The position numbers and the translations under genes are program-made. The notes under the pieces were generated by a model that was not told the origin of the DNA, ran no database searches, and worked only from the letters and a program-made list of their open reading frames with translations. Below are positions 1 through 64,000 of a stretch of 64,000 nucleotides of DNA, piece by piece; position 1 is the stretch's first letter; the number at the start of each line of letters is the position of its first letter. This DNA is from Octopus vulgaris (taxonomy: Eukaryota). The DNA is taken from assembly GCA_951406725.2 (NCBI GenBank), contig OX597839.1, positions 22,382,001 through 22,446,000 of the forward strand. The letters are read 5' to 3'.

Positions 1-289
1 TCGTAGAACCACCAAAAGTGGGTCACTTAAAGTTTAGGCGAATGAAAATTGAACTGCGCTATTTCTGTTCCGAAATTCATCTCGCAGGTGCAAAAATCGA
101 TAATGTGTTTGTTTAGGCCTTATCCCATGCATTGAATAGTGAACTTTACTCAGTTACATTCTGATTTCAAATTCTGCCGAGGTCAGCTTTCCTTTTCATC
201 ATTTCAGGGTCGATTAAAAACTGTACCAGTTGCACACTGGGGTCGATATAATCGACTTAATCCTTTTGTCTGTCATTCTTTGTCTTCCG

Positions 290-426
290 AGGGGAGAGAG
301 AGTGACCGAGAGTGTGAGAGAGAGAGATTGAGAAAGAGAGAATGAGAGAGAGAGTGAGAGAGAAAGAGTGAAATAGAGAGTTAGAGAGATTGTGAGAGAG
401 AGAGTGAGATAGAGAATGAGAGAGAA
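290..426. repeat. (GA)n-rich microsatellite followed by a Helitron-like 3' end (gccgggcaatactgCTAGt, to ~444)
   Basis: direct reading; the end matches the Helitron ends at 28735 and 60483. Confidence 0.75.
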
Positions 427-779
427 AGCCGGGCAATACTGCTAGTATATATATAGATATATAATGTACCATTATCTACACACCTACACAAAATCTTCAA
501 TGGTGTCACCACACATACTACGGTACGAGCAGTCACACAGTTTCACTCAGTACACACCCCAAACACCATCATGCACACACCCACACAAGCACGTAATACC
601 TGAACACACACACATACACACACACACGCACACGCATAGACAAAGATAACTTTCGCCCACACTATTTCATCACAGACACACACATGCACACACCACTTGA
701 AAAAGCCCACATCAACTGCTACACACACACACACACACACTGATCAGACTCACTTGCTCCCATTCACACACACACATGC

Positions 780-935
780 TGAACTCCACCCTGTTTTTTC
801 TCCATTTTTTCCCCCCTCTTATTCCTTTCTGTTGAAGAGAAAAGACTTTTCCATTTTTCCCCCCGAGTGTCAAACTAATACACCTGTTCGTTGTTCCTCC
901 ACCTGTCTTTGTCTTGTTTTTCTGTTAATTTGAAC
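780..935 (+). mobile_element. Short element of the hammerhead-bearing family, with the ribozyme core deleted
   Basis: colinear with the reverse complement of 61560-61750; reads ctttCTGTTGAAGAG then directly AAAAGACTT; ends in (TA)n. Confidence 0.6.
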
Positions 936-1217
936 TATATATATATATATATATAAATTTAACAATTAAGGATAACTTCTTAATAAGGAATCTTAACAAA
1001 AAATTATCAGGTAGTTAGCGTGAAATCCTCATAGGGTACGATTAGGTACGATTAGTGAAATTTTGGTAGTAATGACTTATGTCCCTCTTAGTGTGAGGCA
1101 TTTATGTGTAATAATGCCCTCTATACAATATATATATATATATATATAATCATCAAATAACACCTAAAGAAATTTGATCCACCAATGCGGTATTGAGCAC
1201 TCATATTGTTCAACACT

Positions 1218-1275
<58 letters not shown>

Positions 1276-2244
1276 ATTATATTAGGCATCTGTTTAGCAA
1301 TGTATCATCAAAAAGGAAAACAATTATTGTCATTAGATATGACAGAGGCTGTTAAAACACCTACAATGTATACATATATATATATATATATATAATATAT
1401 TAATAAATAAAATAAAACATATGCGTATATATAAACATATATGTACGTACCTACCTCTACATGTACATATACACGCATATATGAGTACAGGACACCAAAG
1501 GGACGTCGAACACAAAGAGAAACGAAAACATAGACACAAACCAAAGGAACTGGACATTTTTTAAAAACAACAAAAAAAATAGAGTACAGGACAATTAACA
1601 CAAAGAAAAAACCCCTTCTTCAGTCGCTAAGGTTTCATCTACTCTACGTTTCGAAGGATAAAAGCGAGATATATAGTATGTGTAGGAGGTTTGTGTGTGT
1701 GTGTTATTTCAATTTTGGTGATTCTTGTGTTTAATAGCAAATTCTCGAAGAAATCTAGAGAGAGAGAGAGAGAGAGTGTTAAATAATAATTCTGTTGCTG
1801 CCATTCAAACTTTGCTGTCTTTTAACTAAGCAAAACGGTTGGTGAAAGCAATAAGCCCCCCGCCCCGGTCACCATTTCTCAGAACCGATTCTCTGTCGGC
1901 AACCCGACACTGCAGCATTTGCTGTTAAGTAAAACAAAACACCGATTGTAATTCTTAGCTAAAACACTTGACATTTAAAGAAAGAAGTCTAGAATTTAGC
2001 AAGAGAAACTAAAAGACTTCCTGGAAAACAACAAACAAACAAAACAAATAAAAGATAACAAAATTAAGTTAATGAAGAAAAGAGAGAAAAAAATAAAGCA
2101 TTAATTAAGCATAAATTAATCATTTTAATAATATGATCTGATTGTTTTGCAAAGAGTAATGTGTTTTCAATTTAGAATTTAGTGTTTGGTCGTCTTTCTA
2201 GAATTACAGAATGATATCAGAGGATTTTCAGTTTTACCAATAAA

Positions 2245-2850
2245 ATGTCTTCTCTTTCAGTTTGTGTCTGACACCCAAGTCTCTCCCCCTCTCTCTCTGC
2301 CTCTTTCTCTCTCTGTGTCTCTTTCTCTCTCTCTCTGTCTCTTTCTCTCTCTCTGCCTCGTTCTCTCTCTCTCTGCCTCTTTCTCTCTCTCTCTCTTTCT
2401 CTGCCTCTTTCTCTCTCTCTGTCTCTTTCTCTCTCTCTGTCTCTTTCTCTCTGTGCCTGTGCCTCTTTCTCTCTCTCTGCCTCCTTCTCTCTCTCTCTGT
2501 CTCTTTCTCTCTCTGTCTCTCTCTCCTCCTCTCTCTGCCTCTTTCTCTCTCTCTCTGCCTCTTTCTCTCTCTCTCTCTCTCTCTCTGTCCTCTCTCTGCC
2601 TCACTCCCTCTATCTCTTCTCTCTCTTCTTCTCCCCCTCTCTTTCTCTTTGTCTCCATGTTCGTCTGTCTTTCTCTCTCTCTCTCTCTCTGCATGTCTAT
2701 CTCCTCTCTTTATCACTCTCTATCTCTCTCCCTCTATTCCTCTCTACCTGTCTCTTTCTTCCTTTCCCTCTATATCCATCTTTCTCCCTGTCTCTCTCTC
2801 TCTCTCGCCCTCTCTGTCAATCTGTCTGCCTCTCTCCCTCTCTATCTACC
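2245..2850. repeat. (CT)n-rich degenerate polypyrimidine tract
   Basis: direct reading; source of the spurious LSLSL/ERERE ORFs. Confidence 0.95.
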
Positions 2851-3319
2851 CCCACCCTTCATTTAATCAGGGTACATGCAACACAATAACAGCCTCTATT
2901 TAAGTGACACTAACTTTTGTCAAAAGCCAAATAATTATCAAATTTTGCATATTTTAAGTCCCATTAACCAATTAATTTGTCACATTCATCGTTAACCTGT
3001 TAAGGTGACTCTTACGCACTGACATTACCACAGACATTAATGAGTAAAGGTTGGGGCCTCTAAGTGGTCACCCGACTTGCTAGAAACCACAGCTAATCTT
3101 TTGCAAGTCATACCTGACAGTCTTTCTTTTTTAAAAAGAACACATTTAATAATGTAGTCCTAGATACACTGTTCTCAAGAAAAGGAAAACACTATATTGG
3201 ATATCTTCTTTATCAATCCTGATTTGACCATCACATCAGAATGACAACAGAAGTTGACATTAGTTTCATATTCTCTATCCCTGGAAACCGTTTGGGAATA
3301 GATTTAGGTATTTCCACCC

Positions 3320-3680
3320 CCTTTATTCTTTCACTTGTTTCTGTCATTGGACAGTGGCCATGCTGGAGCACCATTTTGAAGTGTTTATTTGAATAGTTTG
3401 CCCACAGTCTTTATTTGAAGTCTGGTATTTACTCTGTAAGTCTCTTTCTGTGAAACCTTTGAGTTATGAGGCTGTAAACAAACCAACACACACTGTCAAG
3501 CAGTTTTGAGACACACACACACACACACACACTCTCTCTCTCTCTCTCTCGCTCGCTGCCATACAGTTTTGTCCTAAAGCTTTAGTAAAAGACATTTGCG
3601 CCAAGTGCTGCCCAGTGGGACAGAACCTGAAACCATCTGAATTCAAAGTGAACTTCTTAATCATACAGTGATGCCTATGG
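3320..3680 (-). mobile_element. Degenerate CORE-type tRNA-derived SINE (family A)
   Basis: matches family A at both ends (ggccatgctggagcacc...; ccaagtgctgcccagtgggacagaacc). Confidence 0.7.
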
Positions 3681-3796
3681 TATTTCTTATTGGATTGACA
3701 TGGAGGGAGAGGCTGTGTCAGTTGCCTTCACAAAATTTCTGACACTGGTTACAATTAATGTTTGTTGTGAATATTTTAAATATTTTGCAAAGTGAA

Positions 3797-4550
3797 TAGG
3801 CATGGCTGTGTGGTAAGAAGCTTGCTTCCCAATCACATGGTTCCGGGTACAATCCCAATGCATGGCACCTTGAGCAAGGGTCTTCTACTATAGCTTCAGC
3901 CCAACCAAAGCCTTGTGAGTGGATTTGGTAGATGGAAACTGAAAGAAGCCCATTGTTTGTGTGTGTGTATATATATATATATATATACTTTTATTCTTTT
4001 ACTTGTTTCAGTCATTTGACCGTAGCCATACTGGAGCACCACCTTTAATCGAAGAAATCAATCCCACAACTTATTTTTCTTAAGCCCAGTACTTATTCTA
4101 TCAGTCTCTTTTGCTGAACCGCTAATTCATGGGGACATAAACACACCAGCATCGGTTGTCAATGATGGTGTGGTGAGTAGATACACACACACACTCACAT
4201 ATATGACAGGTTTCTTTCAGTTTCCATTTACCAAATCCACTCACAAGGCTTTGGTCGATCCAAGGCTGTAGTAGAAGCAAGGTGCCACACAGTGGGACTG
4301 AACCCAGCACCAACTGGTCAGGAATCAAGCTTCTTGCCACACAGCCATGCCTGCGACTAGATGTGTGTCTGTGTGTCTGTGTTTATCGTCCAGCACTGCT
4401 TGATAATCGGTTTGTTTACATCCCCATAACTTAGTGGTTTGACAAAAGAGATTGATGGAATAAGTGCCAGGTCTAAAAAGGAAAGTCCTTCAAGGTGGGT
4501 GCTCCAGCATGGCCGTAGTCCAGTGACTGAAACAAGGAAAAGATGAAAGA
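3797..4550. mobile_element. Family A SINE (+) split by a second family A SINE (-, ~3988-4355)
   Basis: 5' half 3797-3960 and 3' half 4370-4550 flank an inverted copy sitting in the central microsatellite. Confidence 0.75.
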
Positions 4551-4985
4551 AATCAATAACAACAAAAACATAGAGAAGGAGGGAAATTTTTAGGAGCCAA
4601 CATTCAAGAAGGACTGGGCTTAATGATTAGTATGGGATCTGGGGGTTGGTGGATAAGTGATGGGTGGGTTTGAAAGGGCTAAATGGAGGTCCTTAAATAG
4701 ACAACATACAAAATCGCTTTCACTTGATTAAGTTACGAAAGGACCCTAAATTCTAACTAATCCTAGTTTTGTCGCAACAACATGAACGGAAACTTCTATG
4801 TTGTCAATCGGCCTGCTGGAAATAGCAGTTAACTGTCCTTCTTGTCATGCTGTATCATCTTAAAGGGAAGAATTTATTAGATAATGTAGTTCTAAAGACA
4901 GGAGGGTCATGGCTGGAATGATCTAATTCATCAGGGTTGACCTTTGGCTAAAAAACAACAAAGAAATCTAAGTGCAATTTCAAAA

Positions 4986-5375
4986 GGTGCAGGAGTGGCT
5001 GTGTGGTAAGTAGCTTGCTTACCAACCACATGGTTCCAGGTTCAGTCCCACTGCATGGCACTTTGGGCAAGTGGCTTTTGTTATAGCCTCGGGCCGACCA
5101 AAAGCCTTGCGAGTGGATTTCGGAGATGGAAACCGAAGGAAGCCTGTCTTATATAAATATGTGTATATGTTTGTGTGTCTGTGTTTGTCCCCCACCACCA
5201 TCACTTGCTAACCCAATGTTGGTGTGTTTATGTCCTCATAACTTAGCGGTTTAGCAAAAGAGAGCGATAGATTAAGTACTAGGCTTACAAGGAATATGTC
5301 CTGGGGTTAGTTTGTTTGGCTAAAGGCAGTGCTCCAGCATGGCCATAATCAAATGACTGAAACAATTGAAAGAAT
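4986..5375 (+). mobile_element. Family A CORE-type SINE, near full length
   Basis: A box (tggctgtgtggtaag), B box (ggttcagtccc), CORE-like ctttgggcaagtg, tail tgactgaaaca. Confidence 0.85.
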
Positions 5376-5439
5376 AACTTATTTCTATTTTAATTAATTT
5401 CATCCACGAAAATCTTCCTCGGTGAAACTTGATTTTGAA

Positions 5440-5840
5440 TTTTTGCACAAGGCCGGCAAGTTCGAGGGAGTTGGTGGGGAGGGTCTGTTGATTGCATTGA
5501 CCTCCCTCAGTGCAAGACTGGTACTTATTTTACCGACCCTGGATAGATGAAAGATAAAGTTGACTTAAGAGGAATTTGAACCCACAACATAGAGACAAAT
5601 GAGACGAGTCTAAGGATTTTGCTTGGCATGCTAACCACTCTGCCAGCTCAATGCTGAAATTTTGGGGGAGGCAGTCAGTCGATTAGATAGACCCCAGTAC
5701 GCAACTGGTACTTAATTGACTCCAAAAGGATAAAAGGGAAAGTCAACCTTGGCAGAATTTGAACTCAGAATGTAAAAATGGGCAAAATACCGCTAAGCAT
5801 ATAAGAAGGGGACGTGCTAACAATTCTGCCAGCTCGCTGC
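5440..5840 (-). mobile_element. Two degenerate family B SINEs
   Basis: gaccc..gaaaggatgaaaggcaaagtcgacc..ggaatttgaactcag motif in both. Confidence 0.7.
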
Positions 5841-5860
5841 TTTCTTATTATAATAATGTT

Positions 5861-5894
<34 letters not shown>

Positions 5895-5913
5895 TTAATA
5901 ATAATAATAATAA

Positions 5914-6470
5914 ATGCCCTGATGCAGTACCAGGCAGTGGTTCTCATGGCTTCTGATCTTAACTGATTGGAAGTGTTATCATGTACATTGTTTTGTCTCG
6001 GTATAAAAGATGGCCTACAGCAAATTTTCTGCTCAATACCACAGATCTGCTTGTCAGTTGTTTGACCTTAACCAGTAGAGCATGTCCCTTAGTGGCTGGC
6101 AATATGTGCATCTCTGATCATGAGCAGAAGTAGTGGGTGAGTATCATAGCCATGTGTTGAAAGGGATTCTTTGGGGTTTGAATAATTCACCTCTGGAAAC
6201 ATGGGTGATTCGTTCAACATCCTTAAACAAACCTTATTCAGGGACCTTTTGAGTGGGATGGGTTACTCGACCAGAAGAAAATTCTAACTGGGCCCCACCT
6301 ACAAGGTCATGCATTGTTTATCTTGATATGAGATCATCATGTCACGCACATGTGGTTGTGATGCATGTGCCTGGTGTACCCTTATCGGATGGGTAGTCAT
6401 GATGGGTATACTGGGCTTCGTATATCTGTACCCCAGTGTTACTTTGATGGCATGCACTGCTCTCTCACTC
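5914..6470. mobile_element. Unclassified interspersed repeat inserted in (AAT)n
   Basis: GC-richer block bounded on both sides by (AAT)n; family not recognised. Confidence 0.4.
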
Positions 6471-6709
6471 AATAATAATAATAATGAAATCTCTGTACAT
6501 ATTGAGAGTGGTTAGTACTCCATTATGGTTACAACAGATGAAAGAAATAACATTTGTGTGGAATTAGGTTTCTCTTAGAATTAGTTTACCTGTGTAGGTC
6601 TTGTTTGGGTAAATATATGTGTGTGTGTATGTTTACCTAAACACACACACACACACACCTACATGTATATGTGGGTTCTTTGGGTTTGTATGTCTATGGG
6701 TGAGTGTGT

Positions 6710-6985
6710 ATCTTTTACTTGTGTCAGTCTTGTGGCACTGAGACCATACTGGAGCACTATCTTGAAGAACTCTACTTGAGCAAATCGACCCCAGAACTTA
6801 CAATTTCTTATTTTGTTAAGCTTGGTGCTTATTTTATTGATTCCTTTTGCCAAACTGCTATGTTACAGGAACACATCAACACAGATTGTCAAGCACTGGT
6901 GGGGACAGGTACACACACACACAAGTAATGGGGATGTAAACACACCAACATCGGTTGTCAAGTAATGGTTGGGGGACAAACACAG

Positions 6986-7026
<41 letters not shown>

Positions 7027-7193
7027 CATAGGCGCAGGAGTGGCTGTGTGGTAAGTAGCTTGCTTCCCAACCACATGGTTCTGGGTTCAGTCCCACTGTG
7101 TGGCACCTTGGGCAAATGTCTTCTACTATAGCCTCAGGCCAACCAAAGCCTTGTGAGTGGATTTGGTAGATGGAAACTGAAAGAAGCCCGTCG

Positions 7194-7230
<37 letters not shown>

Positions 7231-7488
7231 ATATGTTTGTGTGTCTGTGTTTGTCCCCCTAGCATTGCTTCACAACCGATGCTGGTGTGTTTATGTCCCC
7301 GTCACTTAGCAGTTCGGCAAAAAGAGACCGATAGAATAAGTACTGGGCTTACAAAGAATAAGTTCCGGGGTCGAGTTGCTCGATTAAAGCCGGTGCTCCA
7401 GCATGGCCACAGTCAAATGACTGAAACAAGTAAAAAGTAATATATATACATGTGTATGTGTGTGTGTGTATACATACATATATATAAT

Positions 7489-7568
<80 letters not shown>

Positions 7569-7803
7569 TATATACATGTATATATGCATTCATACGTGTA
7601 TACATGTATATATTCATATATATACGTGTATACATGCATATATATATATATGATGGGCTTCTTTCAGTTTCTGTCTACCAAATCCACTCAGAAGGCCTTG
7701 CTCGGCCCTAGGCTATAGTAGAAGATACATGCCCAAGGTATCGGACTGAACCTGGAACCATGTGGTTGGGAAGCAAGCTACTTACCACACAGCCACTCCT
7801 GTG
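6710..7803. mobile_element. Family A SINE cluster: full copy 7030-7440 (+) between minus-strand halves 6710-6990 and 7650-7803
   Basis: sequence identity to the other family A copies. Confidence 0.8.
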
Positions 7804-7884
7804 CCATATAAATGTTGTTTGGGTATGTGTGTGTATGTTCTCATTCACTTACACACACATATCTGCCAGTAGTGATATATACGT

Positions 7885-7934
<50 letters not shown>

Positions 7935-8759
7935 ACACACACACACACACACATATTGTCCCCACCAAAACACATGCACTCATGAATGTAGGCGAGCTTG
8001 GTGCTGCCAATACTAAGCAGTTGCAGCAAATGGTGACACGGTGTAGTTGAAACTGGAGGTGTTTTCGGCTGTGCAGTTCTGCAGACATTGAGACGACACG
8101 GCTGTTCATTTAAGTAGACATTACAAGAATCAGAAGAACACAGTTTTAACTCAACACGGAACTAAATTTAGCTGCATTCATTAAATGGCACTTCTGAAAT
8201 TCCATTTTCTTCATTTGAAACAAGAAGCATTAATGAAGCCGGGCAACGGGCTTGCATGTTGGGACAAATAACATTTAGACACACACACACACGGTTGTGT
8301 AAACATATATACACATATATAAACATACATATACAGTTGTAGTGCACCTGAGCACTGTACACAATTATTATTATTATTATATGTAAACGGTTATACACAC
8401 ATACACACAAGCATGTCTACACAGCTATGTTTCTGCAAACATATATAAACATACACAAGTGTGTGTATACAAATATATATCCGTATGCACTTAAAAAAAC
8501 ATTATATTATCAACATGAATTTATAGATGAGGATGTGTATTTATGAGAGAGTACTGTGATCTTACGAATGGTGAGGCGAAATGTTATTGGCTGCTAATGG
8601 ACCAATCACTGGTTGACGCTATTTTTGGTGCTGAGAGGGACAAAGTGTGTGTTTAGCAAAGTGCAACAGAGTTTGTTTGTAAAGCAACAAATTTCTGGTT
8701 TTTTATCTTTAATCTCTGATGTTTGTATATATTGGTAAAAGACAAGGGCAAGATGTATA

Positions 8760-9198
8760 AAAGGAGATATACATACATACGTTATGTGTATATATACATA
8801 TATACACGTATATGTGTATGTATGTGTGTGTTTATGTGTGTATGTATGTGTATATGTGTATGTATGTATGTATGTGTATTTATGTATGTGTATATATGTA
8901 TGTGTATATGTATATATATATACATGTGTGTGTATATGTATATATATATACATGTGTATGTTTATGTATATATATATACATGTGTATGTTTATGTATATA
9001 TATATGTATGTATATATGTATGTATATATGTATATATGTATGTATGTATACATGTATATATATATGTATGTATGTATACATGTATATATATATGTATACA
9101 TGTATATATATATGTATGTATGTATATATGTATGTATGTGTATATAGGTATGTATGTGTATATAGGTATGTATGTATATATATATATATATATATATG
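8760..9198. repeat. TA/TATG/TG compound microsatellite
   Basis: direct reading. Confidence 0.95.
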
Positions 9199-9318
9199 AT
9201 TTGAAAACCCACTAGAATGGGAGCAAGCGCTAATCCGAATGATATGATATATATGTAAAAAATGTAATATATAAATAAATATATACAAATATGAACCATC
9301 TGATCTGATTACCTCAAT

Positions 9319-9357
<39 letters not shown>

Positions 9358-9358
<1 letters not shown>

Positions 9359-9932
9359 ATCATCATCACTACTTAACATCTGCTCTCCATGCTGGCATGG
9401 GTTAGATGGTTTGACTGGATGAGCCGGAGAGCTATACCAGCTTCTGGTCTCTATCTGGCATGGTTTCTACGGCTGGTTGCCCTTCCTGAAGCCAACCATT
9501 CCAGGAGTGTAATGGGTGCTTTTATTTTCCACTCACTTGGGTGCCATTCACATGACACTGGCAATGACCACAACTATGATTCACAAGTGGGGGCCATGGA
9601 AATGGCACCAGCAATGACCATGATGATTCTCAGGTGCCATTTACGTGGTACAACAACCCCGACCATGATCCACGGATGCTATTTCCATGGTACCAGCAAT
9701 GACCACAACGTATGATCTCGCTTGGCCTGACAAGTCTTCTCACACACAGCCTACCACCAATGCTCTTGGTCACTTGTCTTCACCTCTGTGAAGCCCAACA
9801 TTTCAAGATCATGCTTCACCACCTTGTCCCATGTCTTCCTGGGTCTACCTCTTCCACAGATTCCCTCCATAGTTAAAGATCAGCACTTCTTTACACATTT
9901 GTCCTCATCCATATGCATCACATGACCATACC
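9358..9932 (-). mobile_element. RTE-clade LINE 3' fragment with (GAT)n tail
   Basis: homologous to 21435-22200; encodes a GRGRPRKTW-type C-terminus. Confidence 0.8.
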
Positions 9933-10321
9933 AGAGCCACGAATCCTTTTTCATGACCTACCATCGATTGAGCGCCATCTGTAGCAAGACCACTCAGTTT
10001 TTCATATGCTAAATCAAAATCTTTCAAGGCTGAGTTGACCATTCGGAATAAATCTTCACCTCTAGCTGTTCCATGCATTGATTTCGAGGCAAGAAATTCT
10101 TCCCGAATGTTGAATTTTGCAGTTATTCCATGTATAAATATTGCCATCCGGGAAGTATCAGACAGTTCAATTGTCTCATCAATGGCTAATGAATACAATA
10201 CGAATTCTGCTGATTCAGATTTTAGAGAATTTTCAATGTCATCAGTAATATCTTTAATATGATCAGAAACAGTTTTTCTTGATAATATTTCCAAAACCAA
10301 TTAACCTTCTTCTGGGCATAT

Positions 10322-10491
10322 GCGCAGGAGTGGCTGTGTGGTAAGTAGCTTGTTTACCAACCACATGGTCCCGGGTTCAGTCCCACTGCGTGGTACCTTG
10401 GGCAAGTGTCTTCTACTATAGCCTCGGGCTGACCAAAGCCTTGTGAGTGGATTTGGTAGACGGAAACTGAAAGAAGCCCGTCGTATATATG

Positions 10492-10522
<31 letters not shown>

Positions 10523-10735
10523 ATTTGTGTGTCTGTGTTTGTCCCCCTAGCATTGCTTGACAACCGATGCTGGTGTGTTTATGTCTCCGTTACTTAGCGG
10601 TTCGGCAAAATAGACCGATAGAATAAGTACTGGGCTTACAAAAGAATAAGTCCCGGGGTCGAGTTGCTCGATTAAAGGCGGTGCTCCAGCATGGCCGCAG
10701 TCAGATGACTGAAACAAGTAAAAGAGTAAAGAGTA
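10322..10735 (+). mobile_element. Family A SINE, full length, inside hAT relic
   Basis: complete head-to-(AAGAGT)n tail copy. Confidence 0.9.
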
Positions 10736-11017
10736 TATATTCTCAACAGCAGTAAGGATACATTCTTTCACCAATCCACCATCACTTTGTGCTTTGAGTC
10801 TTTTACCAATATTTTTGTATACCGACTGTCTCGACTAACTGATTAATTTTCAAGAATTGGCCTTTTAAAAGAAGCTTGTTCTTTGGTCAGATTTTGTTTT
10901 TGAAGGAGGCTATCTTGTCAAAACGTTCCGATTCTTTCAAATTTCCATAAATCTTATGCTTCCTCACAAAATGCCTCTCTGTATTATGAACTGCTGCTTG
11001 TTTGTTGCACCTGTTAC

Positions 11018-11417
11018 CTTTTACTCTCTTTTACTCTCTCTTTTACTTGTTTCAGTCATTTGACTGCAGCCATGCTGGAGCACCGCCTTTAGTTGAGCAA
11101 ATCAACCCCGGGACTTATTCTTTGTAAGCCCAGTACTTATTCTATTGGTCTCTTTTGCCGAACCGCTAAGTGACGGGGACGTAAACACACCAGCATCAGT
11201 TGTCAAGCAATGCTAGGGAGACAAACACATACACTTATATATATATACATATATACGACGGGCTTCTTTCAGTTTCCGTCTACCAAATCCACTCACAAGG
11301 CATTGGTCGGCCCGAGGCTATAGCAGAAGACACTTGCCCAAGATGCCACGCAGTGGGACTGAACCCGGAACCATGTGGTTGGTAATCAAGCTACTTACCA
11401 CACAGCCACTCCTGCGC
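11018..11417 (-). mobile_element. Family A SINE, full length, inside hAT relic
   Basis: reverse complement of the 10322-10735 type. Confidence 0.9.
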
Positions 11418-12889
11418 TTATTTCAATCAAAAATAAAACTCAGTCCATTTTTCATCAAAGCACTTCATTTTATAGGATTTTTATAACCGCTTGCCATATT
11501 GATAAGGGTATTGAAAAATTGATTTAACAAGGTTAAGCTATAAACCAGTTAAATTTATATTATAGATTTTTGGAATTTTTGTTATTACTGCTGCCTAGGA
11601 AAAACAAAAGCCAACCGGTTTGTAGTTGTAATGCATGCATTTAGTGTTGTAAAAAATACAAATCTACAAAAAATTCAGATATTGTTTGGTTCTGCAAGGT
11701 TTGATTTTTCTCTCTCCTTTGTCCATTGACAAATGAGTGGATAGGGAAGGGAGATAACTGATAAGCCGATGGCAGATGAAAGTAACTTCGGTTGACCTTC
11801 TTGACACTGACTCATAGCAAAAATGCAACACCCCTTTCAAAAAAAAAAAAACGTTTTTCACTGCTTTTTCAAAAAAAAAAAAGGATTTTTTTTTTTTATA
11901 ATCCTGTTCACAAAACACCAAATTAGTAGTTTCTGCTTTGATGAAGCTTTACCAATTTGTTTTTGATTTTTAATAAATTTTTAAAAATATCTTTTGCTTA
12001 TTGATTGACAAAAAGAGGGTGGGTCTCGATTTTGGAGATTTTTTTTGTAAAAACGGGAAAAATGAAATAGGGAGGAAAAATAAAATACTTAGGATTCTTG
12101 GATATGAATAATGTTTACATAGTATCTTCCACTACCCTTCAGCTTTTGTTTTATATAAAAATTATTTCGATACATGCAATATATTTCTAGTTTTCTCAGC
12201 TTGAGTGTAGTTGGGTCTCAAGGGGGCGGTACAAACCTAGAAATATGTGTTTTGTAGTGAAACCAAAATTTCCATTCAAATGGCAATTACCAGAGATTCA
12301 TGTTCGAGTCTAACCGTTTTAAGTCGATGTGGAAACCCAACCTATGTTGCAAATAGGTATACGAGTATTGTATAAATTTTATAATTGAAAACTTTACTTT
12401 ATTTTGTACCTATGAGTACACCAGGCTGGGGCTGCAATTGCACCCGTGGGTGGGGTTTCCCCACTCCTGGTTTAGACTGTTGTGAGAAAGGGTAGTTTTA
12501 TTCTACTGATGCATTGTGCATACGTGGTGCTCTGAGTCGCATCGGGGGTTTGGTGTGCTTCGGTGGTGGCATACTTACACGTCATCTGTCACTGCCGCAG
12601 ACACTTCTGCTGACCTTAGGCAGGCACTGGCAATGTAAATTCTGCTATGGCTATCCCGTAAAGTATGAGAGGAACCGTGGTATCAGATCAATGGTTTGTG
12701 CACTCGCTTGATAGAGCAGAGGTACCAGGCTGCCTCTGAGCAATAATGGTCAGTCACCTCTAAGCCAGAACCAAGTTGTTTTCCAAAAGTGTCTCAACCT
12801 CAAGGCGCATGCCTTAGCTCACCCGTTGCATCCTCACGGCAAGCAGCAGCGTCACCGGTGGAAATGCCACCCGACTTGTTCGAAGAGAT

Positions 12890-13384
12890 TGTAAAGGTCT
12901 ACATAGCTAAATAGTTGAATGATCTCCCTTGCAAGAAAGATTATAGAGTAACCTCCTTTTCCTAAGTTTCTCAAAGCATCTGTGTCATGAGATGTGATTC
13001 TTAATCATTCAAGAAGCTTTGCGTTTCTCTTGGAAGTTTCTAGAATGTCTAGCGTTGCATTAATAAAAAAACAGCTTGCTAACCCTGCTCTTCACTTCTT
13101 AGTCCATTGCTATATCCATCTATCTCTCTATGCCACATTACTGAAAACCACCACTTAGCTCTTATTTCTACATTTCCTATCTCTGAACTTTCTTGCATAG
13201 ATTACTTCATTCAACTAGATGCTGCTTATTGATTCTATGTATCGTCATCGACCAGTAAATAAAGTATATTTTTCTGTATTAAATATATAGTTCTTGAATT
13301 TATTCTTCATCTCTTTGTGAACTATTGTAATAACATACACACAGCCACATCAACACCTTGTACTGACTAAATATTTCCACTTCA
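12890..13384 (+). mobile_element. 5' LTR of Ty3/Gypsy element (495 bp, TG...CA)
   Basis: TGTAA...TTCA, internal AATAAA, followed by taaatTGG (PBS-like); inverted copy at 17175-18748. Confidence 0.88.
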
Positions 13385-13515
13385 TAAATTGGGTGACTCT
13401 GAGAATAATCATAAATTGGTTACTATTCGACATATTTAGTTATATTCTACTACTTTCCATATCACAATTTTCTTCTACTAAATTATCTTCAACTCAAACA
13501 ACGAGGATATCTGCT

Positions 13516-16500
13516 ATGAATCTTCCAGTTTTACCAATTTTCACAGCAGATATTGCTGCCTGCTTTGCCCAGTTAGAAGCATTTTTCTCTGCAAGCAAAC
13601 ACAATTCAGACCAACAGTAGCTCTACACTTTACTTAGTTCTATACCACCACCATTAACTGGAGAATTATGAGATATTGTTACATCTCCACTGGCAGATGC
13701 AACGTATTTATCAATTAAAAATGAAATTTTAAGACGAACCTTGCTCTCTTCTGAAAAGAAGGTTCGAAAATGTCTCAATGAGCATTTAGGAGACAGAACA
13801 CCATCAAAATGCGACAACTCTGCTGAAAGTAAGTTGCTTAACCAATTCTTCTCCTCCAGATTACCACAGAATGTTCAAGGTATACTCACCCATTTGACAG
13901 ACGTTAACACAGTCGACCAACTTGCAGCATCGGCAGATAAAATTTTGAGTATACAAAATCCACTCCAGAATAGAACAACACTCCTTTGCCAATTGCTACA
14001 GTTTCTTCTGAATTCAAAGAATTCTGTGAATCTATGCAGAAAACTATAGACAAGCTAGTCACAGAAGTTTGTCTCTTGCGTATCAATAGAAGTTCTTCAC
14101 CTCGTTGCTATCGTCGTTCAAATTCCTGTTCTCCCAGCAGATCAAACCTTTTTTGCTGGTATCATTATAAGTTTTGGTTCTGCAGCTAAAAGATGTGTTT
14201 CACCTTGTACATATAAAACTCAGGAAAACTAAAAAGCCAGACTCCGAGCGTAACCACAGTTCCCGGCATATTTTCTCTTAGTTGTGCATTTTACATACTA
14301 GATTTCAAGTTTAAGAAGGCATTTCTAGTTGATTCTTGAGCATCCTGCAGTATATGGCCGTCTGAATTTGTGAAATAAAAACTTTTCACTTCTGACAAAT
14401 CTCTTCAATCAGTCAACAGTTTTCTTATTAAAACTTTCGGTTAGATTTCACTCACACTGGACCTGAATCTCAGACGAAGTTTCCAGTGGGTTTTTACCAT
14501 TGCTGACCTTCCTCACCCAGTTTTAGGAGCTGATTTTCCCCATCATTTTCCCCTATTATTGGACGTCAAAAGAAATTGACTTATCGATAGCAATACACAG
14601 TTATGCGTTTCAGGAAGCTGTTTCAATTCCACTTCTGTCAGCCCACTGTTTTTTATTGCAAATCAACCAGATAAATGTCAAGCCTTGCTTTAGTCCTTTC
14701 CTGAACACATCCCCTCCGCCAGTTACCAACCACCTAAGAACGGTATGATCGAAAGTTTTACTTTTAATATCAATGCTTCATCTATTCATCATATAACCAC
14801 CAATGGATCTCCTGTTTTCTCGCATCTGAGACGCTTACCACCTGAAAAACTCAAAGCTGCTACAGCAGAGTTCAGCCACATGCTCCAGCTTGGAATAATT
14901 TGTCCTTCAAAGAGTAAATGGTCATCACCACTTCATTTAGTGAAAATGGAATCTAGTGATTTTAGACCTACTGGTGACCAAAGATGACTCAACACTGTTA
15001 CCATTCCAGAGAGCTATCCTATACCATCCTATACCACATATTTTGCATCTTCTCTGCATGGTTGCACTATTATCTCAAAAAAAGATTTGATATGAGCATG
15101 CCATCAGATTCCTGTCAACGCAAATGATATTCCAAAAATGGTTATTGCAGCTCCATTTGGGTCATTCGAATTTCCTACCATGCCCTTTGGGTTGAAGAAT
15201 TCTGCCAGTACTTCTCAGTGTTTCATTCATGAAGTAATACGTGGATTAGATTTTGTCTACACCTATATTGATGATCTTCTCATCACTAGATCTTCCGAGA
15301 AAAAACGTGAGCTTCGTTTCTAGCAACTTTTCAAAAGGCTTTCTCGATACAAAATTCGTATCAATGCTACCAACTGTATTTTCGGTGAGCCTTTTCTTAC
15401 TTTCCTTGGACACACCAAGTAAGGAATTGGGCCAGAAAAGGTTGAGGTTATACCTCATTGTGCTGAAACTATACACCCTCCCAACAAATTACTTTGACAC
15501 TGCAAGAACAGAACAGAAAAGATCACTTTAACTCCTGCTGAAATGCAAGCTTTCGGCGATGTTAAACAAAAATTTTCCTGTGTCTCCATATTGGCTCACC
15601 CCATTCCTGATGCCGAAATTTCTTTTGTAGTCAACAGGTCTGAAATTGGCATTGGCACAGTCCACCATGGCAAATAGCAACCTCTGGCCTTTTTCTCTAA
15701 GCATTCAGTCATGAACTGTTGGCTATCTGCCTCTCAGTTAAACACTTCCAACACCTTTTGAAAAGGAGAAACTTCACAAAATGCGTCGAGACAACTAATT
15801 GGACTTGTGTACCTGTGTCAGGTGTCAAAAATCCAAAGTACATAAACATATCCTCTGTCTGGAAGCTTGCAGGTTGGCATGCAGACGACATCATGCACCG
15901 TTAGGCACTTTCTCTTCTCCAAATACACAATTCCAGCACATGCATGCTGATATAGTCAGGGCTACACATTTTTATCAACTTGTATATCAATACTTATCGT
16001 TTTTCACTCTGGCCAGAAGTGATTCCACTCACAGACATCTCTTTCTCAAACTGTGGCACAAGCTTTAGTCACAAGATGGATCTCTCATTTCGGAACAGCT
16101 GTGAAAATAACAGATCGCGGACGTCAATTCGAAACTAAGCTTTTCCAGTAGCTTACCAAGATCCTAGGAACCAAACACACCCCCTCCGCCAGTTACCAAC
16201 CACCTAAGAACGGTATGATCGAAAGATTTCACCAACGCTTAAAGCTGCGTTCTGTGTTTCTGCTGATTCAACTCGATGTATTGAATTTCTTCCTCTTCTT
16301 CTCTTGGGTCTCTGCTCTTCTATCAAAGAAGACATGGGATATTCTCCTGCAGAATTACTTTATGGTTCTTCCTTGACGCTTCTTGGTCAGATGGTTGTTC
16401 CTGCAAACACGATAGTTTGTAATGCTGTGTGTTGTCTGTAGTGGGGTTGGAAATGGTTTGTTTTTTCGTGTGAGCCCTTTTTAGTCTATCAACAGAAACA

Positions 16501-17070
16501 GTGTCATTACGACCATTAAAGTCTAAGGTGCAAGAAGGTACACGAAAGGGTCCTGAATACGGTGCTGTTAAAGGGTGTTTAAAGGCATCGTTGAGAACAA
16601 AGAGTCCAGGAAGAATATGGAAGCACTCCGTCGGTTACGACGACGAGGGTTCCGGTTGATCCGAATCAACGGAACAGCCTGCTCGTAAAATTAACGTGTA
16701 AGTGGCTGAGCACTCCACAGACACGTGTACACCACCATCCCCTGCCGGAGCCTCGTGGAGCTTTAGGTGTTTTCGGTCAATAAACACTCACAACGCCCGG
16801 TCTGGGAATCGAAACCGCGATCCTATGACCGTGAGTCTGCTTCCCTAACCACTGGGCCATTGCGCCTCCACTCCAGGAAGAATAGTCCTTGGGCAAATAT
16901 GTTTTAATGTCTTGTTTTCTGGTGGTCACATGTGGGAACTTTGACATAATCCCGCAAGTGTTCAACAAAACTGGCAGTGTCGATATCTTGCGTGTTTGCA
17001 GGAACAATCATCTGACCAAGGAAGACATGTGTATTGGCCCAAGAATTTAACAAACATTTATTACATTTGA
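13516..17070 (+). pseudogene. Degenerate Ty3/Gypsy gag-pol (gag, protease, RT, partial RNaseH, integrase)
   Basis: gag FAQLEAFF, LGDRTPS, CWYH..C..PC; protease FLVDS; RT WSSPLHLV, MPFGLKN, YIDD; integrase HADIV, DRGRQFE, NGMIERFH; end GRHVYWPK..* at 17020-17070; many stops and frameshifts; 16412-17019 inverted. Confidence 0.92.
16618..16871 (-). mobile_element. Family C tRNA-derived SINE (internally deleted)
   Basis: 13 bp TSD tccaggaagaata at 16605-16617 and 16872-16884; A/B boxes; homologous to 44750-45127. Confidence 0.88.
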
Positions 17071-17174
17071 ACTGTGATATTGTTTCTATAGTTTGGCATT
17101 TTATGATGTATACATTTTTATTATTTTCATTATAGTACAATGTTACCTCTGCTTGGAGCAGGGGTTCCAATTTA

Positions 17175-18748
17175 TGAAGTGGAAATATTTAGTCAGTACA
17201 AGGTGTTGATGTGGCTGTGTGTATGTTATTACAAGAGTTCATAAAGAGATGAAGAATAAATTCAAGAACTATATATTTAACCCTTTCGTTACCAAACCGC
17301 CCGAAAAAAATTTTGGTTAATGTGACCAAGCCGCCCCAAACCGCCCGAATTTACCTATTCATATTTAAATGAGAATATCAGAGTAAATCTCTTTAGTACA
17401 TTCGTGAAAACACGTATTATACTTCGTAAACAGTTCAACTACAGTTTTGTACAAAAATCGAAGTGTAATTTTAATTCCGTGAATTATGGGAGATTTTTTT
17501 CCGAAATTTGTTCCTATTGTGTTTTCAAAATTTGTAATTCTGACAAAAAATGGATACGAATTTCATTATATCAAGCAGCGAGTCAGAATTCGAAGGATTT
17601 TCTACTGAAGACCTTCATAAATCTAACTTTATGACTGAAAAAAAAAGCACGTGGTATTTGATAATGAATCTGATGTTTCATTTTCCGAAAGTGAAAACAG
17701 TGAATCCGAGAGCTCCGACAGCGATAAAGAAAATGAATTGGCACCTGAATGGAGTGAAAATTTAAAAACTGTTTCTTTCGGTGATTTTTCTGAAGAAACT
17801 GGACCAAGCCACAGACTTTCCCAGAAGAGTAAAGCCTTAGACTATTTCTTTTTACTTTTTCGAATGAGCCTATTTGAAATCATTACGGCGGAAACAAACT
17901 GTTACGCTAAACGTAAACAAAGCGAAAGAAAGGATAGTTTGTTATTTCCCACAACCTTAAATGAAATTAAGGCCTATTTTGCCATAAATATTATTATGGG
18001 TATCAGAAAGTTACCCAGAATAACAAATTCTATCGTAAAATTTTGTTGTATACCCAATTGAATATTAGCTAATAACCCATTTTCTATAGCGATGTTTGAA
18101 CAAAATTTTAATAATTTTATATATTGTTGAATTTACCTGTATCTACCTGCAATTAGAGTCACTTTGTGACAAAAATTATAGTATAGAATTGGTTGAGAAC
18201 ATTTCATTAAATTATCTTCCAAAATTCATGTTAATATATTGATAAATAAAAAAGTTATAGTTGTTTAATGAAACCAGACTAAATTTATGATTACGTTAGA
18301 AATTAATTGAAACACATAAGGGGTGTAATTTGGTCAGAAATATAGTAACGAAAGGGTTAATACAGAAAAATATATTTTATTTACTGGTCGATGACGATAC
18401 ATAGAATCAATAAGCAGCATCTAGTTGAATGAAGTAATCTATGCAAGAAAGTTCAGAGACAGAAAATGTAGAAATAAGAGCTAAGTGGTGGTTTTCAGTC
18501 ATGTGGCATAGAGAGATAGATGGACATAGCAATGGACTAAGAAGTGAAGAGCAGGGTTAGCAAGCTGTTTTTTATTAATGCAACACTAGACATTCTAGAA
18601 ACTTCCAAGAGAAATGCTAAGCTTCTTGATTGATTAAGAATCACATCTCATGACACAGATGCTTTGAGAAACTTAGGAAAGGGAGGTTACTCTATAATCT
18701 TTCTTGCAAGGGAGATCATTCAACTATTTAGCTATGGAGACCATTACA
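17175..18748 (-). mobile_element. Second Gypsy LTR in inverted orientation, interrupted by piggyBac
   Basis: reverse complement aligns along the length of 12890-13384 once 17281-18360 is removed (494 bp). Confidence 0.9.
17281..18356 (+). mobile_element. Internally deleted piggyBac element (1076 bp) with 5' transposase fragment
   Basis: TTAA TSD, TIR CCCTTTCGTTAC/GTAACGAAAGGG; acidic N-terminus, then DYFFLLF..ETNCYA..TT.NEIKAYF..IIMGI..LP; frameshift in poly-A at ~17640. Confidence 0.93.
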
Positions 18749-19094
18749 AAATCAAGACATAAAGGATCGCTTGCATACTTGTTGTTTGAGGTGTCGAGCA
18801 GATACCACACTGCAATCTCACAAATGACACGATCTGCCCTTCCGAGGCTGTGATGATGGCAGCCACGGATTGAGTTGAAGAAGAGGTCAGGTGGTGAGCA
18901 GTGTGAGAGCTAGCAAGAAAAAGGGAGCACTTGGATGGGGACGAGTGGGAGAGAGGGAATGCAGTCGAGTGCAGCCGTACGGTCCTGGCTAAGCTGCTAG
19001 AAGGTGCCAGATCACTGCAGGGATTGACGATGGTGGACATGATATCGATCATGCGCACAGAGTGCTGCCAGCAGCAGGAGGCATGACCACCACC

Positions 19095-20248
19095 AAGGCG
19101 GCGATCTGGCAGAATTGTTAGCACGCCGGGCGAAATGCGTAGCCGTATTTCGTCTGCCGTTACGTTCTGAGTTCAAATTCCGCCGAGGTCGACTTTGCCT
19201 TTCATCCTTTCGCGGTCGATAAAATAAGTACCAGTTATGCACTGGGGTCAATATAATCGACTTAATCCGTTTGTCTGTCCTTGTTTGTCCTCTCTGTGTT
19301 TAGCCCCTTGTGGGTAGTAAAGAAATAGGTATTTTGTTTGCCGTTACGTTCTGAGTTCAAATTCCGCCGAGGTCAACTTTGCCTTTCATCCTTTCGCGGT
19401 CGATAAAATAAGTACCAGTTATGCACTGGGGTCAATATAATCGACTTAATCCGTTTGTCTGTCCTTGTTTGTCCTCTCTGTGTTTAGCCCTTTGTGGGTA
19501 GTAAAGAAATAGGTATTTTGTTTGCCGTTACGTTCTGAGTTCAAATTCCGCCGAGGTCGACTTTGCCTTTCATCCTTTCGCGGTCGATAAAATAAGTACC
19601 AGTTATGCACTGGGGTCGATATAATCGACTTAATCCGTTTGTCTGTCCTTGTTTGTCCTCTCTGTGTTTAGCCCCTTGTGGGTAGTAAAGAAATAGGTAT
19701 TTCGTTTGCCGTTACGTTCTGAGTTCAAATTCCGCCGAGGTCGACTTTGCCTTTCATCCTTTCGCGGTCGATAAAATAAGTACCAGTTATGCACTGGGGT
19801 CGATATAATCGACTTAATCCGTTTGTCTGTCCTTGTTTGTCGTCTCTGTGTTTAGCCCCTTGTGGGTAGTAAAGAAATAGGTATTTTTTTTGCCGTTACG
19901 TTCTGAGTTCAAATTCCGCCGAGGTCGACTTTGCCTTTCATCCTTTCGCGGTCGATAAAATAAGTACCAGTTATGCACTGGGGTCGATATAATCGACTTA
20001 ATCCGTTTGTCTGTCCTTGTTTGTCCTCTCTGTGTTTAGCCCCTTGTGGGTAGTAAAGAAATAGGTATTTTGTTTGCCGTTACGTTCTGAGTTCAAATTC
20101 CGCCGAGGTCGACTTTGCCTTTCATCCTTTCGCGGTCGATAAAATAAGTACCAGTTATGCACTGGGGTCGATATAATCGACTTAATCCGTTTGTCTGTCC
20201 TTGTTTGTCCCCTCTGTGTTTAGCCCCTTGTGGGTAGTAAAGAAATAG
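19095..20248 (+). repeat. Family B SINE whose 184-bp body is tandemly repeated six times
   Basis: marker gactttgcct-like at 19191, 19375, 19559, 19743, 19927, 20111; single head; flanking gaggca(t/c)gaccac TSD. Confidence 0.93.
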
Positions 20249-21025
20249 AGGCACGACCACAATGGAAGCAGATATTGATGGGAAGCGGCACGTGCAGCAG
20301 TAGAACAACAAGCAGGAGAGATGGATGGAAATCCAGCGTGGCCAACTCTGCAGAACGGTTGCTGTGGTGCTGCTAGAAAATGGCAGAGATCGAAGGCAAG
20401 TGACAAGAGAAGCATGATGTCGTCCACATGCCAACCTGCAAGCTTCTCGGCAGAGGTAAACGAGATATCGAACACCTGTGTGTACCTGCTTCTCTTGTCA
20501 GTTGCCTTTGATCTCTGCCGTTTTCTGGCAGCTGTTGTTGCTTTGCTGCATACATGCACGGTCCAGCTCCTTCGTACTGTTGACAGAGCTGTCTGGCAGC
20601 ACTGGTGCGTTAGACTTATTCCTGCATTCCGGATGAGCACAGGCGAGTGTAGGTCCATGTGGAAAGAGTCAAGCAATTGCTGTCTTTTATTGCAGAACAT
20701 GAAATCCTGTAAATCTTCTTGCTCATTTGGCCTTGGGTTATAAACAGAGAACAAATTTAGAGGGGATTGTCGGTATTTTACATCTACTTCTAGCATAGGT
20801 GTTGGCACTCAAGAGCCCTTAATTATAATTAGCTTTTATAATTATATACTTAAAAACTAATTTTACCGATGCAGTCATTTTTATACACTAGGCCACTGAT
20901 ATGATCATTTTTATGATTATATCCTTAACTTACAGATATAGTTACACATTATATATATATCTGGTATGTACATTATATATGTGTATATACATATATGTAT
21001 ATAATATATCCAATGTATATATACA

Positions 21026-21410
21026 GGCGCAGGAGTGGCTGTGTGGTAAGTAGCTTGCTAACCAACCACATGGTTCTGGGTTCAGTCCCACTGCGTGGCA
21101 TCTTGGGCAAGTGTCTTCTGCTATAGCCCCGGGCCGACCATTGCCTTGTGAGTGGATTTGGTAGACGGAAACTGAAAGAAGCCTGTCGTATATATGTATA
21201 TATATATGTGTATGTGTTTGTCCCCCTAGCATTGCTTGACAACCGATGCTGGTGTGTTTACGTCTCCGTCACTTAGCAGTTCGGCAAAAGAGACCGATAG
21301 AATAAGTACTGGGCTTACAAAGAATAAGTCTCGGGGTCGATTTGCTCGACTAAAGGCAGTGCTCCAGCATGGCCGCAGTCAAATGACTGAAACAAGTAAA
21401 AGATAAAAGA
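21026..21410 (+). mobile_element. Family A SINE, full length
   Basis: identity to the other copies. Confidence 0.9.
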
Positions 21411-21434
21411 TATATATAATATACATATTGTACG

Positions 21435-23745
21435 TATCATCATCATCCTTGTTTAACGTCCATTTTCCATGCTGGCATGGGTTGGATGGTTTGACTGAGG
21501 TCTGGAGAGCCAGTGGCTGCCCCAGTCTCCAATCTGATCTGGCAAGGTTGCTACAGCTGAATGCTCTTCCTAATGCCAACCATTCTGAGAGTATAGTGGG
21601 TGCTTTTTATGTGCCATGGGCACAGGAGCCAGTCAGGCGGGCCTGGCATTGATCACATTTGGATAGTACTGTTTACGTGCCACTGGCATGGGAGCCAGTC
21701 AGGTGGCACTGGCATGGAATACACTCAAATGGTGCTCTTCATGTGCCACCAGCATGGGAGCTAGTCAGGTGGCACTGGCAATGATCACATTTGAATGGTG
21801 CTTTTTATGTGCCACTGGCACAAGTGCCAATCAGGTGGTACTGTCATCAGCCATGACAATGATTTCACTTGCCTCAACAGGTCTTCACAAGCCCAGTATG
21901 TTGCCCAATGATTGAAGAGTAGTCTTAGACTGGCTGGTTATACAGCACTGGCATAGGCCACGGGTTATGGCCTCACTTGTCTTGCTGGGTCTTCTCAAGC
22001 ACAGCATATCTCTCCGAAGGTCTCGGTCACTTGTCATTACCTCAGTGAAGCCCAACATTCAAAAGTCGTGCTTCACCACCTCATCCCAGGTCTTCCTGGG
22101 TCTACCCCTTCCACAAGTTCCTTCAACTGCTAGGGTGTGACACTTTTTCACACAACTGTATTCATCCATTCTCGCTACATGTCCATACCAGTGCAGTTGT
22201 CTCTCTTGCACACCACATCTCATGCCTCTTATGTCCAACTTTTCTCTCAGGGTACTTAATCTCTGTTGAGTATGCACACTGACATTACACATCCAGAGGA
22301 GCATACTGGCTTCGTTCCTTGCAAGCTTATGCAGGTCTTCAGCAGTCGAAGCCCATGTTTCACTGCCATGTTGCATGGCTGTTCGTACATATAAGTTGTA
22401 CAGTCTACCTTTTACTCTGAGCGAGAGGCCCTTTGTGACCAGCAGAGGTAGGAGGTCTCTGAACTTTGCCCAGGCTATTCTTATTCTAGCAGCTACACTT
22501 TCAGAGCACCTACTCCCACTACTGACTTGGTCGCTTAGGTATCAACTACTTGTAGTTTTTCCCCCTGGAAAGAGATGGAAGCTGTTTTCTGCACATTTTC
22601 AGTGTTTATTGCTCCGGAGCATTTGCCACACACAAAAACTATCTTCCCAGTTAACCTTGCTTTGATATTGCTGCACCTCTTATGTGTACACTGGGTACAT
22701 CTTATGGAGTTTCTACCTATGCCTTTTCTACAGATTGATCAGGGCCATCTACCTGAAGGGATTTGTGATTTATCTGCCTTCCTACTTTGTTTTTTGCTAG
22801 ATTGACTCTAAGGCCCCTCGATTCTAGACCTTGCTTCCACACCCGAAACTTCTTCTCTAGTTCTGATAGTAACTCAGCTATTAGAGCAAAATCCTCAGCA
22901 CAGAGGAGCTCCCAGGGGCATTCTGTCTTGAATTCCTATGTTATTGCCTGGAGAACTATGATGAATGAATAAGAGGGAGCAGAGGACTGATCCTTGGTGG
23001 GCCCCTACCCGGAATTCTTCACTGTACTCATTGCCAACCCCTCACCTTACTGACAGCATCTATGTACATGGCTTGTACAGCTCTCACTAACCACTCATCT
23101 ATCCCTAGTTTCGGCATTGACCACCAGATAAGGGATCGGGGGACCCTGTCAAAGGCTTTCTCCATGTCAACAAAAGCCAGGTACAGAGGTTTATCTTTGG
23201 CTAGGTATTTCTCCTGCAGCTGTCTTACCAGAAATTTAGCATCAGTGGTCCTTTTCCCTGGTACAAACTCAAACTACATCTCATCTAGACTGACTCTCTC
23301 CCTAATTAGTGGGGCTATGGCCCTCTCCATGACTTTCCATTACCTGATCCAACAACTTGATACCTGAGTAATTATTTCGTATCTAATGCATCACCTTTAC
23401 CTTTGTAGCAGTTGACTATGGATGCTGCTATACAAGACATTGGGTACGACTCCTTCATGTATCACCTGATTGACTATATTATAGCTTTAAGTCTTTGGTC
23501 CTCATGACACAGAACATTGGCAAATTTTTTCGTATCTGCTTCCCTTTTGACTAAGTAAACCTGTCTCCTAGTTTCCCTTCTGGCAGTCTGATACAATTCC
23601 CTGCTACCACAGTTCTTCCGGTCCTTCCATGTCTGTTTCTTTTCCCTAATGGCCCTATTAAATACATTGTTCCACCACCACTTAACCTTGGGTCGAGAGG
23701 GGACTTTGGACCATCCACGGATCTGGTCAGTAGCCCTTGTAGCAA
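21435..23745 (-). pseudogene. RTE-clade LINE, 5'-truncated, degenerate reverse transcriptase
   Basis: WWWNN, FVDMEKAFDRVP, HQGSVL, PWELL, GSETW, LHWYGHVARMDE, GRGRPRKTW; (GAT)n tail. Confidence 0.9.
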
Positions 23746-24349
23746 GTAGCCATTTTAAAATAAGGCGCCAATTTGTGGTACCTGGCAATATGACGTAATG
23801 TATTGCCGAAGAAATATTATTGTCGTTTTTCCATTGGTTAATATAACTGCTCATATAAGGATTCTAAAAGTTACTTAAAGAATATTTGTTTGGGATTTCG
23901 ATTCTTTAAAGTCAAGTTGAGCAGTTATAAAAACCCTGGATTTTGGGAAAAACTTTAGTGTTTGTTGGATATAACTAAACTCCACGACACTCACTCCTTT
24001 GAGACATTGGTGATTTTTCATGCCATGTCCAAGGAAAATCCAACAAGTCTTATTTGAATTCTTGAGATTCAATATTAGTTAGATTAAAGAATTAGATAGT
24101 AAAATATATAGTCGTAATTCTCTACAATGAATTTTATCTTTCTTTCACCTGTAAATAATATAAAATGTTATAAAAATTAATTAAGAAATTGTTTTCTCTT
24201 TCTTCACGTTCTTCATCTATGTATAAAATGTATTTCTGTAATTATTAAATTGTATTTTCTTATAGCGGTTAAATGTACACGAAAATCATATTTAACATAC
24301 ATTCTCGCTAATGTTCGTTAGCTTTCTAGAAAGTATATTTCTCTATATA

Positions 24350-24581
24350 CACTTGTGTCAGAAATTAATTAGCACTTCTCAAATTTCTACATTAAATAGG
24401 TTAAATCAATTAACCTATGAGCTGTTCAAAACGTCTTACGCGATGAGAAAACTTAGTATGGTGTGATTTCGGTCCTTGCAAGGCGCTACCTATATCTATT
24501 AAACAAAGGAAGATTTGTCTGCATCCGCACTTCAAGTTGTTGCACAAAATCAAGGGTGCTAATTAATTTCTGACGGTAGTG
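24350..24581. mobile_element. Tc1/mariner-type MITE
   Basis: TA flanks; TIR CACT....TCAGAAATTAATTAGCAC at both ends. Confidence 0.8.
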
Positions 24582-24777
24582 TATATGGTGTTTATATAAC
24601 TGTAGTTCGGATTTGCGTATAATGATAACACTTGAGTTATAAGTGACGGTTTTATCATTATATACATCCTTACTTTAAAAGCCAAATAATTTTGTATATT
24701 TCCAAATAGGAAACATAATAAGTAGCGTTGCATTAACTGTAAACAAAACTAAGTAGGGAATATAAGCTATATTATAT

Positions 24778-25113
24778 GACATGGCTCAGTGGTTAGAGCG
24801 TCGAGCTTACGATCGTGAGGTTGTGAGCTTGAATCCCGGACCGGACTGCGTGTTGTGTTCTCGAGCAAGGCACTTTATTTCACGTTGCTCCAGTTCACTC
24901 AGCTGTAGAAATGAGTTGCGACGTCACTGGTGCCAAGCTGTATCGACCTTTGTCTTTCCCTTGGATAACACTGGTGGTGTGGAGAGGAGAGGCCGGTATG
25001 CAGGGGCGACTGCTGGTCTTCCATAAACAACCTTGCCCGGACTTGTGTCTAGGAGGGTAACTTTCTAGGTGCAATCCCATGGTCATTCATGACCAAAGGA
25101 GGTCTTTACCCTT
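24778..25113 (+). mobile_element. Family D tRNA-derived SINE
   Basis: tggctcagtggttagagcg A box, gcttgaatccc B box, conserved-looking body. Confidence 0.7.
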
Positions 25114-25114
25114 A

Positions 25115-25910
25115 TATGACATAAGAGAAGCATGGTTGCTTAAAAATCGCTCTACCCTCAACTGGTTGTCCCATAGAAACCTCCAGTTGTCTTCCACATC
25201 ATGTGATGCTATATCCCACTTCTATTTCGTCAAAAGCTTCAAGCAACATGTCTCTAAATCTCTGTCCCTCTGCAGGATCCTTAAGCTTCCAGACCCTTCT
25301 TCTCCATGCTGGTCGTCTTCTGGGCATCCATTTAGCCCTGATCCTGAGGCTGCTAACTACTAACCTATGTTGTGGAGTGCATTCTTCACTTGGGAAGATT
25401 TTTGGCATTCATAAGTAACCATCTTTCCCATTTCCTGGTGAGGATGTAATCAATTTGACTAGTGTGTCCACCAGATCAGTAGGTGAATAGGTGGCTGGCA
25501 GGTTTCCTGAAGTTAGTATTACAAATCATAAAATGGCACATAAAAAGCACCAATTGAACGTGGCCGATGTCAGTACCCCCAGACTGTCTCCCGTGCCGGG
25601 GGCATGTAAAAAGCACCATCCAAACACGGTCAATTCCTGGGCCACCTGACTGGTTCCCATACCGGTGGCACGTAAAAGGCACCAACTGATCGTGGTCAGT
25701 GCCAGTACCCTCTGACTGGCTCCTGTACCGATGGCACATAAAAAGCACCCACTACACTGACAGAGTGGTTGGCATTAGGAAGGGCATCCAGCTGTAGAAA
25801 CTCTGCCAGACCAAATTGGAGCCTGGTGCAGCTGCTGGCTCTCCAGACTTCAGTCCAACCCATGCCAGCATGGAAAGCGGACAATTAAATAACGATGATG
25901 GTGATGATCA
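25115..25910. mobile_element. RTE LINE fragments: endonuclease-region piece (-, 25115-25525) and 3' UTR piece (+, 25530-25910)
   Basis: EECTPQHRLVV, RVWKLKDP; 3' end matches 21435-21850. Confidence 0.75.
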
Positions 25911-26174
25911 TTTGCATCGCAGATGTATATATATAGTATATGTATGTTATATACATATGTATATATTATATGCATGTTGCATATATACATATACAAGCAT
26001 ATTACGTTATTATTATAAGATACATTATGTATAATATATGAAATGTGTATTCCACAATATAATGCAAAGACATATTTGAAGATATTTGTCCAAGATGCCA
26101 CACAGTGGGACTGAACCCAGAACCATGTGGTTGGGAAGCAATCCTTCTTTGCATATAGACATGCCTGCACTTAT

Positions 26175-26550
26175 ACCTATTTCTTTACTACCCACAAGGG
26201 GCTAAACACAGAGAGGACAAACAAGGACAGGCAAACGGATTACGCCAATTATATCGACCCCAGTGCATTCATCATCGTCATCATCATCATCGTTTAACGT
26301 CCGTTCTCCATGCTAGCATGGGTCAGACGGTTCGACCGGGGATCTGGGAAGCCAGAGGGCTGCACCAGGCTCCAGTCTTATCTGGCAATGTTTCTACAGC
26401 TGGATGCCCTTCGGTACTTATTTAATCGACCCTGAAAGGATGAAAGGCAAAGTCGACCTCGGGGGAATTTGAACTCAGAACATAGCAGCAGACGAAATAC
26501 CGCTAAGCATTTCGCCCAGGATGCTAACATTTCTTCCAGTTGTCTGCCTT
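26175..26550 (-). mobile_element. Family B SINE interrupted by a short RTE 3' fragment (26270-26411)
   Basis: identity to family B and RTE tails. Confidence 0.75.
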
Positions 26551-26584
26551 TCCTGCACTTAAACCACAACTGAATGAGTATTGC

Positions 26585-26644
26585 AAAAGATAAAGAAATA
26601 AAAACACAAAGAACAGTGGGATGTGTTTGAGTTAAAGATTTATT
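26585..26644 (-). terminator. Polyadenylation signal AATAAA with downstream U/GU-rich element
   Basis: plus-strand TTTATT at 26639-26644; followed on the minus strand by tgttctttgtgtttttatttctttatctttt. Confidence 0.6.
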
Positions 26645-28517
26645 CACATATATACAGATGGACAGACAAAATAGCAAGAAGAATAATTTACCTGAAAATT
26701 TCATTATTTTATTACATTTGTTTTGGTTGTATTTTTTTTTTTTAAAGTTTTTGTCCTTTCTCTGATTAAAAATTTGTATTTTGTGATTATTATTTTAGAA
26801 AAAAGATTTGTCTTATTCTATCTTAGAGTTGATGGAGGAGGAGAAGAGAATTGTTTGAAAAAATATTCCATATTCAGAATGAAGAAGAAAAGGGGAGAAT
26901 GGGTTGGATGTGTTGAAAGGTTAGATGTGAGAATATTCCCCTCCCGCCCAAAATGCACCCCTGTTAAAGAATGGTGAGTGGGGGAAGACTATTTGGTAAG
27001 GAATTATAACTATGGTCTTGTATCAAGAATGGAATATAGAAAAATATCATTTTATCTGGAGGAAAGAGAATGGAACTAAGATCAGCCAATATAAAATAGA
27101 ATCGGATGTGGCTGGTTTTGCTGTGTTTTTCTGTTTAATTAACCTTGTTTAACGAGTTGCGTTTGTGAATGCAACACCTGCTCATTGCTGTGGCAAGAGT
27201 GAATGTAATAAGAGGGGTTTCAATATCTAGAACACTGTGAACCCAGAGAGATTAGAGAAAGGGGCGGACTGTGTAAAATAGTCAGGGTCTATGAAATAAG
27301 CTTTCCTTGGTTATTTACAAAAAATGGCGGAAAGTGTAAAGTGGTTGCTTCCATTAAAATTGTGTTGGAGTGTAAAAGTGTAAAGAAAAGGGAAAGGACT
27401 ATATTGAAAGGGTTTTTGGGGTGCAAATGACAGCAGAATTAGAAGAAGAAGAAGAAGGTAAACGACATATACAGCACCATTTGGAAATCGGAAACAACAG
27501 CAAAATTAAAATAATTATAGTCTAATTACAGTTGAAATGGGTAATCAAATCGACGAGACAAATTAATTATATACAGCAGTGGGGAGGGAGGGAGGGGGGA
27601 GGGGAGGTTAGATTCCCTTGAAGCCGTATCATCTGAGCGGATGCTACAGCTGGCCACATTTACCGACACTTGTGTGAATGGCTGTGATTGGCTGCTTTGG
27701 AAAGCAATGGACGAATCAAGTGGGACTTGATTTAATAAGATAATTTTTGTAAGAATGGGATGTGGAGGGGGTGGGGCTGGGGGGAGGGGGGAGAAAGAAA
27801 GAAATTAAATAAATACAGGAAAAAAAAATAATACATTTTGCTCTTTTCCCTGCTCCCCCCCGCCCCCCACTATATCACTTAATTGGTTAACGAGATGAGA
27901 CTCTGGGAATAAGATGTATTAGCCAACATTCTAGATTATAATTAACACATTTATTATAATTATAAGTGTGTGTGTGTGTGTGTGTGGCCCCTACACAGAA
28001 ACGGAAGCTTCATTGTAAGACATTTTACAGAAACTAGGAACGTCTTTGTTGGGGGAAGAAAACTAAAAATGATTTTAAAGATTTCTCCCTTCACCCCCAC
28101 TCAGTATTACACTTAAATAAATGTTAAAATTAGAGAGAGAGACATGGCCCTTTTTTTTTTTATTATATATACACAAATCAGATATTTGAAAAAGTATGCA
28201 CGTAGCAGACCTGGAAGTGTAAGGAGTCTCTGCAGGTATGTACATTTTTTAAAAAATTCTTTTGTAAAGAAGAAATCTCTGATTAAAACCCCACAAAAGT
28301 AAAACAATTCAACTGAGTTTGATGTTGCGGTGATGAAGATGTTCATTAGAAACACAATGATGTCGAGTTATTATAACAACGAAATCAACAGCTGTGGTGA
28401 AAGAGTCAGGGTGGAGTGATTGTGGTTCCACTGGGGGATGTATTGCACAGAGAAGAGAGAAAGAGAGCAGCGAATGAGGGGGAAGCGAAAGAGACTAAAA
28501 AAGGGGAAAGGTTTCAT
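26620..28517 (-). other. Probable 3' UTR of the Rap1GAP-like gene
   Basis: ~1.9 kb with no recognisable transposon between the stop codon and the poly(A) signal, unlike the surrounding DNA. Confidence 0.6.
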
Positions 28518-28634
28518 TCAAACTGTAGCTTCAGTACTTGAATCGATAATGGGACATTTTCGTTTTAGTGCTGAGATTTCGTTTAGTAATTTCTTCTCGT
28601 GGTCTTTGAGTTGTCGGTTTTCTCTGAGGTGAGC
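28518..28634 (-). CDS. RAP1GAP: Rap1GAP-like terminal coding exon (AHLRENRQLKDHEKKLLNEISALKRKCPIIDSSTEATV*)
   Basis: cctctcttctctcgttccAG acceptor, phase 0, continues the coiled coil, TGA at 28520-28518. Confidence 0.82.
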   Translation of the reverse strand, partial: AHLRENRQLKDHEKKLLNEISALKRKCPIIDSSTEATV

Positions 28635-28734
28635 CTGGAACGAGAGAAGAGAGGAAAGTGGTCAGTGAAGGCACTGATTGGAGCAAAGTTCATTAACGCT
28701 ACAAACACACAGGCAGGAGTACCTTTATTATGTA

Positions 28735-29250
28735 CTAGCAGTATCGCCCGGCGTTGCTCGGGTTTGTAAGGGAAATAACTATATAAGCATTTTTAGTGAG
28801 TTATAGCAAAAAAATGCATAAAAAATGGAATAAAAAAATGATGGTAATTTTGGTGTCTTCAAGCCATGAAGTCGTTGTTCTAAAAGAACGCTGGTCTCCT
28901 TGACAATGCTTTACGACGTTGATTTCCTTACACTCCCTTCCCCACAGCTTCACGAGGGAGGGAAGAAGGGGGAGAAGCAAACAGGTGCAGGTGTGACCAT
29001 GGACGCCAACTCCGCCGCCATCGACACACGAAAAAATATGCGTTAAAATGGAAAAAAAATGATGTTAAATTATTTTTAAAATAGTAGACTCATCGTAGAC
29101 GCGCGCTCATCGCCAGTGGGGCTTGATATTGAATCACGACTATAAGATACCCGAATTTGGTTAAACTGCACCGCAAAATGTGGGAGTAGTTAGGAATCTA
29201 AATCGAAGGGGACAGACACTCACACAACTACAGTTTTATATATATATAGA
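28735..29250 (-). mobile_element. Non-autonomous Helitron
   Basis: 5' TC, 3' hairpin CCCG-N8-CGGG then CTAG, inserted between A and T; homologous to 60197-60483. Confidence 0.8.
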
Positions 29251-29430
29251 TGTGGTGAGACTGAGTGGTGAGACCCGTATGGGACGATGATTTCCCTTCA
29301 CAAGTACTGATCGGGCACTGATGACTTCCTGGGGCTCGTCCCCTTAAGGGTCAGCCACATTCAGGTGGCAAATATACTTCATGATGTCAGGCTGCGACTG
29401 TTTGCAGCTCCTTCAGAGATTTATTATTGC

Positions 29431-29732
29431 TTATATATATATATGTATATATATATGTATGTATGTATGTATGCATGTATATGTATGTATGTATGTATTT
29501 GTATATATGTATGTATATGTATATATATATATGTATGTATATATATATGTATGTATATATATATATGTATGTATATATATATATATGTATGTATATATAT
29601 ATATATGTATGTATATATATATGTATGTATGTATATATATATATATGTATGTATATATATATGTATGTATGTATATATATATATATGTATGTATATATAT
29701 ATGTATGTATGTATATATGTATGTATGTATAT

Positions 29733-29763
<31 letters not shown>

Positions 29764-30225
29764 TGTATATATATATATATGTATGTATATATATATATAT
29801 GTATGTATATATGTATATATGTATGTATATATGTATATATGTATGTATATGTATGTATGTATGTATGTATATATATATATATGTATGTATATATATATGT
29901 ATGTATATATGTATGTATGTATATATATATGTATGTATGTATATATATATATATGTATATATATATATGTATGTATATATATATGTATGTATGTATATAT
30001 ATATGTATGTATGTATATATATATGTATGTATGTATATATATATATATGTATGTATGTATATATATATATATGTATGTATGTATATATATATATATGTAT
30101 GTATGTATATATATATATATATGTATGTATATATATATATATATGTATGTATATATATATATATATGTATGTATATATATATATATGTATGTATATATAT
30201 ATATGTATGTATATATATATGTATG

Positions 30226-30256
<31 letters not shown>

Positions 30257-30577
30257 GTATGTATATATATATATATGTATGTATATATATATGTATGTAT
30301 ATATATATATATATGTATGTATATATGTATGTATGTATATATATATATATGTATGTATATATATATATATGTATGTATATATGTATGTATGTATATATAT
30401 ATATGTATGTATATATATATATGTATATATATATATGTATATATATATATGTATATATATATATGTATATATATATATGTATATATATATATGTATATAT
30501 ATATATGTATGTATATATATATATATGTATGTATATATATATGTATGTATGTATATATATGTATGTATGTATATATG

Positions 30578-30608
<31 letters not shown>

Positions 30609-30685
30609 GTATGTATGTATGTATATATATATATATATGTATGTATATATATATATATGTATGTATGTATGTATGTATATGTATG

Positions 30686-30719
<34 letters not shown>

Positions 30720-30745
30720 TATATATGTATATATATATGTATGTG

Positions 30746-30778
<33 letters not shown>

Positions 30779-30969
30779 GTATATATATATATATGTATGT
30801 ATATATATATGTATGTATGTATATATATATATGTATGTATATATATATGTATGTATATATATATGTATGTATATATATATATATGTATGTATATATATAT
30901 ATATGTATGTATATATATATGTATGTATATATATATATGTATGTATATATATATGTATGTATGTATATA

Positions 30970-31002
<33 letters not shown>

Positions 31003-31019
31003 ATGTATGTATATGTATG

Positions 31020-31053
<34 letters not shown>

Positions 31054-31077
31054 TGTATGTATATATATATGTATGTG

Positions 31078-31110
<33 letters not shown>

Positions 31111-31157
31111 GTATATATATGTATGTATATATGTATGTATGTATGTATATATGTATG

Positions 31158-31196
<39 letters not shown>

Positions 31197-31217
31197 GTAT
31201 ATATATGTATGTATATG

Positions 31218-31304
<87 letters not shown>

Positions 31305-31325
31305 GTAAGTATATATATGTATGTA

Positions 31326-31361
<36 letters not shown>

Positions 31362-31443
31362 TGTATATATGTATGTATGTATGTATATATGTATGTATAT
31401 ATGTATGTATGTATGTATATATATGTATGTATGTATGTATGTA

Positions 31444-31476
<33 letters not shown>

Positions 31477-31513
31477 ATATGTATGTATGTATGTATATAT
31501 GTATGTATGTATG

Positions 31514-31547
<34 letters not shown>

Positions 31548-31637
31548 TGTATGTATATATATGTATGTATGTATGTATATATATATGTATGTATGTATAT
31601 ATGTATATATATATATGTATGTATGTATATATGTATG

Positions 31638-31671
<34 letters not shown>

Positions 31672-31777
31672 TATATGTATATATGTATGTATGTATGTAT
31701 GTATATATGTATGTATATATGTATGTATGTATATATGTATGTATGTATATATGTATGTATGTATATATGTATGTATG

Positions 31778-31811
<34 letters not shown>

Positions 31812-31833
31812 TGTATGTATGTATGTATGTATG

Positions 31834-31867
<34 letters not shown>

Positions 31868-32207
31868 TATATGTATGTATGTATGTATATATGTATATAT
31901 GTATATATATATGTATGTATGTATATATATATGTATGTATGTATATATATATGTATGTATATATATATGTATGTATATATATATGTATGTATGTGTATAT
32001 ATGTATGTATGTGTATATATGTATGTATGTATATATATGTATGTATGTATGTATATATATATGTATGTATGTATATATATGTATGTATGTATGTATATAT
32101 ATATGTATGTATGTATATATATATATGTATGTATGTATATATGTATGTATGTATGTATGTATATATGTATGTATGTATGTATGTATATATGTATGTATGT
32201 ATGTATG

Positions 32208-32241
<34 letters not shown>

Positions 32242-32311
32242 TATATGTATGTATGTATATATGTATGTATATATGTATGTATATATGTATGTATGTATAT
32301 ATGTATGTATG

Positions 32312-32345
<34 letters not shown>

Positions 32346-32379
32346 TATATATATATGTATGTATGTATATATATGTATG

Positions 32380-32410
<31 letters not shown>

Positions 32411-32875
32411 ATATGTATGTATGTATATATGTATGTATATATGTATGTATGTATGTATATATGTATGTTTGTATGTATGTATATGTATGTATGTATATAT
32501 ATATATATGTATGTATGTATATATATATGTATATATATATGTATGTATATATATATGTATGTATATATATATGTATGTATATATATATGTATGTATATAT
32601 ATATGTATGTATGTATATATGTATGTATGTATATATGTATGTATGTATATGTATGTATGTATATGTATGTATGTATATGTATGTATGTATATATATATGT
32701 ATGTATATATGTATGTATGTATATATGTATGTATGTATATATGTATGTATGTATATATATATGTATGTATGTATATATATATGTATGTATATATGTATGT
32801 ATATATATATATATGTATGTATATATATATGTATGTATATATATATATATGTATGTATATATATATGTATGTATG

Positions 32876-32938
<63 letters not shown>

Positions 32939-33039
32939 ATATGTATGTATGTATATATGTATGTATATATGTATGTATGTATATATGTATGTATATATGT
33001 ATGTATGTATATATGTATGTATGTATATATGTATGTATG

Positions 33040-33073
<34 letters not shown>

Positions 33074-33950
33074 TGTATGTATATATGTATGTATGTATAT
33101 ATGTATGTATGTATATATGTATGTATGTATATATGTATGTATATATATATGTATGTATATATATATATGTATGTATATATGTATGTATATATATATATGT
33201 ATGTATATATATATATGTATATATGTATGTATGTATATATGTATGTATGTATATATGTATGTATATATATATGTATGTATGTATGTATGTATATATGTAT
33301 GTATGTATGTATGTATATATGTATGTATGTATGTATATATGTATGTATGTATGTATGTATATATGTATGTATGTATATATGTATGTATATATGTATGTAT
33401 GTATATATGTATGTATGTATATATGTATGTATATATGTATGTATGTATATATATATGTATGTATGTATATATATGTATGTCTTTCACCATGTGCTTCTGC
33501 TAACACCAGCCGTTTTTTTCTCTATCTCCGTTGCCCGCTCCGGGATCTTTCTTTCCTCTCTCTTCCTTCTTTATGTTTCCGACGAAGAGCTCCGCTCGAA
33601 ACGTCATACCTTCCTGCTTCCATTTCCTGAGCGCCTATTAATAATAATACTGTAATTGTTCCCTTGTTGTTGTTTTTTTGTTTCCCGTTTGGATTAAAAA
33701 TATGTATATATATATGTATATATGTATGTATGTATATATATATGTATATATATATGTATGTATGTATATATGTATATATATATGTATGTATGTATATATG
33801 TATGTATATATGTATGTATGTATATATGTATGTATGTATATATATATGTATGTATGTATATATGTATGTATGTATATATGTATGTATGTATATATATATG
33901 TATGTATGTATGTATATATATATGTATGTATGTATGTATATATATATGTA

Positions 33951-33986
<36 letters not shown>

Positions 33987-34355
33987 TGTATGTATATATA
34001 TTTATGTATGTATGTATATATATTTATGTATTGTATGTATGTATGTATGTATCTATGTATGTATGTATGTATATATATTTATGTATGTATGTATATATAT
34101 ATGTATGTATGTATATATATTTATGTATGTATGTATATATATTTATGTATGTATATATATGTATGTACGTATATATATTTATGTATGTATGTATATATAT
34201 ATGTATGTATATATATATATGTATATATATATGTATGTATATATATATGTATATATATATATGTATGTATATATATATGTATATATATATGTATATATAT
34301 ATTTATGTATATATGTATGTATGTATATATATATGTATATATATATGTATGTATG

Positions 34356-34389
<34 letters not shown>

Positions 34390-34487
34390 TGTATGTATGT
34401 ATGTATGTATGTATGTATATATGTATGTATATATGTATGTATATATGTATGTATGTATATATGTATGTATGTATATATATATGTATG

Positions 34488-34518
<31 letters not shown>

Positions 34519-34940
34519 ATATATATATGTATGTATGTATATAATGTATGTATGTACGTATGTATATATATATGTACGTATGTATGTATATATGTACGTA
34601 TGTATGTATATATGTATGTATATATATATGTATGTATATATATATGTACGTATGTATGTATATATGTATGTATATATATATGTATGTATGTATATATGTA
34701 TGTATGTATATATGTATGTATGTATGTATATAATGTATGTATGTATGTATGCATGTATGTATGTATGCATGTATGTATATATGCATGTATGTATATATGT
34801 ATGTATGTATATATGTATGTATGTATGTATATGTGTATATATGTATGTATGTATATGTATGTATGTATATGTGTATATATGTATGTATGTATATGTATTA
34901 TGTATATATATATATATATGTATGTATATATATATGTATG

Positions 34941-35025
<85 letters not shown>

Positions 35026-35086
35026 ATATATATGTATGTATATATATATATGTATGTATATATATATATGTATGTATGTATATATA

Positions 35087-35122
<36 letters not shown>

Positions 35123-35166
35123 TGTATGTATGTATATATGTATGTATGTATATATATATGTATGTA

Positions 35167-35231
<65 letters not shown>

Positions 35232-35268
35232 ATATGTATGTATGTATATATGTATGTATGTATATATG

Positions 35269-35300
<32 letters not shown>

Positions 35301-35400
35301 TGTATGTATGTATATATGTATGTATGTATATATGTATGTATGTATGTATATATGTATATATGTATGTATGTATATGTATGTATGTATATATGTATGTATG

Positions 35401-35462
<62 letters not shown>

Positions 35463-35512
35463 TATATGTATGTATGTATGTATATATGTATATATATATA
35501 TATGTATGTATG

Positions 35513-35552
<40 letters not shown>

Positions 35553-35652
35553 TGTATGTATATATATATGTATGTATATATATATGTATGTATGTATATA
35601 TATATGTATATATATATGTATATATATATGTATGTATGTATATATATATGTA

Positions 35653-35685
<33 letters not shown>

Positions 35686-35730
35686 ATATATATGTATGTA
35701 TATATATATGTATGTATATATGTATGTATG

Positions 35731-35764
<34 letters not shown>

Positions 35765-35774
35765 TGTATGTATG

Positions 35775-35810
<36 letters not shown>

Positions 35811-35966
35811 TGTATGTATGTATGTATGTATGTATGTATGTATGTATGTATGTATGTATGTATGTATGTATGTATGTATGTATGTATGTATGTATGTATG
35901 TATGTATGTATGTATGTATGTATGTATGTATGTATATATGTATGTATATATATGTATGTATGTATA

Positions 35967-35999
<33 letters not shown>

Positions 36000-36076
36000 A
36001 TATATATGTATGTATGTATATATGTATGTATATATGTATATATGTATGTATATATGTATGTATATATGTATGTATG

Positions 36077-36110
<34 letters not shown>

Positions 36111-36218
36111 TGTATGTATGTATATATATATGTATGTATGTATATGTATGTATGTATATGTATGTATGTATATGTATGTATGTATGTATATGTATGTATG
36201 TATGTATATGTATGTATG

Positions 36219-36257
<39 letters not shown>

Positions 36258-36788
36258 GTGTATATATATGTATGTGTATATATATGTATGTATGTGTATA
36301 TATATGTATGTATGTATATATATATGTATGTATGTATGTATGTATATATGTATGTATATATGTATATATATTTATGTATGTATGTATATATGTATATATA
36401 TTTATGTATATATGTATATATATTTATGTATGTATGTATATATGTATGTATGTATATATATATGTATGTATGTATATATGTATGTATGTATGTATATATG
36501 TATGTATGTATATATGTATGTATGTATATATGTATGTATGTATATATGTATGTATATATGTATGTATATATGTATGTATATATGTATGTATATGTATGTA
36601 TGTGTATGTATGTATATATGTATGTATGTATATATGTATGTATGTATATATGTATGTATGTATATATGTATGTATGTATATATGTATGTATATATGTATG
36701 TATATATGTATGTATGTATGTATATATGTATGTATGTATATATGTATGTATGTATATATGTATGTATGTATATATGTATGTATGTATG

Positions 36789-36822
<34 letters not shown>

Positions 36823-37038
36823 TGTATGTATATATGTATGTATGTATGTATATATGTATATATATATATATGTATGTATGTATATATATATGTATGTATA
36901 TATATATGTATGTATATATATATGTATGTATGTATATATATATGTATATATATATGTATATATATATGTATGTATGTATATATATATGTATATATATATG
37001 TATGTATGTATGTATGTATATATATATATGTATGTATG

Positions 37039-37072
<34 letters not shown>

Positions 37073-37170
37073 TGTATGTATGTATGTATGTATGTATGTA
37101 TGTATGTATGTATGTATATATGTATGTATGTATATATGTATGTATGTATGTATATATGTATGTATGTATG

Positions 37171-37203
<33 letters not shown>

Positions 37204-37350
37204 ATATGTATGTATGTATATATATATGTATGTATATATATATGTATGTATGTATATATATGTATGTATGTATATATATGTATGTATGTATATATATATG
37301 TATGTATGTATATATGTATGTATATATATATATGTATGTATGTATGTATG

Positions 37351-37384
<34 letters not shown>

Positions 37385-37410
37385 TGTATGTATGTATATA
37401 TGTATGTATG

Positions 37411-37444
<34 letters not shown>

Positions 37445-37556
37445 TGTATGTATGTATGTATGTATGTATATATATGTATGTATGTATGTATATGTATGTA
37501 TGTATATGTATGTATGTATATGTATGTATGTATGTATATGTATGTATGTATATATG

Positions 37557-37595
<39 letters not shown>

Positions 37596-37936
37596 GTGTA
37601 TATATATGTATGTATGTGTATATATATGTATGTATGTATATATATATATGTATGTATGTATATATATATGTATGTATGTATATATATATATGTATGTATG
37701 TATGTATGTATATATGTATGTATATATGTATATATATTTATGTATGTATGTATATATGTATATATATTTATGTATGTATGTATATATGTATATATATTTA
37801 TGTATGTATGTATATATATATGTATGTATGTATATATATTTATGTATGTATGTATATATATATATATGTATGTATGTATATATGTATATATATATGTATG
37901 TATGTATGTATGTATATATATATGTATTTATGTATG

Positions 37937-37970
<34 letters not shown>

Positions 37971-38240
37971 TGTATATATGTATGTATATATGTATGTATA
38001 TATATATGTATGTATATATGTATGTATGTATGTATATATATATATATGTATGTATGTATATATATATGTATGTATGTATATATGTATGTATATATGTATG
38101 TATATATATATGTATGTATGTATATATGTATGTATATATATATGTATGTATGTATATATATATGTATGTATGTATATATATATGTATGTATGTATATATG
38201 TATGTATGTATGTATATGTATGTATGTATGTATGTATGTA

Positions 38241-38273
<33 letters not shown>

Positions 38274-38436
38274 ATATATATATGTATATATGTATGTATG
38301 TATGTATATATGTATGTATGTATGTATATATGTATGTATGTATGTATATATGTATGTATGTATGTATGTATATATATATGTATTTATGTATATATATATG
38401 TATGTATGTATATATATATGTATGTATGTATATATG

Positions 38437-38468
<32 letters not shown>

Positions 38469-38578
38469 TGTATGTATGTATATATGTATGTATGTATATA
38501 TATATGTATGTATGTATATATATATGTATGTATGTATATATATATGTATGTATATATATATATGTATGTATGTATGTG

Positions 38579-38610
<32 letters not shown>

Positions 38611-38702
38611 TGTATGTATGTATATATGTATGTATGTATGTATGTATATATATGTATGTATGTATGTATGTATATGTATGTATATATGTATGTATGTATA
38701 TG

Positions 38703-38755
<53 letters not shown>

Positions 38756-38972
38756 GTGTATATATATGTATGTATGTGTATATATATGTATGTATGTATA
38801 TATATATGTATGTATGTATATATATATATGTATGTATATATATATGTATGTATGTATGTATATATGTATGTATATATGTATATATATTTATGTATGTATG
38901 TATATATGTATATATATTTATGTATGTATGTATATATATATGTATGTATGTATATATATTTATGTATGTATG

Positions 38973-39003
<31 letters not shown>

Positions 39004-39100
39004 ATATGTATGTATATATATATGTATATATATATGTATGTATATATCTATATATATATGTATGTATGTATGTATGTATATATATATGTATTTATGTATG

Positions 39101-39134
<34 letters not shown>

Positions 39135-39458
39135 TGTATGTATATATGTATGTATATATGTATGTATGTATATATGTATGTATGTATATATGTATGTATG
39201 TATATATGTATGTATGTATGTATATATGTATGTATGTATATATATATGTATGTATGTATATATATATGTATGTATGTATGTATATATATATGTATGTATG
39301 TATATATGTATGTATATATATATGTATGTATATATATATGTATGTATATATGTATATATATATGTATGTATGTATATATGTATGTATATATATATGTATG
39401 TATGTATATATATATGTATATATATGTATGTATGTATGTATGTATATATGTATGTATG

Positions 39459-39491
<33 letters not shown>

Positions 39492-39528
39492 GTATATATA
39501 TATGTATGTATGTATGTATATATGTATG

Positions 39529-39559
<31 letters not shown>

Positions 39560-39656
39560 ATATATGTATGTATGTATGTATATATATATATGTATGTATG
39601 TATATATATATGTATGTATGTATATATATATGTATGTATGTATATATGTATGTATG

Positions 39657-39687
<31 letters not shown>

Positions 39688-39816
39688 GTATGTATGTATA
39701 TATATATGTATGTATGTATATATATATGTATGTATGTATATATATGTATGTATGTATATATATGTATGTATGTATATATATATGTATGTATGTATATATG
39801 TATGTATATATATATG

Positions 39817-39847
<31 letters not shown>

Positions 39848-39860
39848 GTATATATATATA
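29431..39860. repeat. ~10.4 kb (TA)n/(TATG)n compound microsatellite in the last intron, interrupted at 33481-33700
   Basis: direct reading. Confidence 0.98.
33481..33700 (+). mobile_element. Short element with hammerhead-like core (33579-33605), Penelope pLTR/retrozyme-like
   Basis: CCGACGA-A-GAGC-tcc-GCTC-GAAA-CG-TC; shares ttcctgagcg with 61556-61757. Confidence 0.65.
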
Positions 39861-39869
39861 ATGATAATC

Positions 39870-40287
39870 CTTTCTACCAAAGGCACAATGCCTGACATTT
39901 TGGGGGAAGAGACTAGTTGATTACATCGACCTTAGTACACACCTAGTACTTATTTTAACGATCCCAAAAGGATGAAAGGCAAAGTTGCCCTCGGTGGAAT
40001 TTGAACTCAGAATGTAAGGAATGGATAAAATGCTGCTAAGCATTTTTCCAGATGTGCTAACCACTCTGCCAGCTTGCAAGCCTTAATAATAATTTATTTT
40101 AATAATAATAATAATAATAACTGTTTCTCCGTTACTTAACGGTTCGGCAAAAGAGACCGATAGAATAAGTACTGGGCTTACAAAAGAATAAGTCCTGGGG
40201 TCGAGTTGCTTGATTAAAGGTGGTGCTCCAGCATGGCCGCAGTCAAATGACTGAAACAAGTAAAAGAGTAAAAGAGAGTAAAAGAGT
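39870..40287. mobile_element. Family B SINE (-, 39870-40085) and family A 3' half (+, 40124-40287)
   Basis: identity to the other copies. Confidence 0.75.
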
Positions 40288-40733
40288 AACTATAGACTTA
40301 CTCCTTCCCCAAAATTTCACGTCCATTTTCCACGGTGCCTGAAATTTGGGAGGAGGGGTAAATCAATAATATTGACTCCTGCAGGATTTGAACTAACAAC
40401 ATAAAGATGAATGGAATGCAGCCCATCACGTTGCCCAGTGTGCTAACAATTCTGCCAGCAACAATAATAATATGCTTTACTTTTATAGGCACAAATCCTG
40501 ACATTTTGGGAGGTGAAGGCCAGTGGATTGGATTACAATCAATCCCAGAACAGAGAGAGTGTAGGAGATGCTAGAAATAACAACTATGGTTTGAAATCTT
40601 CCTACTTTCTTAAATATGAAAATATAACGTCAGATCGTCTTAGATATTTCTGAAACGATGGAGGGTGTGTCATGGTTGGAATGTCATAATAAATCTGTTT
40701 GATCAAGGTTTAAACAACAAGTGGTAAACTTAC

Positions 40734-40837
40734 TTGACTTTGTGACTGGAGTTCACTCTTCTCTCGTTTCAATTTCTGGATTTCTACTTTAAGTGATTCC
40801 ACTGCAGAAGAAAGAGAACGTAAAAGTGATGGAGTCC
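40734..40837 (-). CDS. RAP1GAP: Rap1GAP-like coiled-coil exon (TPSLLRSLSSAVESLKVEIQKLKREKSELQSQSQ)
   Basis: tatcAG / GTAAGT, 104 nt, phase 1 to 0; heptad pattern. Confidence 0.83.
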
Positions 40838-40856
40838 CTGATAGACTATGTATGTG

Positions 40857-40895
<39 letters not shown>

Positions 40896-41789
40896 TATAA
40901 CAACGAATAATATATATATGTATATACATATATAACAATGAATAATATATATATGTATATACATATATATGTGTGTGTATATATGTATATACATATATAA
41001 CAATGAATAATATATATATGTATATACATATATATGTGTGTGTATATATGTGTATATATGTGTATGTACATATATATGCATGTGTATATATGCATATGTA
41101 TATATGTATATGCATATGTATATGCATATGTGTATATATGTATATGCATATGTATATGCATATGTGTATATATGTATATACATATATGTAGATGTATATA
41201 TGTACATGTGTGTATATATATATATATAAGAAAATGGAAATACTTTGGCAATATTTCCATTTTCCCAGTTTTATTAGCAAATATTTTCATAATCCTCAAT
41301 TTTAATGTGTTTCAGTTTACATACAAAGTAACTATGGTAACGGAATCAGTAGCTATGCTTCAGGAGGAACCACCCGGGACCTTCCCCCTAACTATCTGTG
41401 AATATATATGATATATATATGTGTGTATGGTAAAAGAGACATGGAATATATGAGGATTTTTATTAACCACTACGACTGTTTCAACCCATCTGGCATTGAT
41501 CCCTTGTGGATGGGATACTCAACAAGTGGTTCAGGAGTATCTGGTGGTGCAAATGTGTCTGTTTGGGTGACAAATAGATATGTTGTTGTCAAAGACTGCC
41601 TCAGAAAACCTGCTGAGGTGAAGCCATGGGGAAAGTGTTTGATCCATGCCAAGGGGTTATTTAAGAAAGCTAAGAACTTTCTTGCAAATGTGGCATACTT
41701 TGGTTCTTTATCCAAGATAAAAATTCTAACAAATTGTTATATGCAGATCCTTGTGATGTCTGCAGAATGCTGCACACCCAGTTTCCAGC

Positions 41790-42120
41790 AATTGTGAAAG
41801 GTTTTAGGAATGGTGGGTAATGAAGGCCATGTCATTCCAGTGTATGTTCTTTTCTCAGGGTCTTAGAATTGATATATTGAAGCGCTGGAGATGGTTAAGC
41901 CCTGAATATACAATGGAATATACAATGGAAAGCCGTAAACATTTCAACAAAACTCAACACCTTTCCTCAAAGCCCACATAACTCAAGAATGAACATCAGA
42001 CAATCTTTAAAATCCTGTGACACTAATCTTGTGGCTTTTAATCTTTCCAGAGTCAAATCCCATGGACCACAGCATTTGGAACATTGTTGCAAGGGAGACT
42101 AATCAACATCTCACATTGCC
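41790..42120 (+). pseudogene. Tc1/mariner-superfamily transposase relic (DD37D/maT-like)
   Basis: degenerate VLG..GNEGHV.P, QGLR, VKPW, FQQ.S.P..KA..TQEW and NPMD.SIW motifs. Confidence 0.6.
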
Positions 42121-42151
42121 ATAAGTTTCACTGACGGTATATTTATATATA

Positions 42152-42520
42152 TGAGGGGATGCTGAAAAGCCCCTGGCTTTAAGGGTATTGCAAAAGGCCT
42201 GGTTGGAGGCCCAACTTTCCAAGTTCTTTTACAGGGCTTAGAAAAACTGAAGGACCACTGCGATAAGTGAGATGGGAATATGTTGAATAAAATCATAATT
42301 AAGTGATCCTCTTGTATATTCTTTAACCCCAAACCAGGAACTTTCCAGCACCCCTTTATATGAGGGGCTGCTGATAATTTCCTGGCTTTAAGGGTATTCT
42401 GAAAGGTCTGGTTAGAGGTCCAATCTTTCGAGTTCTTTTACAAGGCCTAAAAAAACTGAAGGACCCCTGCAATAAGTGTGTGAATCAGAGAGGGAAACAT
42501 GTTGGATAAAATCATAATGT
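42152..42520. mobile_element. Two adjacent mariner-like MITE copies (complete 42152-42356, partial 42361-42520)
   Basis: TIR gaggggatgctgaaaag..cctgg / ccaggaactttccagcacccct; TA flanks; related inverted copy at 61823-62023. Confidence 0.7.
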
Positions 42521-42598
42521 ACGATGTCAATGTGATAAAGAAATGTTGTAAGGTTCCTCAGGTAAGATGATAAAATGAGTAAAAGTAAGGAATATTAC

Positions 42599-42701
42599 CT
42601 TCTGACTCTGGAATTGACACACTGGCTCCATCTTCGCTGAAACTGTTTGACAAGGAATTCTTCATAGTAGTGTAGGGGGTGCCAACAGAAGACATACTTT
42701 C
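42599..42701 (-). CDS. RAP1GAP: Rap1GAP-like tail exon (ESMSSVGTPYTTMKNSLSNSFSEDGASVSIPESE)
   Basis: ttgtAG / GTAATA, 103 nt, phase 0 to 1. Confidence 0.83.
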
Positions 42702-43326
42702 CTACAAAGTAAAAATATTTAGCTTTTTAACTTTATACAAAAACAAATCATGGACTTCCTTCGTCGTTTGACCCCTTAGCATTTAAACTGACCGTGTCCA
42801 GCCCAGATATTCTACCTACTTTACGTTCTAAAAGTAAACTAGCACATCAATTGAAGTCTTGAAGCTAGGAGATAATCCAGGATTAACAGAAAACAATGTG
42901 AACAGATAAGCATTATATTTGACAGAGTAATCAGAATGCTAAATGGTTAACAGAACTTTATTGGTTTCATAAGATAAAATACCAGACTCAGAATGGTATT
43001 AGGTATTGGTAAAGGCAACCAGCCATAGAAATTGTACCAGGGCAGGCTTTTGGAGCATGGTGCAGGCCTCTGGCTTGTCAACCCATGGAAAGTGGGCATT
43101 AAATGGTGACAATGATATACAGCCTAGTCCAGATGGACCGTAGCAATGTTTTGGTGGTTCCTGGCAAATTTTATGGCCTGCTGGCTTGTTATATGATGTG
43201 AAAGTGAATTGTTCGTTGATGAAATATTTTCTTTTTAAAGGCTGTGTCATGTTGGAGTAAATGACCAGTGCTGTCCAAAGATGGCTGAAGGCTAAAGGAG
43301 GGTGTGGAGAGAGAGACTATACTAAC

Positions 43327-43444
43327 CAGGCCTGTGTCACTGTCTTCGTGGTCTTGGCTGGTCTGTTGTACTGTGTAGTCTTCCATACTGTTAAAACTAC
43401 TTTCAGAGTTTGAGGGGGACAACTGTGAGCTGTTGTGCCGTAAC
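43327..43444 (-). CDS. RAP1GAP: Rap1GAP-like tail exon (LRHNSSQLSPSNSESSFNSMEDYTVQQTSQDHEDSDTGL)
   Basis: tttctcttcgttgcAG / GTTAGT, 118 nt, phase 2 to 0. Confidence 0.85.
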
Positions 43445-44719
43445 CTGCAACGAAGAGAAACAGAGGGGAGTGTGAAAGGAGTTTATATGAATCAACAAGC
43501 AAGACGGACATGAAGCTATTTAATGGGGCTTTCAGAAAACTAGGAATTTCAAACCATGAAACAACAATATCATGCAAGAAAAGAAAAGAAGAAGAAAATG
43601 ATGATGAAGTCAGTGATGATGTGATTCCCAGGGGCTAATTACTGGGTCATTGTGTTTCAGATGCTGAGAGTGATAAGGAAGTGCCTGTATCTTGGGGCAG
43701 AGCAATTACTTCAAAAGATATCATTTGAAATGTATAATTGCTTTCAAAGATTACACCCTTCATTGATTTACATCAGTGAAAGATATATATGCATTTGTGT
43801 GTGTGTGTGTGTGTGTATGTGCATAAGATCTTTATTGTCACTGAGATGTTTTTCCATGCTGTTAGGGTTTCGATGGGTCTCACAACAATAGAAAAAAATC
43901 AAACTTCTATTTGTGTTTTTAAGTAGAGGTTTTTTTTTAAAGCTGCCTGTGCTTTACATCATCAATCAGCACAGGCAAGGGTGTGTCTTGGTGTGCTACC
44001 AAGCTACTAAAGAGGGCGTCTGTGTGGAACAACTAAAGAATCCTCTTTCTTACGTACCAGGGTCTTTTTATTCAGTGTCTGAGGCTGTCCCCAGACATCA
44101 AACTAGTCATAGAATTTCAACAGCAGCCACACAATCACCATTCAACTAACTATGTTGTTGTCGAGCTCCAGGTCAGCCCTGACAACAGGACCTCTAAGAG
44201 GTTGGGTTCAGCTGGTTTATTGGCTCAGGGTCAGCAGAACCAAGGAGGTGCCTGTGACTACCGGCTAAGCTGCCTTACAGCTCCTGTAAGTAACCCCCAC
44301 CTAACTCCCTGGGCCCCTCCCAAAGCTGTCTCACCCCATTGAGTTATATTTCTCTGAGAGGACCTGTGTCCATCCAGTCTTTCAGACAACTGTGAAGGAA
44401 ACGTGACTGTTATTTCAATCAGGTCAAGCAAACATGAAAAGGGTTTTGTCCATTGACATTATGTGAAAGATATCGTTAACCAACATCTAAGCATTGCAGC
44501 TTCAGCCATGCTAGAAACAACAGAAGCCGTTATCTCCAAAACAAAATGCACCAACGCAGAGAATGGACACCCAAGAAGCTGAAAGGCCTTCGACGAAATC
44601 CCATTTACAAGATGCAGTTTTTGGGCCACTCACTCAGAGAAAGGATTAAAAGCCAAAAATGTTTGGAATGCACTGGGAAAGAAGATGAGATTTGAGATGG
44701 CTTCAAAGAAGAGAAACTA

Positions 44720-45314
44720 GTTTTACTCTTTACTCTTTTACTTGTTTCAATGGCCCAGTGGTTAGGGCAGCGGACTCGCGGTCATAGGATCGCGGTTTCG
44801 ATTCCCAGACCGGGCGTTGTGAGTGTTTACTGAACGAAAACACCTAAAGCTCCACGAGGCTCCGGCAGAGGATGGTGGTGATCCCTGCTGTACTCTTTTA
44901 CCACAACTTTCTCTCACTCTTACTTCCTGTTTTTGTGGTACCTGTATTTCAAAGGGGCCGGCCTTGTCACTCTCTGTGTCACGCTGAATATCTCTGAGAA
45001 CTACGTTAAGGGTACACGTGTCTGTGGAGTGCTCAGCCACTTACACGTTGATTTCACGAGCATGCTTTTCCGTTGATTCGGATCAACCGGAACCCTCGTC
45101 GTCGTAACCGACGGAGTCCTTCCATCCACTTGTTTCAGTCATTTGACTGTGGCCATGCTGGAGCACCGTCTTTAGTCGAGCAAATTGACACCAGGATTTA
45201 TTCTTTGTAAGCCTAGTACTTATTCTATTGGTCTCTTTTACCGAACCGCTAAGTTACAGGGATGTAAACACACCAGCATTGGTTATCAAGCGATGTTGTG
45301 GGGGACAAACACAG

Positions 45315-45345
<31 letters not shown>

Positions 45346-45535
45346 CATATATACGATGGGCTTCTTTCTGTTTCCATCTGCCAAATCCACTCACAAGGCT
45401 TTGGTCAGCCCAAGGCTATAGTAGAAGACACTTGCCCAAGGTGCCACGCAGTGGGACTGAACCCGGAACCATGTGGTTCGTAAGCAAGCTACTTACCACA
45501 CAGCCACTCCTGCGCCCGATAAATGAATGAAAAGA
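44720..45535 (-). mobile_element. Family A SINE (-) interrupted by family C SINE (+, 44750-45127)
   Basis: TSD acttgtttca at 44740-44749 and 45128-45137. Confidence 0.87.
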
Positions 45536-46238
45536 CAGAACTAATTTGATGGAACAATTTTTAACGAGTTGTGAAACTGAGGTTCCAGACAATAATAATA
45601 ACAATAATAACAATCCTTTCTACAATAGGTACAAGGCCTAAAATTTGACTACATTGACCCCAGTGTATCACTGGTACTTCAAGCATTTTGCCCAGCATGT
45701 TAACGGTTCTGCCAGCTTACTGCCATTATTATAATGATGATGATGATGATGATGATGATGATAAAGGATATAATTTTAATGGTGGAATTAATAAAATAAA
45801 AACAAACAAACATAGGACATGAAAATATATAAAAAAAGAAACAAGTTTTAAAGATTTGATGTTATTAAAGAGAATTGCTTTCAATTCATTTCGATATGTT
45901 CAAACACACACACACACACACTGTGTCATTTCTAAATTTTCTTCTGGTCACCCTGTATGTTGTGTGTGTGTGTGTGTGACTGGGGTTTCTAAAGCCACAG
46001 TGAAGGTAACCTGCCTGGGAGTCCGGGAGTCCCTCTGGATTATAAACAATCAAAGATAGAGACAAATCGTCCGATGAATGGCAACGAAACCTCCTTCAAG
46101 TCACACCAGACAGTCTTCGAAAAGGCCTGAGTTGTGTAAGTTGGTAGTGTTCACAGGATGGTCATGGGTGGAATGTGCTTGATCATAGAGAGTGCACCTA
46201 ATCGTTGAGATCACTTGTGAACTAAACCCCCCAGACTT

Positions 46239-46580
<342 letters not shown>

Positions 46581-47600
46581 TAATATAGATTCATTTCCTT
46601 AATTACATTCACATCCATTACTGTTATGAACAAACGAATTAGATGATTCATGTAAATATATTTCTGTGTTGCTGTGAAGGAATGCTTGGGGGGTGGTGGG
46701 GGGTCAAGATAAGGTGAAGTGTGGACTCGGGTAACCTGCTGCAAGTGTAGCTCAAGTTTCATGCTCCGTAAATTTATGCAGAAAGATCCCTAAAATTGAT
46801 TATGGGTGCAAGCTGTGCAACAAAAAACAATCCCAATGAAAATCACAGAAACTAAGACAACAGACGTGAAGTGTTTGGTCCTTCGGGTCCTTCTCAGGGA
46901 GTTTACATATATGGAATACAGAGTGGCCCCAAAAACTCGAGATCCATAGATAATTGGCCTAACATACACATGTATATAAGACAAGTGTTATAATTGGTTT
47001 GAAGCATTGTATGATAATAAATGAAATTGGAGATGAGGAAAGTTGTAAAACCTCAATATATTTGGGGTGCAAAAGGCCCATCTTTTGAAGGATGCAGTCG
47101 GCTTTCGAGGGGCTGGACCTACAAAGACATTTCTTTCCTTCAGAAAATGGATCTTTTGTGCCTGAAAAACAAGGGTCTTTCGACCATTCCTCTTTGGATT
47201 GTTAGAAACTTTCTCTTATTTTCCTTTGTATTTGTTATTCTACACACATATGTGCATATGTATGTATATGTTTGGTTTGTGTGTGTGTATATGTTTGGTT
47301 TGTGTGTGTGTATATGTTTGGTTTGTGTGTTTATTTTTTTTTGTATTTATATTACATATTTTTTTTCTTTGTAACCAAATTTGTTTTGACTTTACAGACT
47401 GGCAATGGACTCAGAACTTTCGAAAGATCAAAATTGTTGAAACCCTTGCTGGGAGCTCATTAAGTAAGGACCCAAATCTCAGGGCCACCATGAGAACAGT
47501 TTTGATGCAGTCAGATAAATTCCATAAGAGAACCATTTGATGGAAAATAATTAAAAAATAAAAAGCAAAGAGCCATTAGATTCAATGCTTTGGACAACCC

Positions 47601-48005
47601 TGTGTGTGCGTGTGTGTGTATCTATGCCTATGTATATATGAATGTGTGTATGTACATACATACATATATATATATATATGTATGTATGTATATGTGTGTG
47701 TGTATGTATGCCTATGTATATATGAATGTGTGTATGTACATACATACATATATATATATATGTATGTATGTATGTGTGTGTGTGTATGCCTATGTATATA
47801 TGAATGTGTGTATGTACATACATACATATATATATATGTATGTATATGTGTGTATGTATGCCTATGTATATATGAATGTGTGTATGTACATACATACATA
47901 TATATATATGTATGTATGTATATGTGTGTGTATGTATGTATGCCTATGTATATATGAATGATATATATATATGTATGTATGTATATGTGTGTGTGTGTGT
48001 GTGTA
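47601..48005. repeat. Minisatellite of ~75-85 bp units built from microsatellites
   Basis: gcctatgtatatatgaatg recurs five times. Confidence 0.85.
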
Positions 48006-48296
48006 TAGATTAGTTTTAATGTATTGTTTTGCTGTATGTGAATTCTGATCAGTGAGAACTGGAATCAAAGACTTTCAATCCATGACCATCCTGCCTTTTT
48101 TTTTTTCACAGACACAGTGTATCTAGGGTTAAGATGAGCAGGTGTTATTTATCTATTTTGCTTCTAGCAGGTCAGGTGACAACAGAGACGTTGCCTTGGT
48201 AACAGGCTCAACATACACGTGTGTGTGTGTGTGTGTGTGTTTGTTAAAAAACGTCAGACAATGTTTGATGTTTTGCACTAATGTGGCTGTGTATAC

Positions 48297-48395
48297 CTTG
48301 ATGTGGAGTTTGAGCTGCTAGGACTGGACTGTGGGCTTGGGGGAGTACTGCATGTTCGATACGTTGACTGGCTGCTCTGACTATCGATTCGATTC
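48297..48395 (-). CDS. RAP1GAP: Rap1GAP-like tail exon (NRIDSQSSQSTYRTCSTPPSPQSSPSSSNSTS)
   Basis: tgctAG / GTATAC, 99 nt, symmetric phase 2/2, Ser/Pro-rich, open in the required frame. Confidence 0.78.
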
Positions 48396-49381
48396 CTAGC
48401 AAATTAGAATAAAAACAATTAGAGTTGGTTAAAATCGGTAGATTTCAAATGGTTACACCTCACTCCTGCCTAAAAAGTTACTATTTTAAAGATATTTTTT
48501 TTTTTTTCCCCACTTCAGAAATAGGAGATATTTTCCTGTCAGATGATGAAGGGTTTTATAATGAAAAGAAAAAACTCAAGAATTAATTTTATTAGTGAGA
48601 GACATTGAAAGACGACTGGAAAACCGTTTAAAGAAGATATGAGGTTAGCAAATCTGTGGGGTGGCAGGGGTAGTTTACAACACTGTGTGCCATATTACAT
48701 TAATTAATTCATGCTTTTAATTGCATTTAATTTATAAGCGAACAAACAAAGCTGGATGCTTCCAGGTGTGGGTGGGAGGCGGGGAGAGAAAGGGGATCAG
48801 AAAGTAAGATCTACTCAGAATAAAAATGGGGTTTTGAGTTTTAGAAGCAATAGATTTGGGGTTTCAGATTTACTGAAAAGCTAAACTGACATTAGGGGAT
48901 GCAATTAATAGGGGTCAACTGAGAAGCAAGCCAGCAGTACGACTAAGTTTTATGAAGACTTCTTCTTGCGTGATGAAGGGGTCGGTAGACCTTTATCAAC
49001 TCAGATTGAGAAGGACTATTACACAGAGGTAATTGGTTAAATAGAATGGGGTATCTCGAAGACATAAAGAAATGATGCTCGTTGTTAATGGCGATTATCT
49101 TATTTCCTATTCTTTTGAATTGTCAGAGCAACTATTTTAGGCAAATGAAGTCCGACTGTTTAATTTATAACGAAGTTTACGGCTTCCGTGTCACAAAGGT
49201 AATAATATATTATCAAAGAAATACACCAGATTTGGCTGATTCACCTGAGAAAACACATGCAATTATAAAGTTTATTAATTCAATATATTCTAAGTCCCCT
49301 TCCAACCCTGAAGGCTCCCTCCTTCCCACCTGCACACACAAGCCAATTATAAAAATTATTAAGTTATTCACATAGGAATAT

Positions 49382-49798
49382 AGGCGCAGGAGTGGCTGTG
49401 TGGTAAGTAGCTTGCTAACCAACCACATGGTTCCGGGTTCAGTCCCACTGCGTGGCATCTTGGGCAAGTGTCTTCTGCTATAGCCCCGGGCCGACCAATG
49501 CCTTTGTGAGTGGATTTGGTAGACGGAAACTGAAAGAAGCCTGTCGTATATATGTATATATATATGTGTGTGTGTGTATATGTTTGTGTGTCTGTGTTTG
49601 TCCCCCTAGCATTGCTTGACAACCGATGCTGGTGTGTTTACGTCCCCGTCACTTAGCTGTTCGGCAAAAGAGACCGATAGAATAAGTACTGGGCTTACAA
49701 AGAATAAGTCCCGGGGTCGATTTGCTCGACTAAAAAAAGGCGGTGCTCCAGCATGGCCGCAGTCAAATGACTGAAACAAGTAAAAGAGTAAAAGAGTA
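49382..49798 (+). mobile_element. Family A SINE, full length
   Basis: identity to the other copies. Confidence 0.9.
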
Positions 49799-50425
49799 TA
49801 GGACCCCATCAACTCTTGTCAGGACCTTTATAAAGATCTTACACCGAAGATTTAACAATCTTAACAATGGTACAACAACAGTTCCGAAATCCTGACAGTA
49901 ACTCTCAACATAAACCTATCTTCACTGCTCCATCATCTCTTGAACAAAAACAGGAATAAAGCATCAAAATCCCTGATATTTTATACAACAAATCCTGTAT
50001 ATGAAATCTGGGTTTTATTATTATTTTCAGTTCAGAAATACTTCAGCAAAAGACAGTTGCCAGCCCTCAAATAACCATGTTCCATGTTATAAATTAGATC
50101 ACAGAACCTATGTTCTATGTTATTGCAAAGTTTATACATCTGTGGTAAAATGTTTATCATACATCTGCATATTCTAGACCACATTCATATTAAAGCTGTT
50201 CATTCTAATTAACAGCTAATTGCTCGTTACCGACCTACACCTTTCCACTTCTCCATCCACCCCTCTGCTGCTATTTCATTGGGTTCCCAACTTACAACTG
50301 ACCCTATTCAATAAATAGATTTACTTACCCTAACCCTTCCCCATCACTACTGCGACTAGTCTCCTCCACATTTTCTTTCACTGCCATTAAAACTCTTTCC
50401 TTGCCCCTGTTTTTACCCCCTAAAT

Positions 50426-50785
50426 CAGTGGTTCCCAACCTGTGGTCTGTGGACCCTGGTGGTCTGCAAAGGTAGTACTGGGGGTACATGAACTAAATTC
50501 AAAATTTCATATACATATATATATATATATGTCAGTGGCACACAAAAAGCACCCACCACACTGTCAGAGTGGTTGGCATTAGGAAGGGCATCCAGCTGTA
50601 GAAACACTGCCAGATCAGATTGGAGCCTGGTGCAGCTGCTGGCTCTCCAGACCTCAGTCAAACCATCTAACCCATGCCAGCATGGAAATCGGACGTTAAA
50701 CAATGATGATGATATATATAAGGGTAAGCATATTAAAAGGGGGCCATGGGAAAACAAATTTACATAAAAGGGTTGCAAACCACTG
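50426..50785. mobile_element. hAT MITE carrying an RTE 3' fragment (50530-50712)
   Basis: TIR cagtggttcccaacc / ggttgcaaaccactg; 8 bp TSD ccctaaat/ccctaaac. Confidence 0.8.
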
Positions 50786-51441
50786 CCCTAAACCAATCCA
50801 AACCCTGTTTATAGAAACATAATTTCAAAGCATATTAAAAAGGGGCCATGGGAAAACAAATTTACATAAAAGGGTTGCAAACCACTGCCCTAAACCAATC
50901 CAAACCCTGTTTATAGAAACATAATTTCAAAGCATATTAAAAAGGGGCCATGGGAAAACAAATTTACATAAAAGGGTTGCAAACCACTGCCCTAAACCAA
51001 TCCAAACCCTGTTTATAGAAACATAATTTCAAAGCATATTAAAAGGGGGCCATGGGAAAACAAATTTACATAAAAGGGTTGCAAACCACTGCCCTAAACC
51101 AATCCAAACCCTGTTTATAGAAACATAATTTCAAAGCATATTAAAAGGGGGCCATGGGAAAACAAATTTACATAAAAGGGTTGCAAACCACTGCCCTAAA
51201 CCAATCCAAACCCTGTTTATAGAAACATAATTTCAAAGCATATTAAAAGGGGGCCATGGGAAAACAAATTTACATAAAAGGGTTGCAAACCACTGCCCTA
51301 AACCAATCCAAACCCTGTTTATAGAAACATAATTTCAAAGCATATTAAAAGGGGGCCATGGGAAAACAAATTTACATAAAAGGGTTGCAAACCACTGCCC
51401 TAAACCAATCCAAACTCTGTTTATAGAAACATAATTTCAAA
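50727..51441. repeat. 102-bp tandem repeat, 7 near-identical copies
   Basis: marker gggccatggg at 50741, 50843, 50945, 51047, 51149, 51251, 51353. Confidence 0.95.
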
Positions 51442-51587
51442 GGAGACAAAGCATAAAAACATGAACCCGATGTAGAAGAAAGTGCAATAAGACCGATAGG
51501 TTAACAGCTGCCGATGCTATGTGCAGAGAAGAAGAAGAAGAGGATAACATTTTGGGCATGCTTCAGAGAGAATCTGTTTTAACATAC

Positions 51588-51661
51588 ATTTTGTTCTTTT
51601 TGTCAAAACCTCCAGAGAAATTGCGAGTTAGGCTGTTGAAATTGGTTGGGGATTTCTTGAC
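51588..51661 (-). CDS. RAP1GAP: Rap1GAP-like tail exon (VKKSPTNFNSLTRNFSGGFDKKNK)
   Basis: long polypyrimidine tract + ccAG, GTATGT donor; 74 nt, phase 0 to 2, exactly bridges the flanking exons. Confidence 0.82.
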
Positions 51662-51775
51662 CTGGATGGAAGAAAAAAAGAAAACAAGAAAAATAAACGA
51701 TGATTGAAATTGAAGTTTTAACATCCACAAATTTTAATTTGGTTCTGGTACTTTCTCATCTTCTGAGTGTGTTAA

Positions 51776-51995
51776 CCCTTTCGTTACCAACCTGGCTGAA
51801 ACTGGCTCTGGCTCTGAGTACAAATGTCTTGTTTTCATAAGTTCTGAATTAAAATCTTCCACCAAACCTTAGTCACAATTTATGTTCCTAACACTAGCTT
51901 AATGATAACGAAGTTATTTTACTAAATTCTTTGTTACATTTAAAGTAATTGAAAGAAACACAGAGCATCTCAAAATAAATACAGTAATGAAAGGG
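51776..51995. mobile_element. piggyBac-derived MITE (220 bp)
   Basis: TTAA flanks; TIR matches the 17281-18356 element; relatives at 54998-55375 and 55460-55680. Confidence 0.88.
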
Positions 51996-52741
51996 TTAAG
52001 ATGGAATTTTCCTTTGAAAAATATATAATTTGGCCCAGATGTAGTTAGAAGATTAAGAAGTTCATCTCCTCTTCTTCCTCCTCATACAGTTCTGGGCAAG
52101 AATTTACTGGAGAGAGGCATTTGGTAGATGGAAACTGTGAGAAGCCTGTATATGCACACACACATGTCATGCTTTTTTTTTTCTGGGAAAAACACAACTC
52201 TGTGACTTCCCCATGATTGACCTTGCAGCAGGGGGTACCCTGTGACTTATACCAGTTGTTGTCAAATTTATTTATGATTTCTGAACATTTTAGTGGAGTT
52301 TACACCAATTATAATAATGGTCGATAAATTGGCCAGACCAATGCAACGCTTTCCTTTCAGCTGCCCTGATCTTCCATACACAGTCTTCATATCCTTAACC
52401 CAAGATCCAATGTCTTCTACAAGTTGATTAACAAATACTCTTCAAAGTGCAACTTAGTAATTAGATAAATAAATAACACCCACCACACACACACACACCA
52501 AATAAATGAGAGGCAAAGTTGGAATCTAATCAGAAAGGGGTGTAACTAAACACAACAAGGTATTTTGGTCTGTGGCATGCACAAAGCACCCAGCACACTC
52601 TGTAAAGTGATTGGCACTTTGGAAGGGCATCCAGCAAAAGACAAACCCTGCCACAACAGACAATCTCCAGATGGCCATCTCCTTTCAAAGCGTCCAACCC
52701 ATAGCAGCATGGGAAACATGACAATGACTGTCCATACTCAC

Positions 52742-52978
52742 CACTGGTGGGGTTTTCTCATCTTCACCAACCGTTGGCAAGTGCGCAGGCAAGCCATTCG
52801 ATTTCCTGTTGTCTCGTGAATCAAGGGGCTGAGTCCTGGTCTTCCCGCTCAACACTCGTTTGAAGGAGTTTATCAATTTCATTCCTTCTTGTTTCGATCC
52901 TGAAGCTCCAAAAATCTCGGCATTACTCTTGTCAAGGTCATCATACAGTGAGTCTAGCAAAGCAGCACGAGTTCGGTC
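52742..52978 (-). CDS. RAP1GAP: Rap1GAP-like exon ([15 protein letters not shown]...EDEKTPPV), end of GAP domain and start of C-terminal tail
   Basis: atttAG / GTGAGT, 237 nt, phase 0/0; RTRAALL..LY motif. Confidence 0.93.
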
Positions 52979-53139
52979 CTAAATGAGGAAAAGAAGATCT
53001 TTGGTGAGGGGCACAGATAAGGGTTAATGTTGGGGTGGAAAGTGAATGTTGGCAAGAGAGAGAGAGAGAGGAACAAACTAATTATTGTTTGAAATAGTGA
53101 AATAAAAAAAAAAGGACAGGAAAAGAAAATCAAATTTAC

Positions 53140-53226
53140 CCCAAGTTTAGCGAATTGGGCTGCGTTGAAACAAGCAAGTTCAGCGTTGATGAGTTTTGTG
53201 AGGACAAATTCTCGAAAATCCGGTCC
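53140..53226 (-). CDS. RAP1GAP: Rap1GAP-like exon ([29 protein letters not shown])
   Basis: ttcAG / GTAAAT, 87 nt; [13 protein letters not shown] motif. Confidence 0.95.
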
Positions 53227-53895
53227 CTGAAAGATAAAAATTGATAATTCAGAACAATGTGTAAAATTTGAATGTGTATATATCATAATTGGTGCTCCAG
53301 CGTGGACGTAGTCCAATGACTGAAACAAATAATATTTTTTCTTCTACCCACAAGGGGCTAAACACAGAGGGGAGAAACAAGGACAGACGAACGGATTAAG
53401 TCGATTGCATTGACCCCAGTGCTTAACTGGTACTTAATTCATCGACCCCGAAAGGATGAAAGGCAAAGTCGACCTCAGCGGAATTTGAACTCAGGACCTG
53501 AAGATAGACAAAATGCTGCTAATATTTCTCTCCCAGCGTGCTACCTTAATAAGAATGATAACAATTTGTAGTGTAGAAAGAAAGTCACAGATTTGTGGGT
53601 AGGGGTTAGTTGATTTAATAACCCCAGGAAGAGGAAAAGCAAAGATGGTCTTGGCAGGATTTGAACTGAGAAGTTGGGTGAATACAGTTGACAATGTCCT
53701 TTTCATTTCTAGACCACGTTCTCAATTTGAAGCCAGGTTTCCCTTTTCAAGTTAATGGGAAAATCAGATAAGGAAGGGCAGCAGATTGGAGACCCAGCTT
53801 AAATGTCTGCGATAAAGTGGCCTCTGCTAAAGGTACCCAAGCACCAGTGGGATGGTGTTGAGCTGGGTGACAAACAGGGTGGACTCTGTAAAAGG

Positions 53896-54133
53896 TACAC
53901 AAGGATCAGGGGGTGATACTGATTTGCAAAATTGACACAAGGATCAGGGGGTGATACTGATTTGCAAAATTGACACAAGGATCAGGGAGTGATACTGATT
54001 TGCAAAATTGACACAAGGATCAGGGGGTGATACTGATCTGCAAAATTGACACAAGGATCAGGGGGTGATACTGATTTGCAAAATTGACACAAGGATCAGG
54101 GGGTGATACTGATTTGCAAAATTGACACAAGGC
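53896..54133. repeat. 38-bp tandem repeat, 6 copies
   Basis: aaggatcagg at 53901, 53939, 53977, 54015, 54053, 54091. Confidence 0.95.
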
Positions 54134-54329
54134 CAGCAATTTTGGGGGTGAGGGTAAGTCAATTACATTGACGCCGGTCTCAACTGGTACTTATTTTATC
54201 GACCCTAACAGGGTGAAAGGAAGAGTAAACCTTAGTGAAGTTTGAACTCAGAATATGAAGGCAGATGAAATACTGCCAAGCATTTTGTTTGGCATGCTTA
54301 ATGATTCTGCCATCTTATAATAATAATAA

Positions 54330-54632
54330 TAATATAATAATAATTGTGTACAGTGCTCAGGTGCACTACAACTCATCTAAAGTGTATATATAATCAGGTG
54401 TAGTTTCGGCGGATTTCGGAAAGCATGAGGGCCTTAAAGGATGCAGTGTCATGGCAGTCAACAACTGACGCAGGCAGTTTGTTCCATGCTTCAGCAACTC
54501 TGAGCGTGAAAAATGTTTCCGAAAGTCATGGGAGCTGTGTTGTTTTCTGACTTTGTAGGCATGTCCACGTGTGTTAGACACATGGAGATCAAAAAGGTGT
54601 TCAGTGTTGTTGTTGGTGAGGTGGTTGATAAG
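54330..54632 (-). mobile_element. CR1-clade LINE 3' end with (ATT)n tail
   Basis: TRGHAYKVRKQ...RKHF..RV...WN.L C-terminal motif; related tails at 8335-8380 and 59700-59865. Confidence 0.8.
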
Positions 54633-54796
54633 TGAGCCACATACGAAAAGAATGTCCCTGACAGAGATTTCCAGCCAGTGGTTTTGACCAACCTGAAGCT
54701 AGGGCAAACCCTCTTCCAGGGACCAAGTTCTAAGAGCACATATTTGCCACAATTGCTATGGCAGAGCAGTGTCAATGAGTAACTGAAATAACTTAC

Positions 54797-54868
54797 CTTG
54801 TTGAAGATAGCTGGTTGTGACAACGAAGGGCCAAAAGACGGCACATTATCACGAGCAGTCACTGCAAC
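54797..54868 (-). CDS. RAP1GAP: Rap1GAP-like exon (VAVTARDNVPSFGPSLSQPAIFNK)
   Basis: caacAG / GTAAGT, 72 nt; V.VTAR..VP.FGP motif. Confidence 0.95.
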
Positions 54869-54997
54869 CTGTTGACAAAGACAACCATCGTTATTAGGAT
54901 TAATGGTAGTGAGGAGGAGGAGAAAACTGAAGAAGGTAATTAGTAGAATTCGTAGCCATTAACACATTTTCTCAATACATGCTATGTTGTATTTTGA

Positions 54998-55680
54998 CCA
55001 TTTTGATACCAACCCGGCTGAAACCGGTTCTGGCTCTGAGTACAAATGTCTTGTTCTGAATTAAAATCTTCCACCAAACTTAATCACAATTTATGTTCCT
55101 AACACTAGCTGAATGATAACGAAGTTATTTTACTAAATTCTTTGTTATATATAAAATTAATTGAAAGAAATACAGAGCATCTCAGCAGAAATATGGTAAC
55201 AAATGTCTTGCTTTCATAAGTTTGGAATTAAAATCTTCCACCAAACCTTAGTCACAATTTATGTTCCTAACACTAGCTTAATGATAACGAAGTTATTTTA
55301 CTAAATTCTTTGTTATATTTAAAATAATTAAAAGAAACACAGAGCATCTCAAAATAAATACAGTAACAAAAGGGCTAAAGACAGTCAGTCAAATGTGTCT
55401 TCAATTTGCACAAGATTTGGCTGCTATTTCTAACAAGTGAAACAAAATCTGCAAATTAACCCTTTTGATACCAACCCGGTTGAAACTGCCTCTGGCTCAG
55501 TAGTAGAAATGTCTTGTTTTCAAATGTTCTGAATTAAAATCTTCCACCAAATCTTAGTTATCGTTAAGGTAGTGTTAGGAAAATAAATGATAATTAAGTT
55601 ATTTTACTAAATTCTTTCTTATATTTAAAGTAATTGAAAGAAACACAGAGCCTCTCAAAATAAATACGGTAACGAAAGGG
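54998..55680. mobile_element. Cluster of piggyBac MITEs (internally duplicated copy 54998-55375; copy 55460-55680)
   Basis: identity to 51776-51995; TTAA CCC...GGG TTAA ends on the second copy. Confidence 0.82.
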
Positions 55681-55774
55681 TTAATCAAAGATTATCTTAT
55701 CCATAAGATTATGTGAGGAGATAGTTTGGAGTCTGTATTTTTGTGCTGCGATATTAAAAAAAAAACTACTTTTT

Positions 55775-56395
55775 TCAGTTATTAGACTGTGGCCATGCTG
55801 GGGCAATGTCTTGAAGAATTTTTAGTTGAATGAATCAACCCCGGTACTATTTTACCTTTTAAGCGTGTTACTACTTCCATCAGTCTCTTTTGCCGAACTG
55901 CTAAGTTACAAAGACACAAACACACCAACACCAGCTGTCAGGTGGTGAGGGACAAACACAGACACAAAGAAAACACACACATACATACACGACAGGCTTC
56001 TTTCAGTTTCCATCAGTCAAATCCACTCACAAGGCTCTGCTTGGCCTAAGGCTATAATATATTTCTTTACTACCCACAAGGGGCTAAACACAGAGGGGAC
56101 AAGCAAGGACAGACAAACGGATTAAGTCGATTACATCAACCCCAGTGCGTCACTGGTACTTAATTTATCGACCCCGAAAGGATGAAAGGCAAAGTCGACC
56201 TCGGCGGAATTTGAACTCAGAACGTAGCGGCAGACGAAATACGGATACGCATTTCGCCCGGCGTGCTAACGGTTCTGCCAGCTCGCCGCCTAAGGCTATA
56301 ATAGAAGACTCATACCCAAGGTGTCACGCAGCAAGACTGAGCCCAGAACCACATGGTTTGGAAACAAGCTTCTTACCACAGCCACACCTGCACTT
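55775..56395 (-). mobile_element. Family A SINE interrupted by a full-length family B SINE (56060-56287)
   Basis: 16 bp TSD gcctaaggctataata at 56044-56059 and 56288-56303. Confidence 0.87.
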
Positions 56396-56496
56396 CTGTA
56401 GGTAACCGCATTCGAATATCACGACCCTTTCGTTTTGTCTATGAAACCATCAACTCCCTAAACGTGGAGCACGTGGTATTTGAATATAAATCTCAC

Positions 56497-56652
56497 CTTA
56501 TATTTAACGTCATCTGTGTTTGGGTTGATCGGTTGAATGACGATATAAGCATGGATGAATTGCGATGCAATGGCACCAGGCACAAATGGAGTGTTTGACT
56601 CTTGAAAGATTATTGCTACAATGTCATTGCCGATGTGTCGTTTCCTCTGTAA
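56497..56652 (-). CDS. RAP1GAP: Rap1GAP-like catalytic exon ([52 protein letters not shown])
   Basis: ttcAG / GTGAGA, 156 nt; KRHIGND contains the catalytic asparagine thumb. Confidence 0.97.
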
Positions 56653-57120
56653 CTGAAAAGAGAAGAAGAGAACAGAGCAATAATTAACGGACATGTAACG
56701 ATGGAGTTGGAGAGGGAAGAGAACAGAGCAATAATTAACAGACATGTAACGATGGAGCTGGAGAGGGAAGAGAATTGTACAATCAACAGATACGATACAG
56801 AATTGGCCAAAAGTCATCTGACAGTAAATCAAAACCATTTCATTCCAAAATTTATTTATGTTTAACAACTGAATGGATTTAATAAAAAGCATCCAAATAT
56901 GAAACATCATGAAAATTTATTATTATTTTTTGCCCACAAAAGAGGGGACAAACAAGGACAGACAAAGGGATTAAGTAACTAGTACTTATTTAATTGACCC
57001 CGAAAGGATGAAAGGCAAAGTGAACCTTAGTGGAATTTGAACTCAGAATGTAACGGCAGACAACATACCACTAAGCATTTTGCCTGGAGTGCTTACGTTT
57101 CTGTCAGCTCACCACCTTAA

Positions 57121-57341
57121 CCCTTTAGTGTTCACATTATTCTGCCAAAATTAATGCTTTTTTATCCACATTGTTTTGAACTAATCAGGTATTATCTTGT
57201 GGCTATGAGACTTTGATGAGGTAGCTGTTAATTTTTAAAACGATATTGTAGGGTTGGTGAGAGAGACCAGATCTGGCCAGTTTGACCATAAAACAGGCAG
57301 AATACTTTTGGCCGGATATGGCCGGTTTAAATGCTAAAGGG
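57121..57341. mobile_element. Second TTAA-targeting (piggyBac-type) MITE family
   Basis: TTAA CCCTTTAG...CTAAAGGG TTAA; relatives at ~42772-42946, ~57551-57860 and ~59256-59477. Confidence 0.8.
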
Positions 57342-58575
57342 TTAAAACATCATGGAAATTGTTCAAGCTGAAGTCCTTCTTCAGCAAAAACATTTTTTTC
57401 ATTCAAGTCGATACAGAATTACAGATAGTATTTATAGACTTTTGGCTTACTGTCGGGTGACTTTTGGCCAGCCCTGTATTTATCCAAAGTAAAACACTGG
57501 AAAATAAAGGGGGAAAAAAAACCCCCAAGTGTTTTTGGTATCAGCTCAACTCTTTAGCATTGAGATTATATTCTGTCAAATATATTGCTTATTTATTCAT
57601 CATCATCATCATCATCATTTAGCGTCCGCTTTCCATGCTAGCATGGGTTGGACGGTTCAACTGGGGTCTGTGAAGCTGGAAGGCTTCGTCAGGCCCAGTC
57701 AGATCTGGCAGTGTTTCTACGGCTGGATGCCCTTCCTAACGCCATGTGGTTTTCAATTAATCATACAATATCCTTGTGGTTTTGAGATTTCAATGATTGT
57801 TTAGGTGTAAGAGGTCAGATCTGGGCAGTTAGAGCATAAAAGAGGTAGAATATTATGGCAAGGTGAAATGAAGAGTTTTGCTCAAGAAGACAAAGCACTG
57901 CCCAATCAGGGAAATCAAACCCACAATCTAGCAGAGTGCAACAGCATAATCAGTAGGCCATGGTCCCTTTATATATACTACATATGTATGTATATATATC
58001 TGTGTGTATATATCATCATCAACATCATTGTTGTTTAACGTCCACTTTCCATGCAGGCATGGGTTGGACGATTTTGACCGATGCTGGCAAACCAGATGTC
58101 AGCACCAGGCTCCAATCTGATCTGGCAGTGTTTCTACAGCTGGATGCCCTTCCTCACACCAACCACTCTGAGAGTGTAGTGGGTGCTTTTTACGTGCCAC
58201 TGGGATGGGGACCAGTCAGGTGGCACTGGCAATGACCATGCTCGAATGGTGGTTTTCACATGCCACCAGCACAGGACCAGTCAGCCACCACTGCCCCCCC
58301 ACCTCCACCTCATATATATACATATATATGTATACATATGTGTATGTATATATATATGTGTACATATGTGTATGTATATATATATATATGAATACATATG
58401 TGTATGTATATATATATGTGTACATATGTGTATGTATATATATATGTGTATGTATATATATATATGTATACATATGTGTATGTATATATATATGTGTATG
58501 TATATGATTTTATTTCTTTGAAGGGATATCTAAATTACTACAAGACATGAAAAGCAAAAAGTGTGAAATACGAAC

Positions 58576-58705
58576 CTGTTGTGAATCCCCTTCTGAATAA
58601 GGGAGCAAAGTTGAGACATGAAACATGATCTCATTATCCCTGAAGTTGGTGTAGATTGAATAATCTCCAGTTTGGCCATAACTCGTGTCGAGTCCTCCAC
58701 GAAAA
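58576..58705 (-). CDS. RAP1GAP: Rap1GAP-like exon ([43 protein letters not shown])
   Basis: ttcAG / GTTCGT, 130 nt, phase 2 to 0; FRGGLD and [11 protein letters not shown] hallmark motifs. Confidence 0.97.
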
Positions 58706-59065
58706 CTGAAACAAGAAATATTTGAAAGCATTTTGGAATTGGCTGCGGTAATGTGTGGCTCTGGTGGGGAAAAATCACATTTGTTGTTTTGGTGGGAAAA
58801 AACAGTTATTTTTAGATGGAAAAAAAAAATCTAAAAAATAAAATAGCTTGGACATCGGTTTTTTTTAATCTTTTCCCAGCTTCAGTCATGAGACTGTGGC
58901 CATGCTGAAGCACCACATTGAAGAATGACCACCAGTGATAATGATTTCTTTTCCTAAAGCCTGGTACCGATTCTGTCAGTCTCCTTTGTTGAACTGCTAA
59001 TTACAAATAACATTTGGGAAGAAAATATTTATAAAAATTAACACAAGAAATGGTAAAGTATTTAC

Positions 59066-59166
59066 TGAGGAAAGTCTTTCAGCTTCACTCGATCTCCGAT
59101 AAGTTGTAAGAATTCATCCATAGCAGGTCCATGGTTCCTATTTCCAAACAAGTCTTCTTCTTTTAC
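59066..59166 (-). CDS. RAP1GAP: Rap1GAP-like exon (VKEEDLFGNRNHGPAMDEFLQLIGDRVKLKDFP)
   Basis: ctttAG / GTAAAT, 101 nt, ends phase 2; EE.LFGN...EFL..G..V.L.DF motif. Confidence 0.95.
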
Positions 59167-60196
59167 CTAAAGAATTCAAATAAAAAAAAAAACCCAGTTA
59201 ATCTCCCATTTCTGTAACAACAGTTTATACAAGGGATTATCACAGTATCTCTTTAATCCTTTAGCATTCAGATTATTTTGTCAAATGTAATCCTTATTTC
59301 TTCACATTGTTTTGAATTAATCATGGATTATCTCAAAGCTTTTAGATTTCAATGATGTTATTGTTTATTTTTAGAATGGCATTGTAGGGTAGGTGTGAGA
59401 GGCTGGATCTGGCCAGTTTGAACACAAAACAGAAAGAATATTTGTGCTGATTATGGGGGGTTCAAATGCTGAAGGGTTAATTGATGTGAAATTCCTGTTA
59501 TTTCCAGAAATATATAAAACATTGAATTTCAAAGACTTTCACCCAGAAATAGAGAAACACTTAAGAGACTGAAAGCAATAACTAGAGAAGAAGCACCTTA
59601 ATATATTTAGGGTTTGGATAAGGAAGCTGTTAATACAAAACCTAATGCATCCTTATATCTTTCAAAACTTCCACGCTTCTTGAGATTCGCCAACACTACA
59701 CTTGATTTTCTCTCCTCCATACACACACAAGCATGTATCTGACTCATACACTGTTCACTTCCCAGACATTTCTACATTACTGCATGTACTTTATATGCAC
59801 TTTCTGACAAGTTGTGGTGCACCTGAGCACTGTATACAATAATTTCATTATTATTATTATTATTATAAAATATATTTCATAGAATTTTTACTAAGGAGTT
59901 GGGAAAAAGGATCAAGTTTTCATTTTTTTTTTTTTTACTTCATCTATTTTTTTCAATAAAATGGAATAAAAAAAAAATTTCAGTTTTTAAATTCTAAAAT
60001 GGAATCATCAGAATTTTAAAGAAAGGCCATCTTTGTTACAACAGAAATGTTCAATGCAATACTGTTTGCTACAAGTTGGTCTGTAGTCACTGACCCCCAT
60101 CGAAGGTGAAAGGTGAAAGGTTAAACAAGGCTCAAGAAATTCTTGAAGAAATCTCCAAAGTCTCGATTTCCTCACCTAGAAATCTAGAATTGCAAA

Positions 60197-60483
60197 TCTT
60201 TATAAATAAAAGTGAAGTTGTGTGTCTGTCTCCTACGATTTAGATTCCTAACTACTCCCACATTTTGCGGTGCAGTTTAACCGAAACCGGGTATCTTATA
60301 GTCATAATTCATATCGAGCCCTTCTGGGTATTAGCACGCGTCTACGATTTAAAAAAAATTTACCATAATTTTTCCCCATTTTTAATGCATTTTTTTGCTA
60401 TTATATAAGGGAAGTAACTCTCTAAAAATGCTTATATAGTTATTTCCCTTACAAACCCGAGCAACGCCGGGCGATACTGCTAG
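60197..60483 (+). mobile_element. Non-autonomous Helitron
   Basis: A|TC start, CCCG-N8-CGGG hairpin, CTAG|T end. Confidence 0.8.
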
Positions 60484-60581
60484 TATCCAATAAATTATGC
60501 TTTCTCTTAATTATCTTAGATGGACTGGAACTTGAAAGACAAAAGTGAAGGTGAAACAAAAGTCATAGAAAATGATCTTAC

Positions 60582-60665
60582 CTGGCCAAAACGTTGGTAA
60601 ATGATGCCAAACTTATAAGTAGTACACAAAACATGTTCATCATAATCCATGATTAGGTCAGATGC
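60582..60665 (-). CDS. RAP1GAP: Rap1GAP-like exon (ASDLIMDYDEHVLCTTYKFGIIYQRFGQ)
   Basis: ttacAG / GTAAGA, 84 nt; DEH...KFG.IYQ..GQ is the start of the Rap_GAP domain. Confidence 0.95.
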
Positions 60666-61458
60666 CTGTAAAAGAAGTTCAAATAGAAATTATAATACGT
60701 GTGTCTATGTCTAGCTGACTCTCTGTCCACGTGTCACCATTTCCAACTCCAGACTAAACATTTGGCTAAAAGACTTTCAGACGATAGCAACTTCTCCTTC
60801 CTTATCTTGATTCAATAACCAGATGAACCATTATAAAGCTGGAATCCCCAAGTGATAACAATAGATTTCTCCAAAACTCTTGGGTTATAGGCACAGGCAT
60901 GGCTGTGTGGTAAGAAGTTTGCTTCCCAACCACATGGTTCTGGGTTCGGTCCCACTGTGTGGCACCTTAGGCAAGGGTCTTCTACTACAGCACCAGTCCA
61001 ACCAAAGTTTTGAGAGTGGATTTGCAAGACAGAAATAATAATAATAATATAGCAGAGCAAAGTGAATAGCAGATACTTTTCTTTGGAAAATATTTCTGTT
61101 TGGGGTTTTCAGTAAATGTTGTGTTGTGGACCTCATGCCTCTCTAGTGAATGTTACTGAACATTGTATGTAGAATTTCTTGTAGTATAGCATAATAAAAC
61201 CTCCAGTAAATGCTGTGTTGTGGCTCTCATGCCACCGATTCTCTCTCACTGATCATTTTCCCAGATATTTCAAACAGTTCAAGATTTTGAATTTATTCCC
61301 AATTTAAGTTGTGCACCCTAAGACTGGGAACTGTTGATTCTAAAATCATCCTTTACTCCACTGTATTACCTAAAGTGTGTGTGTGTGTGTGTGTGTGGAA
61401 ATAAGGAGAGAGGAAAGAAAATATTGGTAATTAAAGACGGAAACATATTGAGACTTAC

Positions 61459-61512
61459 CTTGAGTGATAAGGAAGGTGAAAACCTTTCAACATTTATTTC
61501 ATCAAGAAGGGC
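61459..61512 (-). CDS. RAP1GAP: Rap1GAP-like gene, first coding exon visible in window (ALLDEINVERFSPSLSLK); gene continues upstream
   Basis: tttcAG acceptor, GTAAGT donor, 54 nt, phase 0/0; resembles the Rap1GAP segment preceding the catalytic domain (V[D/E]RFxP). Confidence 0.85.
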
Positions 61513-61555
61513 CTGAAATAAACAAACAGATACTAGAGTCATGTAATATATATAT

Positions 61556-61757
61556 AAAGGGAAAGTTTATGAAATAAACAAAAGACGAAGGCAGGTGGAG
61601 TACAAACAAACAAATGTATTAGTATAGCGCTCAGGAATAGAAATAGAACAAGTCTTTTACGTTTCGAGCCTACGCTCTTCAACAGAAAGATACACAGAAA
61701 AAAAACAAGGAGAGAAAAAAATGCGTGTAGGAGCTAACGATCTATCATGGCGTCCTG
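61556..61757 (-). mobile_element. Short element with minimal hammerhead-like motif, flanked by (TA)n
   Basis: see motif at 61653-61690; homologous to 780-935 and 33481-33700. Confidence 0.7.
61653..61690 (-). ncRNA. Putative minimal type I hammerhead ribozyme (A6U core variant)
   Basis: UCUUU-CUGUUGA-A-GAGC-guag-GCUC-GAAA-CG-UA-AAAGA: stem I 5 bp, stem II 4 bp, palindromic stem III stub. Confidence 0.6.
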
Positions 61758-61770
61758 ATATATATGTGTG

Positions 61771-61809
<39 letters not shown>

Positions 61810-62118
61810 CACACACACATACATGAGGGGGTGCTTTGGGTAAAAGAATAGACAAGAGGATCAGTTAATTATGATTTTATTGAACATATTGCCTTCTCAA
61901 ATTCACACGCTTATTGCAGTGGTCCTTTAGTTTTTCAAAGCTCACTGAAAGAACTTGAAAGGCCGGGTCTCCAACCAGGCCTTTTGTGGCACCCTTAAAG
62001 CCCCAAACTTTCTAGCCCCCATCATGTATCTATTTATCTTTCTGTCTGTCTATCAATCTAATATATATATATAAAAATGTTGTTGTTTAACCCCCAAGTC
62101 AGTTCAGCTTCCATAGAC

Positions 62119-62583
62119 CAGGGGTACTCAACCAGAATTCATGACACAGGGATGGGTGTTGTTATCCATGCAAGACTTTGTTATTAAAATTTGTGCAATA
62201 AATTACTTTAATGTTGAAAGATTTAAAAGGTGAAACAATGCAAATAGATTTTAAGATGAGGTAAGGTAAACTCAAATTAAGTTACCTGGTAATCTTTGGT
62301 CGTATATGTATCCAATATTTCAGGTCATACAAGTCCCTTCTTCAGGGTTAAAAAGGAACTGTGCTTGGAAAGATGTTTTTTGTTGTTACCTCATCTTAAA
62401 ATTTATTTGTATTGCTTGGCCTTTTAAATCTTTCAACGCTATATTCCACATAGAATGCTTCAAGCAAACTATAAAATCTTATTAACAGTAATATTTGTTA
62501 AAACTTTGAATGGCTACAGGGGTCCAGCAGAATAAAAGAGGAACCAAAGGAGGTCCTAGGTAAAAAATGGTTGGGAATCCTTG
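62119..62583. mobile_element. hAT MITE with a nested fold-back insert
   Basis: 8 bp TSD ccatagac at 62111-62118 and 62584-62591; TIR caggggtactcaacc / ggttgggaatccttg. Confidence 0.8.
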
Positions 62584-63182
62584 CCATAGACCTATATTGA
62601 AAAGCACTCAAATAATAACCGCCCTATTTCATATATTTTTTTCTTCATATTATTAATTTTTTATTTCAGGAACAGCAGCCAAAATTTTATCTCGATGCCA
62701 TAAACAGATCGATAAATAAATTTAAAAAAATGAAAAGATTCAAAAATAAGTTGAGTTGGAAAATATTTAGGTAAGAGTTATTTCCCCTCGCTACTAAATG
62801 CCTAACTGTTAACGAGAGCGCCTCCTGGTGGTTTCTCAACATAAGAAACATGGCAACCAATTCTTGCTCCTCTAAAAGAAGAACACTGTGGAATGAATAT
62901 CCCCGAAAAGACGAGACGGTTTATGGTCGGAATGGCTTCATCTTGGGGGGGATTAAAAATTCTAGGATTCCAATTTAGACTTCAATTTAAACGGGGGGAA
63001 ACGGAGAGAAGGGCTGCATTTAAAATAAAGAGGAACCACAAAAAAAAATAAAAATAAAAAAGGGCGCTGCAACCCTTAATCACCAGCTAACACACACACA
63101 CATATATATATATAAAGATGAGGTAGCTTTTGTGAAGAATTGTGAGGTGTAATTTAAAGAATGTGGTTGGCATAAAGCTGGA

Positions 63183-63436
63183 ACAATGCAAGAAAGTTTG
63201 AAGCAAAATACAAACGAGAAGACAGAACAACGTTGCAGCTTTATTCTGTATTTCTATATTTTGTGGGGGATGACCCCTTTCTTCAGGACATTCGGAAAAG
63301 TGGTGGCTGGAAAAAACTTGCTGCTCTTCCACCACTAATTTTCTAAATGTCCTGAAGAGAGGGTCTTCATCCTGAAATACAAAATAAAGCTGCAACGTTG
63401 TTCTGTCTTCTTTTCGTTTGTATCTTCTTGCATTGT
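63183..63436. repeat. Long imperfect palindrome (fold-back element)
   Basis: arms ~63183-63291 and ~63345-63436 are reverse complements. Confidence 0.85.
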
Positions 63437-63449
63437 GTGTGTGTGTATA

Positions 63450-63843
63450 TAGTGGCTGTGTGGTAAGTAGCTTGCCTACCAACCACACGGTTCCGGGTTC
63501 AGTCCCACTGTGTGGCACTTTGGGCAAGTGTCTTCTACAATAGCCTTGGGCCAACCAAAGCCTTGTGAGTGGATTTGGTAGACGGAAACTGAAAGAAGCC
63601 TGTCGTATATATGTATATATATATATATGCGTGTTTGTGTGTCTGTGTTTGTCCCCCTAGCATTGCTTGACAACCGATGCTGGTGTGTTTACGTCCCTGT
63701 AACTTAGCGGTTCGGCAAAAAGAGACCGATAAAATAAGTACTAGGCTTATAAAGAATAAGACCTGGGGTCGATTTGATCGACTAAAGGCGGTGCTCCAGT
63801 ATGGCTGCAGTCAAATGACTCAAACAGGTAAAAGAGAAAGAGA
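63450..63843 (+). mobile_element. Family A SINE, near full length
   Basis: identity to the other copies. Confidence 0.88.
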
Positions 63844-64000
63844 ATATATATATATATAGAGAGAGAGAGACTGTGATCCCCAGCTAACATCTCTACAGCC
63901 TGTTGATATGAAACTACATTTTACCAATCCTAGTAAAATTGTCAACTTAGAGGGGACAAAAAGGAGCAAGAAGAGTGAGAATGGTTTTTCACCCTGTAAA

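What the first reader, a model, noticed from the sequence alone, without database searches (positions are those of the whole stretch)
12890..18748. Ty3/Gypsy element bounded by inverted rather than direct LTRs
Seen in sequence: 5' LTR (12890-13384), PBS-like taaatTGG, gag-pol on the + strand ending GRHVYWPK..TGA (17070), a short 3' UTR and a polypurine-tract-like ggagcagggg (17155-17164). Where the direct 3' LTR should begin there is a complete LTR in reverse orientation (17175-18748). That LTR also carries the 8 nt (taaattgg) that follow the 5' LTR, so it looks copied from a 5' LTR. I see no TSD (gagat vs aaatc). Established: Gypsy LTRs are direct repeats with a 4-6 bp TSD. Inference: aberrant strand transfer or auto-integration, or an antisense second insertion followed by deletion. 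The result is two inward-facing LTR promoters, able to give convergent or fold-back RNA.
Basis: partly seen in the sequence, partly recalled or inferred. Interest (0 to 1): 0.72.

Follow-up and report, generated by a model that had tools for sequence, protein, structure and literature searches.

The report
Dead retrotransposon with two left ends
This is one broken copy of a Gypsy-type jumping gene whose two end repeats face each other; it likely arose from a copying slip that has left at least two smaller look-alikes in the same genome, and its ends were likely re-copied from one another long after it died, so it is a by-product and not a spreading new element.

Summary
The inverted LTR is real: 12890-13384 against 17175-18748, 14 differences in 494 sites, with a young piggyBac-like insert in the right copy. 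Both flanks are one decayed 28S rDNA piece, collinear, with a 4-bp duplication (AGAT/AAAT). So this is a single integrase-type insertion with U3 at both outer ends, not two insertions plus a deletion. The junction is unique: 18 of 18 other tail-LTR junctions are direct. Two other family loci (2 of 24 PBS-bearing places) also have U3-out ends with a TSD. The copy is long dead (4.6% private changes, even over codon positions; private stops; a missed internal inversion), yet its LTR pair is far more alike than 8 other pairs (6-17%). The arms were therefore made alike again late, at DNA level. Best reading (0.5): born inverted when (+) strong-stop DNA joined at the PPT, then homogenised. Close rival (0.33): one late template switch replaced a normal 3' LTR. 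There is no propagating lineage and no expression data. The scan noted such 'two left ends' copies before, in this genome and in another (unreviewed notes).

The parts
12469..12889 (+). Left flank: decayed fragment of the 3' part of 28S rDNA
   Evidence: blastn 74-77% to L062-L075; L063 is LSU_rRNA_eukarya, E 1e-191
12886..12889 (+). Target site duplication, left copy (AGAT)
   Evidence: single copy in the rDNA empty site, 7 of 7 loci
12890..13384 (+). 5' LTR (495 bp, TG...CA)
   Evidence: 44 matches in the own genome, others <=87% over full length; termini
13385..13405 (+). 5-nt spacer and decayed tRNA-Trp-type primer binding site
   Evidence: compared with the copies L093, L117, L136; PBS type as in PMC2582038
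13406..16411 (+). Leader, gag, protease, RT, RNase H and integrase core, broken by stops and frameshifts
   Evidence: 130 private changes in 2850 compared sites
14704..14759 (+). 56-bp templated insertion copied from 16174-16229 (2 differences)
16412..17020 (-). Integrase C-terminal region inverted against other copies; 30-bp inverted duplication 16382-16411 / 16991-17020; about 45 nt found before the tail in other copies are absent
   Evidence: junction at 17020 bridged by contigs of runs X2, X4 and X8
16618..16871 (.). SINE-like repeat inserted with a 13-bp direct repeat
   Evidence: 95% to 44748-45125; flanking repeat
17021..17154 (+). End of integrase and 3' UTR (native family tail)
17155..17166 (+). 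Junction at the PPT position; purine-rich, unlike other copies; either a PPT/PBS microhomology join or a 9-nt snap-back of 17145-17153 (8/9)
   Evidence: fold-back score reached at 40 of 5750 control positions, 0.7%
17167..17174 (-). Spacer plus first PBS bases (TAAATTGG), as behind a 5' LTR
17175..18748 (-). Inverted LTR, U3 start facing the right flank
   Evidence: 14 differences in 494 sites to the 5' LTR; sister to it in an LTR tree, support 1.0
17281..18356 (+). Non-autonomous piggyBac-like element in a TTAA, short TIRs, only in the right LTR
   Evidence: DDE_Tnp_1_7 E 7e-08; ends; 39 other places at 98-99% among 40 scored of 1190 candidates
18749..18752 (+). Target site duplication, right copy (AAAT, one transition from AGAT)
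18753..18890 (+). Right flank: continuation of the same decayed 28S rDNA fragment
   Evidence: one X1 contig covers 18723-19090 with 0 differences

Best explanation
This is a single, dead, TSD-flanked Gypsy copy with a U3 end on both sides, likely born inverted during reverse transcription and likely homogenised between its two arms much later. Shown: one insertion into a 28S rDNA relic; U3 at both outer ends; the right arm carries the spacer and PBS start of a 5' LTR; the inner junction sits at the PPT; the arms are about 2.8% apart while the body has about 4.5% private neutral decay. Inferred step 1: a (+) strong-stop DNA (LTR plus part of the PBS) was joined head-to-head to a plus strand that had reached the PPT, probably through a few G:C bases shared by PBS and PPT. 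Copying ran off at a U3 start, giving a linear DNA with two U3 att ends that integrase inserted normally. Inferred step 2: long after, gene conversion or a template switch between the two 500-bp inverted arms reset their identity, possibly in the same episode that made the internal inversion and the 56-bp templated insert. A piggyBac-like element then entered the right arm.
For: TSD and collinear flanks. Both junctions fall on natural RT boundaries: the U3 start and the PPT/PBS. The same U3-out, TSD-flanked, PBS-bearing geometry occurs at two other family loci: L093 (LTR+PBS+20 nt joined to an inverted LTR, TSD 3/4, arms 8-10% apart) and L153 (mini-LTR + full 18-nt PBS joined to inverted U3, TSD 4/4). 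Dead-end (+) strong-stop DNAs carrying part of the tRNA copy accumulate in Ty3 particles (PMC5371799, passages). Late reset: 14/494 against 6.3-16.7% in 8 other pairs (P=5e-5 against 6.9%); 15 shared rare states against 8 unshared, compared with 25 against 159 in 5 other pairs (Fisher P=3e-7); body 130/2850 private, third-position share 18/45, 6 of 8 inspected stop codons found in no other copy. Intra-element LTR conversion is reported in plants (PMC7251063, abstract). Two of the 14 arm differences lie in the outer 12 nt, as expected of an unconverted tip (P=0.04, post hoc).
Against: It needs two rare events. None of 8 other LTR pairs shows a reset, including the tight inverted pair L093. The PBS/PPT microhomology needs two later changes to fit the junction, and GGGGT is in the PPT zone of only 2 of 16 copies; a snap-back reading fits 8/9 and suggests DNA repair. 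Conversion would have to span nearly the whole arm (shared rare states from position 5 to 493). The L093 arms are not sisters in the LTR tree, so that locus may have another origin. Ordinary post-insertion inversions are common in this family (L077/L078, L080, L135, L140, L144). No contig covered the inner junction (17148-17162) in 4 of 4 runs.
Confidence: 0.5

Rival explanations
1. A normal element with direct LTRs inserted; much later a single replication or repair template switch (MMBIR/FoSTeS type) left the strand at the PPT, copied the 5' LTR backwards and returned at the LTR's own 8-bp terminal inverted repeat, replacing the 3' LTR and keeping the TSD.
For: One event explains both the orientation and the 2.8% identity. 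Two other templated duplications in the copy have a similar divergence (3/86; P=0.04 against 9%). A snap-back-like 9-mer lies at the junction. LTR termini are short inverted repeats, and inversions flanked by short inverted repeats are ascribed to template switching or MMBIR (PMC8755829, passages). Inversions are frequent in other copies.
Against: The exit within 12 nt of the PPT/U3 border and the entry 8 nt past the U5 end would both be coincidences; a join through the terminal repeats would not bring in TAAATTGG. The window's own decayed PBS offers no clear microhomology at the junction. None of the 5 other inversion loci returns at an LTR terminus.
Confidence: 0.33
2. A young insertion (about 1.4% old) of a two-U3 cDNA made in trans from an already decayed source copy, so that no later homogenisation is needed.
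For: It is the simplest reading of LTR identity as an age. Other sister LTR pairs also have stems of about 0.03. Ty3 does not reset its PBS from tRNA (PMC5371799), so a decayed PBS is not fatal.
Against: No source copy near 97% was found: the best others are 87% (LTR, 40 scored of 417), 86% over the full RT query (40 of 91) and 93-95% over the short tail (40 of 331). All family copies seen are old. The TSD already carries a mismatch. Runs labelled as other organisms hold the same decayed body, about 2.6% apart (49/1852).
Confidence: 0.07
3. Two separate insertions in opposite orientation followed by deletion.
For: The right arm looks like a 5' LTR. Opposed LTRs of separate origin occur elsewhere (L140).
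Against: The outer flanks are one continuous rDNA target with a 4-bp duplication; the arms are sisters with support 1.0.
Confidence: 0.03
4. A propagating lineage with inverted LTRs, or a misassembly.
For: No read contig bridged the inner junction.
Against: Lineage: no second junction and 18 of 18 tails lead into direct LTRs. Misassembly: the arms differ at 14 sites and by a transposon, the TSD is precise, and an X1 contig runs from 26 nt inside the inverted U3 end into the flank with 0 differences (under the tool's 31-nt bar for bridging, and X1 may be the assembly's own sample).
Confidence: 0.04

Closest known systems
CsRn1 clade of Ty3/Gypsy LTR retrotransposons (PwRn1, AgCR; PMC2582038, passages read)
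   Same: 4-bp TSD, tRNA-Trp-type PBS, CX2HX9CX3C gag motif (whole in 2 of 13 other loci scanned, split over two frames in the window), PR-RT-RH-IN order, TG...CA LTRs.
   Different: LTRs are inverted; the 3' arm carries the spacer and PBS start; the integrase tail is inverted; the copy is dead. Clade membership by RT phylogeny was not tested.
Ginger1/Ginger2 DNA transposons (PMC2836005, passages read)
   Same: Gypsy-type integrase between inverted TGT-starting termini with a 4-bp TSD. That paper suggests Ginger TIRs may have come from two LTRs in opposite orientation.
   Different: It keeps gag, RT and RNase H; the arms are whole 495-bp LTRs, not 40-270-bp TIRs; it is single-copy with no sign of cut-and-paste movement; the integrase is broken.
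DIRS-1 tyrosine-recombinase retrotransposons (PMC7192593, PMC5633606: search listing and start of abstract only; anatomy recalled)
   Same: Inverted terminal repeats around gag-RT.
   Different: It has a DDE-type integrase and a TSD; no tyrosine recombinase was found; inversion is not the family's normal form.
Template-switch/MMBIR inversions at short inverted repeats (PMC8755829, passages) and intra-element LTR gene conversion (PMC7251063, abstract)
   Same: Templated inverted copies, short homologies, LTR identity younger than the element.
   Different: Here a whole 500-bp LTR is involved, across about 3.8 kb.

Membership tests
Ty3/Gypsy | RT-RNase H-integrase order with Ty3-like RT | tested here: met
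   Pfam order on +; best PDB matches are an RT/RNase H chain (4ol8) and Ty3-G Gag-Pol, E about 1e-10
Ty3/Gypsy | Direct LTRs | tested here: not met
   Inverted in this copy; direct in 18 of 18 other tail-LTR junctions, so the family meets it and the copy does not
Ty3/Gypsy | 4-6 bp TSD | tested here: met
   AGAT/AAAT against the rDNA empty site; family TSD of 4 bp
CsRn1 clade | tRNA-Trp PBS | tested here: met
   Clear in other copies, matching the PBS given in PMC2582038; decayed in the window. Not compared with this genome's own tRNA-Trp
CsRn1 clade | CX2HX9CX3C gag motif | tested here: met
   Full spacing in L086 and L134 (2 of 13 loci scanned; L086 holds a stop inside it); partial in L128 and L130; split over two frames in the window
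CsRn1 clade | RT phylogeny groups with CsRn1/Kabuki | not tested
   No reference sequences were fetched
Ginger DNA transposons | Transposase only, no RT/RNase H, multiple copies sharing TIRs | tested here: not met
   RT and RNase H present; single copy
DIRS | Tyrosine recombinase instead of integrase; no TSD (recalled) | tested here: not met
   Integrase-core match and TSD; no recombinase family among the 17 stretches scanned

The most novel reading that the evidence does not exclude
Head-to-head 'two-U3' cDNAs are a regular by-product of CsRn1-type reverse transcription and integrate normally. This locus is the extreme case, a whole gag-pol packed between 500-bp inverted ends that then homogenise like palindrome arms: a natural snapshot of a one-step route from an LTR retrotransposon to a TIR-bounded (Ginger-like) element.
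Probability: 0.35. Interest if true: 0.55.

Novelty: new variant of a known kind. Interest (0 to 1): 0.3.

Why it matters
If born inverted, it shows that Gypsy integrase accepts a DNA with two U3 ends and that LTR-to-TIR geometry can arise in one step. PMC2836005 calls that transition unclear and proposes two separate insertions. The locus also shows that LTR identity can understate the age of an element about threefold, and that LTR finders requiring direct repeats miss such copies. It has no shown function: the copy is dead, unique and sits in an rDNA relic.

Tried and rejected
The whole-window repeat finder was swamped by microsatellites. No contig covered 17148-17162 in X4, X2, X6 or X8, and none covered 18903-19090 in X2, X6 or X8; holes prove nothing, so the state of the right LTR in organisms B-D is open. 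The junction pattern gave 3 hits against 1 control hit; one is the window and the other two (L161, L162) hold no family sequence. The PBS pattern with one mismatch gave 37 hits against 31 control hits; 21 new places were fetched, of which 11 showed the family LTR. The 24-column gap shared by both window LTRs is not unique: 3 other covering rows of 48 have overlapping gaps, so it is weak support. An argument that reverse transcription must reset the PBS was dropped after reading PMC5371799. The right flank found only itself in the own-genome search and was identified through the left flank's loci. Literature searches listed no paper describing integrated two-U3 Gypsy copies; the library lacks most subscription journals, so this is no proof of absence. 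No supplements were read; the PBS/PPT alignment of PMC2582038 lies in one and may bear on the PPT reading. Protein homologue, fold and complex tools were not used, as they could not change the verdict.
Full report
Setting.

Observation. A self-comparison gives two inverted matches: 12889-13282 with 18749-18357 (96.7%) and 13279-13392 with 17280-17167 (98.2%). Between them lies a 1076-bp piggyBac-like element in a duplicated TTAA, with 39 other places at 98-99% among 40 scored. The right arm ends exactly at the LTR's first base and carries TAAATTGG, which in this family follows 5' LTRs. The body has RT, RNase H and integrase remnants in Gypsy order.

The TSD exists. The left flank matches loci that are 28S rDNA. 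In 7 of 7 such loci the left flank ends, and the right flank resumes, at the same site; the 4-mer AGAT stands once in rDNA and on both sides in the window, the right copy reading AAAT. Family TSDs are 4 bp: 9 of 21 solo-type copies match 4/4, 6 match 3/4 and 6 match worse.

The family is normal and this junction is unique. In 18 of 18 other tail-LTR junctions (five belong to one duplicated array on C12) the LTR is direct. A search with the junction found no sister among 40 scored of 331 candidates; a pattern search found only the window and two unrelated hits. The window also has a second inversion, 16412-17020, with a 30-bp inverted duplication, and a 56-bp templated insertion. Contigs from runs labelled organisms A, B and D bridge the 17020 junction, so that inversion is real and older than their split; pieces from run X2 differ from the window at 49 of 1852 letters.

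The arms are too alike for the age of the copy. They differ at 14 of 494 sites (2.8%, CI 1.6-4.7%). Eight other pairs differ by 6.3-16.7%, and the nearest other LTR is 8.5-9.2% away. The window arms share 15 rare states against 8 unshared; five other pairs share 25 against 159 (P=3e-7). In a tree of 48 LTR rows longer than 400 nt (2 shorter rows left out) they are sisters on a stem of 0.057 with tips of 0.021 and 0.013; the median terminal branch of the others is 0.072. Two other sister pairs have stems near 0.03, so part of the stem is inherited. The body, compared with 26 other loci, has 130 private letters in 2850 sites (4.6%), 18 of 45 at third codon positions in six in-frame stretches (neutral-like; P=0.005 against 60%), and 6 of 8 inspected stop codons occur in no other copy. 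No source copy near 97% was found. So one arm was copied onto the other at DNA level well after the element died. This inference is the firmest in the report.

When did the inversion arise? Both junctions lie on reverse-transcription landmarks: the U3 start outside, and PPT against PBS inside. Among 24 other places with an LTR and PBS (hand tally over; duplicated arrays counted once) two have the same U3-out, TSD-flanked form. L093 is LTR + PBS + 20 nt joined to an inverted, slightly truncated LTR, TSD 3/4, arms 8-10% apart. L153 is a mini-LTR + the full 18-nt PBS joined to 238 nt of inverted U3, TSD 4/4. A Ty3 review states that dead-end (+) strong-stop DNAs with part of the tRNA copy accumulate in particles (PMC5371799, passages). 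I therefore favour birth as a two-U3 cDNA, followed by conversion between the arms (conversion between LTRs: PMC7251063, abstract). Against this: two rare steps are needed; none of 8 other pairs is reset; the L093 arms are not sisters; the junction also reads as a 9-nt snap-back (8/9; 0.7% of control positions); and ordinary inversions occur at five other family places. A single late template switch returning at the LTR's terminal inverted repeat (mechanism class: PMC8755829, passages) remains a close rival. Only an orthologue can separate the two, and the read contigs did not cover the inner junction in 4 of 4 runs.

Comparison with known systems. The family has the PBS, gag motif and TSD length described for the CsRn1 clade (PMC2582038, passages); RT phylogeny was not run. 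The copy resembles a Ginger transposon in outline, and PMC2836005 (passages) suggests that Ginger TIRs came from opposed LTRs, but it keeps RT and shows no movement as a unit. It is not DIRS. Four searches listed no paper on integrated two-U3 Gypsy copies, in an incomplete library. Earlier unreviewed notes of this scan describe similar copies in this and another genome; they moved me from the one-step to the two-step reading and prompted the census that found L153. They are leads, not evidence.

Verdict. A real, single, dead insertion with inverted LTRs and a TSD, belonging to a small recurrent class of by-products. It is not a new mobile lineage, and there is no evidence on promoters or fold-back RNA. 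Interest 0.3.

Noticed in passing
L093:8202-9261 (G000:C1:174587701-174588760): Second U3-out locus: two opposed LTRs, one with a full PBS and 20 nt of leader, no coding region, TSD 3/4; the arms are 8-10% apart and not sisters in the tree.
   Followed up: partly
L153:1360-1654 (G000:C9:39176159-39176453): About 295-bp U3-out insertion: 36-nt mini-LTR, spacer, exactly 18 nt of PBS, then 238 nt of inverted U3; TSD 4/4. It looks like a MITE but is built from LTR ends.
   Followed up: partly
L077, L078, L080, L135, L140, L144: Other copies of the family carry inversions of internal parts or opposed LTRs; L076-L078 belong to a duplicated array on C12 in which some copies are inverted inside and others are not.
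   Followed up: partly
window 12469-12889 and 18749-18890: Decayed, deleted 28S rDNA fragment far from the rDNA arrays; rDNA-type units recur about every 18.4 kb on C20.
   Followed up: partly
window 19145-20248: Six tandem copies of a 184-bp unit, 98% alike, related to a dispersed SINE-like repeat.
   Followed up: no
window 15852-15896 and 20369-20532: A 45-nt stretch inside the integrase region, unaligned in other copies, matches 20412-20456 in reverse (89%); that region is itself partly palindromic and lies in a 189-aa open stretch with no Pfam match.
   Followed up: no
L029:1860-3050: The same piggyBac-like family has inserted into another LTR of this family near the same LTR position.
   Followed up: no
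window 13385-13422: The spacer-PBS start is repeated about 28 nt downstream; similar short repeats of the PBS start occur in L140, L147 and L150.
   Followed up: no
window 29300-39950: About 10 kb of simple repeat, almost without C on the + strand.
   Followed up: no
G000:C7:108941912 and 108958357 (L150, L122): Two near-identical LTR-gag pieces 16 kb apart, back to back: probably a local inverted duplication.
   Followed up: no

What the first reader, a model, noticed from the sequence alone, without database searches (positions are those of the whole stretch)
61556..61757. Microsatellite-embedded short element family with a variant minimal hammerhead ribozyme
The minus strand reads stem I UCUUU / core CUGUUGA / A / stem II GAGC-guag-GCUC / GAAA / CG / UA / AAAGA. 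This is the architecture of minimal type I hammerheads known from Penelope-like element pLTRs and retrozymes, which use a palindromic stem III and can act as dimers. The normally conserved A6 is U here, and the same CTGTTGA appears in the copy at ~829, so it is a family-level variant. All three copies (780-935, 33481-33700, this one) abut TA-type microsatellites and encode no protein. Inference: a non-autonomous retrozyme-like family that targets (TA)n. This copy is sense to the Rap1GAP pre-mRNA, ~140 nt upstream of an acceptor.
Basis: partly seen in the sequence, partly recalled or inferred. Interest (0 to 1): 0.7.

Follow-up and report, generated by a model that had tools for sequence, protein, structure and literature searches.

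The report
Penelope retrotransposon tail with A6U hammerhead
This stretch is the cut-off tail of a protein-coding Penelope-type jumping gene, and its whole lineage of about 16,000 or more copies carries a hammerhead RNA motif with U in place of a normally essential A while the rest of the motif stays unchanged, so the motif likely cuts only weakly and is likely kept for another or a protein-assisted job.

Summary
The motif is real (minus strand 61690-61653), but it does not mark a non-autonomous retrozyme. The 202 bases are the 5'-truncated 3' end (pLTR) of an autonomous Neptune-type Penelope-like element: longer copies run into an RT + CxxxxCxxC + GIY-YIG frame, and two loci are pLTR-ORF-pLTR. 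Copies end at a fixed 3' point in (TA)n (52 of 57). U6 is lineage-wide: 15,954 exact U6 cores against 184 A6 and 430 C/G. It is already in the oldest subfamily, while positions 7 and 17 change between subfamilies. The shared 'CTGTTGA' is partly coincidence: the nearest relatives read CTGTCGA. The 33.5-kb copy is another, very young family with A6 and U4C and an intact 949-aa ORF. Minimal hammerheads in Neptune pLTRs are published. I found no paper on a fixed A6U, but could not read the main catalogue (Lünse 2017). The scan noted A6U Penelope hammerheads in three unchecked notes from other genomes. Cleavage is untested; a cut-site junction test was inconclusive.

The parts
61556..61757 (-). 5'-truncated 3' end (pLTR) of a Neptune-type Penelope-like element, lineage A; 5' junction at 61757, family 3' end at 61556
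   Evidence: 96-98% identical to the 39 best other copies; fixed 3' end and ragged 5' ends; full-length relatives L096 and L101
61653..61690 (-). Minimal type I hammerhead motif with U6: stem I 61690-61686 with 61657-61653; core C3-A9 61685-61679 (U6 = 61682); extra A 61678; stem II 61677-61666; GAAA 61665-61662; palindromic ACGU; predicted cut after 61658
   Evidence: sequence; pair and core counts; genome counts
61546..61555 (.). (TA)n target at the element's 3' end
   Evidence: 52 of 57 related loci end in a TA-type repeat
61758..61824 (.). (TA)n/(CA)n microsatellite at the 5' junction
61460..61512 (-). Exon of the host Rap-GAP-domain gene; its acceptor lies about 43 nt downstream of the element end and about 145 nt downstream of the predicted cut
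   Evidence: neighbouring exons match PF02145
780..936 (+). Old subfamily copy of the same lineage A: U6 core at 829-835, 17-nt deletion removing most of stem II, GAAA and the cut site
33481..33700 (+). 3' end of a different, very young Neptune-type family (lineage B): core CCGACGA (U4C, A6 kept), U-U mismatch in stem I; parent has an intact 949-aa ORF in 6.2-kb tandem units

Best explanation
The stretch is the 5'-truncated tail of a protein-coding Neptune-type Penelope-like retrotransposon sitting in a (TA)n repeat, and its hammerhead motif carries a lineage-wide A6U change, so the motif likely cuts slowly at best and is likely retained as a weakened, protein- or dimer-assisted ribozyme fold. 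Shown: element anatomy, the linked RT/GIY-YIG frame, the (TA)n ends, fixation of U6, and slower change of the motif than of its flank. Inferred: the element's GIY-YIG nicks (TA)n; RT starts at the fixed 3' end about 100 nt downstream of the predicted cut, copies through the motif and stops after 202 nt. Selection acts on the few master copies, where two motifs flank the ORF in one transcript and could pair through ACGU; it does not act on stubs like this one, which decay. Confidence is about 0.95 for the element's identity and about 0.5 for the weakened-ribozyme reading.
For: Anatomy: tblastn with the lineage B protein hit 8 of 30 loci and 1 of 30. Of 11 widened loci, chosen mostly for those hits, 8 have ORF pieces upstream of a motif-bearing end on the same strand. 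L096 and L101 are pLTR-ORF-pLTR with U6 in both repeats. The L096 C-terminal frame matches RVT_1 and GIY-YIG weakly (E 0.0017, 0.0051; below Pfam cut-offs) and shows YIDD, CSRPRCRTC and IIYCI..YIGQT. U6 fixation: 15,954 T, 184 A, 430 C/G at position 6; 20 A6 copies are scattered over the subfamilies of a 92-row tree. Old subfamily picked by its 3' flank only: T6 in 22 of 29 rows. Old against young consensus, both picked without the core: 2 of 36 motif columns differ (both near-ties at CpG sites) against 24 of 90 downstream, Fisher p=0.007. The positions that change between subfamilies are 7 and 17, which hammerheads leave free (established knowledge). Stem I pair 4 is C-G in lineage A (41 of 48) and G-C in lineage B (16 of 21), a compensatory change. 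Literature: an Anolis PLE hammerhead cut only with its protein and was not needed for insertion in vitro (PMC11167929, passages); single CUGA-turn mutants had low activity (PMC9901934, passages); a natural A6C hammerhead had low but detectable activity (PMC3088659, section 8).
Against: No cleavage was measured. The genomic cut-site test did not separate U6 from A6 lineages: by hand count from the listings, 27 junctions near the cut against 14 in an upstream control window for lineage A and about 45 against 21 for lineage B, Fisher p=0.83. The windows are not matched for microhomology or CpG decay. Loop II (GUAG) is also unchanged across lineage A (37 of 48), which catalysis alone would not require and which fits a protein-binding or other non-catalytic constraint equally well. 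Only one stem pair covaries; stem II is invariant. The predicted minimum-energy fold of the monomer pairs the core with GAAACG rather than leaving it open. The seven-subfamily comparison (3 of 36 against 65 of 124) is inflated because six groups were picked with a pattern that fixes many core bases. No lineage A copy with an unbroken ORF was seen among the four examined. Neptune was not told from Nematis by a tree.
Confidence: 0.6

Rival explanations
1. The U6 motif no longer cuts. It is kept as a structural or sequence signal (RT/RNP binding, template positioning or promoter part of the pLTR).
For: Loop II and all stem bases are as fixed as the catalytic bases. CUGA-turn mutants had low activity and were not rescued by second mutations (PMC9901934). 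Cleavage was dispensable for insertion in vitro (PMC11167929). The youngest family in the window also has a weakened motif (U4C, U-U in stem I). Two lineage B rows have G17. No sharp pile-up of 5' junctions at the cut.
Against: The subfamily-level changes fall on positions 7 and 17, while C3, G5, G8, A9, G12-A14 and the A15.1-U16.1 pair stay fixed between the unbiased old and young sets. That is the pattern expected of a catalytic core.
Confidence: 0.3
2. U6 is a fully tolerated natural variant: in this context (extra A after A9, dimeric stem III) the ribozyme cuts at biologically normal rates.
For: Long retention across at least seven subfamilies. Both lineages show a similar, roughly twofold excess of junctions near the cut. 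Unchecked scan notes report the same CUGUCGA core in Penelope families of other genomes.
Against: Mutagenesis and the natural A6C case show low activity. Even canonical minimal PLE hammerheads cleave poorly in vitro (PMC4209133, parts 1-2 of 4 read). The twofold excess can be explained by TA microhomology.
Confidence: 0.12
3. One reading: a non-autonomous, retrozyme-like short element family that targets (TA)n.
For: Most copies are short and non-coding, and lie in (TA)n.
Against: No fixed 5' end and no motif-to-motif unit repeats among the loci read. Continuous homology into an RT/GIY-YIG frame, and two pLTR-ORF-pLTR loci.
Confidence: 0.03
4. The motif is a neutral relic: it was inactivated by A6U long ago and persists only by descent.
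For: A single lineage, so one mutation explains all U6 copies; parts of the downstream flank are also well kept.
Against: The motif changes significantly more slowly than its downstream flank between old and young subfamilies (2 of 36 against 24 of 90, p=0.007).
Confidence: 0.05

Closest known systems
Minimal hammerheads (min-HHR) in pLTRs of metazoan Penelope-like elements, including Neptune (Cervera and De la Pena 2014, PMC4209133; parts 1-2 of 4 read; supplements searched for six terms, file 1 not searchable)
   Same: Type I order, 4-5 bp stem I, one extra base between A9 and G10.1, G10.1-C11.1 pair, palindromic 15.2-16.2 without loop III, position in both pLTRs, mostly single truncated copies genome-wide
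   Different: Core reads CUGUNGA instead of CUGANGA; the core change named in the text read is U3-A8. Stem II is 4 bp rather than 7-8 bp as in Schistosoma.
Neptune/Nematis EN+ Penelope-like elements (Craig et al. 2021, PMC8557442; passages read, supplement searched for five terms)
   Same: Single ORF with DKG, RT, CX2-5CxxC linker and C-terminal GIY-YIG; partial tandem pLTRs; adjacent inverted truncated copy (L101); microsatellite bias
   Different: Clade not fixed by phylogeny here; non-canonical hammerhead core in the dominant lineage
Natural A6C hammerhead of phage Bcep176 (Perreault et al. 2011, PMC3088659; section 8 and passages read)
   Same: Natural substitution at position 6
   Different: One phage sequence with C6 and kobs below 0.1 per min, against U6 fixed in about 16,000 or more retroelement copies
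Metazoan non-LTR retrozymes (PMC7229834, search listing only; bioRxiv 10.64898/2026.07.22.740005, part 1 of 5 read)
   Same: Type I hammerhead, non-coding short copies, link to PLE pLTRs
   Different: Retrozymes are tandem unit-length repeats with a hammerhead in each unit; these are ragged 5'-truncated tails of a coding element
Poseidon element PAc of Anolis (PMC11167929; passages read)
   Same: pLTR hammerhead in an EN+ PLE; AT-rich target
   Different: PAc cleavage was shown, protein-assisted, and its motif overlaps the ORF start; here the motif lies far upstream of the ATG and cleavage is untested

Membership tests
EN+ Penelope-like element (Neptune/Nematis type) | Single ORF with PLE-type RT followed by C-terminal GIY-YIG | tested here: met
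   L096, L101 (frameshifted or partly deleted) and intact L056 ORF; RVT_1 and GIY-YIG hits are weak, below Pfam cut-offs; 810 homologues at E<=0.001 among 7993 scored
EN+ Penelope-like element (Neptune/Nematis type) | CX2-5CxxC linker between RT and endonuclease | tested here: met
   CSRPRCRTC in L096/L101, CSRSRCNTC in L056; feature taken from PMC8557442
EN+ Penelope-like element (Neptune/Nematis type) | Partial tandem: direct pLTRs on both sides of the ORF, each with a hammerhead motif | tested here: met
   L096 motifs at 7578 and 3194, L101 at 2229 and 6562; L056 period 6.2 kb
EN+ Penelope-like element (Neptune/Nematis type) | Insertion bias for microsatellites, 5' truncation | tested here: met
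   52 of 57 loci end in a TA-type repeat; variable 5' ends
Neptune clade (as opposed to Nematis) | Placement in an RT phylogeny with reference elements | not tested
   No named reference proteins were obtained (one search gave almost no names)
Minimal type I hammerhead of PLEs | Stems I and II, extra base 9/10.1, G10.1-C11.1, GAAA, palindromic stem III, NUH triplet | tested here: met
   stem I pairs 1-4 formed in 43-48 of 48 lineage A rows (pairs 1-2 partly fixed by the search pattern)
Minimal type I hammerhead of PLEs | Conserved core CUGANGA (A6) | tested here: not met
   T at position 6 in 15,954 of 16,568 exact matches
Minimal type I hammerhead of PLEs | Covariation in stems | tested here: inconclusive
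   One compensatory pair (stem I pair 4, C-G against G-C) between two lineages; stem II invariant and fixed by the pattern
Minimal type I hammerhead of PLEs | Self-cleavage (dimer or protein-assisted) | not testable with these tools
   No raw reads offered; genomic junction test inconclusive
Non-LTR retrozyme | Non-coding unit-length tandem repeats, one hammerhead per unit, no ORF of its own | tested here: not met
   Copies are tails of a coding element with ragged 5' ends

The most novel reading that the evidence does not exclude
CUGUNGA is a recurrent natural class of hammerhead core in Penelope elements. It still cleaves in its native setting, as a dimer or with the element's own protein making up for the lost A6 contact, and so works as a protein-gated ribozyme that has been under selection through at least seven subfamily turnovers.
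Probability: 0.25. Interest if true: 0.65.

Novelty: new variant of a known kind. Interest (0 to 1): 0.4.

Why it matters
What hammerheads do in Penelope elements is open: one in vitro study found cutting protein-dependent and dispensable for insertion. This genome offers a natural comparison. Sister lineages with nearly the same motif differ at core positions (U6 in about 16,000 or more copies; C4 or a canonical core in the other lineage), and lineage B has an intact, very young ORF that could be expressed. Testing the three cores side by side would show whether catalysis or only the fold is selected. Standard CUGANGA descriptors and Rfam miss this lineage, so hammerhead censuses undercount it. 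The single intronic stub itself is ordinary.

Tried and rejected
Rfam scans: the whole window gave 498 hits, of which the 150 listed were microRNA models on microsatellites; the 202 bases gave no hammerhead. Idea that A6 copies are the active source: rejected as the main reading, because A6 (184) lies between C6 and G6 (87 and 13 of the first 100 of 430; hand count) and the 20 sampled A6 copies are scattered in the tree. A small A6 subgroup within the G7 subfamily (6 of 20) is not excluded. Folding z-scores were weak (-0.55 to -1.87). My dimer energy model was not a valid hammerhead topology and is not used. Sequencing runs: no RNA holder listed, only RNA-guessed contigs, which cannot show ends or circles. 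L244, fetched as a possible full-length copy, had no ORF hit. Cut-site junction pile-up: inconclusive. Lünse et al. 2017 (PMC5785218) is not held, so I saw only its title in reference lists; it may already list position-6 variants. Searches for print: 'hammerhead + A6U' (2 listed, neither on this by title or abstract), 'CUGUNGA', 'CUGUCGA' (6 listed, none on Penelope elements by title or abstract), 'octopus + Penelope + Neptune' and 'cephalopod' (only PMC8557442), supplement look-ups (no motif match, but figure alignments and one file were not searchable).

Full report
Observation. Rfam has no model that scores it. The element spans 61757-61556 between microsatellites, sense to a Rap-GAP-domain gene (exons located; PF02145 at E 4.7e-13 and 8.3e-16). 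The acceptor about 43 nt downstream is used: contigs of 4 of 4 RNA-guessed runs join this exon to the next, and in 3 of 3 they stop at 61513 with the same loose end. These runs are contigs and only guessed to be RNA.

The family. The genome has 2.8 Gb in 227 contigs; I guessed a cephalopod from memory, and no call names it. A DNA search found 923 candidates; the 40 scored were 96-100% identical. Copies share one 3' end followed by (TA)n (52 of 57 loci after removing the window copy and two duplicate loci) and begin at many different 5' points. That is the footprint of target-primed reverse transcription (established knowledge).

The parent. [quoted passage not shown] With that protein as query, 8 of 30 loci and 1 of 30 showed related coding DNA. 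Of 11 widened loci, chosen mostly for those hits, 8 had it upstream on the same strand. L096 and L101 are complete pLTR-ORF-pLTR structures of the window copy's lineage, with U6 in both repeats and broken frames. By the features listed in PMC8557442 (passages) this is an EN+ Penelope-like element of the Neptune/Nematis type; I did not resolve the clade by a tree. The finding is therefore a truncated tail of an autonomous element, not a retrozyme.

The three window copies. In a 92-row tree (bootstrap not fully settled) the 33.5-kb copy falls in lineage B (22 rows, 100/100; long branch), with core CCGACGA. The 0.8-kb copy is an old lineage A member with a 17-nt deletion. The 61.6-kb copy belongs to a young lineage A subfamily whose usual core is CUGUCGA (45 of 57), so its U7 is likely CpG decay.

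Position 6. Exact genome counts with an otherwise fixed 26-base pattern gave T 15,954, A 184 and C/G 430, with 0 control matches. These are lower bounds on copy number; a looser pattern covering both lineages gave 30,422. Twenty A6 copies were spread over the subfamilies, mostly carrying the position-7 base of their neighbours, as expected of decay after insertion; a small A6 subgroup is not excluded. In 69 copies taken in order along contig C1, lineage A (48) had T6 in 46, position 7 T19/A14/C11/G4 and position 17 A37/T8/C2/G1; lineage B (21) had A6 in 20 and C4 in 13. That sample was picked with a pattern that fixes stem II and GAAACGT, so I added two sets picked without the core. An old subfamily found by its 3' flank had T6 in 22 of 29 rows, several of them truncated. 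A young set found by upstream sequence had T6 in 28 of 30. Their consensuses differ at 2 of 36 motif columns, both near-ties at CpG sites, and at 24 of 90 downstream columns (Fisher p=0.007). The motif, U6 included, has thus been held more tightly than its flank for the life of the lineage. Covariation is thin: one compensatory pair in stem I between lineages.

Does it cut? Not shown. Published data point to low activity: CUGA-turn single mutants were low in a deep mutational scan (PMC9901934, passages); a natural A6C hammerhead gave under 0.1 per min (PMC3088659, section 8); canonical minimal PLE hammerheads cleaved weakly and only as dimers or trimers (PMC4209133); an Anolis PLE hammerhead cut only with its protein and was not needed for insertion in vitro (PMC11167929). 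Prompted by earlier scan notes, I looked for genomic copies that begin at the cut site. By hand count, after dropping indel variants and segmental duplicates, lineage A had 27 such junctions among 100 listed of 101 matches against 14 of 15 in an upstream control window. Lineage B had about 45 among 100 listed of 106 against 21 of 27. Nine of 30 fetched lineage A loci were true junctions and 21 were indel variants. The ratios do not differ (p=0.83), and TA microhomology favours the test window, so the test neither shows nor excludes cutting. It does show that copies starting at the cut are rare beside the thousands that read through the motif: templates were mostly uncut at the 3' motif, or had been rejoined.

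Mechanism. Most likely the element's endonuclease nicks (TA)n, and RT copies from the fixed 3' end through the motif and stops early, leaving stubs like this one (inferred). In master copies two motifs flank the ORF. The fixed catalytic positions and free positions 7 and 17 suggest a still-selected but weakened ribozyme (about 0.5), with a purely structural role the main rival (about 0.3). This lone intronic stub has no partner motif and is unlikely to affect the host transcript (inferred).

Novelty. Minimal hammerheads in Neptune pLTRs are known since 2014. I found no paper describing a fixed A6U core, but the main catalogue of PLE hammerhead variants (Lünse et al. 2017) was not available, and figure alignments in supplements could not be searched. 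Three unchecked notes of this scan report the same CUGUCGA core in Penelope families of other genomes, so the variant may be recurrent; I did not test them. Verdict: new variant of a known kind, interest 0.4.

Noticed in passing
window 33481-33700; L056 (G000:C4:91752500-91761500) 1910-4756: Very young Neptune-type family: the 40 best copies are listed as 100% identical, with 6.2-kb tandem units and an intact 949-aa RT/GIY-YIG ORF. Its hammerhead has U4C and a U-U mismatch in stem I. A good candidate for an active element and for biochemistry.
   Followed up: partly
L056 about 5190-5400 and 6900-7080: The long CA-rich 3' region of the young family holds two short GC-rich islands of unknown role.
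   Followed up: no
L164, L167 (G000:C1, near 3.09 and 3.25 Mb): An old lineage B subgroup has G at position 17, which hammerheads normally do not cleave after (recalled).
   Followed up: no
L101 1350-2360; L161; L179; L140: Inverted pairs of truncated pLTR copies forming palindromes, as described for Penelope insertions.
   Followed up: no
L111 about 490-530 (minus): A different hammerhead-like motif with canonical CUGAUGA, a 6-bp stem II and a 5-bp stem I, matched by my descriptor; probably another Penelope family.
   Followed up: no
window about 29500-39800: About 10 kb of TA/TGTA-type microsatellite-like array that encloses the 33.5-kb copy, inside the Rap-GAP gene region.
   Followed up: no
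window about 60885-60990 and 63430-63820: Other very high-copy repeats (deep cover in laid contigs), unrelated to the finding; likely a common SINE-like family.
   Followed up: no
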